From contig OZ024742.1 of the NCBI GenBank assembly GCA_964016885.1, forward strand, positions 93,744,001 through 93,808,000: a DNA stretch of 64,000 bases, read 5' to 3'. Positions within the stretch are counted from its first letter, which is position 1, and every line of letters starts with the position of its first letter. This document shows positions 1 through 64,000 of the stretch, in pieces. Source of the stretch: Eledone cirrhosa (Eukaryota). The notes under the pieces are model-generated. The model worked only from the letters and a program-made list of their open reading frames with translations, was not told the DNA's origin and did no database searches. Both the position numbers and the translations under genes were made by a program.

Positions 1-2443
1 TACCACATGTTTGGCAAGCATGATGAGTAGCATCTCCAACAGCAGCCTGGTAGTCAACCACTGGTCTTACTTTATGACTGCGAAGATGACTTTCGAGTCC
101 AGCTTTGCTTAGGCAGAGTCTCGCACATACGCTGCATGTCAGCACCATAGGAGGACCCTCGCCGTCTGGAAGTGCATCAGCAATGCCCTTCCTCACATCT
201 CGCTTTACTTTCTCATATGCGATTCGAGATGCTTCAAAGGCAACTTTTCCCTCATATACAGTCTTTCTCCATTTATTACGATCAGCAGCAATATTCTCCC
301 ATGTATCAACAGAGATGTTAGCGTCTTTCAGAGAGGCTTTCAAGGAATCCTTATACCTCTTTTTTGGTTTATGTGGCGGTCGTTTTCCTTTAACCAACTC
401 TCCATAAAAGAGTTGTTTTGGTATTCTAGAATCCTTCATCCTGGCAAGGTGACCACTCCAACGGAGTCGTTGCTTAAGCACAAGAGCTTCTATACTGTCA
501 CACATAGAGCTTTCCAAAATCTCGACATCACTGATGTGGTCCCTCCAGTGAACGCCATGGATCCGTCTGAGACACATCTGATGGAAACGATCCAATTGTT
601 TAAGGTGGCGTCGATATGTGACCCAGGTCTCGCAGGCATAAAGAAGACAAGAGAGCACACATGCCCTGTACACCTTTACCTTTGTCCTCCTGCATATGTC
701 TCGCCGACCCCAGAGTCGCCTTTCTAGCTTTCCGAAAGCATCACTTGCTTTCCTAATCCTAAGTGAGATTTCACTGTCACGGTTGCTGTATCGATTGACA
801 GTGCTTCCCAGGTAGACAAACTGATCAACCACTCCAAGTCGTTTGCCATACACATAGATGTTTGGTTCAGTGTACTGCTTACCAGGGGCAGGTTAGTACA
901 TGACGACGGTTTTCTTGAGACTGACAGTCAGACCTAGGGCAGTGCAAGCGTCAGAAAATGCATTCAAAATGTGCTGCATATTACTCTCTGTGTGCGCTAC
1001 GAGATCGTAATCATCTGCATACAAGAGGTCTCTTATGATTGATGTAAATACGTTTGCCTTCGCAGCAAAGCGCCTGATGTTAAATATGCTGCCTGAGGTT
1101 CGATATCGGATGTAAACACCATGCTCGCAATTCCTGAATGCAATACAGAAAACCATTGCAAAGTTTCTGGAGAACATTCCATAATGCATCTCTGTTAACA
1201 GTATCAAAAGCTTTTGTCAGATCGACAAAAACCTGATACAGATCCAAGCCTTGTTCCATTAACTTCTCCTGGAGCTGTCCAGCACGAAAACCAGATTGAC
1301 TTTCAGGAAGAACACAATCTGCAATGTGTGTCTGCAGACGGTCCAGAAGCACCCTACATAAAACTTTCCCTACGACAGAAAGCAATGATATACCTCTGTA
1401 GTTCCCACAATCGTTCCTGTTACCCTTTCCCTTGTACAAGATCACCATTACTGCATCTCTCCAGTCCTCAGGTACGGATTCATTAGCCCATATCCTGCCA
1501 AACAAAGAGTGGAGATGTTGCAGGACTCTCTTACCACCATATTGTAGGAGCTCAGCATGTATGCCATCCATACCTGGAGATTTTCCACTGTTCAGCTTCG
1601 AAATAGCCACTGCAACCTCCACAAGCGTCGGACGTTCTGCGAGAGCTACTTTCACAGGACTTTCTGGAATGAGATTGAGGAAATCTTCACTGACGACAGA
1701 CGGCTGATTCAAAAGTTCATCAAAGTGCTCTCGCCACCTTCGTAGAATTCCTTGTGAGTCACGAAGAAGTTCTTTGCCATCCCTGCTGCGAAGCGGTGTC
1801 ACCAGAGAAGAAGACGGTCCATAAACATCACACAAGAGATTGTACAACAGCTTTGTGTTATTGGAATCAGACGCAGTTTGTATCTCACCAGCCTTCTCAC
1901 TCCACCACTGATCCTTCATCTGAGAAAGACTCCGCCTAACACGTGATTTTACATCTCTGAGTTCCTCATGCAACGTATTCCTCTCCTGTGGTTTTGCCGT
2001 CAAGTAGCGTGACAGAGCACGCCTCTTATCAGTCAACAAGTCTTCTATATGTACACCAATCTCATCAAACCAGTCCTGATATTTCCTCTGCGCCAATCCC
2101 AGAACACGCCTGCCTACATCATAAACCGATTTTTTAAGGGTCGGCCAATCCTCACCAAGATCTGCAGCCTGCATCTCTTCTTCCAATGTCCTCTTCACAA
2201 TTTTATCCTTAAGACGAGCAGCATTCAATCTTTTGGGCAGGGCAACACCAGGAGCCCGGATTTTACGTTTAGTGATTAGTTTCACTTTTGCGCATACCAG
2301 GCGGTGGTCCGTCCAGCACTCAGCTCCACGAAGAACACGAACACACTGCACATCCTGTCTGTCACGCATCCTGACTAGGACGTAGTCCAAAAGATGCCAT
2401 TCCTTAGATGCAGGATGCATCCATGTGGTCTTGAATTTGTTCA
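1..2443 (-). mobile_element. RTE-clade (BovB-like) LINE, 5'-truncated and decayed; end of APE domain, RT and C-terminal C2H2-like zinc finger(s); continues past left window edge
   Basis: ORFs 1080..2504 and 893..1207: TWMHPASKEWHLLDYVL, KSPGMDGIHAELL, NYRGISLLSVVGKV, FVDLTKAFDTV, LLYADD; C-terminus reads CSVCARLCLSKAGLESHLRSH; near-identical to copy at 25066-28010. Confidence 0.95.
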
Positions 2444-2518
2444 TATATACATACATACATATATATATATACATATATATATATACATACATATATATAT
2501 ACATACATATAGATATAT

Positions 2519-2818
<300 letters not shown>

Positions 2819-2845
2819 AATATATATAAATATATATATATATAT

Positions 2846-3305
2846 TGTTATACTTGGGGAGGGTCATATTTGTGTAATAATATTTCCAGAAATAATAACA
2901 GAACACACTCACTGTTTGGTGGGGTTTTGCTTCTGTATCTTTTATATCAGTTAATTTAATTTATTCGGTCCTCAATGTTACCATTGACTGACCAACGGTC
3001 AAAAATACCGATATAATATAGACACAAACACATATATATAGTCCAAGAAAGTTCTTTCGTTGCACATCTGCAACATCGTCAGTGGTGCTATTATGTTACC
3101 TCTTGTTGTATTGTATATCTACGCCATCTTTATTTAATCCATTTATTTATTTATTTGGTATTATGGTAACATTAAGGACCGAATAAATTAAATTAACTGA
3201 TATAAAAGATACAGAAGCGAAAACCAACTAAACAGTGAGTGTGGTGTGTTATTATTTCTGGCAATATTATTACACAAATATGACCCGCCCTAAGTATAAC
3301 AATAT
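2846..3305. repeat. Fold-back unit between (TA)n tracts; arms about 2846-2985 and 3163-3305
   Basis: tattgttatacttgg...aatgttaccat is the reverse complement of atggtaacatt...aagtataacaata. Confidence 0.9.
3043..3085 (-). ncRNA. Candidate minimal hammerhead ribozyme in the spacer of the fold-back unit
   Basis: Minus strand: cca CTGACGA t-gttgc agatgt gcaac GAAA gaactttc t tgg; core and stem II good, cleavage-site register ambiguous. Confidence 0.6.
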
Positions 3306-3345
3306 TTGTTTCGACACACGATTTCATATAAAAAACCACGCAAAA

Positions 3346-3347
<2 letters not shown>

Positions 3348-3427
<80 letters not shown>

Positions 3428-3430
3428 CAC

Positions 3431-3519
<89 letters not shown>

Positions 3520-3826
3520 CATATATGTATGTATATTCATATATATGCATATATATATGTATATACATATATATGTATATACATATGTATATGTATATAT
3601 ATATATATACATATATATATACATATATATATGTATATACATATATATGTATATATATATACATATATATATATATATACATATATATATGTATATACAT
3701 ATATATGTATATATATATATGTATATATATATACATATATATGTATATATATATATATATATGTTCATATATATATACATATACATATGTATATACATAT
3801 ATATATGTATATACATATATATATGT

Positions 3827-3858
<32 letters not shown>

Positions 3859-4005
3859 GAATATACATGTATATATGTATATACATATATATTTATATAC
3901 ATATATATACATACATATATAATATATGTATATATATATGTATATATATATATACATATACATATGTATATACATATATATATGTATATACATATATATA
4001 TATGT

Positions 4006-4039
<34 letters not shown>

Positions 4040-4192
4040 GAATATACATGTATATATGTATATACATATATATTTATATACATATATATACATACATACA
4101 TATATAATATATGTATATATATATGTATATATATATATACATATACATATGTATATACATATATATATGTATATACATATATATATATATGT

Positions 4193-4226
<34 letters not shown>

Positions 4227-4324
4227 ATATGAATATACATGTATATATGTATATACATACATATTTATATACTTATACATACATACATACATATATATAT
4301 ACATATAATATATATATATATATG

Positions 4325-4386
<62 letters not shown>

Positions 4387-4389
4387 ATG

Positions 4390-4449
<60 letters not shown>

Positions 4450-4469
4450 TATGTATATATATATATATA
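3348..4469. repeat. Long degenerate (TA)n/(TACA)n/(TATG)n microsatellite with internal higher-order duplication
   Basis: Direct inspection; motif gaatatacatgtatatatgtatatac recurs at about 3859, 4040 and 4231. Confidence 0.95.
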
Positions 4470-4710
4470 GTATTAAGGGTACTATTTATGGTTATGCAAA
4501 TACAAAAATCTTTTGTAGTTATATATATTTTTACAAACCGTAAATAGTGATAGGCAGTAATATATTACTACCTTATTACCAGTAAGTTAAATAGCTCAAT
4601 GTACTAACATCAGATGTTTTACAGAGCAGTTATATATATATATATAATATATAAACTGAAAAATCAGTGAAGCATCTGAAACCAATTTATTGTTTGTTAC
4701 AATTGTTTCC
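4470..4710 (-). mobile_element. Short (TA)n-associated repeat family carrying the 3' half of an HHR (GAAACAATTGTA)
   Basis: Inverted homolog of 10250-10472; cttactggtaataaggtagtaat also at about 51502. Confidence 0.7.
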
Positions 4711-5390
4711 CCGGCGGACACCTCGAGACACGATGCAGAGTGGAGAGGAACGAAGCTTGCATGCGCCGTTGGATGTGTAATAATAATATACGTCAACGGC
4801 AAAGAATAAATGAACTAAATGAGAAATTAGGAATAAGAGGGATGAGATGCTGTTTCACGTGATGCGCATGAAAGACGACAGCTGTATAAAAAAGTGCAGG
4901 GCGATCAAAATGACGGTAGCCACGGAGTAGGCAGACCCAGACGACTTGATAAATTCCGACCTTACACACTTACATCTCTCCAAGACAATGTCACTGGACC
5001 GAGATATTTGGCGCTACGCAGTAATACAGAAGACCCGCCTTGCCTAAATGCAAAGCGAAACCTACAGTCAGTAGGCACCTCTTACCAAAATACACCCCCG
5101 TCCTACTATCCCCACCCCATCCACACCACCCACTTTCGATGTAAAGTTATGTTGGTACCACAACATCCAGTCCCAAACAAATGTAATGTGGCCGTGTACG
5201 TAACACGGTAAAAACCTCCCAGTCCACAAACGTGGTTGGTGTTCGGAAGGGCATCCAGACGTAGAAAACCCGCCAGACAGTCCTATACGAGCAAGACAAC
5301 CAATCTTGCCTCAAGTGGGAAAATTCCCGTCCAAACCCATGCTAGCGTAGAAGATGGACGTTAAACGATGATGATGATGATGATGATGAT
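4711..5390 (+). mobile_element. RTE LINE 3' fragment with 3' UTR and (GAT)n tail
   Basis: Decayed homolog of 50291-50985 (ERNEACMRRWMC, HVMRMKDDSCIK); ends gacgttaaac(gat)n. Confidence 0.85.
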
Positions 5391-5559
5391 ATGCACATAT
5401 ATGCACAAATAGGATATATACACAAAGCCATATAGGGATACACATTGGGTCATACAATTGGTCATGCACGAATGATGCATTTTGTTAAAAGCATGCACAT
5501 ATATAAACAATATAATCATACACATATGTACCTATATATACACACACATATATCTACAT

Positions 5560-6318
5560 TCATATATATATACATCCATATATGCACATACAGATATACA
5601 CATGTATAAAAAATAAACATGCAATATATTAAAGGTGTAGATATAACGTCCCATAGAGATATATAAAAAAAAGAAGAATGAGGAACGTGTATGTGTATAA
5701 GTTAGTACACAGGAGAAGCATGAGATATACAGAAAATATACAGACAATATAATATGTGTTACAAGATGGGATACGTGGAGAGTATGGACTCTCTATTGAA
5801 AAGATACACATGCATGGGGGTGCGTGGACCTGCCATACTGGAGTATGTCACTGTGGTTGAGGTATATAGTCCTATAGGTGTAATGCATTTGACTGGAAGT
5901 CAGTGGAATCAGGGTCGACCTGCACCGGCTCGGGCTATGTTCTTGCCAAGGGTGACGTGCGGAGTCGGGTATGCATCCCGAGTTATTTCGGTTTACCCTA
6001 CGGGGTATATATAGTCATCAGGTTATGTTGTCTGATCCCTAGAACCCGTTTCGCCGCTCTGGTCGGTGCAAGCTCTGCCGCATGCCTTTAGCCTAGGTTT
6101 CCCGGTGGATTCTATGCGGAGCGTGTGCACCTTCTCTGGTGTCTGGACGTCATGATTATTTCCGATTTCAGGTTGACCGCATCATTCTTCAGTCTGACTA
6201 TCTCTATGGCCCCGTATAGGCATAGCCTACACTTTCTGTTTCCAGCTGAGTATGCATTCGCGTGCCGGACGATAAACTACTCAATGCTCTTGTCCTTCAA
6301 GTCCCACACCAGGTTGTA
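5560..6318 (-). mobile_element. Penelope-like (Naiad-type) 3' fragment: GIY-YIG C-terminus plus 3' UTR
   Basis: Minus translation about 6318-6117: LVWDLKDKSIE*FIVRHANAYSAGNRKCRLCLYGAIEIVRLKNDAVNLKSEIIMTSRH; same WxLK...Y..G...CxLC...H pattern as the PLE at 44540-44745. Confidence 0.7.
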
Positions 6319-6396
6319 AACAAACAAACAGCCCGAATTACGCCGAACAGTGTTCAGGCAACCATCGTCGCCTTTTTGTTCAACACTGACACACGA

Positions 6397-6439
6397 ACGA
6401 TGTACTAGTTTCAAGCTTATTAGCTATCGTCAGCACCGT
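6397..6439 (-). ncRNA. Minimal type I hammerhead ribozyme
   Basis: Minus strand: acggtg CTGACGA t agct aata agct t GAAA ctag TA catcgt. Confidence 0.85.
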
Positions 6440-6749
6440 ATACCATCCTGCCAGATGATTGAACGTCTGAAACCCATACGTACATATATATATATGTGTG
6501 CATGGATGTATATATATACATACTACTGTACGTCTGTATACATATATGTATGTACGTATACATATTTACATTTAAGTATCAGCCGTACTAAGAGTGAGAA
6601 ATGAAATTTCGTTTCATTCTTTTCCATTTATCGTTTTCGGTACGCCCGGCTGACTAACTCACTCGATATGCAACTTAGGATGCTCAGCCGTTAATATACA
6701 TAAGGAAACTATATACTTTCAGACGTTCAATCATCTGGCAGAAAGGTAT

Positions 6750-6792
6750 ACGATGCTGACGATAGCTAATAAGCTTGAAACTAGTACATCGT
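6750..6792 (+). ncRNA. Minimal type I hammerhead ribozyme
   Basis: acgatg CTGACGA t agct aata agct t GAAA ctag TA catcgt; 6-bp stem I, palindromic stem III, GUA cleavage triplet. Confidence 0.9.
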
Positions 6793-7012
6793 TCCTGTGT
6801 CAGTGTTGAACAAAAAGGCGACGATGGTTGCCTGAACACTGTACGGCGTAATTCGGGCTGTTTGTTTGTTTATAAACAAACCGAACATTATAATAAATGG
6901 TCGGTAAACCCATACGTACATATATATATATATATATGTGTGCATATATGTATATATATACATGCTACTGTACGTTTGTATACATATATGCATGTACGTA
7001 TACATACATACT

Positions 7013-7056
<44 letters not shown>

Positions 7057-7158
7057 AAATTGAGGTTGGTAATGGCACATGGAATATATAAGAGACAGAA
7101 TACTTTTTTGTGAAAAAACATAATTTTATAAGGTAAGGAAATAATAAAGGGTATAAAA

Positions 7159-7204
7159 AATGACCGGTTTCGATGGGTCTGCAAAAGCCATCTTTTCAAA
7201 TGTT
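7159..7204 (-). ncRNA. Hammerhead-like motif with U3-A8 core variant
   Basis: Minus strand: aacat TTGAAAA gatgg...ccatc GAAA ccgg TC attt; stem I weak. Confidence 0.55.
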
Positions 7205-7517
7205 GATTAATATTAAGAAAAATTAATAATACGAAGAGTTAAAATTTGAGACTTGAAAATTCAAGTATAAAATTCATTGTGGGATTTCATAGCAGTTTTC
7301 ATCTGGGTAGCAACAACAGGTTGACTGCTGTGTCCCTTTCTGGTAGTGAATGAGAAGTTATTTGGGGTGTGGGTTATTTTATAAAGGTCAGATTTAGCAA
7401 TCACCAGCTGGCCAGCTGCTGGTCAGTGAGGGGGTGGAAGCAATATACATACACATATCTTCTTGTGGTGGGTAGGGGAGTGGAGCGTGATAGAAAGGGA
7501 TTTAGTGCACTTACACC

Positions 7518-7658
7518 TATATATACACACATACCTTCATCCACACATACATACATATACATATACATATATATATATATATATATACATATACACACAT
7601 ACATACACACACACATACATATACATACACACATACACACACACACATATATACACAT

Positions 7659-7709
<51 letters not shown>

Positions 7710-7780
7710 TATATATACATACACATACATCCAGATACACACATACATACACACACACACTCACACATATATATATATAT

Positions 7781-7848
<68 letters not shown>

Positions 7849-7936
7849 CCCCACACATACATACACACACACACACATATATATATACATACACACATAC
7901 AAACATACACACACACACACATATATATACACACAT

Positions 7937-8003
<67 letters not shown>

Positions 8004-8112
8004 TATATATAGAGAGAGAGATATAGATATGTATATACATATATATTTGCATATACATGTCTCACCCTTGCAAGCAGGGAAAAGCGGACGTAAAATGATG
8101 ATGATGATGATG

Positions 8113-8160
<48 letters not shown>
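7518..8160. repeat. (TA)n/(CA)n compound microsatellite containing a SINE tail fragment (about 8060-8112)
   Basis: cccttgcaagcagggaaaagcggacgtaaaa(tga)n matches the SINE tail at about 36848. Confidence 0.85.
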
Positions 8161-8480
8161 CATTCGTCATCATCATCATCGATTAATGTCATTTTCCATG
8201 GCTGCATGGGTTAGATGGGTTGTCTCATTTGAGGCAAGTCAGGTGAGGTGACCGTGCCTTTCTCATACAGTACTGTTTCTGGCTTAGTTTCTACAGTTGG
8301 ATGCCCTTCCTAATGTCAACCACATTGACAATGTGTGTAGGGTGCCTTTTGTTGTGACTCCTACATGACCACTTTACAGTGGGGGCTAGCTGCTTTTTGT
8401 CTTGACACCTACACGACCACGTTATGATTTTGGCTGGATGTTTTTGTTGTGTTACCAACACAACAACTTTACAGTTTAAG
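8161..8480 (-). mobile_element. Decayed SINE/RTE 3' tail
   Basis: ttttccatggctgcatgggttagatggg and ctacagttggatgcccttcctaatgtcaaccac are the reverse of the tail at 50810-50985. Confidence 0.75.
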
Positions 8481-9499
8481 GGTGGTGAGAACAAAAGTGG
8501 GTTGATGGGTGTTGGGGTGTGGGAGGTGTATGGAGGGGGATTATAGTGTTTAAGATGTGCGTACTAGATGTATGCTTCAGTCCTGGTGCATGGGAAGGCG
8601 GGTCTTCTGTATTATTTCATAAGATTTCTATTCTGTCATTGTTTTTGAGAGGTGTAATTGCACAAGTTTAGCTGTTATCATGTCATCCAATGTTTTCCTG
8701 CGTATTGCTACTGCAAGCCAAAGAATGCTTGGTATGGTGCTGGATGGCAAGAGGGCCCCTTGGTTCAATCAAGTGGTCAAAGATGCCATCCAAGCAAAGT
8801 CGGTGCATTTTTCCTCCCCTCCCCCCACTATTCTGTCTCCAGTCGTTAAGTCACTATTCCACTCGTATTTTCTGTTCAGGCTACGTCTATCTTCTATTAT
8901 GTGTGTGACCTCTGCAATTTGTCTGAGTGTTGTATCAGTGCTGTGTGGATAGGATCTTTATTCCTGTGTTATCTATTGAGCATCCATGTATAGTACCGAT
9001 GAGCTTTTCTCCTCTTTAAGTTCTCCTCAGTGTTCCTTTAATCTCTCTCATATACTACAGTCTATCTTGCCTGTGTATGTCATTGTCTTGGTTCCACATT
9101 GTCCCTCTGTATGAGTGGTATAGTAACAGCCTGCAACTTAATGACTGAAGAGAGAATAGGAAAAAAAAACAGAAACAGCAAAACAACCAACAATACACAC
9201 AGACAGAAGTGCAAGTGCAAACGCATGCAGAGACACAAAAAACGAAAAATGCACCACGAAACAAAGACAAGATGGAGTAGAAGTTTAAGAGCATGAAAAA
9301 GAGGAGGCCTACAACAGATAGTCATTGAGGAAGTCACAGAATATGTGATGGAAGGACTTTAACAAATGAATAAATAACAAGAATGAAAATGATATGGTGT
9401 ATTTGTTTCTTTCTATTGGCAACATGACTATCCCCAGATATAACAATATCAGTTTCAACACACCATTTCACATCAAGAATCATGCAGAACAAATGTATA

Positions 9500-9600
<101 letters not shown>

Positions 9601-10220
9601 CGGGGGACTGCTCTATTACAGAGATACATTTTGTTACCATTCTGGGACAGTTTGCTTGCGTATGTGTTCGAACCATGCCTCTTTGGGTGTGTAATGTGAA
9701 TAAACAGCATCATAGCAAATATTTCCTATAATCCTGGTACTTTGGGATATGTATATATATATTTGGGATATGTATATATATATATTTTGCTTCTCATTTA
9801 TACTATTTCTCTGCACACAAGCTTCTTTATCATACACAAAAAATACCTTACCACTACAACCTTCATAATACTCTTGATTACCCACTTAAAGTGCTTGTAT
9901 TGCATATAACGCCCTGCCGCACAATAATCATATATAAATAAGACACACGTGCATGCCCCACGTGTAACTAATGCATACAATAACTACTACAACTGACTAA
10001 CAAACTATCCTCTTGCATTATCTACGTTAACTGCCGATGTTGTATTTTAATTTTAATTTTGCTTTCATTCGTTTATAATATGATTTTAATTTTTGAATTT
10101 AAATTGCCATTCAGAAATAATATAATATATGTCACCCCACTGTACATCAATATATACATATGTATCTGTATGTCTCTTGCGTTGGAAAGGAGGTCATGTA
10201 TGTATACAAACATTGAAAAA

Positions 10221-10268
10221 TGGTCCGAAGAATCCAAGCCTCGGTTTGGATGAAACAATTGTAAGCTA
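10221..10268 (+). ncRNA. Hammerhead-like motif with CCGAAGA core (U4C)
   Basis: tggt CCGAAGA atccaagc ctcg gtttggat GAAA caattg TA agcta; 8-bp stem II, palindromic stem III, weak stem I. Confidence 0.65.
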
Positions 10269-11041
10269 ATAAATGGTTTGAACATAACTTTGATTCCTGT
10301 GAATTCTATATAACTGCTCTGTAGAACAACTGATGTTATTACATTGAGCTATTTATCTTACTGGTAATAAGGTAGTAATAAATTACTGTCTTTCACTGTT
10401 TAGGGTTTAAAATATATATAACTATAACAAGTTTTAGTATATACATAACCATACATAGTATCCTTAATACTATGTATATATATATATATATGCAACTCAC
10501 ACAAACACACCCACACATATATATTACGTATAAGAAGACGAAGTTTCACATGAATGCCTTTATTGATTATTGATCAGTTACATACGTTTCACAGATGATT
10601 GGCTGAAGGTCCATATTTATGTTATAAACCTGACTCTACCATAAACCTGCTCATCATACATGTTAATCAAGATAAAAACAAAATTTTACACACACACACA
10701 CAGACACTCACATAAAAGGACACATACATATAATATACATCTCTGCCATATGTTTAGCATCAAGGCATCAGTAAATATTTGTCTTTATATATATACCTAT
10801 GAATATGCAACCAAAAATTAATAACTTTCTATCTATCTGTAATTTTCATTATATTATCTTCATCATAATGATCATAATTTTTATGTCCACTTTTCCACAT
10901 TCATATGTTTATATATTTACACCGACCGATATTAATAAATACATACATATATATATATAAAATGAGATTAATATACCCACAGGTACTAAGTACCCATGGA
11001 AATATATAGGGTGTCTTGCAAAATACTCTATATATACATTC

Positions 11042-11072
<31 letters not shown>

Positions 11073-11104
11073 AATAAAAAAAAATATATATATATGTATA
11101 TATA

Positions 11105-11301
<197 letters not shown>

Positions 11302-11571
11302 ATAATAATAAATTTGACTCGATAAGGATAAATATATATCAAATATATATCAAATATATAAGAACCGTATTTGGTGTTAGATTCGTTTGTGTGCGTGTAC
11401 AGGTGTTGCGTGGATTCTGTATGTGCGTGCGTCTTTTTTTTGTGTACGTGCGAGTGTTTTCGCGTATGCATGTGTATGTACGTATATGGATGCGTGCATG
11501 TATATATTTAATTTCAATTACCACTGTAATTTATTTAAATTATTCTTAACTCTGAAGCCGAGAATCATTCG

Positions 11572-11855
11572 GTTTCCTAAATAGAATTTTAGTCTACGAC
11601 TTCAGTTATACCATAAACGTGGTTTTGTGTTTGCGTGTAATTGTTCTCACGTTCCACATAATGAAGTATTATCTTCATTTTCCGTTCATTGCCAGAGAAC
11701 GTCTCCATGAACCACCTAATAGAATATTAGACTGCGACTTCATTTATACCATAAATCTGGTTTTATCTTTGCGTGTAATTGTTTTCACGCACCAAATAAT
11801 GACGTATTATCTTCGTTTTTTTCCGTTCTTTGCCAGGGAACGTTTCCACTAACCA
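11572..11855. repeat. Two diverged tandem copies of a roughly 140-bp unit
   Basis: aatagaat...cgacttca.ttataccataaa...ttgcgtgtaattgtt...ccgttc.ttgccag.gaacgt occurs twice. Confidence 0.8.
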
Positions 11856-11992
11856 AAGTATCGTCTTCCTTCGGTTGCAACGTTTTTCGAAATATTTACT
11901 TCTGCGTTCACAGATTGATTTTTTTAGTTTCAGAAGATCCCGTTAAGGGTGAAAGCAGCGATTCTTTGCTTAAACTTTAATCTGTTATTTTA

Positions 11993-12023
<31 letters not shown>

Positions 12024-12030
<7 letters not shown>

Positions 12031-12645
12031 GGAGGCTTAGTAAAATCGAATCTTTGACGGTGTGCAATCAAAATTCGACCTACGATATGAATGAGTTAGC
12101 AAAGTACTCGACAAGTAATAACATACGTTTAAATAGCTTGACAAATTGAACATTGTGACAGGCAAAATCTAACACACAATACCAAAGTAACGAAAGTACT
12201 AACAGGTTGAAAAAATACACCTGGACAAATCAAACGTTATACGTTTAAAGTGTTTCTATGAATACGAAATCAAATATCAGAGTTACGTAACTGGCAGCTC
12301 CTGGTATTCATGACCGAACATAGGACTCATTTCGTCAACAGGAATTTCGTTCTACCAAAGAGCGGGGCGAACACTAAATGGTGCTGCTAGCAGCAGCGAT
12401 TCGAACATTTAGTTGTCACGTGTTATTTCCAACAAGGGAAATAACCCCCGGTTTTTGGCCGGTCATTCAAATTGTTAGACAAAGGAAATATTATAATTTC
12501 CGCTAACGTTCAGAATAAGCTCTCAACCAGATATTATTAAACAAACAAATAATTAACCAATCAACAGAATTGTCTAATTAAATTAATTAGTTAATTATTA
12601 AATCTAGGAGAAAATAATATAATTGGAGGCTGAGTAAAATCGAAT

Positions 12646-12649
<4 letters not shown>
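12024..12649. mobile_element. Terminally redundant non-coding insert in (TA)n (period 594 bp)
   Basis: ataattggaggct(t/g)agtaaaatcgaatctt at both ends; (TA)n on both flanks. Confidence 0.75.
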
Positions 12650-12693
<44 letters not shown>

Positions 12694-12699
<6 letters not shown>

Positions 12700-12798
12700 T
12701 TAATAAAATAGATGTTCTTTTGATCAATTACATTTTATTAAACATAGTATAATAAAATGTAATTGATCAAAAGAACATCTATTTTATTAATATTTATA
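12694..12798. repeat. AT-rich hairpin, arms about 50 bp, short loop
   Basis: taaatattaataaaatagatgttcttttgatcaattacattttatta followed by its reverse complement after aacatagta. Confidence 0.9.
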
Positions 12799-12945
12799 TT
12801 TTAATATTAATAACTCCGGAAAATTATTTTACCGTAGAGTGTAAAACTCATTCTTTGACATACTCATTGAATATTGTTTAACACTTTAATATATATATAT
12901 ATACAATATATTAATAAATGGAAACTATATTTATAAAACCATATT

Positions 12946-13011
12946 TATTTTATTATATATATTTCAAGGGAAACCAAGGCAAATTATGGTGCGCTTTCAT
13001 CAGATAAAATA
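12946..13011 (-). ncRNA. Minimal type I hammerhead ribozyme
   Basis: Minus strand: tattttat CTGATGA aag...ctt GAAA tatata TA ataaaata; 8-bp stem I. Confidence 0.85.
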
Positions 13012-13300
13012 CAGATTTATTTTATAAATAAATATTGACATACCCCACTAAACTGTTGAGTGCTTTATAACACTCAATAGTTATAAAAATGTTTAAGCTT
13101 GTTGAATCCCAACAAATTAAATATAACCTCTGCATATATATATTTATATAAAGAAATAGGATTTCGCTTCAAGCATAGCTTTATACAATATGTATAAATA
13201 TTTTGTATCTCCAAAGAAATACAGTATTAGGAAGCCGTAGCTATGCAAACACCGGGGGGTTAACGCCCTCTGGTGATGTCCAGCAGAAGCAAGGGGGACA

Positions 13301-13344
13301 ACCGTCTATGCATTTCTGGCTTAACTGGCCTTCGTCAGGACGGT
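13301..13344 (-). ncRNA. Minimal type I hammerhead ribozyme
   Basis: Minus strand: accgtc CTGACGA a ggc cagttaa gcc a GAAA tgca TA gacggt. Confidence 0.88.
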
Positions 13345-13424
13345 CACTCCCACCGCTTGCGACTGCTGGACTAGAAGACAGCTGAGAATATATACTTTTA
13401 TCGTCTGTGTAAATGAGGTGATTA

Positions 13425-13580
13425 ATCTTCATAGGCCAAAAATTATGCGTGTTGTCTCTTCGCAAGTCGCCGCCGGAGAGAGAATTATTTTTTTTTGTGA
13501 CGTCAGTTTGAGACGTCAGAGCTATGTGCAGGTAATCTGCATAGCTGTCCCCAAACACACGACAGGTGTCGATTCGCTAT
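13425..13580 (-). mobile_element. Inverted fragment of the 5' end of the Gypsy LTR
   Basis: Reverse complement of about 15428-15595. Confidence 0.85.
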
Positions 13581-13659
13581 AATATATATATACACACAAA
13601 TATATATATATATATATATATATATTTGTATATATATATATATTATAGCGAAGCGACAC

Positions 13660-15270
13660 CTACAGCACCTTTGGCCGGGAGTTGTTAGCCATCTACCTTT
13701 CCGTGAAACATTTTTCACATATGGTCGAACGAAGGTGTTTTACAATCTATACTGACCATAAACCTTTGACCTTCGCTTTAAGGGCAAAGTCCGACAAGTA
13801 CTCGCCCAGAGAAACAAGGCATCTCGCAATTCACAAACGACATCCAACACATTCCAGGCTCATTGAACACAGCGGCTAACGCCCTGTCTCGATTGCCGAT
13901 CAGATCAATTGCGTCATCCCACGACATCGATTTAAATCACTTGGCAGCAGACCAACCTGCACTGGAATCGTTGGATATTACATCAACCGAATTTGCGACG
14001 AGTAATTTGAAATACCTGCCATTGCCCACCGCAGACGGACAGATTCTCCTCGACGTTTCCTTGGATTCACCGAGACCATTCGTCCCGCTAAACCATTGTC
14101 GTACTGTGTTTCTTGCTTTAAACAGCATTTCCCACCCAGGATCTTCTGCCACAGTAAAGCCATATTCTTCTGGACAAATATGAGGCGCGATATTACTGCT
14201 TGGTGCCGTTCCTGCATCGCTTGCCAGAAATCGAAAATCCATAAACACGTTAAGGCTCCGCTCGGTACTTTCAGTACCGTTTCCGGCACATTCATGTGGA
14301 CATCGTGGGACCTTGGCCAGTCAGTGGTGGTCATACTTATCTATTGACTGTTATTGATCGTTTTTCACGATGGCCTGAAGCCATCCCCTTGAAAGACATC
14401 ACTGCTGAAACGACAGCGCGTGCCCTAGTATCAGGATGGATTGCCCGCTTTGGAGTGTCAACCACGATTACAACGGACCGTGGAAGGCCGTTTGAAGCGA
14501 ATCTCTTCCATGAATTAACGAAGATCATGGGTGCTAAACGCATCCGAACAACTTCGTATCATCCTGCATCTAACGGAATGGTGGAGCGTTTCCACCGACA
14601 ACTAAAAGCCGCTCTACGGACTTCTCCTGACTCTACGGGTTGGAGCGAGTACCTCACTATTGTGCTGTTGGGGATTCGGTCATCAATAAAGGTAGACCTT
14701 GGGTTCTCCCCTGCCGAATTATTGTATGGTGCTCCTCTAGCGTTACCTGGGCAAATGCTTGCCCCTGTCGATCTTGCTGCACAAGATCCGCTTTCCTACG
14801 TATCTCGTCTGCGTTCTTATTTTCAGGACCTGCCGCTGATGGATACAAGGAAACAAACTGTAAAAACTGCAGTCCCAAGGGACATTGCCTCATGGACCCA
14901 TGTGTTCGTAAGAAACGATGCTGTGAGACCACGTCTCACACAACCGTACTCTGAAACCTACCGTGTGTTAGCTCGTTCTGATAAACATTTCACAGTAGAC
15001 ATTAAGGGATCCAGACAGACCATTGCGGTTGATAGACTTAAACGGGCACACACAGATGCTCACGCACCTGAGCCACAAATGCCCCCATCTTTCTCTTTTG
15101 CACACACACCTGTTTCTTTGCCCCCCTCCCCCATCACCAAGATACAAGACCACGACCCGTTCCGGTCGGAGGGTCCACTGGCCCAAAAAACTGTGTCAAA
15201 CTGTGTATATTTAAGCTGCCCTTGTTGCAGCCCTTTGCTTTTGTCTTTCTTACGATTTGATGCATTTTAT
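13660..15270 (+). pseudogene. Ty3/Gypsy pol remnant (RNase H-like, integrase HHCC and rve), frameshifted
   Basis: ELLAIYLSVKHF...YTDHKPL; ANALSR; SHPG...CRSCIACQ; DIVGPWP...[11 protein letters not shown]...TDRGRPF...[17 protein letters not shown]. Confidence 0.95.
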
Positions 15271-15427
15271 TGATTGTTTTGCATGTTTCTGTTGTTACAT
15301 TTTTGCGTGCCTTGCCTTTTGTTTGCTGCTTGTGCAAACATTTCTTTTGTTTATTACCTATCTTTGCCTTGCTTCTCACTACATATGTTTACTTCTTCAT
15401 CGATTGGTTATCTGGAGGAGGGCTATA

Positions 15428-15750
15428 TGTAGCGAAGCGATACCTGTCGTGTACTTGGGGAGAGCTATGCAGAGTTACCTGCATTAGCTTTGACGTCATA
15501 AACTGACGTCACCAAAAAAAATAATTCTCTCTCCGGCGGCGACTTGCGAAGCGACAACACGCATAATTTTGGAGCTGACTTCTGGCTATGAAGAGATGAT
15601 TTCTGCCTTTTCTCTCTAGAGATGACTTCTGCCTTCTCTCCCTATTGATGACTCCTGCCTATGAAGAGATGACTCCTGACTTCTCTCTCTCTTCTTTATA
15701 CGCTCCAGTCTTGGAGTCGAGACCAACTCACCAACTACACCATCACGACA
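15428..15750 (+). mobile_element. Gypsy 3' LTR (right boundary approximate)
   Basis: Polypurine tract ggaggaggg at about 15414-15422 followed by TGTAGCG; downstream of integrase. Confidence 0.7.
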
Positions 15751-15888
15751 CGTGGTAAAATATTTCTATTATGTTATTATTGACTCCTGTGATATAAAAC
15801 TTTGTACAAACACGCACCAGCCATTCTTATTCTTTTTAATATTATTATAAGTAATATATACACCAATACCAGTCATCTAAAATATATT

Positions 15889-15965
<77 letters not shown>

Positions 15966-17419
15966 ATATTTACATTTATATTTATGCATGTGTATATGTA
16001 TGTACACTCACAGACTGACAGATGTCTGTATGAGAGTGTGTATAACATTGTTTTCTCCTTATGTTAGCTATTTTTTTAAAGAAATACAGTAACAAATGTT
16101 AGAAACCAGCTTTATACCCTACCCCACCAACTTCTCCCTTGCCACTCTTTTCCCACACAGTCTTGTAAAAATTGTAAAAAGTTATGTAAAAAGATAATTC
16201 AAAGGTGTAAAATAAAATAAACTGAAAAATATAAAAGAAGTCAACAACTAAAATAAAAAAAATAGACATACAAAAAAAAATAGAAAAAATATACAAAAAA
16301 AGATAAAATTAAAGAATTCCGAAGAAAATAAAAAAAATACTAACAAACCCCCAAAATCAACATAATAAAATATACTAACAGTAAACATAATAATAATAAA
16401 AAAAATCTATCGATATAAAGCTCTCCTGAACTGAAATCAATGCAAGTTGAAGGAGATGGTAAAAAATTATAATCACAAACAGTAAAAAGTAACTGTAAAC
16501 AGGAGAGAGAAATGTACAATAAAAATCATTAAATATAAAAATATAAAATAATGTTAATGTGTAGAATAATAGCAAGTTATAGACAGAAAGACGTGTATAT
16601 GTATATATGTGATTGGGTATTTGAGTTTGTGTATATGTGAGTATATGTGTGCATGTATGTGTGGGTATGTATGTGTGTGTATGCTTGTCTGTTTGAATGT
16701 TGGTGTGTTTGAGTATTATGTGTGTGTATGCATGAATGTTTGAATTTGTGTGTGTGTGTGTGCATGTTTGTGTATATATGTGTGCGTGTATGCATGTGTG
16801 GTTGAATTTGTGTGTGTATGCATGTGTGATTGAATGTTTGAGAGTGTGGGTATGTGGGCACATATGTTTGCATGTATGAGTCTATATGTGTGTGTGCATC
16901 AATTTGTATATATATATATGTGAGTGGTTGTGTGTATTTTTATCTTTGTATGTATGTGTTTATATGTATATGCATGTGTGTGTGTGTGTATGCATGAATA
17001 AGTGTTTACATGTATGTGCATGTGTGTGTATGTGTGTATATTTTTCTATGTACTTTTATGTGTTTGTATATATGTGTATGTGTGTGTGTGTGTGTATGTG
17101 TATTTTGTCATTTTTTTCCCTTTCGTCTTTAATGCCACATCCAATATTTATAATTTTAAACTTTACCACTTATTACAAAAATGACAATAAGAAATAAAAA
17201 TATAGATGGGTTGTTTTGTCACAGTGATGAGGGTGGGTGGTAAGGGATTAAGGAGTTTGAGTGGTGGGAATGGGGAAATGAATATGATGACATCATCATT
17301 ATTATTATTACAATCATTATTATTGTTACAATCATTATTAGTATTGTTGTTGTTGTTGTTGTTATTGTTGCTGTTGTTGTTTAGAAATAAATCAATAGTA
17401 TAATGATATCAAGGAAAGT

Positions 17420-17625
17420 TGATTGGTTGAATCAGTTGAGCTTCGTACAAAATTCTTGTGATATTTATTAACAATCATTCATATTTTGAGCTCCAATCCT
17501 GCCAAAATCGACTTTACCTAATACTCTTCTGGAATCAATAAAATAAAATAGCAGTTAAGAACTAAATTCGTTGCCCTTCACTAAAATTTGAAGCTTTATT
17601 CCAATGATGAAAATCAATATCATTA
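17420..17625 (+). mobile_element. Old decayed tRNA-derived SINE (family of 48745-48930)
   Basis: ttttgagctccaatcctgccaaaatcgactttacct aligns to ctgagttcaaatcccgccgaggttaactttgcct. Confidence 0.55.
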
Positions 17626-17838
17626 TAGCTGCATGCCCTTTTTATGCCAACTACTGTGTGTAGTTCCACTCTGGAAAGTGGTTGGCATTAGAAAGAGAAT
17701 TCAGTCATAGAAAGCATGCCAAACATGAGTAGGCAAGAGTTTATAGTTATATCAAGAACATATCCATCTCTCTATTGTGTTAAAATGTACCATGAATAAA
17801 TAGAACAAATCTGGGTGAAACATAGTTCCCATGCCCCC

Positions 17839-17869
<31 letters not shown>

Positions 17870-18894
17870 TAGTAACTTCAATTAAGTATTTATTTGGTTG
17901 TAACAACTCACCCAATCCATGCCAACATCATAAAATGGCCATAAAACGATGATGATAATGATGATGACTATGATGATGATGATGATAGCTTTATCATTGT
18001 TCTCAATTACCAACAACCTTCACCATATCAGATATTTCTAATTTGCCATAGCAAATTCCACCCCAAATAAATGTCTTCTACACTCTCATCATCATCATCA
18101 TCATCATCATCATACGTCTGCTTTTCTCTGCTTATCACGTTCACCAAAACTTTTTACCAAAATCGAAATTAGAATTTAACTATCCACAGCTTATTCAATT
18201 TAATCTGTTAAATACTTCACTTGGTAAACTTTTATCTTATTGTTGCTTAACTCATTTGAAATAATATTTTTGATGAAATAAGTTTCAATTAGTTTGGAAA
18301 AGAATTAAGAATCTGGAGTAATTAATTAAAATAACTAAGTTATGAACTAATTTATTAACTAACATTGGTAAAGTGCTAAGTTTCTTAAGTTCATATGATA
18401 TTTCACGTGAATTTCTGATGTATCAAAAATATCTTTGGGGGAAGGGAGAAAAGGTTAGTTTCTGTATTCAGTTTAGGAGAATATCGCAATGATAAGGAAT
18501 AACAGGAAATAAAAGAGAATTGTGAAGTAGTCAGAGGGAGAAAAGTGGTTGGAATTAGAAATGAAGGAAAATCAGTTGAAAGTTAGGTTGGTTGATAGAG
18601 AATAAGAGCAAATAGTAAGGCCAGAAGTCAGTTTCAGGTAGAGAAGTGTATTGTTTTGTTAGCTGGATCAGTAAGTATGGTAAACAGTTTGTCAATAACA
18701 TTTGTTACATATATGTCTGTACACAAATATACATATCAAGTCAAAATCAAGCTGTTGGCTAGCACATTTTCATATATAGGCATACACATAGGGCTCCCTG
18801 CAAAAAATATCCATGCACGCACATGCATACTCATCCATGCATACACACATACATACATGTAGGGTTATCATTCTCGCAGAGATGGTACTCTTCT

Positions 18895-19450
18895 CAGTAT
18901 ATGCAGTACCAATTAAAACAATTTTTTGTACCTCTTGCAGAGAGGGTAAGCCAGTGATCATTCTCAAATACAATTCTGTTCCTTTTTTTTTATCATTCTC
19001 AGCGCTCCTTCAATCATTGGTATTGTAACGGCCTTGAAATGCCACATTGTTTCAATTTCAATGTGCAGATCTTTATATTTTCTTAGCTTTTCAAATTCTT
19101 TTGCTGCAATATTGTGATCACATGGGATGCTCATATCAATTAATAAACAAACTTTGTTATGTTGGTCTTCTACTATAATATCTGGTCTATTACCTTTTTA
19201 TGGTCCTGCCAGTATGTGCAGGAAAGTCCCAAAGAATTGTTAATTTTTCTTCTTCAGTTACAGCCTCATGGTGATGATTGTACCACTTGTCAGCATTTTT
19301 GATTTTATAATGCAGACACATTAACCAGTGTAGATATTGGCCAACTCTGTCATGTTTAGATTTGTACTCTACTGGTGCTAAAACTTTATATCCTGAGAGT
19401 AAGTGGCCCAATGTTTCAATCTCATCATTGCAGAATTGGCACTTCAGATT
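18895..19450 (-). pseudogene. R4/Dong-type RLE-domain fragment
   Basis: ETLGHLLSG...HDRVGQYLHW...ILWDF...RPDII...LIDMSIP...KYKDL...QKIVLIGTA. Confidence 0.85.
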
Positions 19451-20009
19451 TATATAATAGCAAGATCTAACAGTTGATCCCTCAGATTTTCTTTCAAGAA
19501 CCTTCCTTGGGATTGAAACTGTTCCTTATATTGTTATATTTCACTGGAGAAATCCTCTCCAGATCTCGATTTCAAATTTTATAATCCATGTTCTTATTTT
19601 AGTTTTTATTGTCCCCAATGAGCTCATTGACTGACATTTTGTAGATGTCTCTTCTGGTTTTGTTTAATTTTTTATTTTTCTTCTCAAAAACTCTGTTAGC
19701 GCCTGGTGATGCTACATCACTTATCCATCACAACCTTTTCCTTTTTTCAACAATAACAATAGCAGATTTTCTCTAGTGGATTTCCTGATCATGTTAGATG
19801 TTAAAAAGTCTCAGAGTATCTTCACTTCTAACTCTACCACTTTTCTGTTCCTCACAGCTTATGTTGCCATACCTCCATTTGTATACTTTCTGTTCTAATT
19901 TCCTTCTTAAAATGTTGCCAGCTGTTTCCCTTCTCATTCAACATAGTCGACATAATGGTGACTCTAAAGTTTTGTCAACGTTATATTTCACATCATAATG
20001 ATTTCTAAT

Positions 20010-20385
20010 TTAAGTACAAGGTCAGCAATTTTTGTTAGAGGGCAAAGTCGAATATACTGATCCCAGTTTTTTGTTTGTAATGTATTCGATCAAAATTGGA
20101 AGGATAAAAGGCAAAGTTAACTTCAGCGGGATTTGAAATCAAAATATAAAGGGCTATAACTAAATGCTACTAACATTTCATCTTACACTTTAATGATTCT
20201 ACAATGCACTGCCCTTTAGATTTTACATGATAATAATAATGGTTTTTAATTCAGGCACATGTCCAGCAGTTTGGTAAGGAGGTAAAGTTGATTAAGTTAA
20301 CTTGATTGGTACTTTATTTCATTGACCTCAGAAGGATGAAAAGCAAATTTGACCCCAGTGAGATTTGACTACAGATTGCAAAGAG
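20010..20385 (-). mobile_element. Two decayed tandem SINE copies
   Basis: gataaaaggcaaagttaacttcagcgggatttgaa and gatgaaaagcaaatttgacc match the SINE at 39951-40150. Confidence 0.7.
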
Positions 20386-21130
20386 CCATAAGTTCACTTT
20401 CCTTATATAGCTATAACCCTTGGCAAAATGTACCTGTCAAACAATCTCTAGATAACAACTCTGAAATAGACAATCATACTATCCAAGAGACATGGGTATC
20501 TCACATCTGTTTAATTGTACGGATAACCTGATTTAGTTTTGGCTCAATGATCCAAACTGACTGCAATGATAAATTGAATTAAAATGGAATAAATGCAGAT
20601 ATTGGGGATCTGAAGTAGAGAAGACATAAATGTGGTATTATATGGAACCATTATTATATCCAATGTTTGCTTTGATTCATATATAGCTGAATTGTAATTC
20701 AAATATTTAGTTATATTCAAACCAGTGAAAGCAATATCCCAGTTTAATTAGCATTTATGTATAATAACAAGCAGCTGCAAATATCTGCCCAATACAGGTC
20801 ATTGGGAAATATGGAATTAGCTTTGTGTTAATTGAAAGTTTAATAATTGAGTGCTTTTAATTGGGGTAATTAAGAATTGGAATCGTTAAGGGGTTATGAA
20901 TGACAAATACTGGCAATAGATGTCAAGATCTATATGAAGAAATGATAATAGAGGCAGTTAACACTCGATAGTGCTCATGCTTTTATTGTTGTTGTTTAGT
21001 TCTAGGTCAACCCTGATAGAGCAGACCTAGGATCAAATACATTTCAGTCCTGACCATCCTGTATTTTATCTCTGTGCAATGAAACCAGATCCATTTTATT
21101 CAAAGGATACTCAAAACAATAGGCTGTGAT

Positions 21131-23497
21131 CAGGGCCGGATTAAAACCCTTAGAGGCCCTAAGCACTACAAAATGTTGGTGCTCCCATAATCAAAACATA
21201 AACAATAATATATGGTAAATTAAAGCTTTATTTATTGAAATTTCAAAATAAAGCAAAACATACAGAAAGAGAGAAAATAATTTTATTTATTGAATACTTT
21301 TTTCATGCTTTTTTTTCTTGCAAAGTCTTTGATCAGATCCTCGTAGCCAATCTTGCGTAACACATCTGCTTCTATACACAATAGGGATAAAGCATCCAGC
21401 CTGTATTGTTGCATGGTTGTTCTGAAGGGATTTTTAATATATTTCAACCGCTCAGCAGTTAGTAACCATTAATGTTAAAAATATACGAAAGGCTATGTCT
21501 ACATTTGGAAAGGCACACTCAATATTGTCTTTTAAAAAAATTTATAAAGTTCAGCATGATTAAATCTTGTTTTTACATGTTCTGTTCTACTCATCTTATT
21601 TCGCACATATAAATGAAACTGCTGAAGCTCAGCTGAGAAATTACTATTGAAGTCCTCTGGATAAGCATCGATCAACTTTTGATAGTACTGAGAATACCTT
21701 TCAATATTAGTAGCTGATGGAATGCCTATGTTTGGCACATCACTAAGAAAAGAAAATTTCTCTGTCATTTCTTTGTATATCTCTCCTCTTCTTTCCATCT
21801 CAGCTGCAACTTTGTCAACAATTGTGTAAAATGTGGTGATACGAAACTTATCTCTAGCATCTAAATAAACTTCTGCTGTATCTCCGTCATTGGGTACTTT
21901 TTTCTAATACGTTTGCGAGTTGCAGTTGTCCTGTAATCAACATCTAGAGAATTTCCTTGGCCTATTTTTCATATGTTTCAAATTCATCTCGTGAGGTGTT
22001 CAGTTGGTCAGCTAATGATACATAGAGATCTGCACATATCTTTAAGTTCGCATCCTCACTTTGTAGAACTTTGCTTACTCTGTGAAAATTCTTCAAAATG
22101 TCATTCCAAAAAATCAACATAAAAACGAATTCTAGCTCTTGCATCTTATCAACAATATTATTTGCCTCTCTTCTAGCGTCTCCCTTTTGTGATTGATCTT
22201 CGGCTATATATTCTAATGCCTCGGAAATCTCAGGGAACGATTTCAAGATGCTGCTGTTGCCATAGCATGTGCTTCCCATCTTGTATCAGAGAGGGAAATC
22301 AAGGGGTTAACAAGGCACTCCGGTAAGATCCTTCATTGAGGTTCTACGTGAACGCTTGATTTGATTCCTGCTATTTCTCGGTTTAAACTGAAATCAATCG
22401 TAGAGGCAGACACACAGGCCAGGCACTGAAAGGACCAATTTGGTAGTTGGACCATTTCCTAGCGTCCATCCATCATTGAAATATGGTGTCTCTTTTTCTG
22501 ACCTGGGATCTTTCGAAAGTTTGCGGCACACTGAAGGCAAACAGAAACACGACTTTTACCACATTCATCCCATCGATTTAGGAAGGAGTTCTCTGGTTCT
22601 GTACATAGATGACAGACGTGATTTTCTAGGCAATGTTCTATTTTGGAACATCGCCCAGTTTTATCACACACTTCATCCATGTATGTCACAATAGCAATTT
22701 TGTTCTGTTTGTCCATCCGTACAGGAGAACAAAATGTAAACAAATAGACATGCTGCGTAAGTTTAGCACATTTGTTAACGAGATAAATAGAATGTATGTT
22801 TATGTTTTGTTTTCGCTTTCCTATGTATTGTGCGTGTGTACGCAAAAAGATCTGCACACGAATATATAAGTAAAATGTGTAAGTGGGTTAGAAGCGAAGT
22901 CAATGTTCAGAATGGTTTTATAATGTAGGTCAAATTGGCCGGTATAGTCTCTCACACGAAATAGTGTGGTTTCTTTTCACTTTGTGTGTATGGTATATAT
23001 ATAAATCTGTGTGTATATTGTTGTTTATATAGTTTGGGAAGTACTTAATGTGATCCTTAAGAAATGTGATTTTTTTTATTTTATTCATGTCGACACGTGG
23101 TTTGTTGGCGAAAGTCAGATATACTTCGTTAAAGTAATGTTATGTTGAAACTAGTATTAATAGTCAGGGAACAGTGAAAGTATTTGTAATAATCAATATT
23201 GTAATCCATCTGACATGTGTTAAAAGGGCAGTTTTCGGTGATAATGTTATATATAGTTTGGAGAGCCGTGGTCATACGTCCTTCCTCGTCACCATCTTTC
23301 GAACCACGATTGATTTGTTTTTTGTTATTTTACAAATGTTCTGTGTGAATACTATGTCTTTCTTTTTCTTCTTTCGTTTTCGAAAACACTACCTGAAAAG
23401 GAGACTGGTCAATATCATTGGATGCTTCCGAAGCCGCAGGTTTTTTTTTTTCAGAGTTTCCCTCTTTTAGAAAGGTGTTGTGACAACAACTGGGGCC
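21131..23497 (-). mobile_element. hAT DNA transposon remnant; transposase pieces at about 21300-22291 and 23260-23420, interrupted by unrelated sequence
   Basis: LSDTRWEAH, FMLIFWNDILKNFHRVSKVLQS, dimerisation region FPNVDIAFRIF...LKYIKN..RTTM...RLDALSLLCIE; terminus CAGGGCCGGATT at 21131. Confidence 0.88.
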
Positions 23498-23500
23498 CTT

Positions 23501-23714
23501 TCACACCCAGGTGAAAAAAAAAGTACTATTTGGATAGCCGTTGACTCTGCTGAGTTCCTGCACCTTTAACCGGATCTTGTATTTCATCTTGCAGGGTGTC
23601 CAAATATCACCCTCCTCACCAAGCAAGCTTGGTGGGGTTGCCGGTTTGGTCACCAACAACCCGACAATGAGACATGTTGTTCTGGGATACATGTTGCCAG
23701 TAGTACTCAAGAGC

Positions 23715-23772
<58 letters not shown>

Positions 23773-24020
23773 GGCTGCCAACTCGTTTTCGAGTACGGCC
23801 ACTACTTTATATCCATGTAGGAGAACCCCTACCGATGCGCTGAACGAGTGTGACTTTTTAGACCAGCCACCAACTTGAAAACTCTGATACAAACACTACA
23901 CTTGTGACAATTATTGACACATAGTGCTGGGCTCATGGTACTATCTGACGACAAGTGCAGAGAGATCTCCAGATATAAAGCAATGCCTGTGCCGTGGAGC
24001 TTTTATAGTGAGCAAAATGT
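23501..24020 (-). mobile_element. Two pieces (5' part 23501-23710, 3' part 23770-24020) of the RTE-related short element separated by (TA)n
   Basis: Reverse complements of 24070-24250 and 24415-24660. Confidence 0.8.
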
Positions 24021-24054
24021 ATATGTAAATATGTATGTATGTATATATATATAT

Positions 24055-24662
24055 GTCAGGTCACCAGTTGGTGCTACTGGTAACATGTATCCCAGTACAA
24101 CTTGTCTCGTGGTCGGGTTTGTTGGCGACTAATCTGGCAACCCCACCAAGTTTTCTTGGTGAGGAGGGTGACTTTGGACATCCTGCAGGACTAAAAACAA
24201 AACCTGTCAAAGGGCAAAGGAGCTCTTAAGAGTCAATGGCCATCCAAAATCACCGGGAGAGATGACCCCTTAGCCTTTGTCAAGGCAGAATTCTAGGAGA
24301 AGGAAAACTCTGATATAACACCTGCAACTCTGATGGTATCCAATGATATTGACATGTTCTTCTTTTTGGTAAATATCATCTTGGTTAAGAGAGTGGGACT
24401 GGCTTTGTGCAGTGCATTTGCTCACTATAAAAGCTTCACGGCACAGGCATTGCTTTATATCTGGAGATCTCTCTGCACTTGTCGTTACATGGTACCATGA
24501 GCCCAGCACTGTGTCAATAATTGTCACAAGTGTAGTGTTTGTACCAGAGTTTTCAAGTCAATGGCTGGACTAAAAAGTCACACTCGTTCAGCGCATCGGT
24601 AGGGGTTCTCCTACATGGATATAAAGTAGTGGCTGTACTCGAAAACGAGTTGGCAGCCACCA
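24055..24662 (+). mobile_element. About 600-bp non-coding element sharing sequence with the RTE 5' UTR, inserted in (TA)n
   Basis: 24262-24453 aligns with 25130-25347 (cccttagcc...ttctaggagaagg...agagagtggga.tggct...gcacaggcattgc). Confidence 0.75.
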
Positions 24663-24668
24663 TGTATG

Positions 24669-24699
<31 letters not shown>

Positions 24700-24754
24700 G
24701 TATGTATATATATATGTATATATGTATATATGTATGTATATATATATGTATGTA

Positions 24755-24885
24755 CGGATCCAGCCACTGGTTCCTCGTATCACTGGTACTCTCTTTTGTT
24801 GACTCCGTGGGGATGAAAGGTAAGGTTGACCTCGGCGGGATTTAAGCTCAGAGCGTGGAGAACCATAACTCTATGCTGTAAAGCA
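24755..24885 (-). mobile_element. SINE fragment
   Basis: gatgaaaggtaaggttgacctcggcgggatttaagctcaga matches 39951-40150. Confidence 0.75.
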
Positions 24886-24988
24886 ATTATAATAATACTG
24901 GACTGTAATACGAACGGATTCAACTATACAAACTCTTGAAAGTCAACAGTTGACATAATCTTGTAATCTTGTATCAGTAATGACGGTA

Positions 24989-25020
<32 letters not shown>

Positions 25021-25065
25021 AAGTGAGTAGCGTGTGTTTGTTTGTTTGTATGTATGAGTGTTGCT

Positions 25066-28010
25066 GTGTGCGCGCGGGGACATAGAAATAATCGGGCTGG
25101 ATGCCCGATCGCGCAGTTAAACCACTGGGAGTGAAGAACCCCTAGCCCTTGTCAGGGCATTCTTCTAGGAGAAGGCATCTCAGGAAACTGGGTTAACTCC
25201 GACATAAAACCTGCGGCTCAGTAGTTACCGATGATGTTGATCTTTTCTTCTTTTCGGGTTATAGCTACTGTCGCTCAGAGAGTGGGATTGGCTCAGTGCA
25301 CAGTCTTTCCTCACTTTAAAAATATTCGTCACGCACAGGCATTGCACGAGTTAATTAATAATCATTAATAGTGTATTATTATTGTTATTATTATTATTAT
25401 TATTATTGTTACTATTATTATTACTTTTTTTTTTCTAATTCAATGATGTTCCGGAACAATATAAAAGAGATAATTGGTAATTTAGGTTCTGGAACAAAAA
25501 AGATAATTGGCAATAAGGGCAGGGGCCCCAGGTTATCACAGCCTGGGCTCGCTCGTCATCGTGCCATTTTAATAGAGCCAAACAAGGCATTTGGTCTTGG
25601 CTGCTGGAACGTACGGACGCTGCTTGACAGGGATTCCTTGGAGCGTCCTGAACGAAGGACCGCTCTTGTTGCAAAGGAGCTTTGACGTTACGATCTTGAC
25701 ATCGTGGCTTTATCTGAGACGAGGTTAGCTGGGGATGGTCATCTTACAGAATTTTGTGGAGAATATACATTCTTCTGCAAAGGAAGAGATGAAGGAACCA
25801 GAAGAGAGGATGGGGTAGGATTTGCTGTTAAGACTGTACTTGTGAATAAATTAGAAGAATTCCCAGTAGGGATTAGTGAGCATCTTATGTCCATGAGAAT
25901 TCCGCTGGACAAAGGAAGATATGCGACCCTGGTGAGTGTGTATGCTCCAACTATGAATTCTGTCGATGAAGAAAAAGTGTCCTTTTACCATGCCTTGAAA
26001 GGTGTTTTAAGAAATATCCCTCAGGCAGACAAAGTCATCGTCTTTGGTGACTTTAATGCTAGAGTGGGTAGGGATTTTAACACATGGAATGTAATCGGAA
26101 GGCATGGGGTGGGAAAGTGTAACAACAATGGTATGCTCCTGCTTCAGATGTGTGAGGAGCTGGATCTGTGTGTTACCAACACCATGTTCCAACAAAAGAA
26201 CAAATTCAAGACCACGTGGATGCATCCTGCATCTAAGGAATAGCATCTTTTGGACTACGTCCTAGTCAGGATGCGTGACAGACAGGATGTGCAGTGTGTT
26301 CGTGCTCTTCGTGGAGCTGAGTGCTGGACAGACCACCGCCTGGTACGCAGAACCTCCGACGCTTGTGGAGGTTGCAGTGGCTATTTCGAAGCTGAACAGT
26401 GGAAGATCTCCAGGTATGGATGACATACATGCTGAGCTCTTACAATATGGTGGTGAGAGACTCCTGCAACATCTTCACTCTTTGTTTGGCAGGATATGGG
26501 CTAATGAATCCGTACCTGAGGACTGGAGCGATGAAGTAATGGTGGTCTTGTACAAGGGAAAGGGTAACAGGAATGATTGTGGGAACTACAGAGGTATATC
26601 ATTGCTTTCTGTCGTAGGGAAAGTTTTATGTAGGGTGCTTCTGGACCGTCTGCTGACACACATTGCAGATTGTGTTCTTCCTGAAAGTCAATCTGGTTTT
26701 CGTGCTGGATGCGGCACTACTGATATGATCTTCTCAGCTAGACAGCTCCAGGAGAAGTGCATGGAACAAGGCTTGGATCTGTATCAGGTTTTTGTCGATC
26801 TGACAAAGCTTTCGATACTGTTAACAGAGATGTATTATGGAAGGTTCTCCAGAAACTTGGTTGCCCTTATAAGTTCTTTGCTTTAGGTCTTTCCATGATG
26901 ACATGAAGGCTTGGGTTAATGTTGGAGGTAACATGTCGGAGCCTATCTCAGTAAAAAATGGAGTGAAACAGGGGGATATTCCAGCACCGACCCTGTTTGC
27001 CATATACTTTGCAATGGTTTTCTGTATTGCATTCAGGAATTGCGAGCATGGTGTTTACATCCGATATCGAACCTCAGGCAGCATATTTAACATCAGGCGC
27101 TTTGCTGCAAATACAAAAGTATTTACATCAATCATAAGAGACCTCTTGTATGCAGATGATTGCAATCTTGTAGCGCACACAGAGGGTAATATGCAGCACA
27201 TTTTGAATGCATTTTCTGACGCTTGCACTGCCCTAGGATTGACTGTCAGTCTCAAGAAAAACGTCGTCATGTACCAACCTGCCCCTGGTAAGCAGTACAC
27301 TGAGCCAAATATCTATGTGTATGGTAAACGACTTGGAGTTGTTGATCAGTTTGTCTACCTGGGAAGCACTGTCAATCGATACAGCAACCTTGACAGTGAA
27401 ATCTCACTTAGGATTAGGAAAGCAAGTGATGCTTTCGGAGAGCTAGAAAGGCGACTCTGGGGTCGGCGAGACATATGCAGGAGGATAAAGGTAAAGGTGT
27501 ACAGGGCATGTGTGCTCTCTTGTCTTCTTTATGCCTGCGAGACCTGGGTCACATATCGACACCACCTTAAGCAATTGGAGCGTTTCCATCAGATGTGTCT
27601 CAGACGGATCCATGGCGTTCACTGGAGGGACCACATCAGTGACGTCGAGATTTTGGAAAGCTCTATGTGTGACAGTATAGAAGCTCTTGTGCTTAAGCAA
27701 TGACTCCCTGGAGTGGTCACCTTGCCAGGATGAAGGATTCTAGAATACCAAAACAACTCTTTTATGGAGAGTTGGTTAAAGGAAAACGACCGCCACATAA
27801 ACAAAAAAAGAGGTATAAGGATTACTTGAAAGCCTCTCTGAAAGACGCTAACATCTCTGCTGATACATGGGAAAATATTGCTGCTGATCGTAATAAATGG
27901 AGAAAGACTGTATATAAGGGAAAAGTTGCCTTTGAGACTCTGCCTAAGCAAAGCTGGACTCGAAAGTCATCTTCGCAGTCATAAAGTAAGACCAGTGGTT
28001 GACTACCATA
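25066..28010 (+). mobile_element. RTE-clade LINE with 5' UTR, APE endonuclease and RT; stop codons, internal deletions, 3'-truncated into (TA)n
   Basis: GCWNVRTLLD, ALSETR, GVGFAV, SVYAPT, GDFNARVG; GVKQGD, LLYADD, FVYLGS, RIPKQLFYGEL. Confidence 0.96.
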
Positions 28011-28044
28011 TATAAATGTACGTATGTATATATATATATATATC

Positions 28045-28234
28045 ATGATTTTCATCATTTCTTTTTACGTCCACTTTTTGCAAGAGTGGGACGGGAACTT
28101 ATTCTGGCTTGATTTCTTACAGCTGGATGCCCTTCCTAACACTAACCTCATTTTACAGTGAGTGCTGGGTGCTTTGTTGCCGTGGCACCTCCGTCACCAT
28201 ATTGTCCCCAGTCCCTATCATCTCATTTTTACAG

Positions 28235-28235
<1 letters not shown>
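28045..28235 (-). mobile_element. SINE 3' part
   Basis: Reverse complement of about 36745-36880. Confidence 0.8.
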
Positions 28236-28272
<37 letters not shown>

Positions 28273-28320
28273 AGACGTAAGATAAGAAAATTATAAAATT
28301 AACTTACTTACTAAAATATC

Positions 28321-28402
28321 ACTTCCAACTAATTAGTTTCTGGAATAGAGTAGATACATCTTCCGAAGAAGGTGTGGAGAAACATCCCGTCATCAGGAAA
28401 GT
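28321..28402 (-). ncRNA. Type I hammerhead ribozyme (inverted copy)
   Basis: Reverse complement of 29182-29263. Confidence 0.8.
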
Positions 28403-29181
28403 CAATTCTCATATAAGTTTCCAGGCAAAGCGTGGACACTGGAAGCTTATTAAAAAATAAATCAGTGAATAGGAAATAGCAAAGCGTGGACTTACTTCCT
28501 AGCCATTGAGAAAATCACTGCCTCTGTGTCCGTGGCAAATTCAGAAAGAATCGAACACGTGACGTCGAGATCAATCGGTGGAAAGTGGGTTGTTAATAAG
28601 ACAGCGGCCAGCCTACTACCGTAGCAGCAGTCATGGCCAGTATTGCTCGACAAATATTTTGGAGATAATAATAAAGAATTTATATCTAGTAACATATATA
28701 TACATACAAATGCATATCGATGCTAGCAAATATATAGGTTTTGTCTTAATAACATTGTGGTTCAATGCATGGGGTTGCAGAACAATAATATAAGAGACGT
28801 AAGATAAGAAAATTATAAAATTAACTTACTTACTAAAATATCACTTCCAACTAATTAGTTTCTGGAATATGCATTTGTATGTATATATATGTTACTAGAT
28901 ATAAATTCTTTATTATTATCTCCAAAATATTTGTCGAGCAATACTGGCCATGACTGCTACTACTGTAGTAGGCCGGCCGCTGTCTTATTAACAACCCACT
29001 TTCCACCGATTGACCTCGACGTCACGTGTTCGATTGTTTCTGAATTTGCCACGGACACAGAGGCAGTGATTTTCTCAATGGCTAGGAAGTAAGTCCACGC
29101 TTTGCTATTTCCTATTCACTGATTTATTTTTTAATAAGCTTCCAGTGTCCTCGCTTTGCCTGGAAACTTATATGAGAATTG

Positions 29182-29263
29182 ACTTTCCTGATGACGGGAT
29201 GTTTCTCCACACCTTCTTCGGAAGATGTATCTACTCTATTCCAGAAACTAATTAGTTGGAAGT
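29182..29263 (+). ncRNA. Type I hammerhead ribozyme with extended stem II
   Basis: actttc CTGATGA cggga...ttcca GAAA ctaattag TT ggaagt. Confidence 0.8.
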
Positions 29264-29435
29264 GATATTTTAGTAAGTAAGTTAATTTTATAATTTTCTT
29301 ATCTTACGTCTCTTATATTATTGTTCTGCAACCCCATGCATTGAACCACAATGTTATTAAGACAAAACCTATATATTTGCTAGCATCGATATGCATTTGT
29401 ATGTATATATATGTTACTAGATATAAATTCTTTAT

Positions 29436-29504
<69 letters not shown>

Positions 29505-29577
29505 CTAACCCATCTAACCTGTCTAACCCATGCTAGCGTGGAAGAACGGATGTAAAACGGTGATGATGATGATGATG

Positions 29578-29635
<58 letters not shown>

Positions 29636-30039
29636 TGTATGTATAGCATATTTGACAATATACTGTATGTTTAATTAAAAACATTTCGAAGACCTTTCGC
29701 TATCATTTTAAAGTAGTGACTAGTTCACTTACTTCTTTTCTTGGCAAAGGAAGGGAGAGAAGCTGACAGATTCTATTTCATACTGTTGGTGATCCTAAGA
29801 TTCTCTGCCGAAAACATACGGTATATTGCCATCTCTGTTTATGAGTACACCACTCATTATATTAAATTTATCTCCTCAGAGCTTTGTAAATGTCTGAGAG
29901 ATTGGCTACATATATGTCTTACCTTTTTTTTTTTTTTTAGATGGAAGATAAAATGAAGACGAAGACGACGACAAGGAAGAAGATGAATAAATAGACGAAG
30001 AAGAGGAAGAGAAAGATGAAGAACCACACCAATCCTCAC

Positions 30040-30640
30040 TGCAACTCACTGCACTGCACCCCACCCCACCACACCGCACCTCACCGCACCACACCTCACT
30101 GCACAACAACACACCACATCACAACACACTATACCACACAACATCACACCACACTTCACTACACCACACTACATCACACCATACTACACCACACCACAGC
30201 GCAACACACTATACCACACTTCACTACACCACACTACATCACACCACAGCGCAACACACTATACCACACTACATCACACAACACTTCACTACACCACACA
30301 ACACCACACTTCACTACACCACACCACAGCACAGCACAACACACTATACCACACTACATCACACCACACTTCACTACACCACACTACATCACACCATACT
30401 ACACCACACCACAGCGCAACACACTATACCACACTTCACTACACCACACTACATCACACCACAGCGCAACACACTATACCACACTACATCACACAACACT
30501 TCACTACACCACACAACACCACACTTCACTACACCACACCACAGCACAGCACAACACACTATACCACACTACATCACACCACACTTCACCACACCACACC
30601 ACACCACATCACAGCACAACACACTATACCACATAGCACC
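30040..30640. repeat. (CACCA/CACTA/CACAA)n pentamer-derived satellite
   Basis: Direct inspection; produces the His/Thr-rich pseudo-ORF 30016..30636. Confidence 0.9.
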
Positions 30641-30654
30641 CACATTTTTTCCTC

Positions 30655-31583
30655 TCTTTTTTTGAGTGCTCTCAACTAATCTGAACTCCAAGATGTTTGC
30701 TATCAACTTTCTCTTCCTGGCAAACAGCTGGGGTTGGTGCACCTCCCTCGTTTAACCTCACCCAGAGTTTTCTCTAAAAATTTTTTGTATGTTATCAACG
30801 AATATGACCTACAAACCAGTTGGAAATGATTAGTTATTCTAGAAAAAGGAGTGTTTGAAGTGGGTGGATAGACCATTGTCATTTTGTAGATATACACTCT
30901 AATAATTTTTCTTTGGTTTTCCTTTGTGTGCTATCAACTAATCTCAACTCTAAGTTTCTCTGATTCAATTTTCTTTCTTGGGATTCGGAAAACTTAATGC
31001 AAATCTAAAACTAAATTAAACTTAAAATTAAATTTAATCCCAACCCTAAAATTAAACCTTAAACCAACCCTAAAATTAAACCCTAAAACTTAAACCAACC
31101 CTAAAACTAAACCCTAAACATTACCCCAACCCTAAACATAAACCTTAAACCAACCCTAAAACTAAACCCTAAACATTACCCCAACCCTAAACCTAAACCT
31201 TAAACCAACCCTAAAACTAAACCCTAAACATTACCCCCAAACCCGTACCCGGGAAAATAAGATTGCAAGCATCTAGGGGGTCAGATTAGTTGATAATATA
31301 GGAAAAATACCGAGAATAATTATGTCCAACGACACATGAGTGGGTGTAGATCTTCGAAACTCTTCCCCCTTCGCTCTCCTTTTACTCCAAAGCTAGTTGT
31401 TTTTGACTGGTTTGGAAGTCATATTCATTGATAACGTATGAAAATAAAGTCGTAGAGAAAATTCAAAGTACGCCGAGGTAATCCAGGGGAAGGAAAAACC
31501 ACCTCACCTCCTCCGTTTTCTTGGAGGAAAAAGTTGGTTTCAAGCATCTTGGAGGTCGGATTCGTTGATAGCACATAAAAAAA
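30655..31583. mobile_element. Non-autonomous inverted-repeat element with nested IRs and an internal CCCTAA(A)-like array
   Basis: Left gtgctctcaactaatctgaactccaagatgtttg versus right caagcatcttggaggtcggattcgttgatagcac; inner IR copies at about 30925 and 31266; array 31010-31240. Confidence 0.7.
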
Positions 31584-31874
31584 GAGATTAAAAATTTCTG
31601 TAACACACAACACCACACCAACTGTATCACATGCCATCACATGAACTGTACCACACTACATACACCAATTATACCACACAGAAGAAGAAGACCACACCAC
31701 ACCAACTGTATCACACTGCATCACATGAAACTACACTACAGTATATTACACCACTCTACATAACACTGCCTCACATTACAGTACACTACACCGCACTACA
31801 ATACACTGCACCACCCTACACTACACTACACCATACTACTGTCCACTCTACTACTGCTGTTTTCTATTTTGCAG

Positions 31875-31922
31875 GTATGTCCAGTTACAGTAAGAGAAAG
31901 AAAGTTATTTCAATGGATCTGA
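31875..31922 (+). CDS. Candidate 48-nt symmetric phase-1 micro-exon (MSSYSKRKKVISMDL)
   Basis: Strong acceptor tttctattttgcag and donor GA|gtaagt; open in phase 1. Confidence 0.4.
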   Translation, partial: VCPVTVRERKLFQWI

Positions 31923-31964
31923 GTAAGTAAACACTTCATTGACCATCATTTTAAAGGCATGATT

Positions 31965-32280
31965 ACAGTGTAGTTTTAAATTGACCTCTTGATATGATTA
32001 CACCTTAGTCTTAACCTCTATATATGATTACACCTCAGTCATTAATTAATGACCTCAATTCAGTTTTACATTAATGACCGATAGATATAATTTCAATTCA
32101 GTCTTAAATTAATGACATATAGATATGCTCTCAGTGCAGTTTTAAACTAATGACATATAGATATGGCTATACCTGTCTTATATTAGTGACTTATAGATAA
32201 GATTACACCTCTGACTTAACTTAGTGACCTATAGATATTACACCTCTCTCTTAACTTAATGACCTGTAGATGGATGCTAC
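31965..32280. repeat. Diverged minisatellite of roughly 33-37 bp
   Basis: Recurrent taatgacctatagatatgattacacctcagtcttaa-like unit; further copy at about 32625-32690. Confidence 0.75.
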
Positions 32281-34559
32281 ATGTAATGTTAAAATTAGTT
32301 GAACACTGTCTCCACCTCCTCATCACATGTGGATGCTACATGTGTATTGTTAACATTAATGTAATGATGTCTTCCCCCCACCACTACAACATCATGCCAC
32401 ACCACATCAAACCATACTGTACGACACGAGACCATTCACCACATAACACCATGCTATATTAGAGTCCGAGAGATCAGCTATGTATATTTTGTTTACAATT
32501 TTTTTTATATTTAGATGGAAGAGAAGAAAAAGACCACAACAAAAACGAAGAAGGCAAGAAAAATGAAGAAGACAATGAAGCGAAGAAGTCAAAGACAATG
32601 TAGACGGTGATGACGACGAAAGTATGATTTCAGTTCAATCTTAACCTAATGATTTATAGATATGATCTTAGTTCAGTCTTAACTGACTACTCACATGAGC
32701 CGGGGACCTGCAACTTGCTTACATAGATTTCAGCACTTTACAGTGTGCACTGGGTATATTTTATCGTGTTGCCACTGCCAGGGAGGTTGTCATGTACTTG
32801 ACACAACTAAAGAGTCCTGCCAACCATGCTAAACAAAGAGTAGGGAGGACACTTCAGTTGTGTCATAGACATGACAACATTCCTAGTGCTAGTGTCACAT
32901 TAAAATATTGCCATTACACTTAGTAAAGCACTGGAATGTCTGATCATCATTGTCATCATATCATGTCCACCTACCATGCTAATATCAGTCAGATGAGTTA
33001 TTATGGCCCATGACTAGATGGGTTGGGGGCTTAACTTGCATATGTGTTCCATGTTTAGCATGGTTCAATAGCTGGATGCCATTCCTAATACCATCCCAGA
33101 GTGTACCAGGTGCATTTTATCATGATACCAGTACTACCAACTTACAAAAATGTACAGGATGCATTTTATTGTGACACGTGCACAAGAGAGTTTGTCCTCT
33201 CTACATCATATTGTCTCTATTTAATTGCCAACCACTTTACAGAATGTATTAGGTGCAGTTTATCATGGCACCAGCACAAGAGCTGTCGAATATCTGGCCA
33301 AACTGAAGAGTTTTCTCTGCACCATATAGTTTCCATTCAATTACCAACCACTTTACATAGGGTATTTTATCATGGTGCCATCAACCACTTTACAGAGTGT
33401 ACTGGGTGTGTTTTACATCACTATGTGGTAGTGTCTTAGGCAAGTGTCCTCTGGTGTAAATCCTAGATAACGAATGCCTTGTTGAGAGTGTTGTGAAGTT
33501 AGAAAGTGGTGGGATGTTGTGAGGCTGCGTTGTGGGGTTGCATTGTGAGGTTACATTGGGAGGTTGTGTTATGATGTAACATTATGAGACTGTGTTGCGA
33601 ATTGATAGATATCTGAGCAATGAAAATTACCTTTGGCCCCCAACTGTATTTTAAACAGTGTCACCTTAGCTGAGCAGTGGAAACACACATATGGCTTTCA
33701 GCAGTATATTAGTCATTGTCACCTTAGCTGAGCAATGAAAACACACATCCGTCCCTCAACAGTCAATTAGTCACTTTCAACTAAAACTCATAGATGCGAG
33801 ACTCCAGAATGGTCACAGTTCATTGTCTGATATCAGTAAAAGACGAGCATTGTAACTATAAATACATTATGACTGTTTTTATTTATGTTAACAGTGAATT
33901 TAACATTCAAAGATATTTGTGTATATTTTGTTGATGTTTGACATTGTTTTTTTTAGTTATGAAATAGCTTATAAACTACTTTATAGGATTACAGAGCATG
34001 AGCACATTGCTCCTTAAATTAATTTTATCTCCTCAGCACTTCGTAAAATCCAAGAAATAGGCAACATATATGTTTTACATTCTTTGTTATTGGTATTTAG
34101 ATGGAAGAGAAGAGAAAGGCACAGAAGAAGACAAAGGTACAGAAGAAGAGAAAGGCACAGAAGAAGACAAAGGTACAGAAGAAGAGAAAGGCACAGAAGA
34201 AGAGAATGAAGATGAACAAAGACAATTATTACTACTATTGTTATTGTTATTATTATTTGTATTATTATAATCAAACTATGCCACACCACCCCATGCTATA
34301 CCATACCTTACTACACCACACTAGTATAAACATTATACTATACCACACTATATAGTAAAACACCACACTGCCAAATACTATACCACACCACATTATACAA
34401 CACCACACCACACTATGAAACACTGTACGACCTCACATCACAAAAGACTATGAAACAATAGACCATACTACACTATATGACACCACACTACACTACGAAA
34501 CACTATATGACACCACACCACACTATGAAACACTCTACTATACCACACTATAACACACC

Positions 34560-37500
34560 ACTTTAACCTGAATTCTAACACTAGAAGAAAACACTAACAC
34601 TAATGGTAAACACTAACACTAACCTGATAACTAACACTAACCTGATAACTAACACTAACCTGAATACTAACACTTACCTGAACACTATCACTAAAACTAA
34701 CATTAATCCTAACATTAAGCTGAACACTAACACTAAAACTATCATAACCAGAAAACTAAGCTAACATTAACCTGAACACAAACACTGACGCTAACACAAA
34801 CACTAATACTAAAATTAACACAAAAACAAACACTAATACTAACACAAACACTAACCTGAACACTAACACTAACATTAATCTGAATACTAACGCTAAAAGT
34901 ACACACTAACACTAAAAGTAACACACACGCTAACTTGAAAACTAACACTAAAACTAAAATTAATACTAACATTAACCTGAACACTAACACTAACTAGAAA
35001 ACTAACACTAACCGGAACACTAACACTAAAACTAACACTACCATTAACACAAACACTAACACTAACCTGAACATTAACACTAAAACTAACGTTAACCCTA
35101 ACATTAACCTGAGCACTAACACTAACTAGAAAACTAACACTACCGTAAACACTAACACAAACACTAACACTAACCTGAGCACTAATACAAAAAGTAACAC
35201 TAATATTAACCTGAACAGTAATACTAAAATTAACACTAACCTGAAAACTAACACTAATCAGAAAACTAAGCTAACATTAACCTGAACACTATCACAAACA
35301 CTAACGCTAACATTAACAGAATTACTAACACAAACACTAACACAGAAATACTAATACTAACACTAACACTAAAACTAACATTAACCTGAAATCTAATACT
35401 AAAGGTAAACACTAACACTAACCTGAACACTAACACTAAAACTAACATTAACCCTAACAACAACCTGAACACTAACACTAACTAGAAAACTAACACTAAC
35501 ACTAAAACTAACACTAACACAAACACAAACACTAACACAAACACTAACACTAACACAAACACTAACACAAACACTAACATTAACACAAACACTAAGACTA
35601 ACCTGAGCACTAATACAAAAAGTAACACTAACATTAACCTGAACAGCAATACAAAAACTAACACTAACCATAAAAGTAAGCTAACATTAACCTGAACACT
35701 ATCATAAACACTAACGCTAAAATTAAGAGAAATACTAACACAAACACTAACACAAAAACTAACATTAACACTCAAACTAATATTAACACTAACATTAACC
35801 TGAAATCTAACACTAAAAGTAACATGAACACTAACCTGAAAACTAACACGGATACTAACACTAAAACTAACATTAACACTAACATTAACCTGAATACTAA
35901 CACTAAAACTAACATTACCATAAACACTAACACTAATCTGAACACTAATCCAAAAAGTAACATTAACCTGAACAGTAATACTAAAACTAACACTAACCTG
36001 AAAACTAACACTAACCAGAAAACTAAGCTAACATTAACCTGAACACTATCACAAACACTAACGCTAACATTAACAGAAATACTAACACAAACACTAACAC
36101 AGAAACACTAATACTAACACGATCACTAACACTAAAACTAAAACTAACATTAACACTAACTTTAACCTGAACACTAACACTAAAACTAACATGAACACTA
36201 ACCAGAAGACTAAGCTAACATTCACCTGTACACTAATGCTAACATTAACACCAAATAAAAAAGACTAACACTAACACAATCACTAACACTAATAGAAATA
36301 CTAACGCTAACACAAAATCAAACACTAATGGAAACACTAACACTGACCTTAACACTAACACTCATAATAACCTGAACACTAACACAAACACTAACACAAA
36401 CACTCACTAAAACAAACACTCAATAACTCAAACACTCAATAAAACAAACACATAAACACAAAGACAAACACTAAAACCCTCTAACACTAACAGAGACCTC
36501 AATGCTGACACTGACGCAGATGCCTACACTGACGCAAACGATTATGCTAACGCATGGAGGCTTATGGCTTAGTGATTTGAGCATTGGCCTTGCAATCGAA
36601 AGATTGTGAGTTCAATTCTCAGACCGGGTGGTGTGTTGTTTCGTTGAGCAAGACACTTTATTTCACATTGCTCCAGTTTACTCATCTGTAGAAATGAGAT
36701 GATAAGGACTGGGGTCCCTATCATTCCACTGCAAAGTGGTCGTGGAGGTGCCACAGCAAAAAAGCACTCAGCACTCACTGTAAATGAGGTTGGTGTTAGG
36801 AAGGGAATCCAGCTGTAGAAATCAAGCCAGAATCAGTTCCCGTCCCACCCTTGCAAGCAGGGAAAAGCAGACGTAAAATGAAATGAATGAAATGAATGAA
36901 ATGAATGAATGAAACGCTGACACAATTGCTAACACAAATGCTGACGCAAATGCTAACACAAACGCTGACACAAATGCTAATGTGAATATTGACGCAGGCC
37001 AAAACGTGAATGCTGACGTAGACGCTGACACAGATGCTAACGCAAACACAAACGCTGACACTAACACACATGCTGACGAGGATGCTAACACAAATGCTAA
37101 CTCTGACACAAAAACTGATGCAGACTCTAAAACTGACGCAGACGGTAACGCAAATGCTGACACAGACGCTAACATGAACCCTAATGCTGACATAAACACA
37201 AATACTAATGCTGACACAGACGCTAATGCAAAAGCTAACGCTGACGCAAATGCAGATACAAACACAAATGCTGACGTAGACGATAACGCAGACAATGACA
37301 GCGATACTAACGATCCCTAACGCAGACGTAAACTTTGACGCAGATGCTATAGGAAACGCTGACGCAATTGCTGATGCTATCGCAAAAGCCTATGCAGACG
37401 CTAAGGCAGACGCTGATAGCACCGCCAGCGTTTACGCCGAAGCCGATATACCAACGCAATGCCGATGCGGACGCTAATGCAAACACAAATGCTAACGCTA

Positions 37501-38158
37501 ACGCTGATGCAAATGCTGAGAGAGAGAGACATAACCGCCGACACTGATGTAAACACTGATGCTAAGGCAAATGCTGACGCGGGCATGCCGCCAAAGTTTA
37601 CGCTGACGCAAATTTGTTGAGGCAGAGGCAAACGCTGATGTTGTTGACGGAACCGCTGAGCTAATGCAAACGCTTACGCACATGCTAACGCAAAAGCTAA
37701 TGCTAACGTTGGTGCAAATGCTGAGGCAGACGTATATGCTGATGCAAACGCTGACACAGACGCTAAAGGGAAAGGTTGTCGCAAATACTAACGAAGACAC
37801 TGACGTAAACCCTAACTCAGGCACTGATACAAACACTAACGCAGATACTGATGCAAACACTAATGCAGATACTGATGCAAACGCTAATGCAGATACTGAT
37901 GCAAACACTAACGAAGACACTGACGCAAACGCTAACGAAGACACTGACGCAAACACTAACGCAGACACTGATGCAAACGCTAACGCAGACACTGATGCAA
38001 ACACTAATGCAGATACTGATGCAAACACTAATTGAGAGACTGACGCTAAGGCAAACACTGATGCAATTGCTATCACAAATGCAGATGCTGACGCAAACGC
38101 TGATGTAGATGCTGACACTGATGCAAACGCTAAGGCTAATGCAAACATTAACGCAAAT
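34560..38158. repeat. About 3.6-kb hexamer-derived low-complexity array (AACACT drifting to GACGCA/GATGCA/AACGCT), split by a SINE
   Basis: Direct inspection; 6-nt periodicity retained. Confidence 0.9.
36556..36912 (+). mobile_element. tRNA-derived SINE with CORE-like middle and RTE-type 3' tail
   Basis: A box tggcttagtga, B box gagttcaattc; ttgagcaagacacttt...ccagtttactcatctgtagaaatg is CORE-like; tail shared with the RTE 3' UTR at 50780-50850. Confidence 0.85.
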
Positions 38159-38399
38159 CGTCATCATCATCATTTTACGTCCGCTTTTTCCCTGTTTGCA
38201 AGGGTGGGACGGGAACTGATGCTGGCTGGATTTCTACAGCTGGATGCCCTTCCATATCATAATTTCACCAAACCAAAACTCACCATACCAAACTACACCA
38301 AACTACACCAAACCAAACCCCACCATACCAAACAACACCATACTACATACAATGTGAAAAATGTTATACCTGTTTTTTTTCTTTGTTTTTTTTATGTGT

Positions 38400-39229
38400 T
38401 TACCACCCAATTTGACATCAAAGGTGCTCACAATTGACTATTTTTTGCACATATTATCAATGAATATGACACGGAGACTTGTCGAAAATGACTAGCTTTG
38501 TAGAAAAAGAGGGTGGAAGTGGGTGGAAATACCATTTACAAAGGTAGTCATTTTTGATTGGAGTGCAATTCATATTTGTTGTTTAGTCAACTGCAAGCAT
38601 CTTGGCAGTTGGATTGGTTAATAGCACATGGAAAAAACAGAGGAAAGATGTTTTTCTGACTTGATTCAAAGTCGTAATTAAAGTCCTTACTTTATAGGGA
38701 AACACATTATAATAAAGCAGACCACACCACATTAAACTACCCCAAACTATACCATACTACATCATATCATTATAAATTTATTGGAGAACACCTACTCCTA
38801 CCATTTACATCATACCATTGTATTGACATCATGTTTTTGTGTGGTTACCACCCAATATGACATCAAAGGTGCTTGCAATTGACCTTTTTCTCACACATTA
38901 TCAATGAATATGTCATGAAAACCTATCATTTACTATTGGTTTCTATGTCACTTCACCAAACCAAACCACACCATACCAAACTACACCAAACCATACCAAA
39001 CAACACCTAGCCAAACCACAGAATGCCAAACTACTACATCACACCATGCTATTGATCTCAGTGTTAAAAATGCCTACCACCCAATTTGACATCAAAAGTG
39101 CTCACAATTGACTATTTTTTGCACATATTATCAATGAATATGACATAGAAACTTGTCGGAAATGACTAGCTTTGTAGAAAAAAGAGGGTGGAAGTGGGTG
39201 GAAATACCATTTACAAAGGTAGTCATTTT
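38400..39229. repeat. Local tandem duplications (starts about 38401, 38847, 39075) related to the 30655-31583 element
   Basis: taccacccaatttgacatcaaaggtgct...attatcaatgaatatgac occurs three times; IR-like caagcatcttggcagttggattggttaatagcac at about 38594. Confidence 0.75.
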
Positions 39230-39770
39230 TGTATCCGATTGTAAACACCTAGCCCAGACGCACTATAAAGGCTGGAGACATGATGTGATAGGCAGGGTGA
39301 TCCACTGGCATCTATGCAAAGTAAACAATTTACCACATTCTGAGAAGTGGTATGAGCATAAGCCAGAGTCGGTGATAGAAAACGATCAGGTAAAGGTGCT
39401 ATGGGATTTTAGGATACAGACGGACAAGAAATTAGAACACAATAGGCCTGACCTGGTGGTTTTGGACAAGGAAAAACGATCGTCCCTGATTGTAGATGTA
39501 GCCTGCCCATTTGGCAAGAAAAGGAGAGGGAGAAAATTAATCGATACCGATTGTCATAGGCGCACTAGGAACTAGCTCAAAGAGTTTCCAAGGATGGTTA
39601 AAGAAGATTAGTCCAGTCCCGCTTTTTGGAACACTTCAAAAGGCATGCTTGCTGAGAACAGCAAGAACCCTCCGATACGTCCTGAATATCTGAGGCTGCA
39701 GGTAGCGGCTTGATATTAATTTCAACAAACTTTCCAGTTAAATAACATCAATGACTGAGACTCAAAGAAC
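39230..39770 (+). mobile_element. R4/Dong element 3' fragment ending in (TAA)n
   Basis: CKHLAQTHYKGWRHD...LWDFRIQTD...NRPDLVV...DVACPF; same 3' UTR as 63343-63418. Confidence 0.93.
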
Positions 39771-40150
39771 AATAATAATTGTTTCTACTATAGGCACAAG
39801 GACAGCAATTTGTTGGAGGAGAACCGCGATTAAATCGACCCCAGTGTGTGACTGGTAGTTTACTTTATCGACCCCGTAACGACGAAAAGCAAAGTTAACC
39901 TCGGAGGGATTTGAACTCAGAACGTAAAGGATCATAACTCTGTGCTGCAATAATAATTGTTTCTACTTTTGGCACAAGGCCAACAATTACCCAGTGCATT
40001 ACTGGTACTTTATTTTATCGACCCCGTAAGGATGAAAGGCAAAGTTAACCTCGGCGGGATTTGAACTCAGAATGACAAGGGCCGTAACTCTATACGTCAA
40101 TGCATGGCGTCCGACCCTCTACTGATACTGCCAATTCACCGCCCTATGGC
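39771..40150 (-). mobile_element. Two tandem tRNA-derived SINEs (Meta-domain-like core) ending in (TTA)n
   Basis: Minus strand: gagttcaaatccc B box, gccgaggttaactttgcctttcatccttacggggtcgataaaataaagtaccag, tail gtagaaacaattatt. Confidence 0.85.
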
Positions 40151-40182
40151 GCAATAATAATAATAATACAAGAACGATTTGT

Positions 40183-40394
40183 TATGCCTTCATTACGTTT
40201 ATTGATTGGTGACGCGCGTTTTGCTATTGATCAGCTAAAGGTTCGATCTGTATCAATCTAGCCCGTATCAAAAACCTCGTCAGACCTCTGCAGAGCTTTT
40301 GATCCCGGAGTCGGTCCAGATTGATACAAATCGAACCTTGAGCTGATCAATAGCGAAACGCATGTCACCAATCAATAAGTGTAATGAAGGCATT
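40183..40394. repeat. Fold-back unit, arms about 40183-40260 and 40317-40394, containing an HHR 3' half (GAAAcgcatgTC)
   Basis: Arms are reverse complementary with several mismatches. Confidence 0.85.
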
Positions 40395-40532
40395 ATAAAT
40401 AGTCCTTGTATATTATATTTACAATTTGTTTGGCTCTACACCTCACTACAGACGTGAATCTAAACATCCAGTGCTCACTAGGGTGAACCTACAGTAACTT
40501 CACATTACACTTCCTGGATATATATATATATG

Positions 40533-40569
<37 letters not shown>

Positions 40570-40668
40570 GTAAATCTATATATATATATATATATATATT
40601 ATGAAGAGAGAAGAAACATTTAGATATAATTAGTAATAAAATGTATCATACCTAAACTGCTCCTAGAT

Positions 40669-40758
40669 TCCTCGACTACGTAGTTTCGTGGCATAAACAA
40701 AAACAATACATCATAAAGATATAGAGTCCCTGCGAGGTCTGCCGACTTATCAAGAGGA
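40669..40758 (-). ncRNA. Type I hammerhead ribozyme, U3-A8 core variant
   Basis: Minus strand: tcctc TTGATAA gt(c)ggca...tgccac GAAA ctacgtag TC gagga. Confidence 0.85.
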
Positions 40759-41029
40759 TACCTCATTTTACTAGTCTCAAGAACGCGTCTACACAACGTG
40801 AGAAAGAATCCCAAAAGGCGGAGGGGGAGATAGTCACGCGATATAACGGTCGAGAAACAGAGCTAAGCCTCTTATAACCCCGAAGAAAATACCACAGAGG
40901 CGGAGGGGGTATTTATATCGAAGCCGTAGAAGAGGGGGTGAAGGGGGCGAGAAGTATGAGTAATGGCAGCTTTCCAGCAGTTACCACACTTCAAAGATTA
41001 CTCAACCAGAGAGAGTTATTAACAATATA

Positions 41030-41325
41030 TTTAGAAACACACAGATAGATGCGGACACACACATATACATGAATGCATCCACACCCAACCGTGAGTTAAG
41101 GGTGCCAACCTCACCGATGTTGCTCAATGAATGACTGGGACAGACCAATCCGGTTGAACCATAATGTAATTTTAACTCTGATACTGGTTCAGTCTGGTTC
41201 AACCGGATTGGTCTGTCCCAGTCATTCATTGAGCAACATCGGTGAGGTTGGCACCCTTAACTCACGGTTGGGTGTGGATGCATTCATGTATATGTGTGTG
41301 TCCGCATCTATCTGTGTGTTTCTAA
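41030..41325. repeat. Near-perfect palindrome, arms about 130 bp, spacer about 35 bp, followed by (TA)n
   Basis: 41030-41161 is the reverse complement of 41195-41325. Confidence 0.95.
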
Positions 41326-41326
41326 G

Positions 41327-41357
<31 letters not shown>

Positions 41358-41417
41358 TTTGTAACTTGTACTCCTACTCCTGCGCTGTTGTTGTTTTTTA
41401 CTTTCCTATATATATAC

Positions 41418-41451
<34 letters not shown>

Positions 41452-41663
41452 TTGTCTAACGTACTTGTAGCATTTCTGCAAATGATTAATTGAATAATCT
41501 CATTTCTGTCGCAATGACTGAAGTAAGAAATTACATTGAAAACAACAAAACAAAGACAACAACCAACATAAGAAACATCAACAAATGCACCCCTACACAC
41601 ACAGACACACACGCACAAACACATACACACAGACACAGACACAGACGCACAGACACACACACT

Positions 41664-41711
<48 letters not shown>

Positions 41712-42230
41712 CATACATATATGTAAATGCATATATTTTTAATATATGTGCATGCCTATATAAATATGTATATGTATGTCATCATCATCAACATATCCAA
41801 TTTATGTGCGTTTTCCATGCTTGCACGGTTTGGACATATTACTATTATTATATATATATATGTATAAATTATATATTCCTGTGTTTGCATATATATATAT
41901 TTATATATATAATAGGAGCGTGTGTGTATGTGAATGTGTGTAGATATATCTGTGGAAACCTACATGTGCTTATGTTGTGTTATTACAGAAGGATCTATTG
42001 GGAATTTTCAGCAGGAATTCTTTTCAGGTTTCCAATTAATACGTCCAGAGGAAAAGTGGCAGAATTACCTGACAACTAACATTAAATTAAACGTACAGGA
42101 AATGAGAAATATTGGATTTTTCCCCTTATTTCTCAACTCTTCTTCTATCTCCCCTCTGAATTCTCATTATTTTTTCTCTTGCTTCTCTCTCTCACCCTTC
42201 TCTCTCTATCTATCTATCTGCCCCCCCCTC

Positions 42231-42261
<31 letters not shown>

Positions 42262-42485
42262 CTCTCTCCCTCTTGTATTGTCTGTATCTGTCTATGCTTT
42301 TCTGATATCACTCATTCTCTCCTCTCGATTAAGGTGTCGAGGGCCACACAAGTATGCAATTGGTGGTTGCTCATCTAGATGCATGAGTATGTAGCTTATA
42401 GTAAATTAGTATAGTTGATTTATTGTGTAGTTGAGCACCCCACCATTTGCACATATATATGTGTTTGTATACATATGTATGTATG

Positions 42486-42597
<112 letters not shown>

Positions 42598-43179
42598 CAT
42601 TACCATACATCCAGATGTGCTTGTACGTGTGTGCATGTAATATATATATGGAAATCATATACAATGTTTTGTAAACATACATTAGTATCGAGTGAGAACA
42701 GAAATCCTAAATGAATAGATTATATGATCTGCCTGGATATATCTTTTTTAAGGATCAACATTAATTGTTTACCTCAACTTCATCTCCCAGAGTTAAGTAA
42801 ACTTTATCTATTTATGGATAATGAAAACAAATTATTGCTACTGTAGAGCAATTTCCATAATGCTACAAGGTTAATGGCTTAGATTTAAGGCCAAAAATAT
42901 CATATATTACATTTAAGTTCGAAATTAAAGTATGACCCAAATTAAGAGGCTCGTGAGGCTGGAGCATATCCTATTTCCCTAGGTGTAAAACTGGTCTTCA
43001 TTTCTTTATAACTGAGCAATTGAAGCATCTTGCTCAAAGCCACAACGAACTGCCTGGCATAGAAATGAAACCTACAACGTCATTAGTGTAAGCCAAGTAC
43101 CTTCACATGTATTACATTAAATAAAACAATATGTTTATGAAACGTTTGTTTAATAAACATATATTGTTATTGAACTTAG

Positions 43180-45021
43180 GTACTTGAAAAGGGAAGCAAG
43201 TGATTCAATGGTGAAGTATAGAGCTACCACCCTGAAAGTAGACGAGTTAGAATGCTTAGTGCGATCAGAGGCTTATAATGCACTTAAAGATCATAAGGAT
43301 GATTTCACAAACAAACCAACTTGCAGACTCATAAACATTGCCAAACCTCAATTAAAACTTGTAAGGTCATACATAAAAACATCAATATAGTTATTAGACA
43401 ACGGTCCAGCCTTAATCTGTGGGATAATAGTTAAATAGTCATAGATAGGTTTAACGTCTTCAAACACTCTAAAAATGCTAAATTTACACAATGTGATACA
43501 GTTGAATATTACCCTTCCATATCCAGGGCCTTACTTGATAAAGCCTTAGATTTCGATAGCTATTTCACCAATATATACGAGTTGGACCAGTTAATAATAT
43601 CCCACTGTAGGAAACTCCTCCTCTTTAATAATGAGGACCCCTGGATAAAGAAATCAATTAACAATGACCTATTCGATGTGCTGATGGGACATTTGACAGT
43701 GCCGATATATGCGATTTGGTGGACCTTTTTATTTTAGACACACTACGTAAGACCTATATCGTGATGATGGTCTGGCATTCTCGATCCATAAAGAGGGCCA
43801 TGATCTCGACACTTAGAAAGAATCTGATTAATACATTCAACAACCTAGGACTAAAAATTACCATCCATACCAACCTCACTAGTGTTAACTTCCTAGATGT
43901 TAACTTAGACCTATGTACACGCACATACAGACTAACCAACAAACCCAGTGTATAGGTTATGTATATTCATAAAGACTTTAGTCACCCCTTATAGGTTTTA
44001 AACATCTCAATAATATCAACAAGAGGGTATCCTACCTCGCTTCTCGCAAAGCCACCTTTGAATGGGCATCACCCTACTACAACTCAGCCCTAAACAACAA
44101 CGGCTTCTTCGAGAGAAGCTCTTACTCTTCAGATCACCGCCCTATAGAAAAAATATAGACATAAACCCATCGGGTGGTTCGTGCCACCATTCGCGCTCAA
44201 CGTAATGGCTAATATAGGTAGAACATTCCTAGCCCTCTTAGATTTTCACTTCACAGTGAAAATAGGCTATTATTGTATCAAAAACATGAAATTCCACATC
44301 ACCAACAAAGTAAAAAGCCTTCCAGGTTACGGATGCTCATGTAGAAGGCCAGAGGCACCCGCTCGTTTCAACAATGCGACACTCCAACGGTGATATGTGA
44401 AGCAGGAATGGCCTCCACCAACCAGATCCAACAAACTGAAGCCTGGACTTATGTAGGAATGTCTGAGAGCCGGTTCAAAAGCCGTTTCCTGAACCACGAA
44501 ACAATCTACAAATATCCTGACAAAAAGAAAACCAAAGAGCTCACGAACCAAGGGTGGAACCTCAAAAATGGAGGATATTGGACAGATCCACCCCCTACGT
44601 CAATGGGACGGAATTCTGTCCGCTGTGTAACTCGGAGAAGTGGAATATACTCTCACAATTGGCTTCAGAGAAATGCTGCTTAATTACTCACATCAACTGC
44701 TTCGATCGCTGTACTCATGAAACAAAATGGTCTAGACAAGATTAATTGAATTTAATTTCTTCAACTTTTCAATTTAATTCCGGGGCTCCCTGTGAAACAC
44801 AAGTTGCCTACCTTGGGTTTTTTATAGTCACCTCCCTTTTCACTTACATTATTTAAGGCACTTATCTATTTATAGATAGTTTTGGGATTACCTACCCTTA
44901 GATCTCTCCTATACTTTCTAAAATCTCCACTGTGGGAAGGCATTTTTCTTTTTATGACAGGCTGAATGAGTTAGGATAAACAACCCAACGAAACTTAAAT
45001 ATCTGTCTATGTCACTGTTGT

Positions 45022-45040
<19 letters not shown>
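43180..45040 (+). mobile_element. Penelope-like element (Naiad-type), 5'-truncated and degenerate: RT, GIY-YIG and a 3' UTR with HHR, ending at (TA)n
   Basis: LKDHKDDFTNKPTCRLIN; YYPSIS; YRDDGL; GLKITIHTNLTSVNFLDVNLDL; WFVPPFALNVMANIGRTFL; CSCR; YVGMSESRFKSRFLNH; CPLC. Confidence 0.9.
44954..45014 (+). ncRNA. Hammerhead-like motif in the PLE 3' UTR (core with a 1-nt insertion)
   Basis: tgacagg CTGAATGA gtt(a)gg...ccaac GAAA c...g TC tatgtca. Confidence 0.65.
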
Positions 45041-45065
<25 letters not shown>

Positions 45066-45071
<6 letters not shown>

Positions 45072-45626
45072 TTAGTTAAGCAAAACAAGTCCACAAATTT
45101 CACAAGGAAGACATTATTAAAAGATTGTCAACATAGTTTTAGTTTAATGTAAGGAATGTAAGTAATAATAATAATAATACTAATAATGTCCGTTTACAAT
45201 TGTTTCGCTACTCCATATAATGCTTCTGGATCAAATGATTATAGATCATTATTGATCTGGTTCAGTTGAAGATAATTAACTTAGGTAAAATTGGAGCAGT
45301 TCATCGGAACTTCAAAAGGAATATAAATTAAGGTAAAAAAAGATGGTTACATGAATGTAATGTTCCATATATTGGTATTTCACTATGGTATCCTGGGTCT
45401 ATCTATTGTCTGCCATAGGCGAGCAATATTCTTCTGTCGAGGCTGCATTATGTGAAATCTGCCTATGGGTAACAAGATGGCCGCCAAAGGACATATTTAT
45501 CTTACTAATTAGAGGGTGCTCCAATTTTACCTAAGTTAATTATCTTCAACTCAACCAGATCAATAATGATCTATAATCATTTGATCCAGAAGGATTATAT
45601 GGAGTAGCGAAACAATTGTAAACGGA

Positions 45627-45696
<70 letters not shown>

Positions 45697-45793
45697 TACA
45701 TTCCTTACATTAAACTAAAACTATGTTGACAATCTTTTAATAATGTCTTCCTTGTGAAATTTGTGGTCTTGTTTTGCTTAACTAATGAATATT
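45066..45793. repeat. Fold-back unit, arms about 45066-45299 and 45517-45793, with (TAA)n/(TTA)n of different length in the two arms
   Basis: Arms are reverse complementary; adjacent to (TA)n. Confidence 0.93.
45187..45310 (-). ncRNA. Hammerhead-like motif, CCGATGA core, long stem-II insertion
   Basis: Minus strand: gtt CCGATGA a ctgctcca...tggagtag c GAAA caattg TA aac. Confidence 0.6.
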
Positions 45794-45987
45794 TCCAGCG
45801 CTGTGCACCTAACCTCTGCATGAACCCATCCACCTAGCTGCCTTCCACTGCATATTGCACATTGAGCACATGTCTTTACGCTTTGGCTTCTAACTAATTC
45901 ACCAATCTCTCTTTTCCTCTCCTATCTCCATCTCTCTCTTTAAGATTGGTTACTCTTGAACTGTGTGTGTATATATATATATATATA

Positions 45988-46139
45988 ACAAAGGAAGTGT
46001 GGTAAGGAACCAGGTAGACCAAAACGCACCAGAGTACTCAATACTTAGGGTAGTAGAGTGGATAATAGGAAAATGTTCAAGACCCCGACGACAGAGCTCA
46101 CGGTGAGCTCTGCTGTCGGGGTCTTGAACATTTTCCTAT
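45988..46139. mobile_element. Short (TA)n insert with terminal snap-back hairpin (46065-46139)
   Basis: ataggaaaatgttcaagaccccgac...gtcggggtcttgaacattttcctat; same family as 50061-50248. Confidence 0.85.
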
Positions 46140-47604
46140 ATATATATAGAGAGAGAGAGAGCAGACCTTCTAACCTCTAAATAACGAACGGGGAATACCA
46201 TGAAAAAGCGTGGCCCAAAACGGGGGGAAATGAGGCAAAATGAGGGGATTTTACATAATGAAAGCTATACCCATTTTCACAAGAGAAGACATCTCTCACC
46301 CACAACAAAGTGGGTTGGAGAACTCCCCGTCCAACAGGGAGAGTTGATAGGTCTGATATATATACATATATATGTTGATGCATATGTGTGTGTTTATGTG
46401 TGTATAGTGTGTGTTTAAGGTAAGCACATTTAGGTTTATTAATAGGTGAAAAAGAGTATCCAATACATTGCATAAAAAAGTTGTCAAAGCGATAAATGCA
46501 AAATATATTTCTGTATATGTACTACAATCTTACCTGACAAATGAGCTAAAGGATTGTTTCTCATGGACTACTTTGATAAAGAATAACAGTGACGTCATTA
46601 TCACGACAGGGGAGATATTTTATTGGACAATGGTGGGTGTGATTGATTTGTAAATATATATGTAAGCAGATGTACAGACTATTTTTCCCTTTTTATATTT
46701 TTTTTGTGTTATTTTCCTATAAAATCCTAATCAACATTTAACAAGGATATTGTATATCTTTTGGTGAGGTTCTGTTATGTGTTCGAATATTATATGTATA
46801 TGCTGAATCTTATTAGAGTATGCTAAATTGTTAATGGAAAACTCCACTAACACTGGTTCCATCAGAAGAATATAAATATTAACTTGAAAATTAGGTAGAG
46901 TTAAATATATATTTATATATATTTTCATTTGTGTCTTGGTTGGTGTTTTATTTTGTAATATTAACATCAGCATTAAACAGAATTCTACAGATGATTTAGA
47001 GGAAGTAATAAAAACTAAAGAAATTTACTATTTGAAAATATAAAGGTTTAATAAAATGCCTAGTGGAAAGGAGAGATTCCACTAAGTTTACAAAACGAAA
47101 ATTAAATTCATACAAAGTTTATTATATAAAACGAAGTTTCAAATAGTTATGTGTATACATAAAGTTTGTTATAATATAAATATTCATACTGTTAGTCCTG
47201 AGAATAAATAATTGTGTTTTTTATGTTCAGCATACATGCAATAATAATGAGAGAACTGACGATAACTAATCAGGAAAACATTTGTCTGTTTACATTTCAG
47301 TGAATAAAAACAGACAATAATATTATCTGTATATGGCAAATAGGAGAAATTCGAAATTCTAATGAATATGTGAGTATGTAAAATAAAATGAAAACATATG
47401 TTCATATGTGAGATTTGCAACATTAAAAATAAGGAAGTTATTTTTCTGTTACCTAAAAAAAAAATAGTTATTTTTAGCACATTGAGAAAACTGGACATGA
47501 GAAAAATAATGTAAACATTGCGAAGAATGCATACAGAAATTGCACAAATAATGAAAGACAATTGGTCACCTTAAAAACAATATATATATATTGTTATATA
47601 TATG

Positions 47605-47654
<50 letters not shown>

Positions 47655-47659
<5 letters not shown>

Positions 47660-48357
47660 GAGAGGAAATGGTGTATATATATTATCAAATGATTCTATGG
47701 ACATACATATTGCTCTGATTATTTAATTTATTAATTTTTCATTGAGCCACATCGTGAATGGTTGCCAAAACACATATATATCTGTGACTTTGTTTAGTTT
47801 GTATATGTAAATCTTTATATTTAATAATCTCCCATAAGGTTGAGATGCAATTTGGGCAATATTGGGCTGCGCTTTCTAGCAACCAACCCACTCGCCATAA
47901 GCAACCAATCACATTCTTTCTGACTTGACCACTCCCACGTCACGATTCTTAGCCATTTTGAATTTGTGTTTGGCGGGGACCCCTTTAGAAAATAATCTGT
48001 CCTAACGAGTTCGAAGCTCAAGATTTTATCCTTAATAGGATATATCAAAATGCGAATGAACCCAAGGTTAGGGACGTAATCCTGGTATGTATATAAGCAT
48101 TTCTAACTTTAATTTTATACCTAATTGTGTATGGTTGACCGTATATTTAATCAATTTCCACGTGCTGTTGAAATGTTGGGTAAATACTCTATCGCGGTTG
48201 GCCGCGAAGAGATTGCTGTCGTTTATTTATTTACTATTTCTTCATAGGTGCCTTTTAATCTTATAGCCTGGTCTAATTGATTTTTTGTGTGGTTAATTAT
48301 GCTAATTGGGAGAGGAAATGGTGTATATATATTATCAAATGATTCTATGGACATACT
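47655..48357. mobile_element. Terminally redundant non-coding insert in (TA)n (period 650 bp)
   Basis: attgggagaggaaatggtgtatatatattatcaaatgattctatggacatac at both ends; diverged inverted homolog at about 51005-51275. Confidence 0.8.
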
Positions 48358-48744
48358 TTATAGTATATATATATATGATTTACTAATTCTCAGAAAATAT
48401 GATTTTCAAGAGCCAGGGTCCTTAAGTTGTCTTGGTAATCGTAACCATTATCACCACCTCCATCACTCTCTACTACCACAATCATCATCATCGTCACAAT
48501 TAACGACACCAACACCACCAGCCTTCTTTTTTTAACTTGGCTAGTTTATGACCGTTTATGGTTTGGAGAATAGCCAAAACATTGCCCCTGCACAGTCAGT
48601 AATTGATTAATTGAATACTATGTTTATTTTGTAATATGTATCACCCTGCGAGTTCACATGTTTCAGGTCTATCTTGGTATCCAATGCTCATGTTTAAGTG
48701 GTTGTCATTTTTATATATTTCTGTGCATTATTATATATTTATGT

Positions 48745-48930
48745 GGATTGGCAGTATCGGTAGAGGTTCGGACGCCATACTTTGACGCATAGAGTTACGG
48801 CCCTTGCCATTCTGAGTTCAAATCCCGCCGAGGTTAACTTTGCCTTTCATCCTTAGGAGGTCGATAAAATAAAGTACCAGTAATGCACTGGGTAATTGCT
48901 GGCCTTGTGCCAAACGTAGAAACAATTATC
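48745..48930 (+). mobile_element. tRNA-derived SINE (same family as 39951-40150)
   Basis: Near-identical reverse complement of 39951-40135. Confidence 0.9.
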
Positions 48931-49059
48931 ATCATTACTATTTTGGTATTTGTTTACATTAGAAACAATTATTATATATTTCTGTTATTCACTGATTGTC
49001 GTTTAATTCCTATAAAACATTGCTGAGCTCACTGCACGACTAATTTTGGTAAGTTCCAA

Positions 49060-49399
49060 TACTTAGAATGTTTTTTGTTTTTTTGCCTGAAAAGATCTCC
49101 AATGAAGAATTGTTGGGTAGATGCCAACAAGAGAATATGTCAACAATCCTTCTCAAAAGAAGATAGAAGTGCATAAGACATGTTCTCAGAATAGAACAAG
49201 ATAACAGCCCTTCATTAGACACCTGAAGGCAAGCAAAAACAAGGTAGGCCAAAGAACACCTGACACAGAATAGTTGAGGGAGAGATGAAGACTTGGCAAC
49301 ACACATGGGGTACTATCCAGAAGCTGGCTCAGGCAAGTCAGGAGTGGAAGACCTTCATTGCTACCCTATATACCAGTGACCATAAGGAGCAGCAGCAGC

Positions 49400-49467
<68 letters not shown>

Positions 49468-49475
49468 CAGCAGCA
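49060..49475 (+). mobile_element. Decayed RTE 3' fragment of another family with an (AGT)n tail
   Basis: HVLRIEQD...PEGK.KQGRPKNT...TWGTIQKLAQARQEWKTFIATLY followed by (tag)n. Confidence 0.75.
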
Positions 49476-49731
49476 AATATGTCAACAACTAGAATTTATA
49501 TTTTCAAAAAGACTCTATGGAATTCGCAGTGGGACTGTATTAGTCAATAGATCACACACAGCACGATAAAAAGTTTGACATCAATAAATGAATTGTAAAT
49601 ACAAAATGAAGATTTTGTGTTTCTGAATGGCTAAAATGACTCTTTCATGATGTAATTGCCATTCTATAAAATTCCGTTATCAATAAGTCTATCCAAATTT
49701 CAGCAATCTACTTGAACATAAACCTCCTCGT

Positions 49732-49859
49732 CCTTCTTCTTCTTCTTCTTCTTCTTCTTCTTCTTCTTCTTCTTCTTCTTCTTCTTCTTCTTCTTCTTCT
49801 TCTTCTTCTTCTTCTTCTTCTTCTTCTTCTTCTTCTTCTTCTTCTTCTTCTTCTTCTTC
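49732..49859. repeat. (TTC)n microsatellite
   Basis: Direct inspection. Confidence 0.98.
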
Positions 49860-50026
49860 ATTTAGCGTGGTGTCCTTGAAATATGTATAATAAAATAAAT
49901 ATGGTTTTATAAATATAGGTTTCCATTTGTTAATATCGTATATTTACTCCAAATACTTGTTGAGTGCTTTATATCAGTTATAAAAATATTTGCTTGTTGT
50001 ATCCCAACAATTTAAATAGAACTTTA

Positions 50027-50060
<34 letters not shown>

Positions 50061-50063
<3 letters not shown>

Positions 50064-50243
50064 GAAGGAAATGTGGTAAGGAACCAGATGGACCATAACG
50101 CACCAAAGTACTTAGGGTAGTAGAGTGGGTAATAGGAACAAGTATGACCCCGACGGGAGAGCTCAAGCCGTTTCGACGGCTAATTCTGGACTAGAATTAG
50201 CCGTCGAAACGGCTTGAGCACTGCCGTCGGGGTCATACTTGTT

Positions 50244-50248
<5 letters not shown>
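50061..50248. mobile_element. Short (TA)n insert with terminal snap-back hairpin (50132-50248)
   Basis: ataggaacaagtatgaccccgacgg...ccgtcggggtcatacttgttcctat; (TA)n on both sides. Confidence 0.85.
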
Positions 50249-50290
<42 letters not shown>

Positions 50291-50951
50291 GCTGAAGGTG
50301 GAATACTTACGTAGATTAGAGAGAAACGAAGCCTGCATGCTCCGATGGATGTGTAACAGTAATATACGTGAACGACAAAGCATAAATGAATTGAGAGAGA
50401 GACTGAGCATAAGAGGAATCAAATGTTGTGTGCAGGAGAGGCGGTTGCGCTGGTATGGACATGTGATGCGTATGAAGGATGACAGCTGCATAAAAAGGTG
50501 CAGAGCATTAGAAGTTGATGGAAACCGTGGAGTGGGGAGACCCAAGATGACCTGGGATGAGGTGATAAAAGCCGACCTTACCCAATTACACCTCTCAAAG
50601 GCGATGACACACGACCGTGACCTCTGGCATCACGCAGTAATACAGAGTACCCGACCTCCCATGGCTACAAGCTGAAGCATATAGACAATATGCCTCCCCC
50701 CCTCCTCCCACCGCAAGGTGGTCGTGGAAGTGCGACGGCAAAAAAGCACTCAGCCCACACTGTAAAGTGGACGTGTAGGCGCCACGAAAAAGCACCCAGC
50801 ACTCACTGTAAATGAGGTTGGTGTTAGGAAGGGCATCCAGCTGTATAAATCAGTTTCTGTATGAGCAAGGCATGGTCAGCCGACCAGACACTGCCCACAA
50901 CAGGACAACCCGTCTAACCCATGCTAGCGTGGAAGAACGGACGTAAAACGG

Positions 50952-50985
<34 letters not shown>
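50291..50985 (+). mobile_element. RTE LINE 3' fragment with 3' UTR and (GAT)n tail
   Basis: RRLERNEACMLRWMC...RRLRWYGHVMRM...GRPKMTWDEVIKADL. Confidence 0.92.
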
Positions 50986-51611
50986 ATATATATACATATA
51001 TAGAAAGTAAGTCCATAGAATTATTAGATAAAATATATACAGTATTTCCTCTCCCAATCAGCATAATCAACCATACAAAAAATTATTTAAACGATGCTAT
51101 AAGTTTAAAATATACCTAAGAAGAAATAATAGATAAATAAATGATAGCTTTTTATCCGCAATTCACAGCCACAGAAAATTTACCTAGTATTTCTGATAGC
51201 CTGTAGAAATTGACTAGACATACAGTTAACCTTAACCATACATAATTAGGTTATGTGTATGTAAACTTCTAAATTGTATATATATATATATATATATATA
51301 AATTACACAATAATCTGAGCTATGTTCAAATCATTTTATTGCTGCCAAACTATCATTTGGAATCATCGGAGCAGTAGCAATGTTTGTACATATAATTAAC
51401 CCCCTATTCAACTGAACAATCATATAGATACATGGATATTAATGTTGTCAACAACAGTTTCGTATTTACAGAGTGGAATGGATGCGACATGAGGTATTTT
51501 TCTTACTGGTAATAAGGTAGTAATAAATTACTAAACGTTCCTATTTATAGTTGTATATAGTGTATACATAACTAGAAATAATATTATTATAAATATGTAT
51601 ATATATGTATG

Positions 51612-51684
<73 letters not shown>

Positions 51685-52151
51685 AAAGACTGATAATTTT
51701 CAAAAGGCCTGTAAAATGCGGTAGAAATATATTTGCCCTTTCAATTTTTCAACTATGTTGTACTGGCTTTTTAAAAACTATCACCCTTTTAATACACATC
51801 TCACAAAGCTTCATTTCAACTGCACAACTTTATGTATATATAGCTTAACTTCTCCTCTTCGTCACCCCATCTGAACTCTTGACCAGTCCTTTAACACTAT
51901 TGAGATACACACACATATATATATACAGTAAAATTTCCTCTCCCTAAAAATAATTTTGTTCAGTGAAACGACACAACTACCACCACTACCACTACTACCA
52001 CTACCACTACTAGTACTACTACTACTAATACCTCTCTCTATATATATAGATATAAGGTTCCATTTAGACACAGTCTTCTTAGTTAGAAAGATGAACAGAC
52101 CTTCTTCAACATTATAATTTCAAATTTTAATTCTTTTTAATTGTTATATTC

Positions 52152-52199
52152 AATATTTGATAAGATGGATTACACTGAATCATCGAAACTGGTTATATT
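52152..52199 (+). ncRNA. Hammerhead motif, U3-A8 core variant
   Basis: aatat TTGATAA gatg...catc GAAA ctgg TT atatt. Confidence 0.7.
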
Positions 52200-52350
52200 T
52201 TATATATCTGATATACATCATAAAACTCCTTCTTTTTAAAAATAAATTGTTTTTCTCATTTTTTCAATAATGTCACTTTGACGGATCAACGAAGAAAAAA
52301 AAGAAAAGCAGATCCTTTGAATATATTTTCTGTGCTATTTCCAATCCCAT

Positions 52351-53306
52351 TTTTTCTCTATAATCTGATTTGTATAGAACCTTACGGCATACGTGAAGAC
52401 GGGCGGTCTCAAAAGTGAAACTAATTTTTGACAGTTACGAATGTGAATTTGTTTGTTTTTTTACAACAGGTCTCAATTGTGAAAAGTATAATGCAGACAC
52501 ACGCAATTGTATGAATTTCTTAATATATATATATGTGTGGGTGTGTATATGTGTGTATATATATGTGTGTATGTATATATATATATATGTGTGTTTGTAT
52601 ATATATATGTGTTTGTGTCATCATCATCGTTTAACGTCTATCTTCCACGCAAGCATGGGTTTAGACGTATATATATGTTTGTGTGTATATATATTGTTTC
52701 TTTGGGGACAGAGAGTTGGTGCCAACAAGTTTGGCGAGATGATAAACTGTATTTCAGCTGTTTATAGGGTGTAATAAGGATTTTCAATATTTATTTATTT
52801 CAACACAATGTCATTATTTAAAAAAAAACCCATACAATTGTGTACATGCATATATATATACATCTACAAATTCATACAAATGTGTATGTGTGCATAAATA
52901 TATATATACATACACATATATATATATATATACAGACACATATATATACACACAAACACACATATATACACACACAAACACATATATACACACAAACATA
53001 TATATACGTCTAAACCCATGCTTGCGTGGAAGATAGACGTTAAACGATGATGATGATACAAACACATATATATATACAAACACACATATATATATATACA
53101 TACACACACACACATATATATACAAACATATACACACCCACACATTTATATATATATTAAGAAATCCATACAATTGCGTATGTCTGCATTATACTTTCAC
53201 TATTGAGACCTGTTGTAAAAAAACAAACAAATTCTATTCGTAACTGTCAAAAATTAGTTTCACTTTTGAGACCGCCCGTCTTGACGTATGCCGAACCTTA
53301 CTCCCT

Positions 53307-53357
<51 letters not shown>

Positions 53358-53399
53358 AAAAGGGAGTAAGGTTCTATACAAAACAGATTATAGAGAAAA
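52351..53399. repeat. Large diverged inverted duplication (about 52351-52690 and 52984-53399) with a small IR around (TA)n at 53294-53375
   Basis: ggcatacgt...tctcaaaagtgaaactaatttttgacagttacgaat and the SINE tail catcgtttaacgtctatcttccacgcaagcatggg appear in both orientations. Confidence 0.88.
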
Positions 53400-53502
53400 G
53401 TGTGTGTGTGTGTGTGTAAATGTCTTAATGCACATAAACATGGTCTATATAGACTCGTCCAACACTTGCTAGCAAGGAAAGTGGATGTTATATCGACAAC
53501 AA

Positions 53503-53565
<63 letters not shown>

Positions 53566-53606
53566 CGAAACATAAGTCAATTGCATGAACTCATAATCCT
53601 TTATTT

Positions 53607-53662
53607 ACTGCTATATATATTTCGATGATAGCCATTGAATGGCTATGACCTCATCAGGCAGT
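53607..53662 (-). ncRNA. Minimal type I hammerhead ribozyme
   Basis: Minus strand: actgc CTGATGA ggtc atagcca ttcaa tggctat catc GAAA tatata TA gcagt. Confidence 0.9.
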
Positions 53663-54429
53663 TAGTCAGTTCTTAGATATGCCAGCTCTATGTTTATAGT
53701 GTTGATGGTATCAGAGCCTTGGGACATATGAGCTGGGTTAGGAATAAATTAATGTTGTCACCAGGAATAGTCTTGATTCTCATTAGTCAGTTTGTAGATG
53801 GTAGTAGGGTTGGTATTTGACCTGTATATATGCTTGTATTAGTTTCAATATTGGACTGCCATACAGTGGTACTAAATATGAAACCACGTGCTTGCAAATC
53901 AAATTTCTTAACCACACAACCATGCTTGTGTATACATATATATTTATATGTTCTTAGAATGCGTCATAGGAAGATGAAATAAATACAGAATATAATATAA
54001 TATACAGATAATTTTTTTATGAAATTAGAGAAAGCAAATAACAATACAAATAATTTAATTAACACTTTTTCTCTCATGCATAATGATGATGATGATGATG
54101 ATGATGGTGGTGGTAATGATGGGGTGGTAGTGGTAGTGGTGATGATGGTGATGGTGGTTGTGATTTTGATAATGATGCTGTTGATGTTATTGTTGTTGTT
54201 GGTAGTATTGGTAGTGTTGGTGGTGGTAGTGAGGATGTTGTTGAAAATTGTGTTAGTCATGATGATGATGCTATCTAATGTAATGATGATGTTTATGCTG
54301 TATATAATGAGGCAAACATTTTCTTGTGACTAGGCATCATGCCATCTTTTGGAAAAGAAACAGGGAATGTTAGTCTGATTGGCAACATGTGTGATTACCA
54401 GAAGGCACTGATAATAATAATAATAAAAA

Positions 54430-54464
<35 letters not shown>

Positions 54465-56640
54465 TTGGATTAAAAATATAACATCCCTCCACCCGAAACG
54501 GACAACCATGTTCAATGACTGCTTGATGTCGGGTGAGGTACTAGAGTGGTTGACAAAAGGTACCACAGTTCTGGTAATGAAAGACCGAATCAAGGGTAAT
54601 GATGTTACCGACTATAGGCCGATCACATGTCTGTCCGTAATGTGGAAACTGTTAACAAGCATTGTGTCTGAGGAAATCTACCATCACCTCCACATAAACA
54701 ACTTGTTACCGGACGAACAGAAAGGACGCCGAAAGAAGTCTCATGGTACAAATACCAGTTACTTATTGATAAGATGGTAATGAGGAATTGCAAGAGGAGA
54801 CACACTGGTCTTGCCATGGGATGGATAGATTTCAAAAAGGCATTCGACATGGTACCTCATTCTTGGATAACCAAAAGCCTAGAGATCTTCAAGGTGGCAG
54901 ATAACATCAGACAGTTGTTGAGAAAAAGTATGAAGTCCTGGGAAACAGAGTTAACATCAGCTGGAGAATCCTTGGGAGGCGTGAAGATCAAGAGAGGTAT
55001 CTTCCAGGGAGATAGCTTGTCCTCTCTGCTGTTTGTCCTTGCCCTGATACCCTGCCCGTTATACTGCGAAAAGTGAGAGCAGGGTACAAGTTGGGAAAAG
55101 GAGAGCTTACCATCAACCACCTCCTCTTCATGGACGTTCTTAAACTCTTTGGGAAGAGTGAGAAGGAGTTGGATGTACTTGTTGACACTGTCCGTATTTT
55201 CAGCAATGATATATGTATTGAATTTGGTATTAATAAGTGTGGAGTCCTAGTGATGAAGAGGGGTAAATTGAGCAGAAGCAACGGAATCCAGGTACCAACA
55301 GGTGAGATGATAAAGGAAATTGACACTGAAGAAGGATACAAATATTTAGGTGTTCAGGAGGCAGATGACATCAAGAACAAAATAATGAAGGACTTGATGA
55401 GATCTGAGTACATAAGGAGAGTAAGGAGCGTATTAAAATCACATCTAAATAGTAGGAATGTCATAAGTGCAATGAATTCCCGAGCTGTGTCTATTATTAG
55501 GTACAGTGCGGGAATTCTGAAATGGAATGTTGCTGAACAAAAAGAAATGGATAGGAAGACTAGAAAGCTATTGACTATCTACAACATGTTCCACAAGAGG
55601 AGTGATGTCGATAGACTCCACTTAAAGAGATCTGAAGGTGGAAGAGGTCTTATCAGCATAGAGGACTGTGTTCAGATGGAGAAAAACAACCTGCACAAAT
55701 ACGTGACTGACAATAGGGAGCCAATGCTCAGAATTGTACTGAAGGAGAGGACAATAGACCAGGGGATGTCCAAGGAGGAAATAACAACAAGGAGGAAGAG
55801 CAACCTCCATGAAAAATACCTTCATAGTACCTTCTTTAGGAAAACTGGATTTAGAGATCCACAGACATGGAACTGGTTAAAAAGAGGAGACCTTGAAAAG
55901 GCTACAGAAGGAATGCTAATGGCTGCGCAAGAGCAGGCCCTCAAAACGAAGTGGCTGAAACACCATATTTACATGGAGGAGGCTAGCTCACTGTGTAGGA
56001 TCTGTGGAGAGAGGGAGGAGACTGTGGCTCGTATTTTATCCGAGTGTAAACACCTAGCCCAGACTCACTATAAAGGCTGGAGACATGATGTGATAGGCAG
56101 GGTGATCCACTGGCATCTATGAAAAGGAAACAATTTACCACGTTTTGAGAAGTGGTATGAGCATAAGCCAGAGTCGGTGATAGAAAACGATTAGGTGAAG
56201 GTGCTATGGGATTTTATGATACAGACGGATAAGAAATTGGAACACAATAGGCCTGACTTGGTGGTTTTGGACAAGGAAAAAAGGTTGTGCCTCATTGTAG
56301 ATGTAACCTGCCCATTTGATACGACAGTGTAAGAAAAGGAGTGGGAGTAAATTAACCGATACCAGGACTTAAAGTGGGAGTTAAAAAGGATTTGGAACTG
56401 CCATGAAATCAAGGTCGTTCCGATTGTCATAGGCGCACTAGGTACTATTTCAAAGAGTTTCCAAGGAAGGTTAAAGAAGATTAGTCCAGCCCCGCTTTTT
56501 GGAACACTTCAAAAGCAGGCTTGCTGGGAACATCAAGAACCCTCCGATACGTCCGGAATATCTGAAGCCGCAGGTAGTGGCTTGTTATTCATTTCAACTA
56601 ACTTTCCAGTTAACTAACATCCATGACTGAGACTCAAAGA
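54465..56640 (+). mobile_element. R4/Dong non-LTR retrotransposon, 5'-truncated and decayed, flanked by (TAA)n
   Basis: YRPITCLS, WIDFKKAFDMVPHSW, RGIFQGDSLS, NHLLFMD, YKYLG, CRIC...E, RHD, NRPD. Confidence 0.95.
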
Positions 56641-56664
56641 ACAATAATAATAATAATAATAATA

Positions 56665-59157
56665 ATGCTTTCTTTATTAACCACAAGGGTTTACATAAAG
56701 TAGACATTAAAGACAGTATAGAATAATACAGGACGGTACAAATGGGCATTTTTGCGTGTAAAAAATAAAAACAGAGGATGTAACAAAAAAATAACAATGA
56801 AGAATTTCCCAATACGGGGGAGACTTCCGTGGTACATTCGTGGAGAAAGCCCATTAAAAAGCCACAGTGACCCTGACCACTAGGGCAAGTGCCCTCTCCC
56901 GGTTTTCCATCTTTAATTTACAGACACATACTCAGAGTAGGCCCATTCACTCGGGCCATTCTTGCCTCTCTCACCCATCTTTCAACAACATGCTGGGAAG
57001 AGAGCACTTCCCTCTCTACCCTGATTTTCCTTTTCAAATGAAATTTGAAAAAGTTAATCAGGGCATCCCCGAAGAGGTAGGTGCTCGTCTTCAGCCCTTT
57101 CAAACATTTCCACGATACTATCTCTTTCGCCATGGCCACCAGACAGATAAAAACTGCCTGGCCTTCCCGGCTAATGGAAGAGGGCGGGGCAATCCTCACG
57201 ATGGACTCAGCTGATAGCTGGATCCGTCCTACACTCGACAGCAGGTGTTCGACATAAACCCACAAGTCAGCAATGCTCGAACACTGGACAAGTGCATGCA
57301 GGACGGTTTCGTCTCCCTGCGCGCATCTTGGGCATGCCCGGCTGACGGCACCTCCATGCCTGTAGAATTTATCCCGAACTGGCAAAGCTTCTCGGTAGCA
57401 CTGCCAGGCCAGGGATTTCTGGAAGTTGTCCATAGGCCCCGGCCCGAAAGTTCTTCCGAAGAGATTGGCTAGTTGATTTTCATCGACGCCTAGAGTTTCC
57501 CCAAGTACGTCGTCGGTCTTCCCCTCCACTAATCCTCTATAGAACGCCAAGGTGGAGTTTCCACCGATCATATTGCCGGATTGGTCGAAGGCTGTGAGCG
57601 CCTGAAGACATTCCAATCTCCAAGCGCTTCCTCTCGGTCTTCGCTTGACCCAGGACTGCAGCTCCGTCAAGGAGACAAGCTGGGGAAAGACGCGTCTAGC
57701 AAACGGCGACCACACCTGATCACCATCGAGAAAGAGGTGGAGATGTAGCCTGAGCGCGTGTCTACGCATCATCAGCCACGGCATTACCAGCTCTCCACGT
57801 AGCGGGCGTTGACAGCAGATGGACCGCATGACCATCGGAGCGTGTCCCTTCCACAAAAAGCGAAAGAGCAAACGCTCCAGCGCACTCAGGCGGGGATAAG
57901 GACAAGGTACGACAGTCAGGCGGTAGTAGATGACGGACGCGATGTATGCGTTAGCCACCTCCGCTCGACCTTTCAGGGATAGCTTCCTCTCCGCCCATTT
58001 CTGGGTGATAGAAGCCACCCTGCTCGTCACCTCGTCCCAGTTTTTGTCCGTCTGGAGGTCCGGACCGAACCAGAACCCTAGCAATTTAACCGGTCCGCCC
58101 GTCCAGCGCTCGACGACGCTATTGGACGGCATGGACCTGCCTCTCCAGATGCCGAGCTGCAGGCCCACTGACTTTTCCTGGTTGATCATTGCTCCTGTCA
58201 CCGCTTCGTATTCTCTAAGTGTATTGCCGATTGCCTCGATGTGTTTGGCGTTCGACACCACTACGGTGACATCGTGCGCATGTGCTGACACCGATCTTCC
58301 GCATCCTAGTTCGCGCGGGTTCCCCCTCAACGTCTCCCGTTTGTGCTGTAATGGCTCGAGAGACAATACGTACAAGAGGGACGAGAGGGGACATCCTTGG
58401 CGGACCGAGCGCATGATGTTGAACGGTTCCGAAAGGAGACCGTTCACTCTCACAACAGAGCAGATGTCGCTGTGCATGGCAGCGATCCAGCCTCTGAAGA
58501 CGGGCCCAAAGCCAGCCGCCCTCAGGGCTGCCGCTAGGTTACGATGGTCGACCCTATCGAAAGATTTCGACTGATCTAAATTGATCAATGACCCGCCCGT
58601 GCCAGGTTCCCTAGCTACCCTCTCTACGATGTATCGCATGAGGTGGAGGTTGTCGTGGATGGATCTGTCGGGAATGGCGTATGTCTGCGCCTCTCCCTCC
58701 AGTCCACCAACGACAAGCGCCAACTCTTTGCTATCACCTTGGCCAAAATCTTTAACTCTGTGTTTATCAGCGTTATGGGCCTGAAATTATCTATGTTATC
58801 CCCTTGTTCGGATCCTTTCTCAGCAGCGCCACAGCTCCTCGGCTCACAGATCTGGGAATTCTCCCGTTCTGTTGCCAGTTGCAGTAGACGTCCGCCAAGA
58901 GGCCTCCGAACAAATCTGGCATCTGTACGTAAAGTTCATAGGGCAGACTATCCAAACCAGGCAATTTACCCCTTGTGCAGCCAGTCATTGCCTCCCGTAC
59001 TTCAGCGGCTGTAATCGGCTTTTCGCAACACTCCGCCTTAGTGGCCGAGAGCCGCGGCAGTCCGTCGAGGTAGACACTAAAGTCCAACCCTCGATCCGGC
59101 CCGCCGCTGCCTCCGAACAGCTGAGCGAAGTGTCGCTGAAAAGCTTCACACATCTGC
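56665..59157 (-). mobile_element. L1/Tx1-clade LINE ORF2 (RT and zf-RVT), 5'-truncated and frameshifted; 3' end abuts the (TAA)n tract
   Basis: KLPGLDSLPYELY; LDQSKSFDRVDH; SVRQGCPLS; AHAHDV (degenerate YADD); RKLSLKGR; CPRC....ETVLHALVQC; 3' end aataaagaaagca-(tta)n. Confidence 0.92.
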
Positions 59158-59483
59158 CCATTTGACACGAGAGTGCAAGAAAAGGAGAGGGAGAAAATTA
59201 ACCGATACCAGGACTTAAAGTGGGAGGTAAAAAGGATTTGGAACTGCCATGTAGTCAGAGTCGTCCCGATTATCATAGGCGCACTAGGTACTATCTCAAA
59301 GAGTTTCCAAGGATGGTTAAAGAAAATTTGTCCAGCCCCTCTTTTTGGAACACTTTAAAAGGCATACTTGCTGGGAACATCAAGAACCCTCCGATACGTC
59401 CTGAATATCTGAGGCTGCAGGTAGCGGCTTGATATTAATTTCAACAAACTTTCCAGTTAAATAACATCAATGACTGAGACTCA

Positions 59484-59485
<2 letters not shown>
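59156..59485 (+). mobile_element. R4/Dong 3' fragment ending in (TAA)n
   Basis: CPFDTRVQEKEREKINRYQDL...PIIIGALG; shared 3' UTR. Confidence 0.93.
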
Positions 59486-59546
<61 letters not shown>

Positions 59547-61456
59547 TTTTGTCATTCAGCATGAAGACATGGAAAACGACACTCCTTTTGAATAGTGAAA
59601 CAAAATCACTGGAAGCTGGACAAATTAATATTAATTGTGGAATTTTTCAGGGTGACTCTTTATCACCGCTTTTATTCTGCATCGCACTTATACCATTAAG
59701 TAAAATGCTCAATGAAACAAAACATGGATATAAAGTCTATGACAAAACCATTAATCACTTGTTCTACATGGATGACCTGAAACTATTTGCAAAAAATGAT
59801 AAACAATTGCAAGGGCTATTATCCACTGTGGAGCAGTTCAGTGATGACATTAAAATGGAGTTTGGACTAGATAAATGCGCCAAAGCAACGTTCACCAGAG
59901 GAAAGCTGCTGAAAAGTTCAGACATTAATCTTGATCGAGGGAATGTGATAAGAGAACTTGATGAAGAGGAAACTTACAAATATCTAGGTGTTTGTGAAGG
60001 AGACGGAATCAAGCACTCGACAATGAGGGAAAGGATAAGGAAGGAATGTTACCGCAGAGTAAGAGTAATCTTAAGAACGGAATTGAATGCAAGGAATAGG
60101 ATCGATGCCATAAACGCGCTTGCCATACCAGTAGTAACCTACAGTTACAATATCATCAACTGGTCAAGCACAGAGATCCGTAGGCTCGATACAAAAATTC
60201 GAAAATTCTTAACCATACACAGAATGCATCACCCTAAGGCAGATACAGATAGAATATATCTCCCTAGGAAAGAAGGAGAACGTGGGTTAATCCAGTTAGA
60301 CATTGCGTTGAAAACTGCAACAATTGGATTATCTACATATCTAAGGGAATCACATGATTGGATGATCAAACTCGTTTTGAAACACGAAAGCATTAAAAGA
60401 TCATACTCCATTACAAAAGATGCACAAAGATACAGTAATGGACTACACATTTCAGAAGTCCCATTTACTACTGAAATGGAAAACACAGAAAAAGCAAAGC
60501 AGGTAAAAGTAACTGCAAAGAAAGAACTGCTACAGAAACTGGCTAAGAAATGGCAAGAAAAGCCTCTGTATGGAAAATACCCAGAACGAGCTAACAATCC
60601 TGATGTTGACAAAACTTTAACCCATCAGTGGTTGGCATCCTCTGGACTGAAATCGGAGACTGAAGGACTGATTATATCAGCACAAGATCAGTGTCTGCCA
60701 ACAAAAAATTACCAAGCCAACAATAAAAAATGGATGCAGCCTATTATGCCGTGTATGTAAAAAACAACCAGAGACCATTGACCATATAATTTCAATGTGC
60801 AGTCCTATAGCTCCAACCGAATACCTAAACAGGCATGACAGAGCTGCACAATACATAGATTGGATAATGCGTAAGCATTTTGACCTGCCCCATCAAATGA
60901 ATTGGTGGGAGCATCAACCACCTCCCATACTTGAAAAAGATCACATCTCAATCTTGTGGAACTTTAGCATCCAAACAGACCGAAAAATAGATGCAAATAG
61001 ACCTGATATAATATTGAAGGACTTTAAAGAGAGGGTATGCCTGCTAATTGATACGTCCGTTCCAATAGACAAGAATGTATCTATAAAAACATTTGAAAAA
61101 TTGAGCATGTATAAGGACCTGGAGATAGAAATTGGAAAAATGTGGAAATTGAGAACTAAAACAATACCAGTGGTTGTAGGCGTTCTAGGAATGATACCTA
61201 AGGGGTCTAATGATTACTTATCGCAAATCCCAGGAAACCCGCGTATAGGAGAAATACAAAAGATAGTACTAATGGGAACTGCCCATATACTAAGGAAGAT
61301 TCTGTCAATATAAGTACATCACAAGTCTAAACACTAAAGCTGCATGTGTGAGTATGTATGTTCTTTCTTGAACATGGCGGACCTTGTTGTCTCTTGAGGT
61401 CACTGGTTGTGACTTGGTGATAACTCGTATGAACATAAAGCAAGATAAATGCAGCT

Positions 61457-61457
<1 letters not shown>
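59547..61457 (+). mobile_element. Second R4/Dong family, 5'-truncated, one frameshift, flanked by (TAA)n
   Basis: ORFs 59549..60760 and 60795..61313: GIFQGDSLSP, HLFYMDDLK, RHD, NRPDII, PVVVGVLG; distinct 3' UTR. Confidence 0.95.
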
Positions 61458-61540
<83 letters not shown>

Positions 61541-63418
61541 TTGATAAGATGGTAATGGGGAATTGCAGGAGGAGACACACTGATCTTGCCATGGGATGGA
61601 TAGACTACAGAAAGGCATTTGACATGGTGCCTCATTCCTGGATCACCAAAAGCCTGGAGATCTTCAGGGTGGCAGATAACATCAGACAGTTGCTAGGCAG
61701 GAGTATGGGGTCCTGGGAGACAGAGTTGACATCAACTGGAGTATCCTTGGGAAGCGTGAAGATCAAGAGAGGTATTTTCCAGGGAGATAGCCTGTCCCCT
61801 CTGTTGTTTGTCCTTGCCCTGATGCCCTTGACCATTATGCTGCGAAAAGTGAGAGCAGGATACAAGTTGGGAAGGGGAGAGCTTACCATCAATCACCTCC
61901 TCTTCATGGACGATCTTAAGCTCTTCGGGAAAAGTGAGAAGGAGTTGGATGTGCTTGTTGACACTGTCCGTATTTTCATCAGTGATATATGTATGCAGTT
62001 TGGTATTGGTAAATGTGGAGTCATTGTGATGAAGAGGGGTAGGTTGAGCAGAAGTAACGGGATCCAGATACCAACAGGTGAGATGATAAAGGAAATTGAC
62101 TCTGAGGAAGGATACAAGTATTTGGGCGTTCTGGAGGCTGATGGCATAAAGAACAAAAAAATGAAGGAATTGTTAAGAACTGAATACATTCGGAGAGTAA
62201 GGAGCGTATTGAAGTCACATCTGAACAGCAGAAATGCCATAAGCGCAGTAAATTCCCGAGCTGTGTCTATTATTAGGTACAGTGCGGGAATTCTGAGATG
62301 GAATGTTGCTGAACAGAAAGAAATGGATAGGAAGACTAGGAAGCTATTGACTATCTACAACATGTTCCACAAGAGGAGTGATGTCGATAGACTCTACCTA
62401 AGGAGATCTGAGGGTGGAAGAGGTCTTATCAGCATAGAGGACTGTGTTCAGATGGAGAAAAACAACCTATACAAATACGTGACCTATAGTAAGGAGCCAA
62501 TGCTCAGAACTGTACTGAAGGAGGGGACAGTAGGCCAGCGGATGTCCAGGGAAGAAATAACATCAAGGAGGAAGAGCAGCCTTAAGGGAAAACCCCTTCA
62601 TAGTACCTTCTTTGAGAAAACTGAATTTAGAGATCCACAGACATGGAACTGGTTGAGAAGAGGAGACCTCAAAAAGGCTACAGAAGGAATGCTAATGGCT
62701 GCGCAGGAGCAGGCCCTCAAAACGAAGTGGTTGAAGCACCATATCTACAAGGAGGAGGCTAGCCCACTGTGCAGGATCTGTGGAGAGAGAGAGGAGACTG
62801 TGGCTCACATTGTGTCCGAGTGTAAACACCTAGCCCAGACCCACTATAAGGGCTGGAGACACGATGTGATGGGCAGGGTGATCCACTGGCACCTGTGCAA
62901 AGTAAACAATCTACCACATTCTGAGAAATGGTATGAGCATAGGCCAGAGGCGGTGATGGAGAACAATCAGGTGAAGGTGCTGTGGGATTTTAGGATACAG
63001 ACGGACAAAAAACTGGAACACAATATACCTGACCTGGTGGTTGTGGACAAAGAAAAAAGATCGTGCCTGATTGTGGATGTGGCCTGCCCGTTCGACACGA
63101 GAGTGCAAGAGAAGGAGAGGGAGAAAATTAACCGATACCAGGACCTAAAGTGGGAGGTGAAAAGGATTTGGAACTGCCATGAAGTCAAAGTGATCCCGAT
63201 TGTCATAGGCGCACTGGGGACTATCTCCAAAAGTTTCCAGGGATGGTTAAAGAAAATCGGCCCCTTCACGCTTTTTGGAACGCTTCAAAAGGCATGCTTG
63301 CTTGGAACAGCAAGAACCCTCCGATACGTCCTGAATATCTGAGGCTGCAGGTAGTGGCTTGATATTCAATCCAACGGACTTTCCAGTTAACCAACATCAA
63401 TGACTGAGATTCAAGGAA
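61541..63418 (+). mobile_element. R4/Dong copy, 5'-truncated but with an uninterrupted RT-CCHC-RLE frame to the stop at 63342
   Basis: WIDYRKAFD, QGDSLSP, FMDDLK, CRIC..ETVAHIVSEC, RHD, PDLVV..DVACP..E.EK. Confidence 0.96.
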
Positions 63419-63454
63419 TAACAATAACAATAATAATAATAATAATAATAAAAA

Positions 63455-63812
63455 TGATCGTGCCTGATTGTAGATGTAGCCTGCCCATTTGACACGAGAG
63501 TGCAAGAAAAGGAGAGGGAGAAAATTAATCGATACCAGGACTTAAAGTGGGAGTTAAAATGGATTTGGAACTGCCATGAAATCAAGGCCGTCCCGATTGT
63601 CATAGGCGCACTAGGTACTATCTCAAAGAGTTTCCAAGGATGGTTAAAGAAGATTAGTCCAGTCCCGCTCTTTGGAACACTTCAAAAAGCATGCTTGCTG
63701 GGAACAGCAAGAACCCTCCGATACGTCCTGAATATGAGGCTGCAGGTAGCGGCTTGATATTCATTTCAACAAACTTTCCAGTTAAATAACATCAATGACT
63801 GAGACTCAAAGA
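63455..63812 (+). mobile_element. R4/Dong 3' fragment flanked by (TAA)n
   Basis: Near-identical to 63059-63418. Confidence 0.95.
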
Positions 63813-63847
63813 ATAATACTAATAATTATTTAATAATAATAATAATA

Positions 63848-63965
63848 TTGTTTCTACTTCTGGCACAAGGCCAGTAATTACCCAGTGCATTACTGGTGCT
63901 TTATTTTATTGACCCCGTAATGATGAAAGGCAAAGTTAACCTGGCGCGATTTGAACTCAGAACGT
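63848..63965 (-). mobile_element. SINE 3' part in (TAA)n
   Basis: Matches 39957-40072. Confidence 0.88.
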
Positions 63966-64000
63966 AATAATTTCTTTATTGTCCACTCAAGCCAAAACAA

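Follow-up and report, generated by a model that had tools for sequence, protein, structure and literature searches.

The window analysed here is a stretch of 64,000 nucleotides of Eledone cirrhosa DNA. At positions 28266-29438 it contains an element enclosed by two (TA)n tracts and made up of two inverted, longer-than-unit copies of a 522-nt unit, the arrangement proposed in a preliminary description of this DNA. For reference numbering, the unit S was taken as window 28917-29438 on the plus strand, in the sense of the hammerhead. The features of the locus are as follows.

28235-28265: left (TA)n target tract (28235-28270 as first delimited)
28266-28869, minus strand: left arm, 604 nt, S321-522 then S1-402, with its outer 3′ end at fixed site A
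28322-28401, minus strand: predicted hammerhead motif of the left arm, S267-346 mapped onto the arm, CUGAUGA at 28396
28844-28869, minus strand: 3′ half of a second hammerhead motif (GAAAC, loop III, GUU, helix I strand), lacking the CUGAUGA half
28867-28869: head-to-head joint of both truncated 5′ ends, with a 3-nt overlap, ATA
28867-29438, plus strand: right arm, 572 nt, S473-522 then S1-522, with its outer 3′ end at fixed site B
29183-29262, plus strand: predicted type I hammerhead motif of the right arm, with CUGAUGA at 29188, a long helix II, GAAAC, a palindromic loop III and GUU
29319-29438, plus strand: 120-nt 'tail' separating end A from end B, found on the right arm only, at its outer end
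29439-29490: right (TA)n target tract (29436-29490 as first delimited)

Read on the minus strand from 28869 to 28266, the left arm contains an 82-nt perfect repeat at a lag of 522, and the right arm contains a 50-nt perfect repeat at the same lag on the plus strand. The arms thus measure 1.16 and 1.10 units. Wraps of about 76 and 46 nt had been given before; these values exclude the TA-like ends. The two arms mismatch at 6 positions, and their inner ends lie 152 nt apart on the unit. The unit has a GC content of 0.36 and no ORF, and the longest stop-to-stop frame lying entirely within the element is 77 aa. A long hairpin is predicted in the tail at about 29370-29428. Among reads of other samples, none was found that spanned the central joint. 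On few base differences between the halves, the lack of a credible ORF and (TA)n on both flanks, the preliminary description was accurate.

The neighbouring sequence is also repetitive. A frameshifted LINE on the plus strand (25686-27984), with endonuclease-like and RT frames and an RVT_1 match, stops about 280 nt to the left of the element, and no connection between the two was seen. To the right, strand-skewed C/A-rich arrays at 30057-30633, 31001-31237 and 34590-36420 comprise CACCA-type repeats with a 215-nt higher-order period, CCCTAA-like repeats and a 1.8-kb AACACT array. At 36900-38031 lie degenerate, GCAAACACTAACGCAGAC-like repeats of 12-24 nt whose periods are multiples of three, so that they might be coding. 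At 63053-63847 a 397-nt unit resembling retroelement coding sequence is duplicated in tandem (87% identity).

Each arm contains one complete hammerhead motif. The predicted cut lies after 29257, behind GUU, in the right arm, which is the position proposed earlier, and between 28327 and 28326 in the left arm. Since the left arm begins at S321, its second motif is a half only. An Rfam search of the window did not detect the hammerhead at the gathering or E-value threshold. Across 13 sequences of the family and its sisters, 93.4% of cells were paired, with 22 double changes in helices I and II. None of 500 shuffles reached these values and slid controls paired 31-52%, although two of five measures did not exceed the shuffles. 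Covariation in the family and its sisters supports the type I hammerhead fold predicted for each unit. A pattern search of the genome returned 545 related motifs, and none in a reversed control. The GUU triplet and a C-A at position 10.1/11.1 were counted against activity. The lowest-energy fold predicted for the window copy lacks helices I and II, and within the family, conservation of the catalytic core does not exceed that of other sites (20/2533 versus 531/72362). In PLE-type hammerheads, monomer folding is described as usually weak (PMC4209133).

The genome searched comprises 3.0 Gb. The hammerhead stretch gave 808 first-look candidates, and the family consists of hundreds of dispersed copies. 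We mapped 214 loci, of which 5 duplicate or segmentally duplicated ones were dropped (L017, L018, L023, L029, L080); TA-only false hits were also removed ahead of the counts. This left 165 groups, comprising 61 single arms, 79 two-arm inversions and 25 complex or non-standard arrangements that were not counted. Mean divergence from the family majority was 1.3%, in a sample biased toward young copies. The element appears to be young and retrozyme-like, as first suggested.

Arms of the family have their 3′ ends at S402 (site A) or, 120 nt further on, at S522 (site B). Exact end patterns joined to TA occurred in the genome at 91 A ends and 99 B ends, and at loci picked independently of their ends, 63 of 70 arm 3′ ends were at A or B. 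When 41 pairs of neighbouring ends less than 4 kb apart were compared, 38 were head-to-head and all 38 paired A with B; the other three, all B pairs, were two tandem and one convergent. The 79 mapped two-arm insertions comprised 67 AB, 2 BB, no AA and 10 others. The preliminary description had envisaged differently permuted registers and proposed that registers be mapped genome-wide. The inner 5′ ends do vary, through truncation at different points, but the outer 3′ ends are fixed. Almost all A and B arms (206/209) run into TA-rich sequence, part of this set having been picked by TA-containing patterns. Overlaps of 0-4 nt were found at the inner joint in 45 of the 67 A+B insertions.

At least five sister hammerhead families (L215-L244 and motif hits) were also observed, with a common loop III and a covarying helix II. 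Sister families of 66-94% identity and periods of 518-545 nt have the same two ends, A and B.

Long arrays are rare. Two complete hammerheads are present in 17 of 209 family arms, and a single arm among the 165 groups reaches 2016 nt, or 3.9 units. This arm (L042:2163-4555, G000:C2:139.33 Mb) and an inverted arm have a rare S343 change in common, and other variants are common to subsets of its adjacent units; the array suggests a later expansion at the DNA level. At G000:C1:349.32-349.39 Mb (L016-L018, L027-L029, L043, L044) a block is repeated with periods of about 12.4 and 25 kb. There, family copies stand in alternating forms beside PLE-like RT frames, and include the clearest B+B inversion. 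The PLE-like ORF beside these copies was considered as a parent and rejected; TA/GA tracts and unrelated sequence intervene.

To characterise the template, we examined where arms pass and where they stop. In the end-pattern set, the predicted cut site is crossed by 52 of 67 A arms and 42 of 79 B arms, and 27 of 146 arms are longer than one unit. A cut linear monomer therefore cannot have been the sole template. These results agree with the preliminary description in that reverse transcription was primed twice at a single TA target, with a template extending across the predicted hammerhead cut. Sequences across the cut site were identical in 140 of 169 cases and only one had an insertion there, which speaks for a monomer stage; sloppy template jumping at this site was rejected as unsupported.

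Arm 5′ ends cluster at S342-362, just 3′ of the predicted cut (34/146, against 5.9 expected). The cluster holds at inner joints not joined to TA (17/132 versus 60/1216), and would fit 5′ ends made by cleavage; stalling of RT at helix I, or microhomology to TA, may also play a part. Stops near the cut occur on the second pass as well (14/46 versus 81/924), although for two-arm joints alone (5/27, p=0.12) this was not significant.

Within an insertion, 33 of 595 polymorphic comparisons between arms were discordant (5.5%), compared with 17.4% in 1000 shuffles, none of which was as low. Four lineage markers were discordant within insertions in 4 of 118 cases. Thus both arms of an insertion derive from one source lineage. 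In LINE-1 twin priming, two target ends prime on one RNA to yield an inversion. Here, in contrast, the second site is fixed and the arms often overlap on the unit. The classical twin-priming geometry was rejected, as the inner ends of B arms show no significant concentration at site A (11/67 versus 3/36, p=0.37).

Insertions of Penelope-like elements (PLEs) are known to comprise an inverted 5′-truncated copy, with a tail at one of the two inverted pLTRs and microsatellites as targets (PMC3846280, PMC8557442). The family has this type of footprint, with an inverted truncated copy, a tail on one end and (TA)n targets. In vitro, the tail of a PLE lies between two internal RT start sites and both strands are cut and extended, with a dimer predicted (PMC11167929).

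The genome contains many GIY-YIG loci (10,596 candidates), some with RT and open frames of 636-1096 aa. Each of the inverted autonomous RT plus GIY-YIG elements examined (L281, L287) has one tailless and one tailed end and lies in TA. Fixed A and B ends, together with autonomous PLEs of the same tailless-plus-tailed layout, make it likely that the element is a non-LTR retrozyme moved by a PLE. One PLE family (L278) has a CX4CXXC linker, a motif described for Neptune (PMC8557442). This PLE family also possesses a minimal hammerhead, and about 55 nt separate its two ends; exact matches to its tail number 1268 in the genome. In all, six loci (L275, L276, L277, L278, L281, L287) contain Neptune-type PLEs, with open frames up to 1096 aa, and two of these families have two 3′ ends, giving tails of roughly 55 and 64 nt. 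The first 900 nt past the ORF of the L275 family showed no standard hammerhead. There is about an even chance that a Neptune-type PLE, the likeliest donor, supplied the enzyme.

We looked for a direct link between the unit and an autonomous element. BLAST comparison of the unit with autonomous PLE ends, in the flanks of 17 PLE loci and 52 loci in all, a small part of the 10,596 candidates, returned only TA runs and unit copies. In the mapped loci, which are best-matching and exact-end copies, the unit was nowhere continuous with an RT plus GIY-YIG ORF. Nor was any examined copy a pLTR attached to an ORF, the plain alternative named in the preliminary description.

One chimera was observed at L207:1919-2622 (G000:C28:32.11 Mb), where the 5′ end of a retrozyme arm is fused to 155 nt of L278-family 3′ UTR. 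The PLE piece is 92-95% identical, includes the hammerhead and stops without downstream continuation. This single case may be a template switch that points to the mobilising enzyme; pieces of the L278-type stub are common, occurring in 10 of 244 loci.

The element belongs to a known class, the animal non-LTR retrozymes, and its layout is the known footprint of PLEs. Like metazoan non-LTR retrozymes (PMC7229834; 10.64898/2026.07.22.740005), it is ORF-less, has one type I hammerhead per unit, a low GC content of 36%, a stable predicted fold and a tandem wrap, and shares its genome with PLEs. It had been thought larger than typical members of this class, but 522 nt lies within the published range of animal retrozyme unit lengths, 51-972 bp (10.64898/2026.07.22.740005). 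Metazoan non-LTR retrozymes form long arrays, whereas the family has mostly arms of 1-1.6 units and few with two complete hammerheads; its cleavage and circles are putative, and no sequence link to a PLE pLTR was found in the flanks compared. Two fixed ends with A+B pairing were not found in the accessible descriptions of these retrozymes.

Endonuclease-positive PLEs (PMC3846280, PMC8557442) resemble the family in head-to-head inversion, a tail on one end, 5′ truncation, microsatellite targets and the lack of a visible TSD. They differ in that the family is ORF-less, its arms may exceed the unit and its tail is 120 nt, compared with 30-40 nt in PLEs. The Poseidon PLE of Anolis in vitro (PMC11167929) likewise has a tail delimited by two internal RT start sites and an AT-rich target, cuts and extends both strands, and uses uncleaved RNA. 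Its start sites, however, reportedly do not differ between strands, and one-of-each pairing is unreported in the accessible text of that study, whereas the family pairs A with B. The family also shows TA target microhomology at its start sites and 5′ ends clustered near the predicted cut. With PLE minimal hammerheads (PMC4209133) the motif has in common a short helix III with a palindromic loop, a long helix II whose 5′ end bears an unpaired base, and opposite-strand pairs 100-700 bp apart. Its distinguishing features are the GUU triplet, one additional A ahead of GAAA, and a helix II domain of 47 nt. For PLEs and retrozymes together, neither one-of-each A+B pairing nor the 120-nt tail was found in the accessible main texts.

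The preliminary description had read the locus as the footprint of a circular RNA. The layout alone is no proof of a circle, because inverted arms with one tail are the PLE signature and are also found in the autonomous PLEs of this genome. We therefore looked for changes repeated in successive turns of wrapped arms. Rare A>G changes in the sense strand were present in both turns in 7 of 16 cases, as against 8 of 90 for other changes (T>C 0/10, others 8/80). This test, from which L027 was left out, gave p=0.0015 for alleles with up to 6 carriers and p=0.008, 0.015 and 0.09 at limits of 3, 2 and 1; the repeats comprise 7 events in 5 insertions, and the last value is that for strictly private alleles. 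No overall excess of A>G was found (52, versus 62 T>C), single-turn A>G (9) equalled the T>C background (10), and sharing of A>G between arms was not significant at three of four thresholds. Of the shared A>G events, 13 of 18 are preceded by U; counted as distinct sites, the figure is 8 of 13 (p=0.06). At S466, in a UAG context, G is present in both turns on two lineages. Such contexts are preferred by ADAR. Marks in both turns point to a putatively edited unit that was copied twice, either at insertion or in an ancestor.

In the window copy, no A>G mark is repeated. Its arms carry different family alleles at three linked positions, S43, S48 and S58, each allele being present in 9-72 other insertions. 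The two arms are therefore not plain copies of one monomer circle; their difference would need two slightly different units or later gene conversion. Both arms nevertheless hold the rare alleles C124 (2/89 insertions) and T321 (3/108). Across the family, alleles were discordant in 7 of 346 comparisons between turns and 17 of 562 between arms, where new mutation would give about 2 and 3. The predicted circular fold of the unit has a z of about -4.2 relative to 60 shuffles, and the linear fold a z of -3.6. A circRNA route has been proposed for retrozymes, and circles have been demonstrated for other animal retrozymes (PMC7229834).

For the family, the balance tilts slightly towards a cycle in which the hammerhead releases a unit RNA, ligation closes it into a circle, and reverse transcription may go round it more than once. 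Against this stand the small number of A>G events, the mostly non-significant test between arms, the stops on the second pass, the nested variants of the 3.9-unit arm and the allele differences of the window arms. The circular reading of the preliminary description thus gains moderate support from A>G marks in sister copies, while the window locus itself, judged by its sequence, is not a clean footprint of a circle stage.

Four other accounts were weighed. That both window arms came from a single monomer circle, primed twice and copied beyond a full turn, would explain why both wraps are perfect and why C124 and T321 are common to both arms. The stable predicted circular fold, the A>G marks in sister copies and, by analogy, the circles of other animal retrozymes are also in keeping with it. 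We regard it as unlikely, since S43, S48 and S58 would require a later conversion tract, the repeated A>G mark is absent from the window copy, and both arms exceed one unit in just 5 of 67 A+B insertions. A linear tandem transcript without a circle, its hammerheads mostly uncut and its 5′ end sometimes made by cleavage, is doubtful although it has several points in its favour. By analogy, the Anolis PLE uses mainly unprocessed RNA in vitro (PMC11167929); stops at the cut occur on both passes, allele discordance between turns and between arms exceeds that expected from new mutation, and the 3.9-unit arm has variants common to subsets of its units. Copying with 5′ truncation would, however, merely shorten arrays, yet long arrays are rare. 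The units of an insertion almost always agree in lineage markers, and a tandem transcript does not readily account for A>G marks in both turns when single-turn A>G is at the level of T>C.

Self-priming, in which the first cDNA folds back to template the second arm and RNA is primed only once, has been proposed for PLE inversions (PMC3846280). The arms start at the identical base in 5 of 67 A+B insertions and within 25 nt of each other in 17 of 67 (shuffle mean 9.7, p=0.01), and some joints use the loop III palindrome. In 34 of 67, however, neither arm can be contained in the other. The window copy is among these, and with its inner ends 152 nt apart fold-back copying is excluded for it. As a general account fold-back is very improbable; it may apply to a minority of copies. 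An assembly artefact, or an inverted duplication of a satellite at the DNA level, is hardly credible. The missing joint-spanning read would allow it, and some arrays do show DNA-level duplication (the C1:349.3 Mb cluster; nested variants in L026). An artefact is nevertheless unlikely because 67 other or same-type insertions have this layout with different inner joints. Duplication would also have to account for strict A+B pairing with unique joints at many loci, for the 6 differences between the window arms, and for the recurrence of end A joined to TA in independent runs.

In the reading we prefer, the locus is very probably a head-to-head insertion of a 522-nt non-LTR retrozyme with two fixed ends, likely written from both DNA ends by the RT and GIY-YIG endonuclease of a PLE. 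The minority of copies with two hammerheads would be transcribed, and unit RNA would be released and probably ligated. A dimer of a Neptune-type PLE could then bind the unit RNA or an uncut multimer. Both (TA)n strands would be nicked, with one DNA end priming at A and the other at B. The cDNAs would run 5′-ward until they stop, often just 3′ of the hammerhead cut, and the truncated ends would be joined by microhomology of 0-4 nt. For the window insertion, two slightly different units may have been used, from a mixed multimer or two RNAs, or one arm may have been gene-converted later.

More tentatively, and with rather less confidence than an even chance, we suggest that the PLE dimer uses an A-to-I-edited circular RNA asymmetrically, A at one end and B at the other, and continues beyond the point of ligation, so that editing marks appear twice per arm. 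If so, the circRNA route of retrozymes and the one-tail inversions of PLEs would become one testable mechanism, and the genome would retain direct scars of circular-RNA retrotransposition. The family bears on the origin of single-tail PLE inversions and on circles as templates for retrozymes. It offers rules that can be counted: the use of one start site of each kind, a tail of 120 nt, 5′ ends that stop close to the cut, and editing-like marks repeated per turn. The need for an in vitro PLE system has been voiced (PMC8557442), and a compact one could be built from the 522-nt RNA and a Neptune-type protein of this genome.

One position within helix II behaves differently from the rest of the unit. 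Site S292 (window 29208 and 28376) is hypervariable throughout the family (T 91, A 32, C 28, G 2). It was discordant within 16 of 48 insertions, compared with a background of about 1%, and T was present in each discordant case. The site is not linked to a marker 28 nt away, and discordance is slightly higher with age. Hairpin-templated correction, or misreading of a modified base by RT, are guesses at the cause. In one sister family, all 17 of 17 copies have T at this position.
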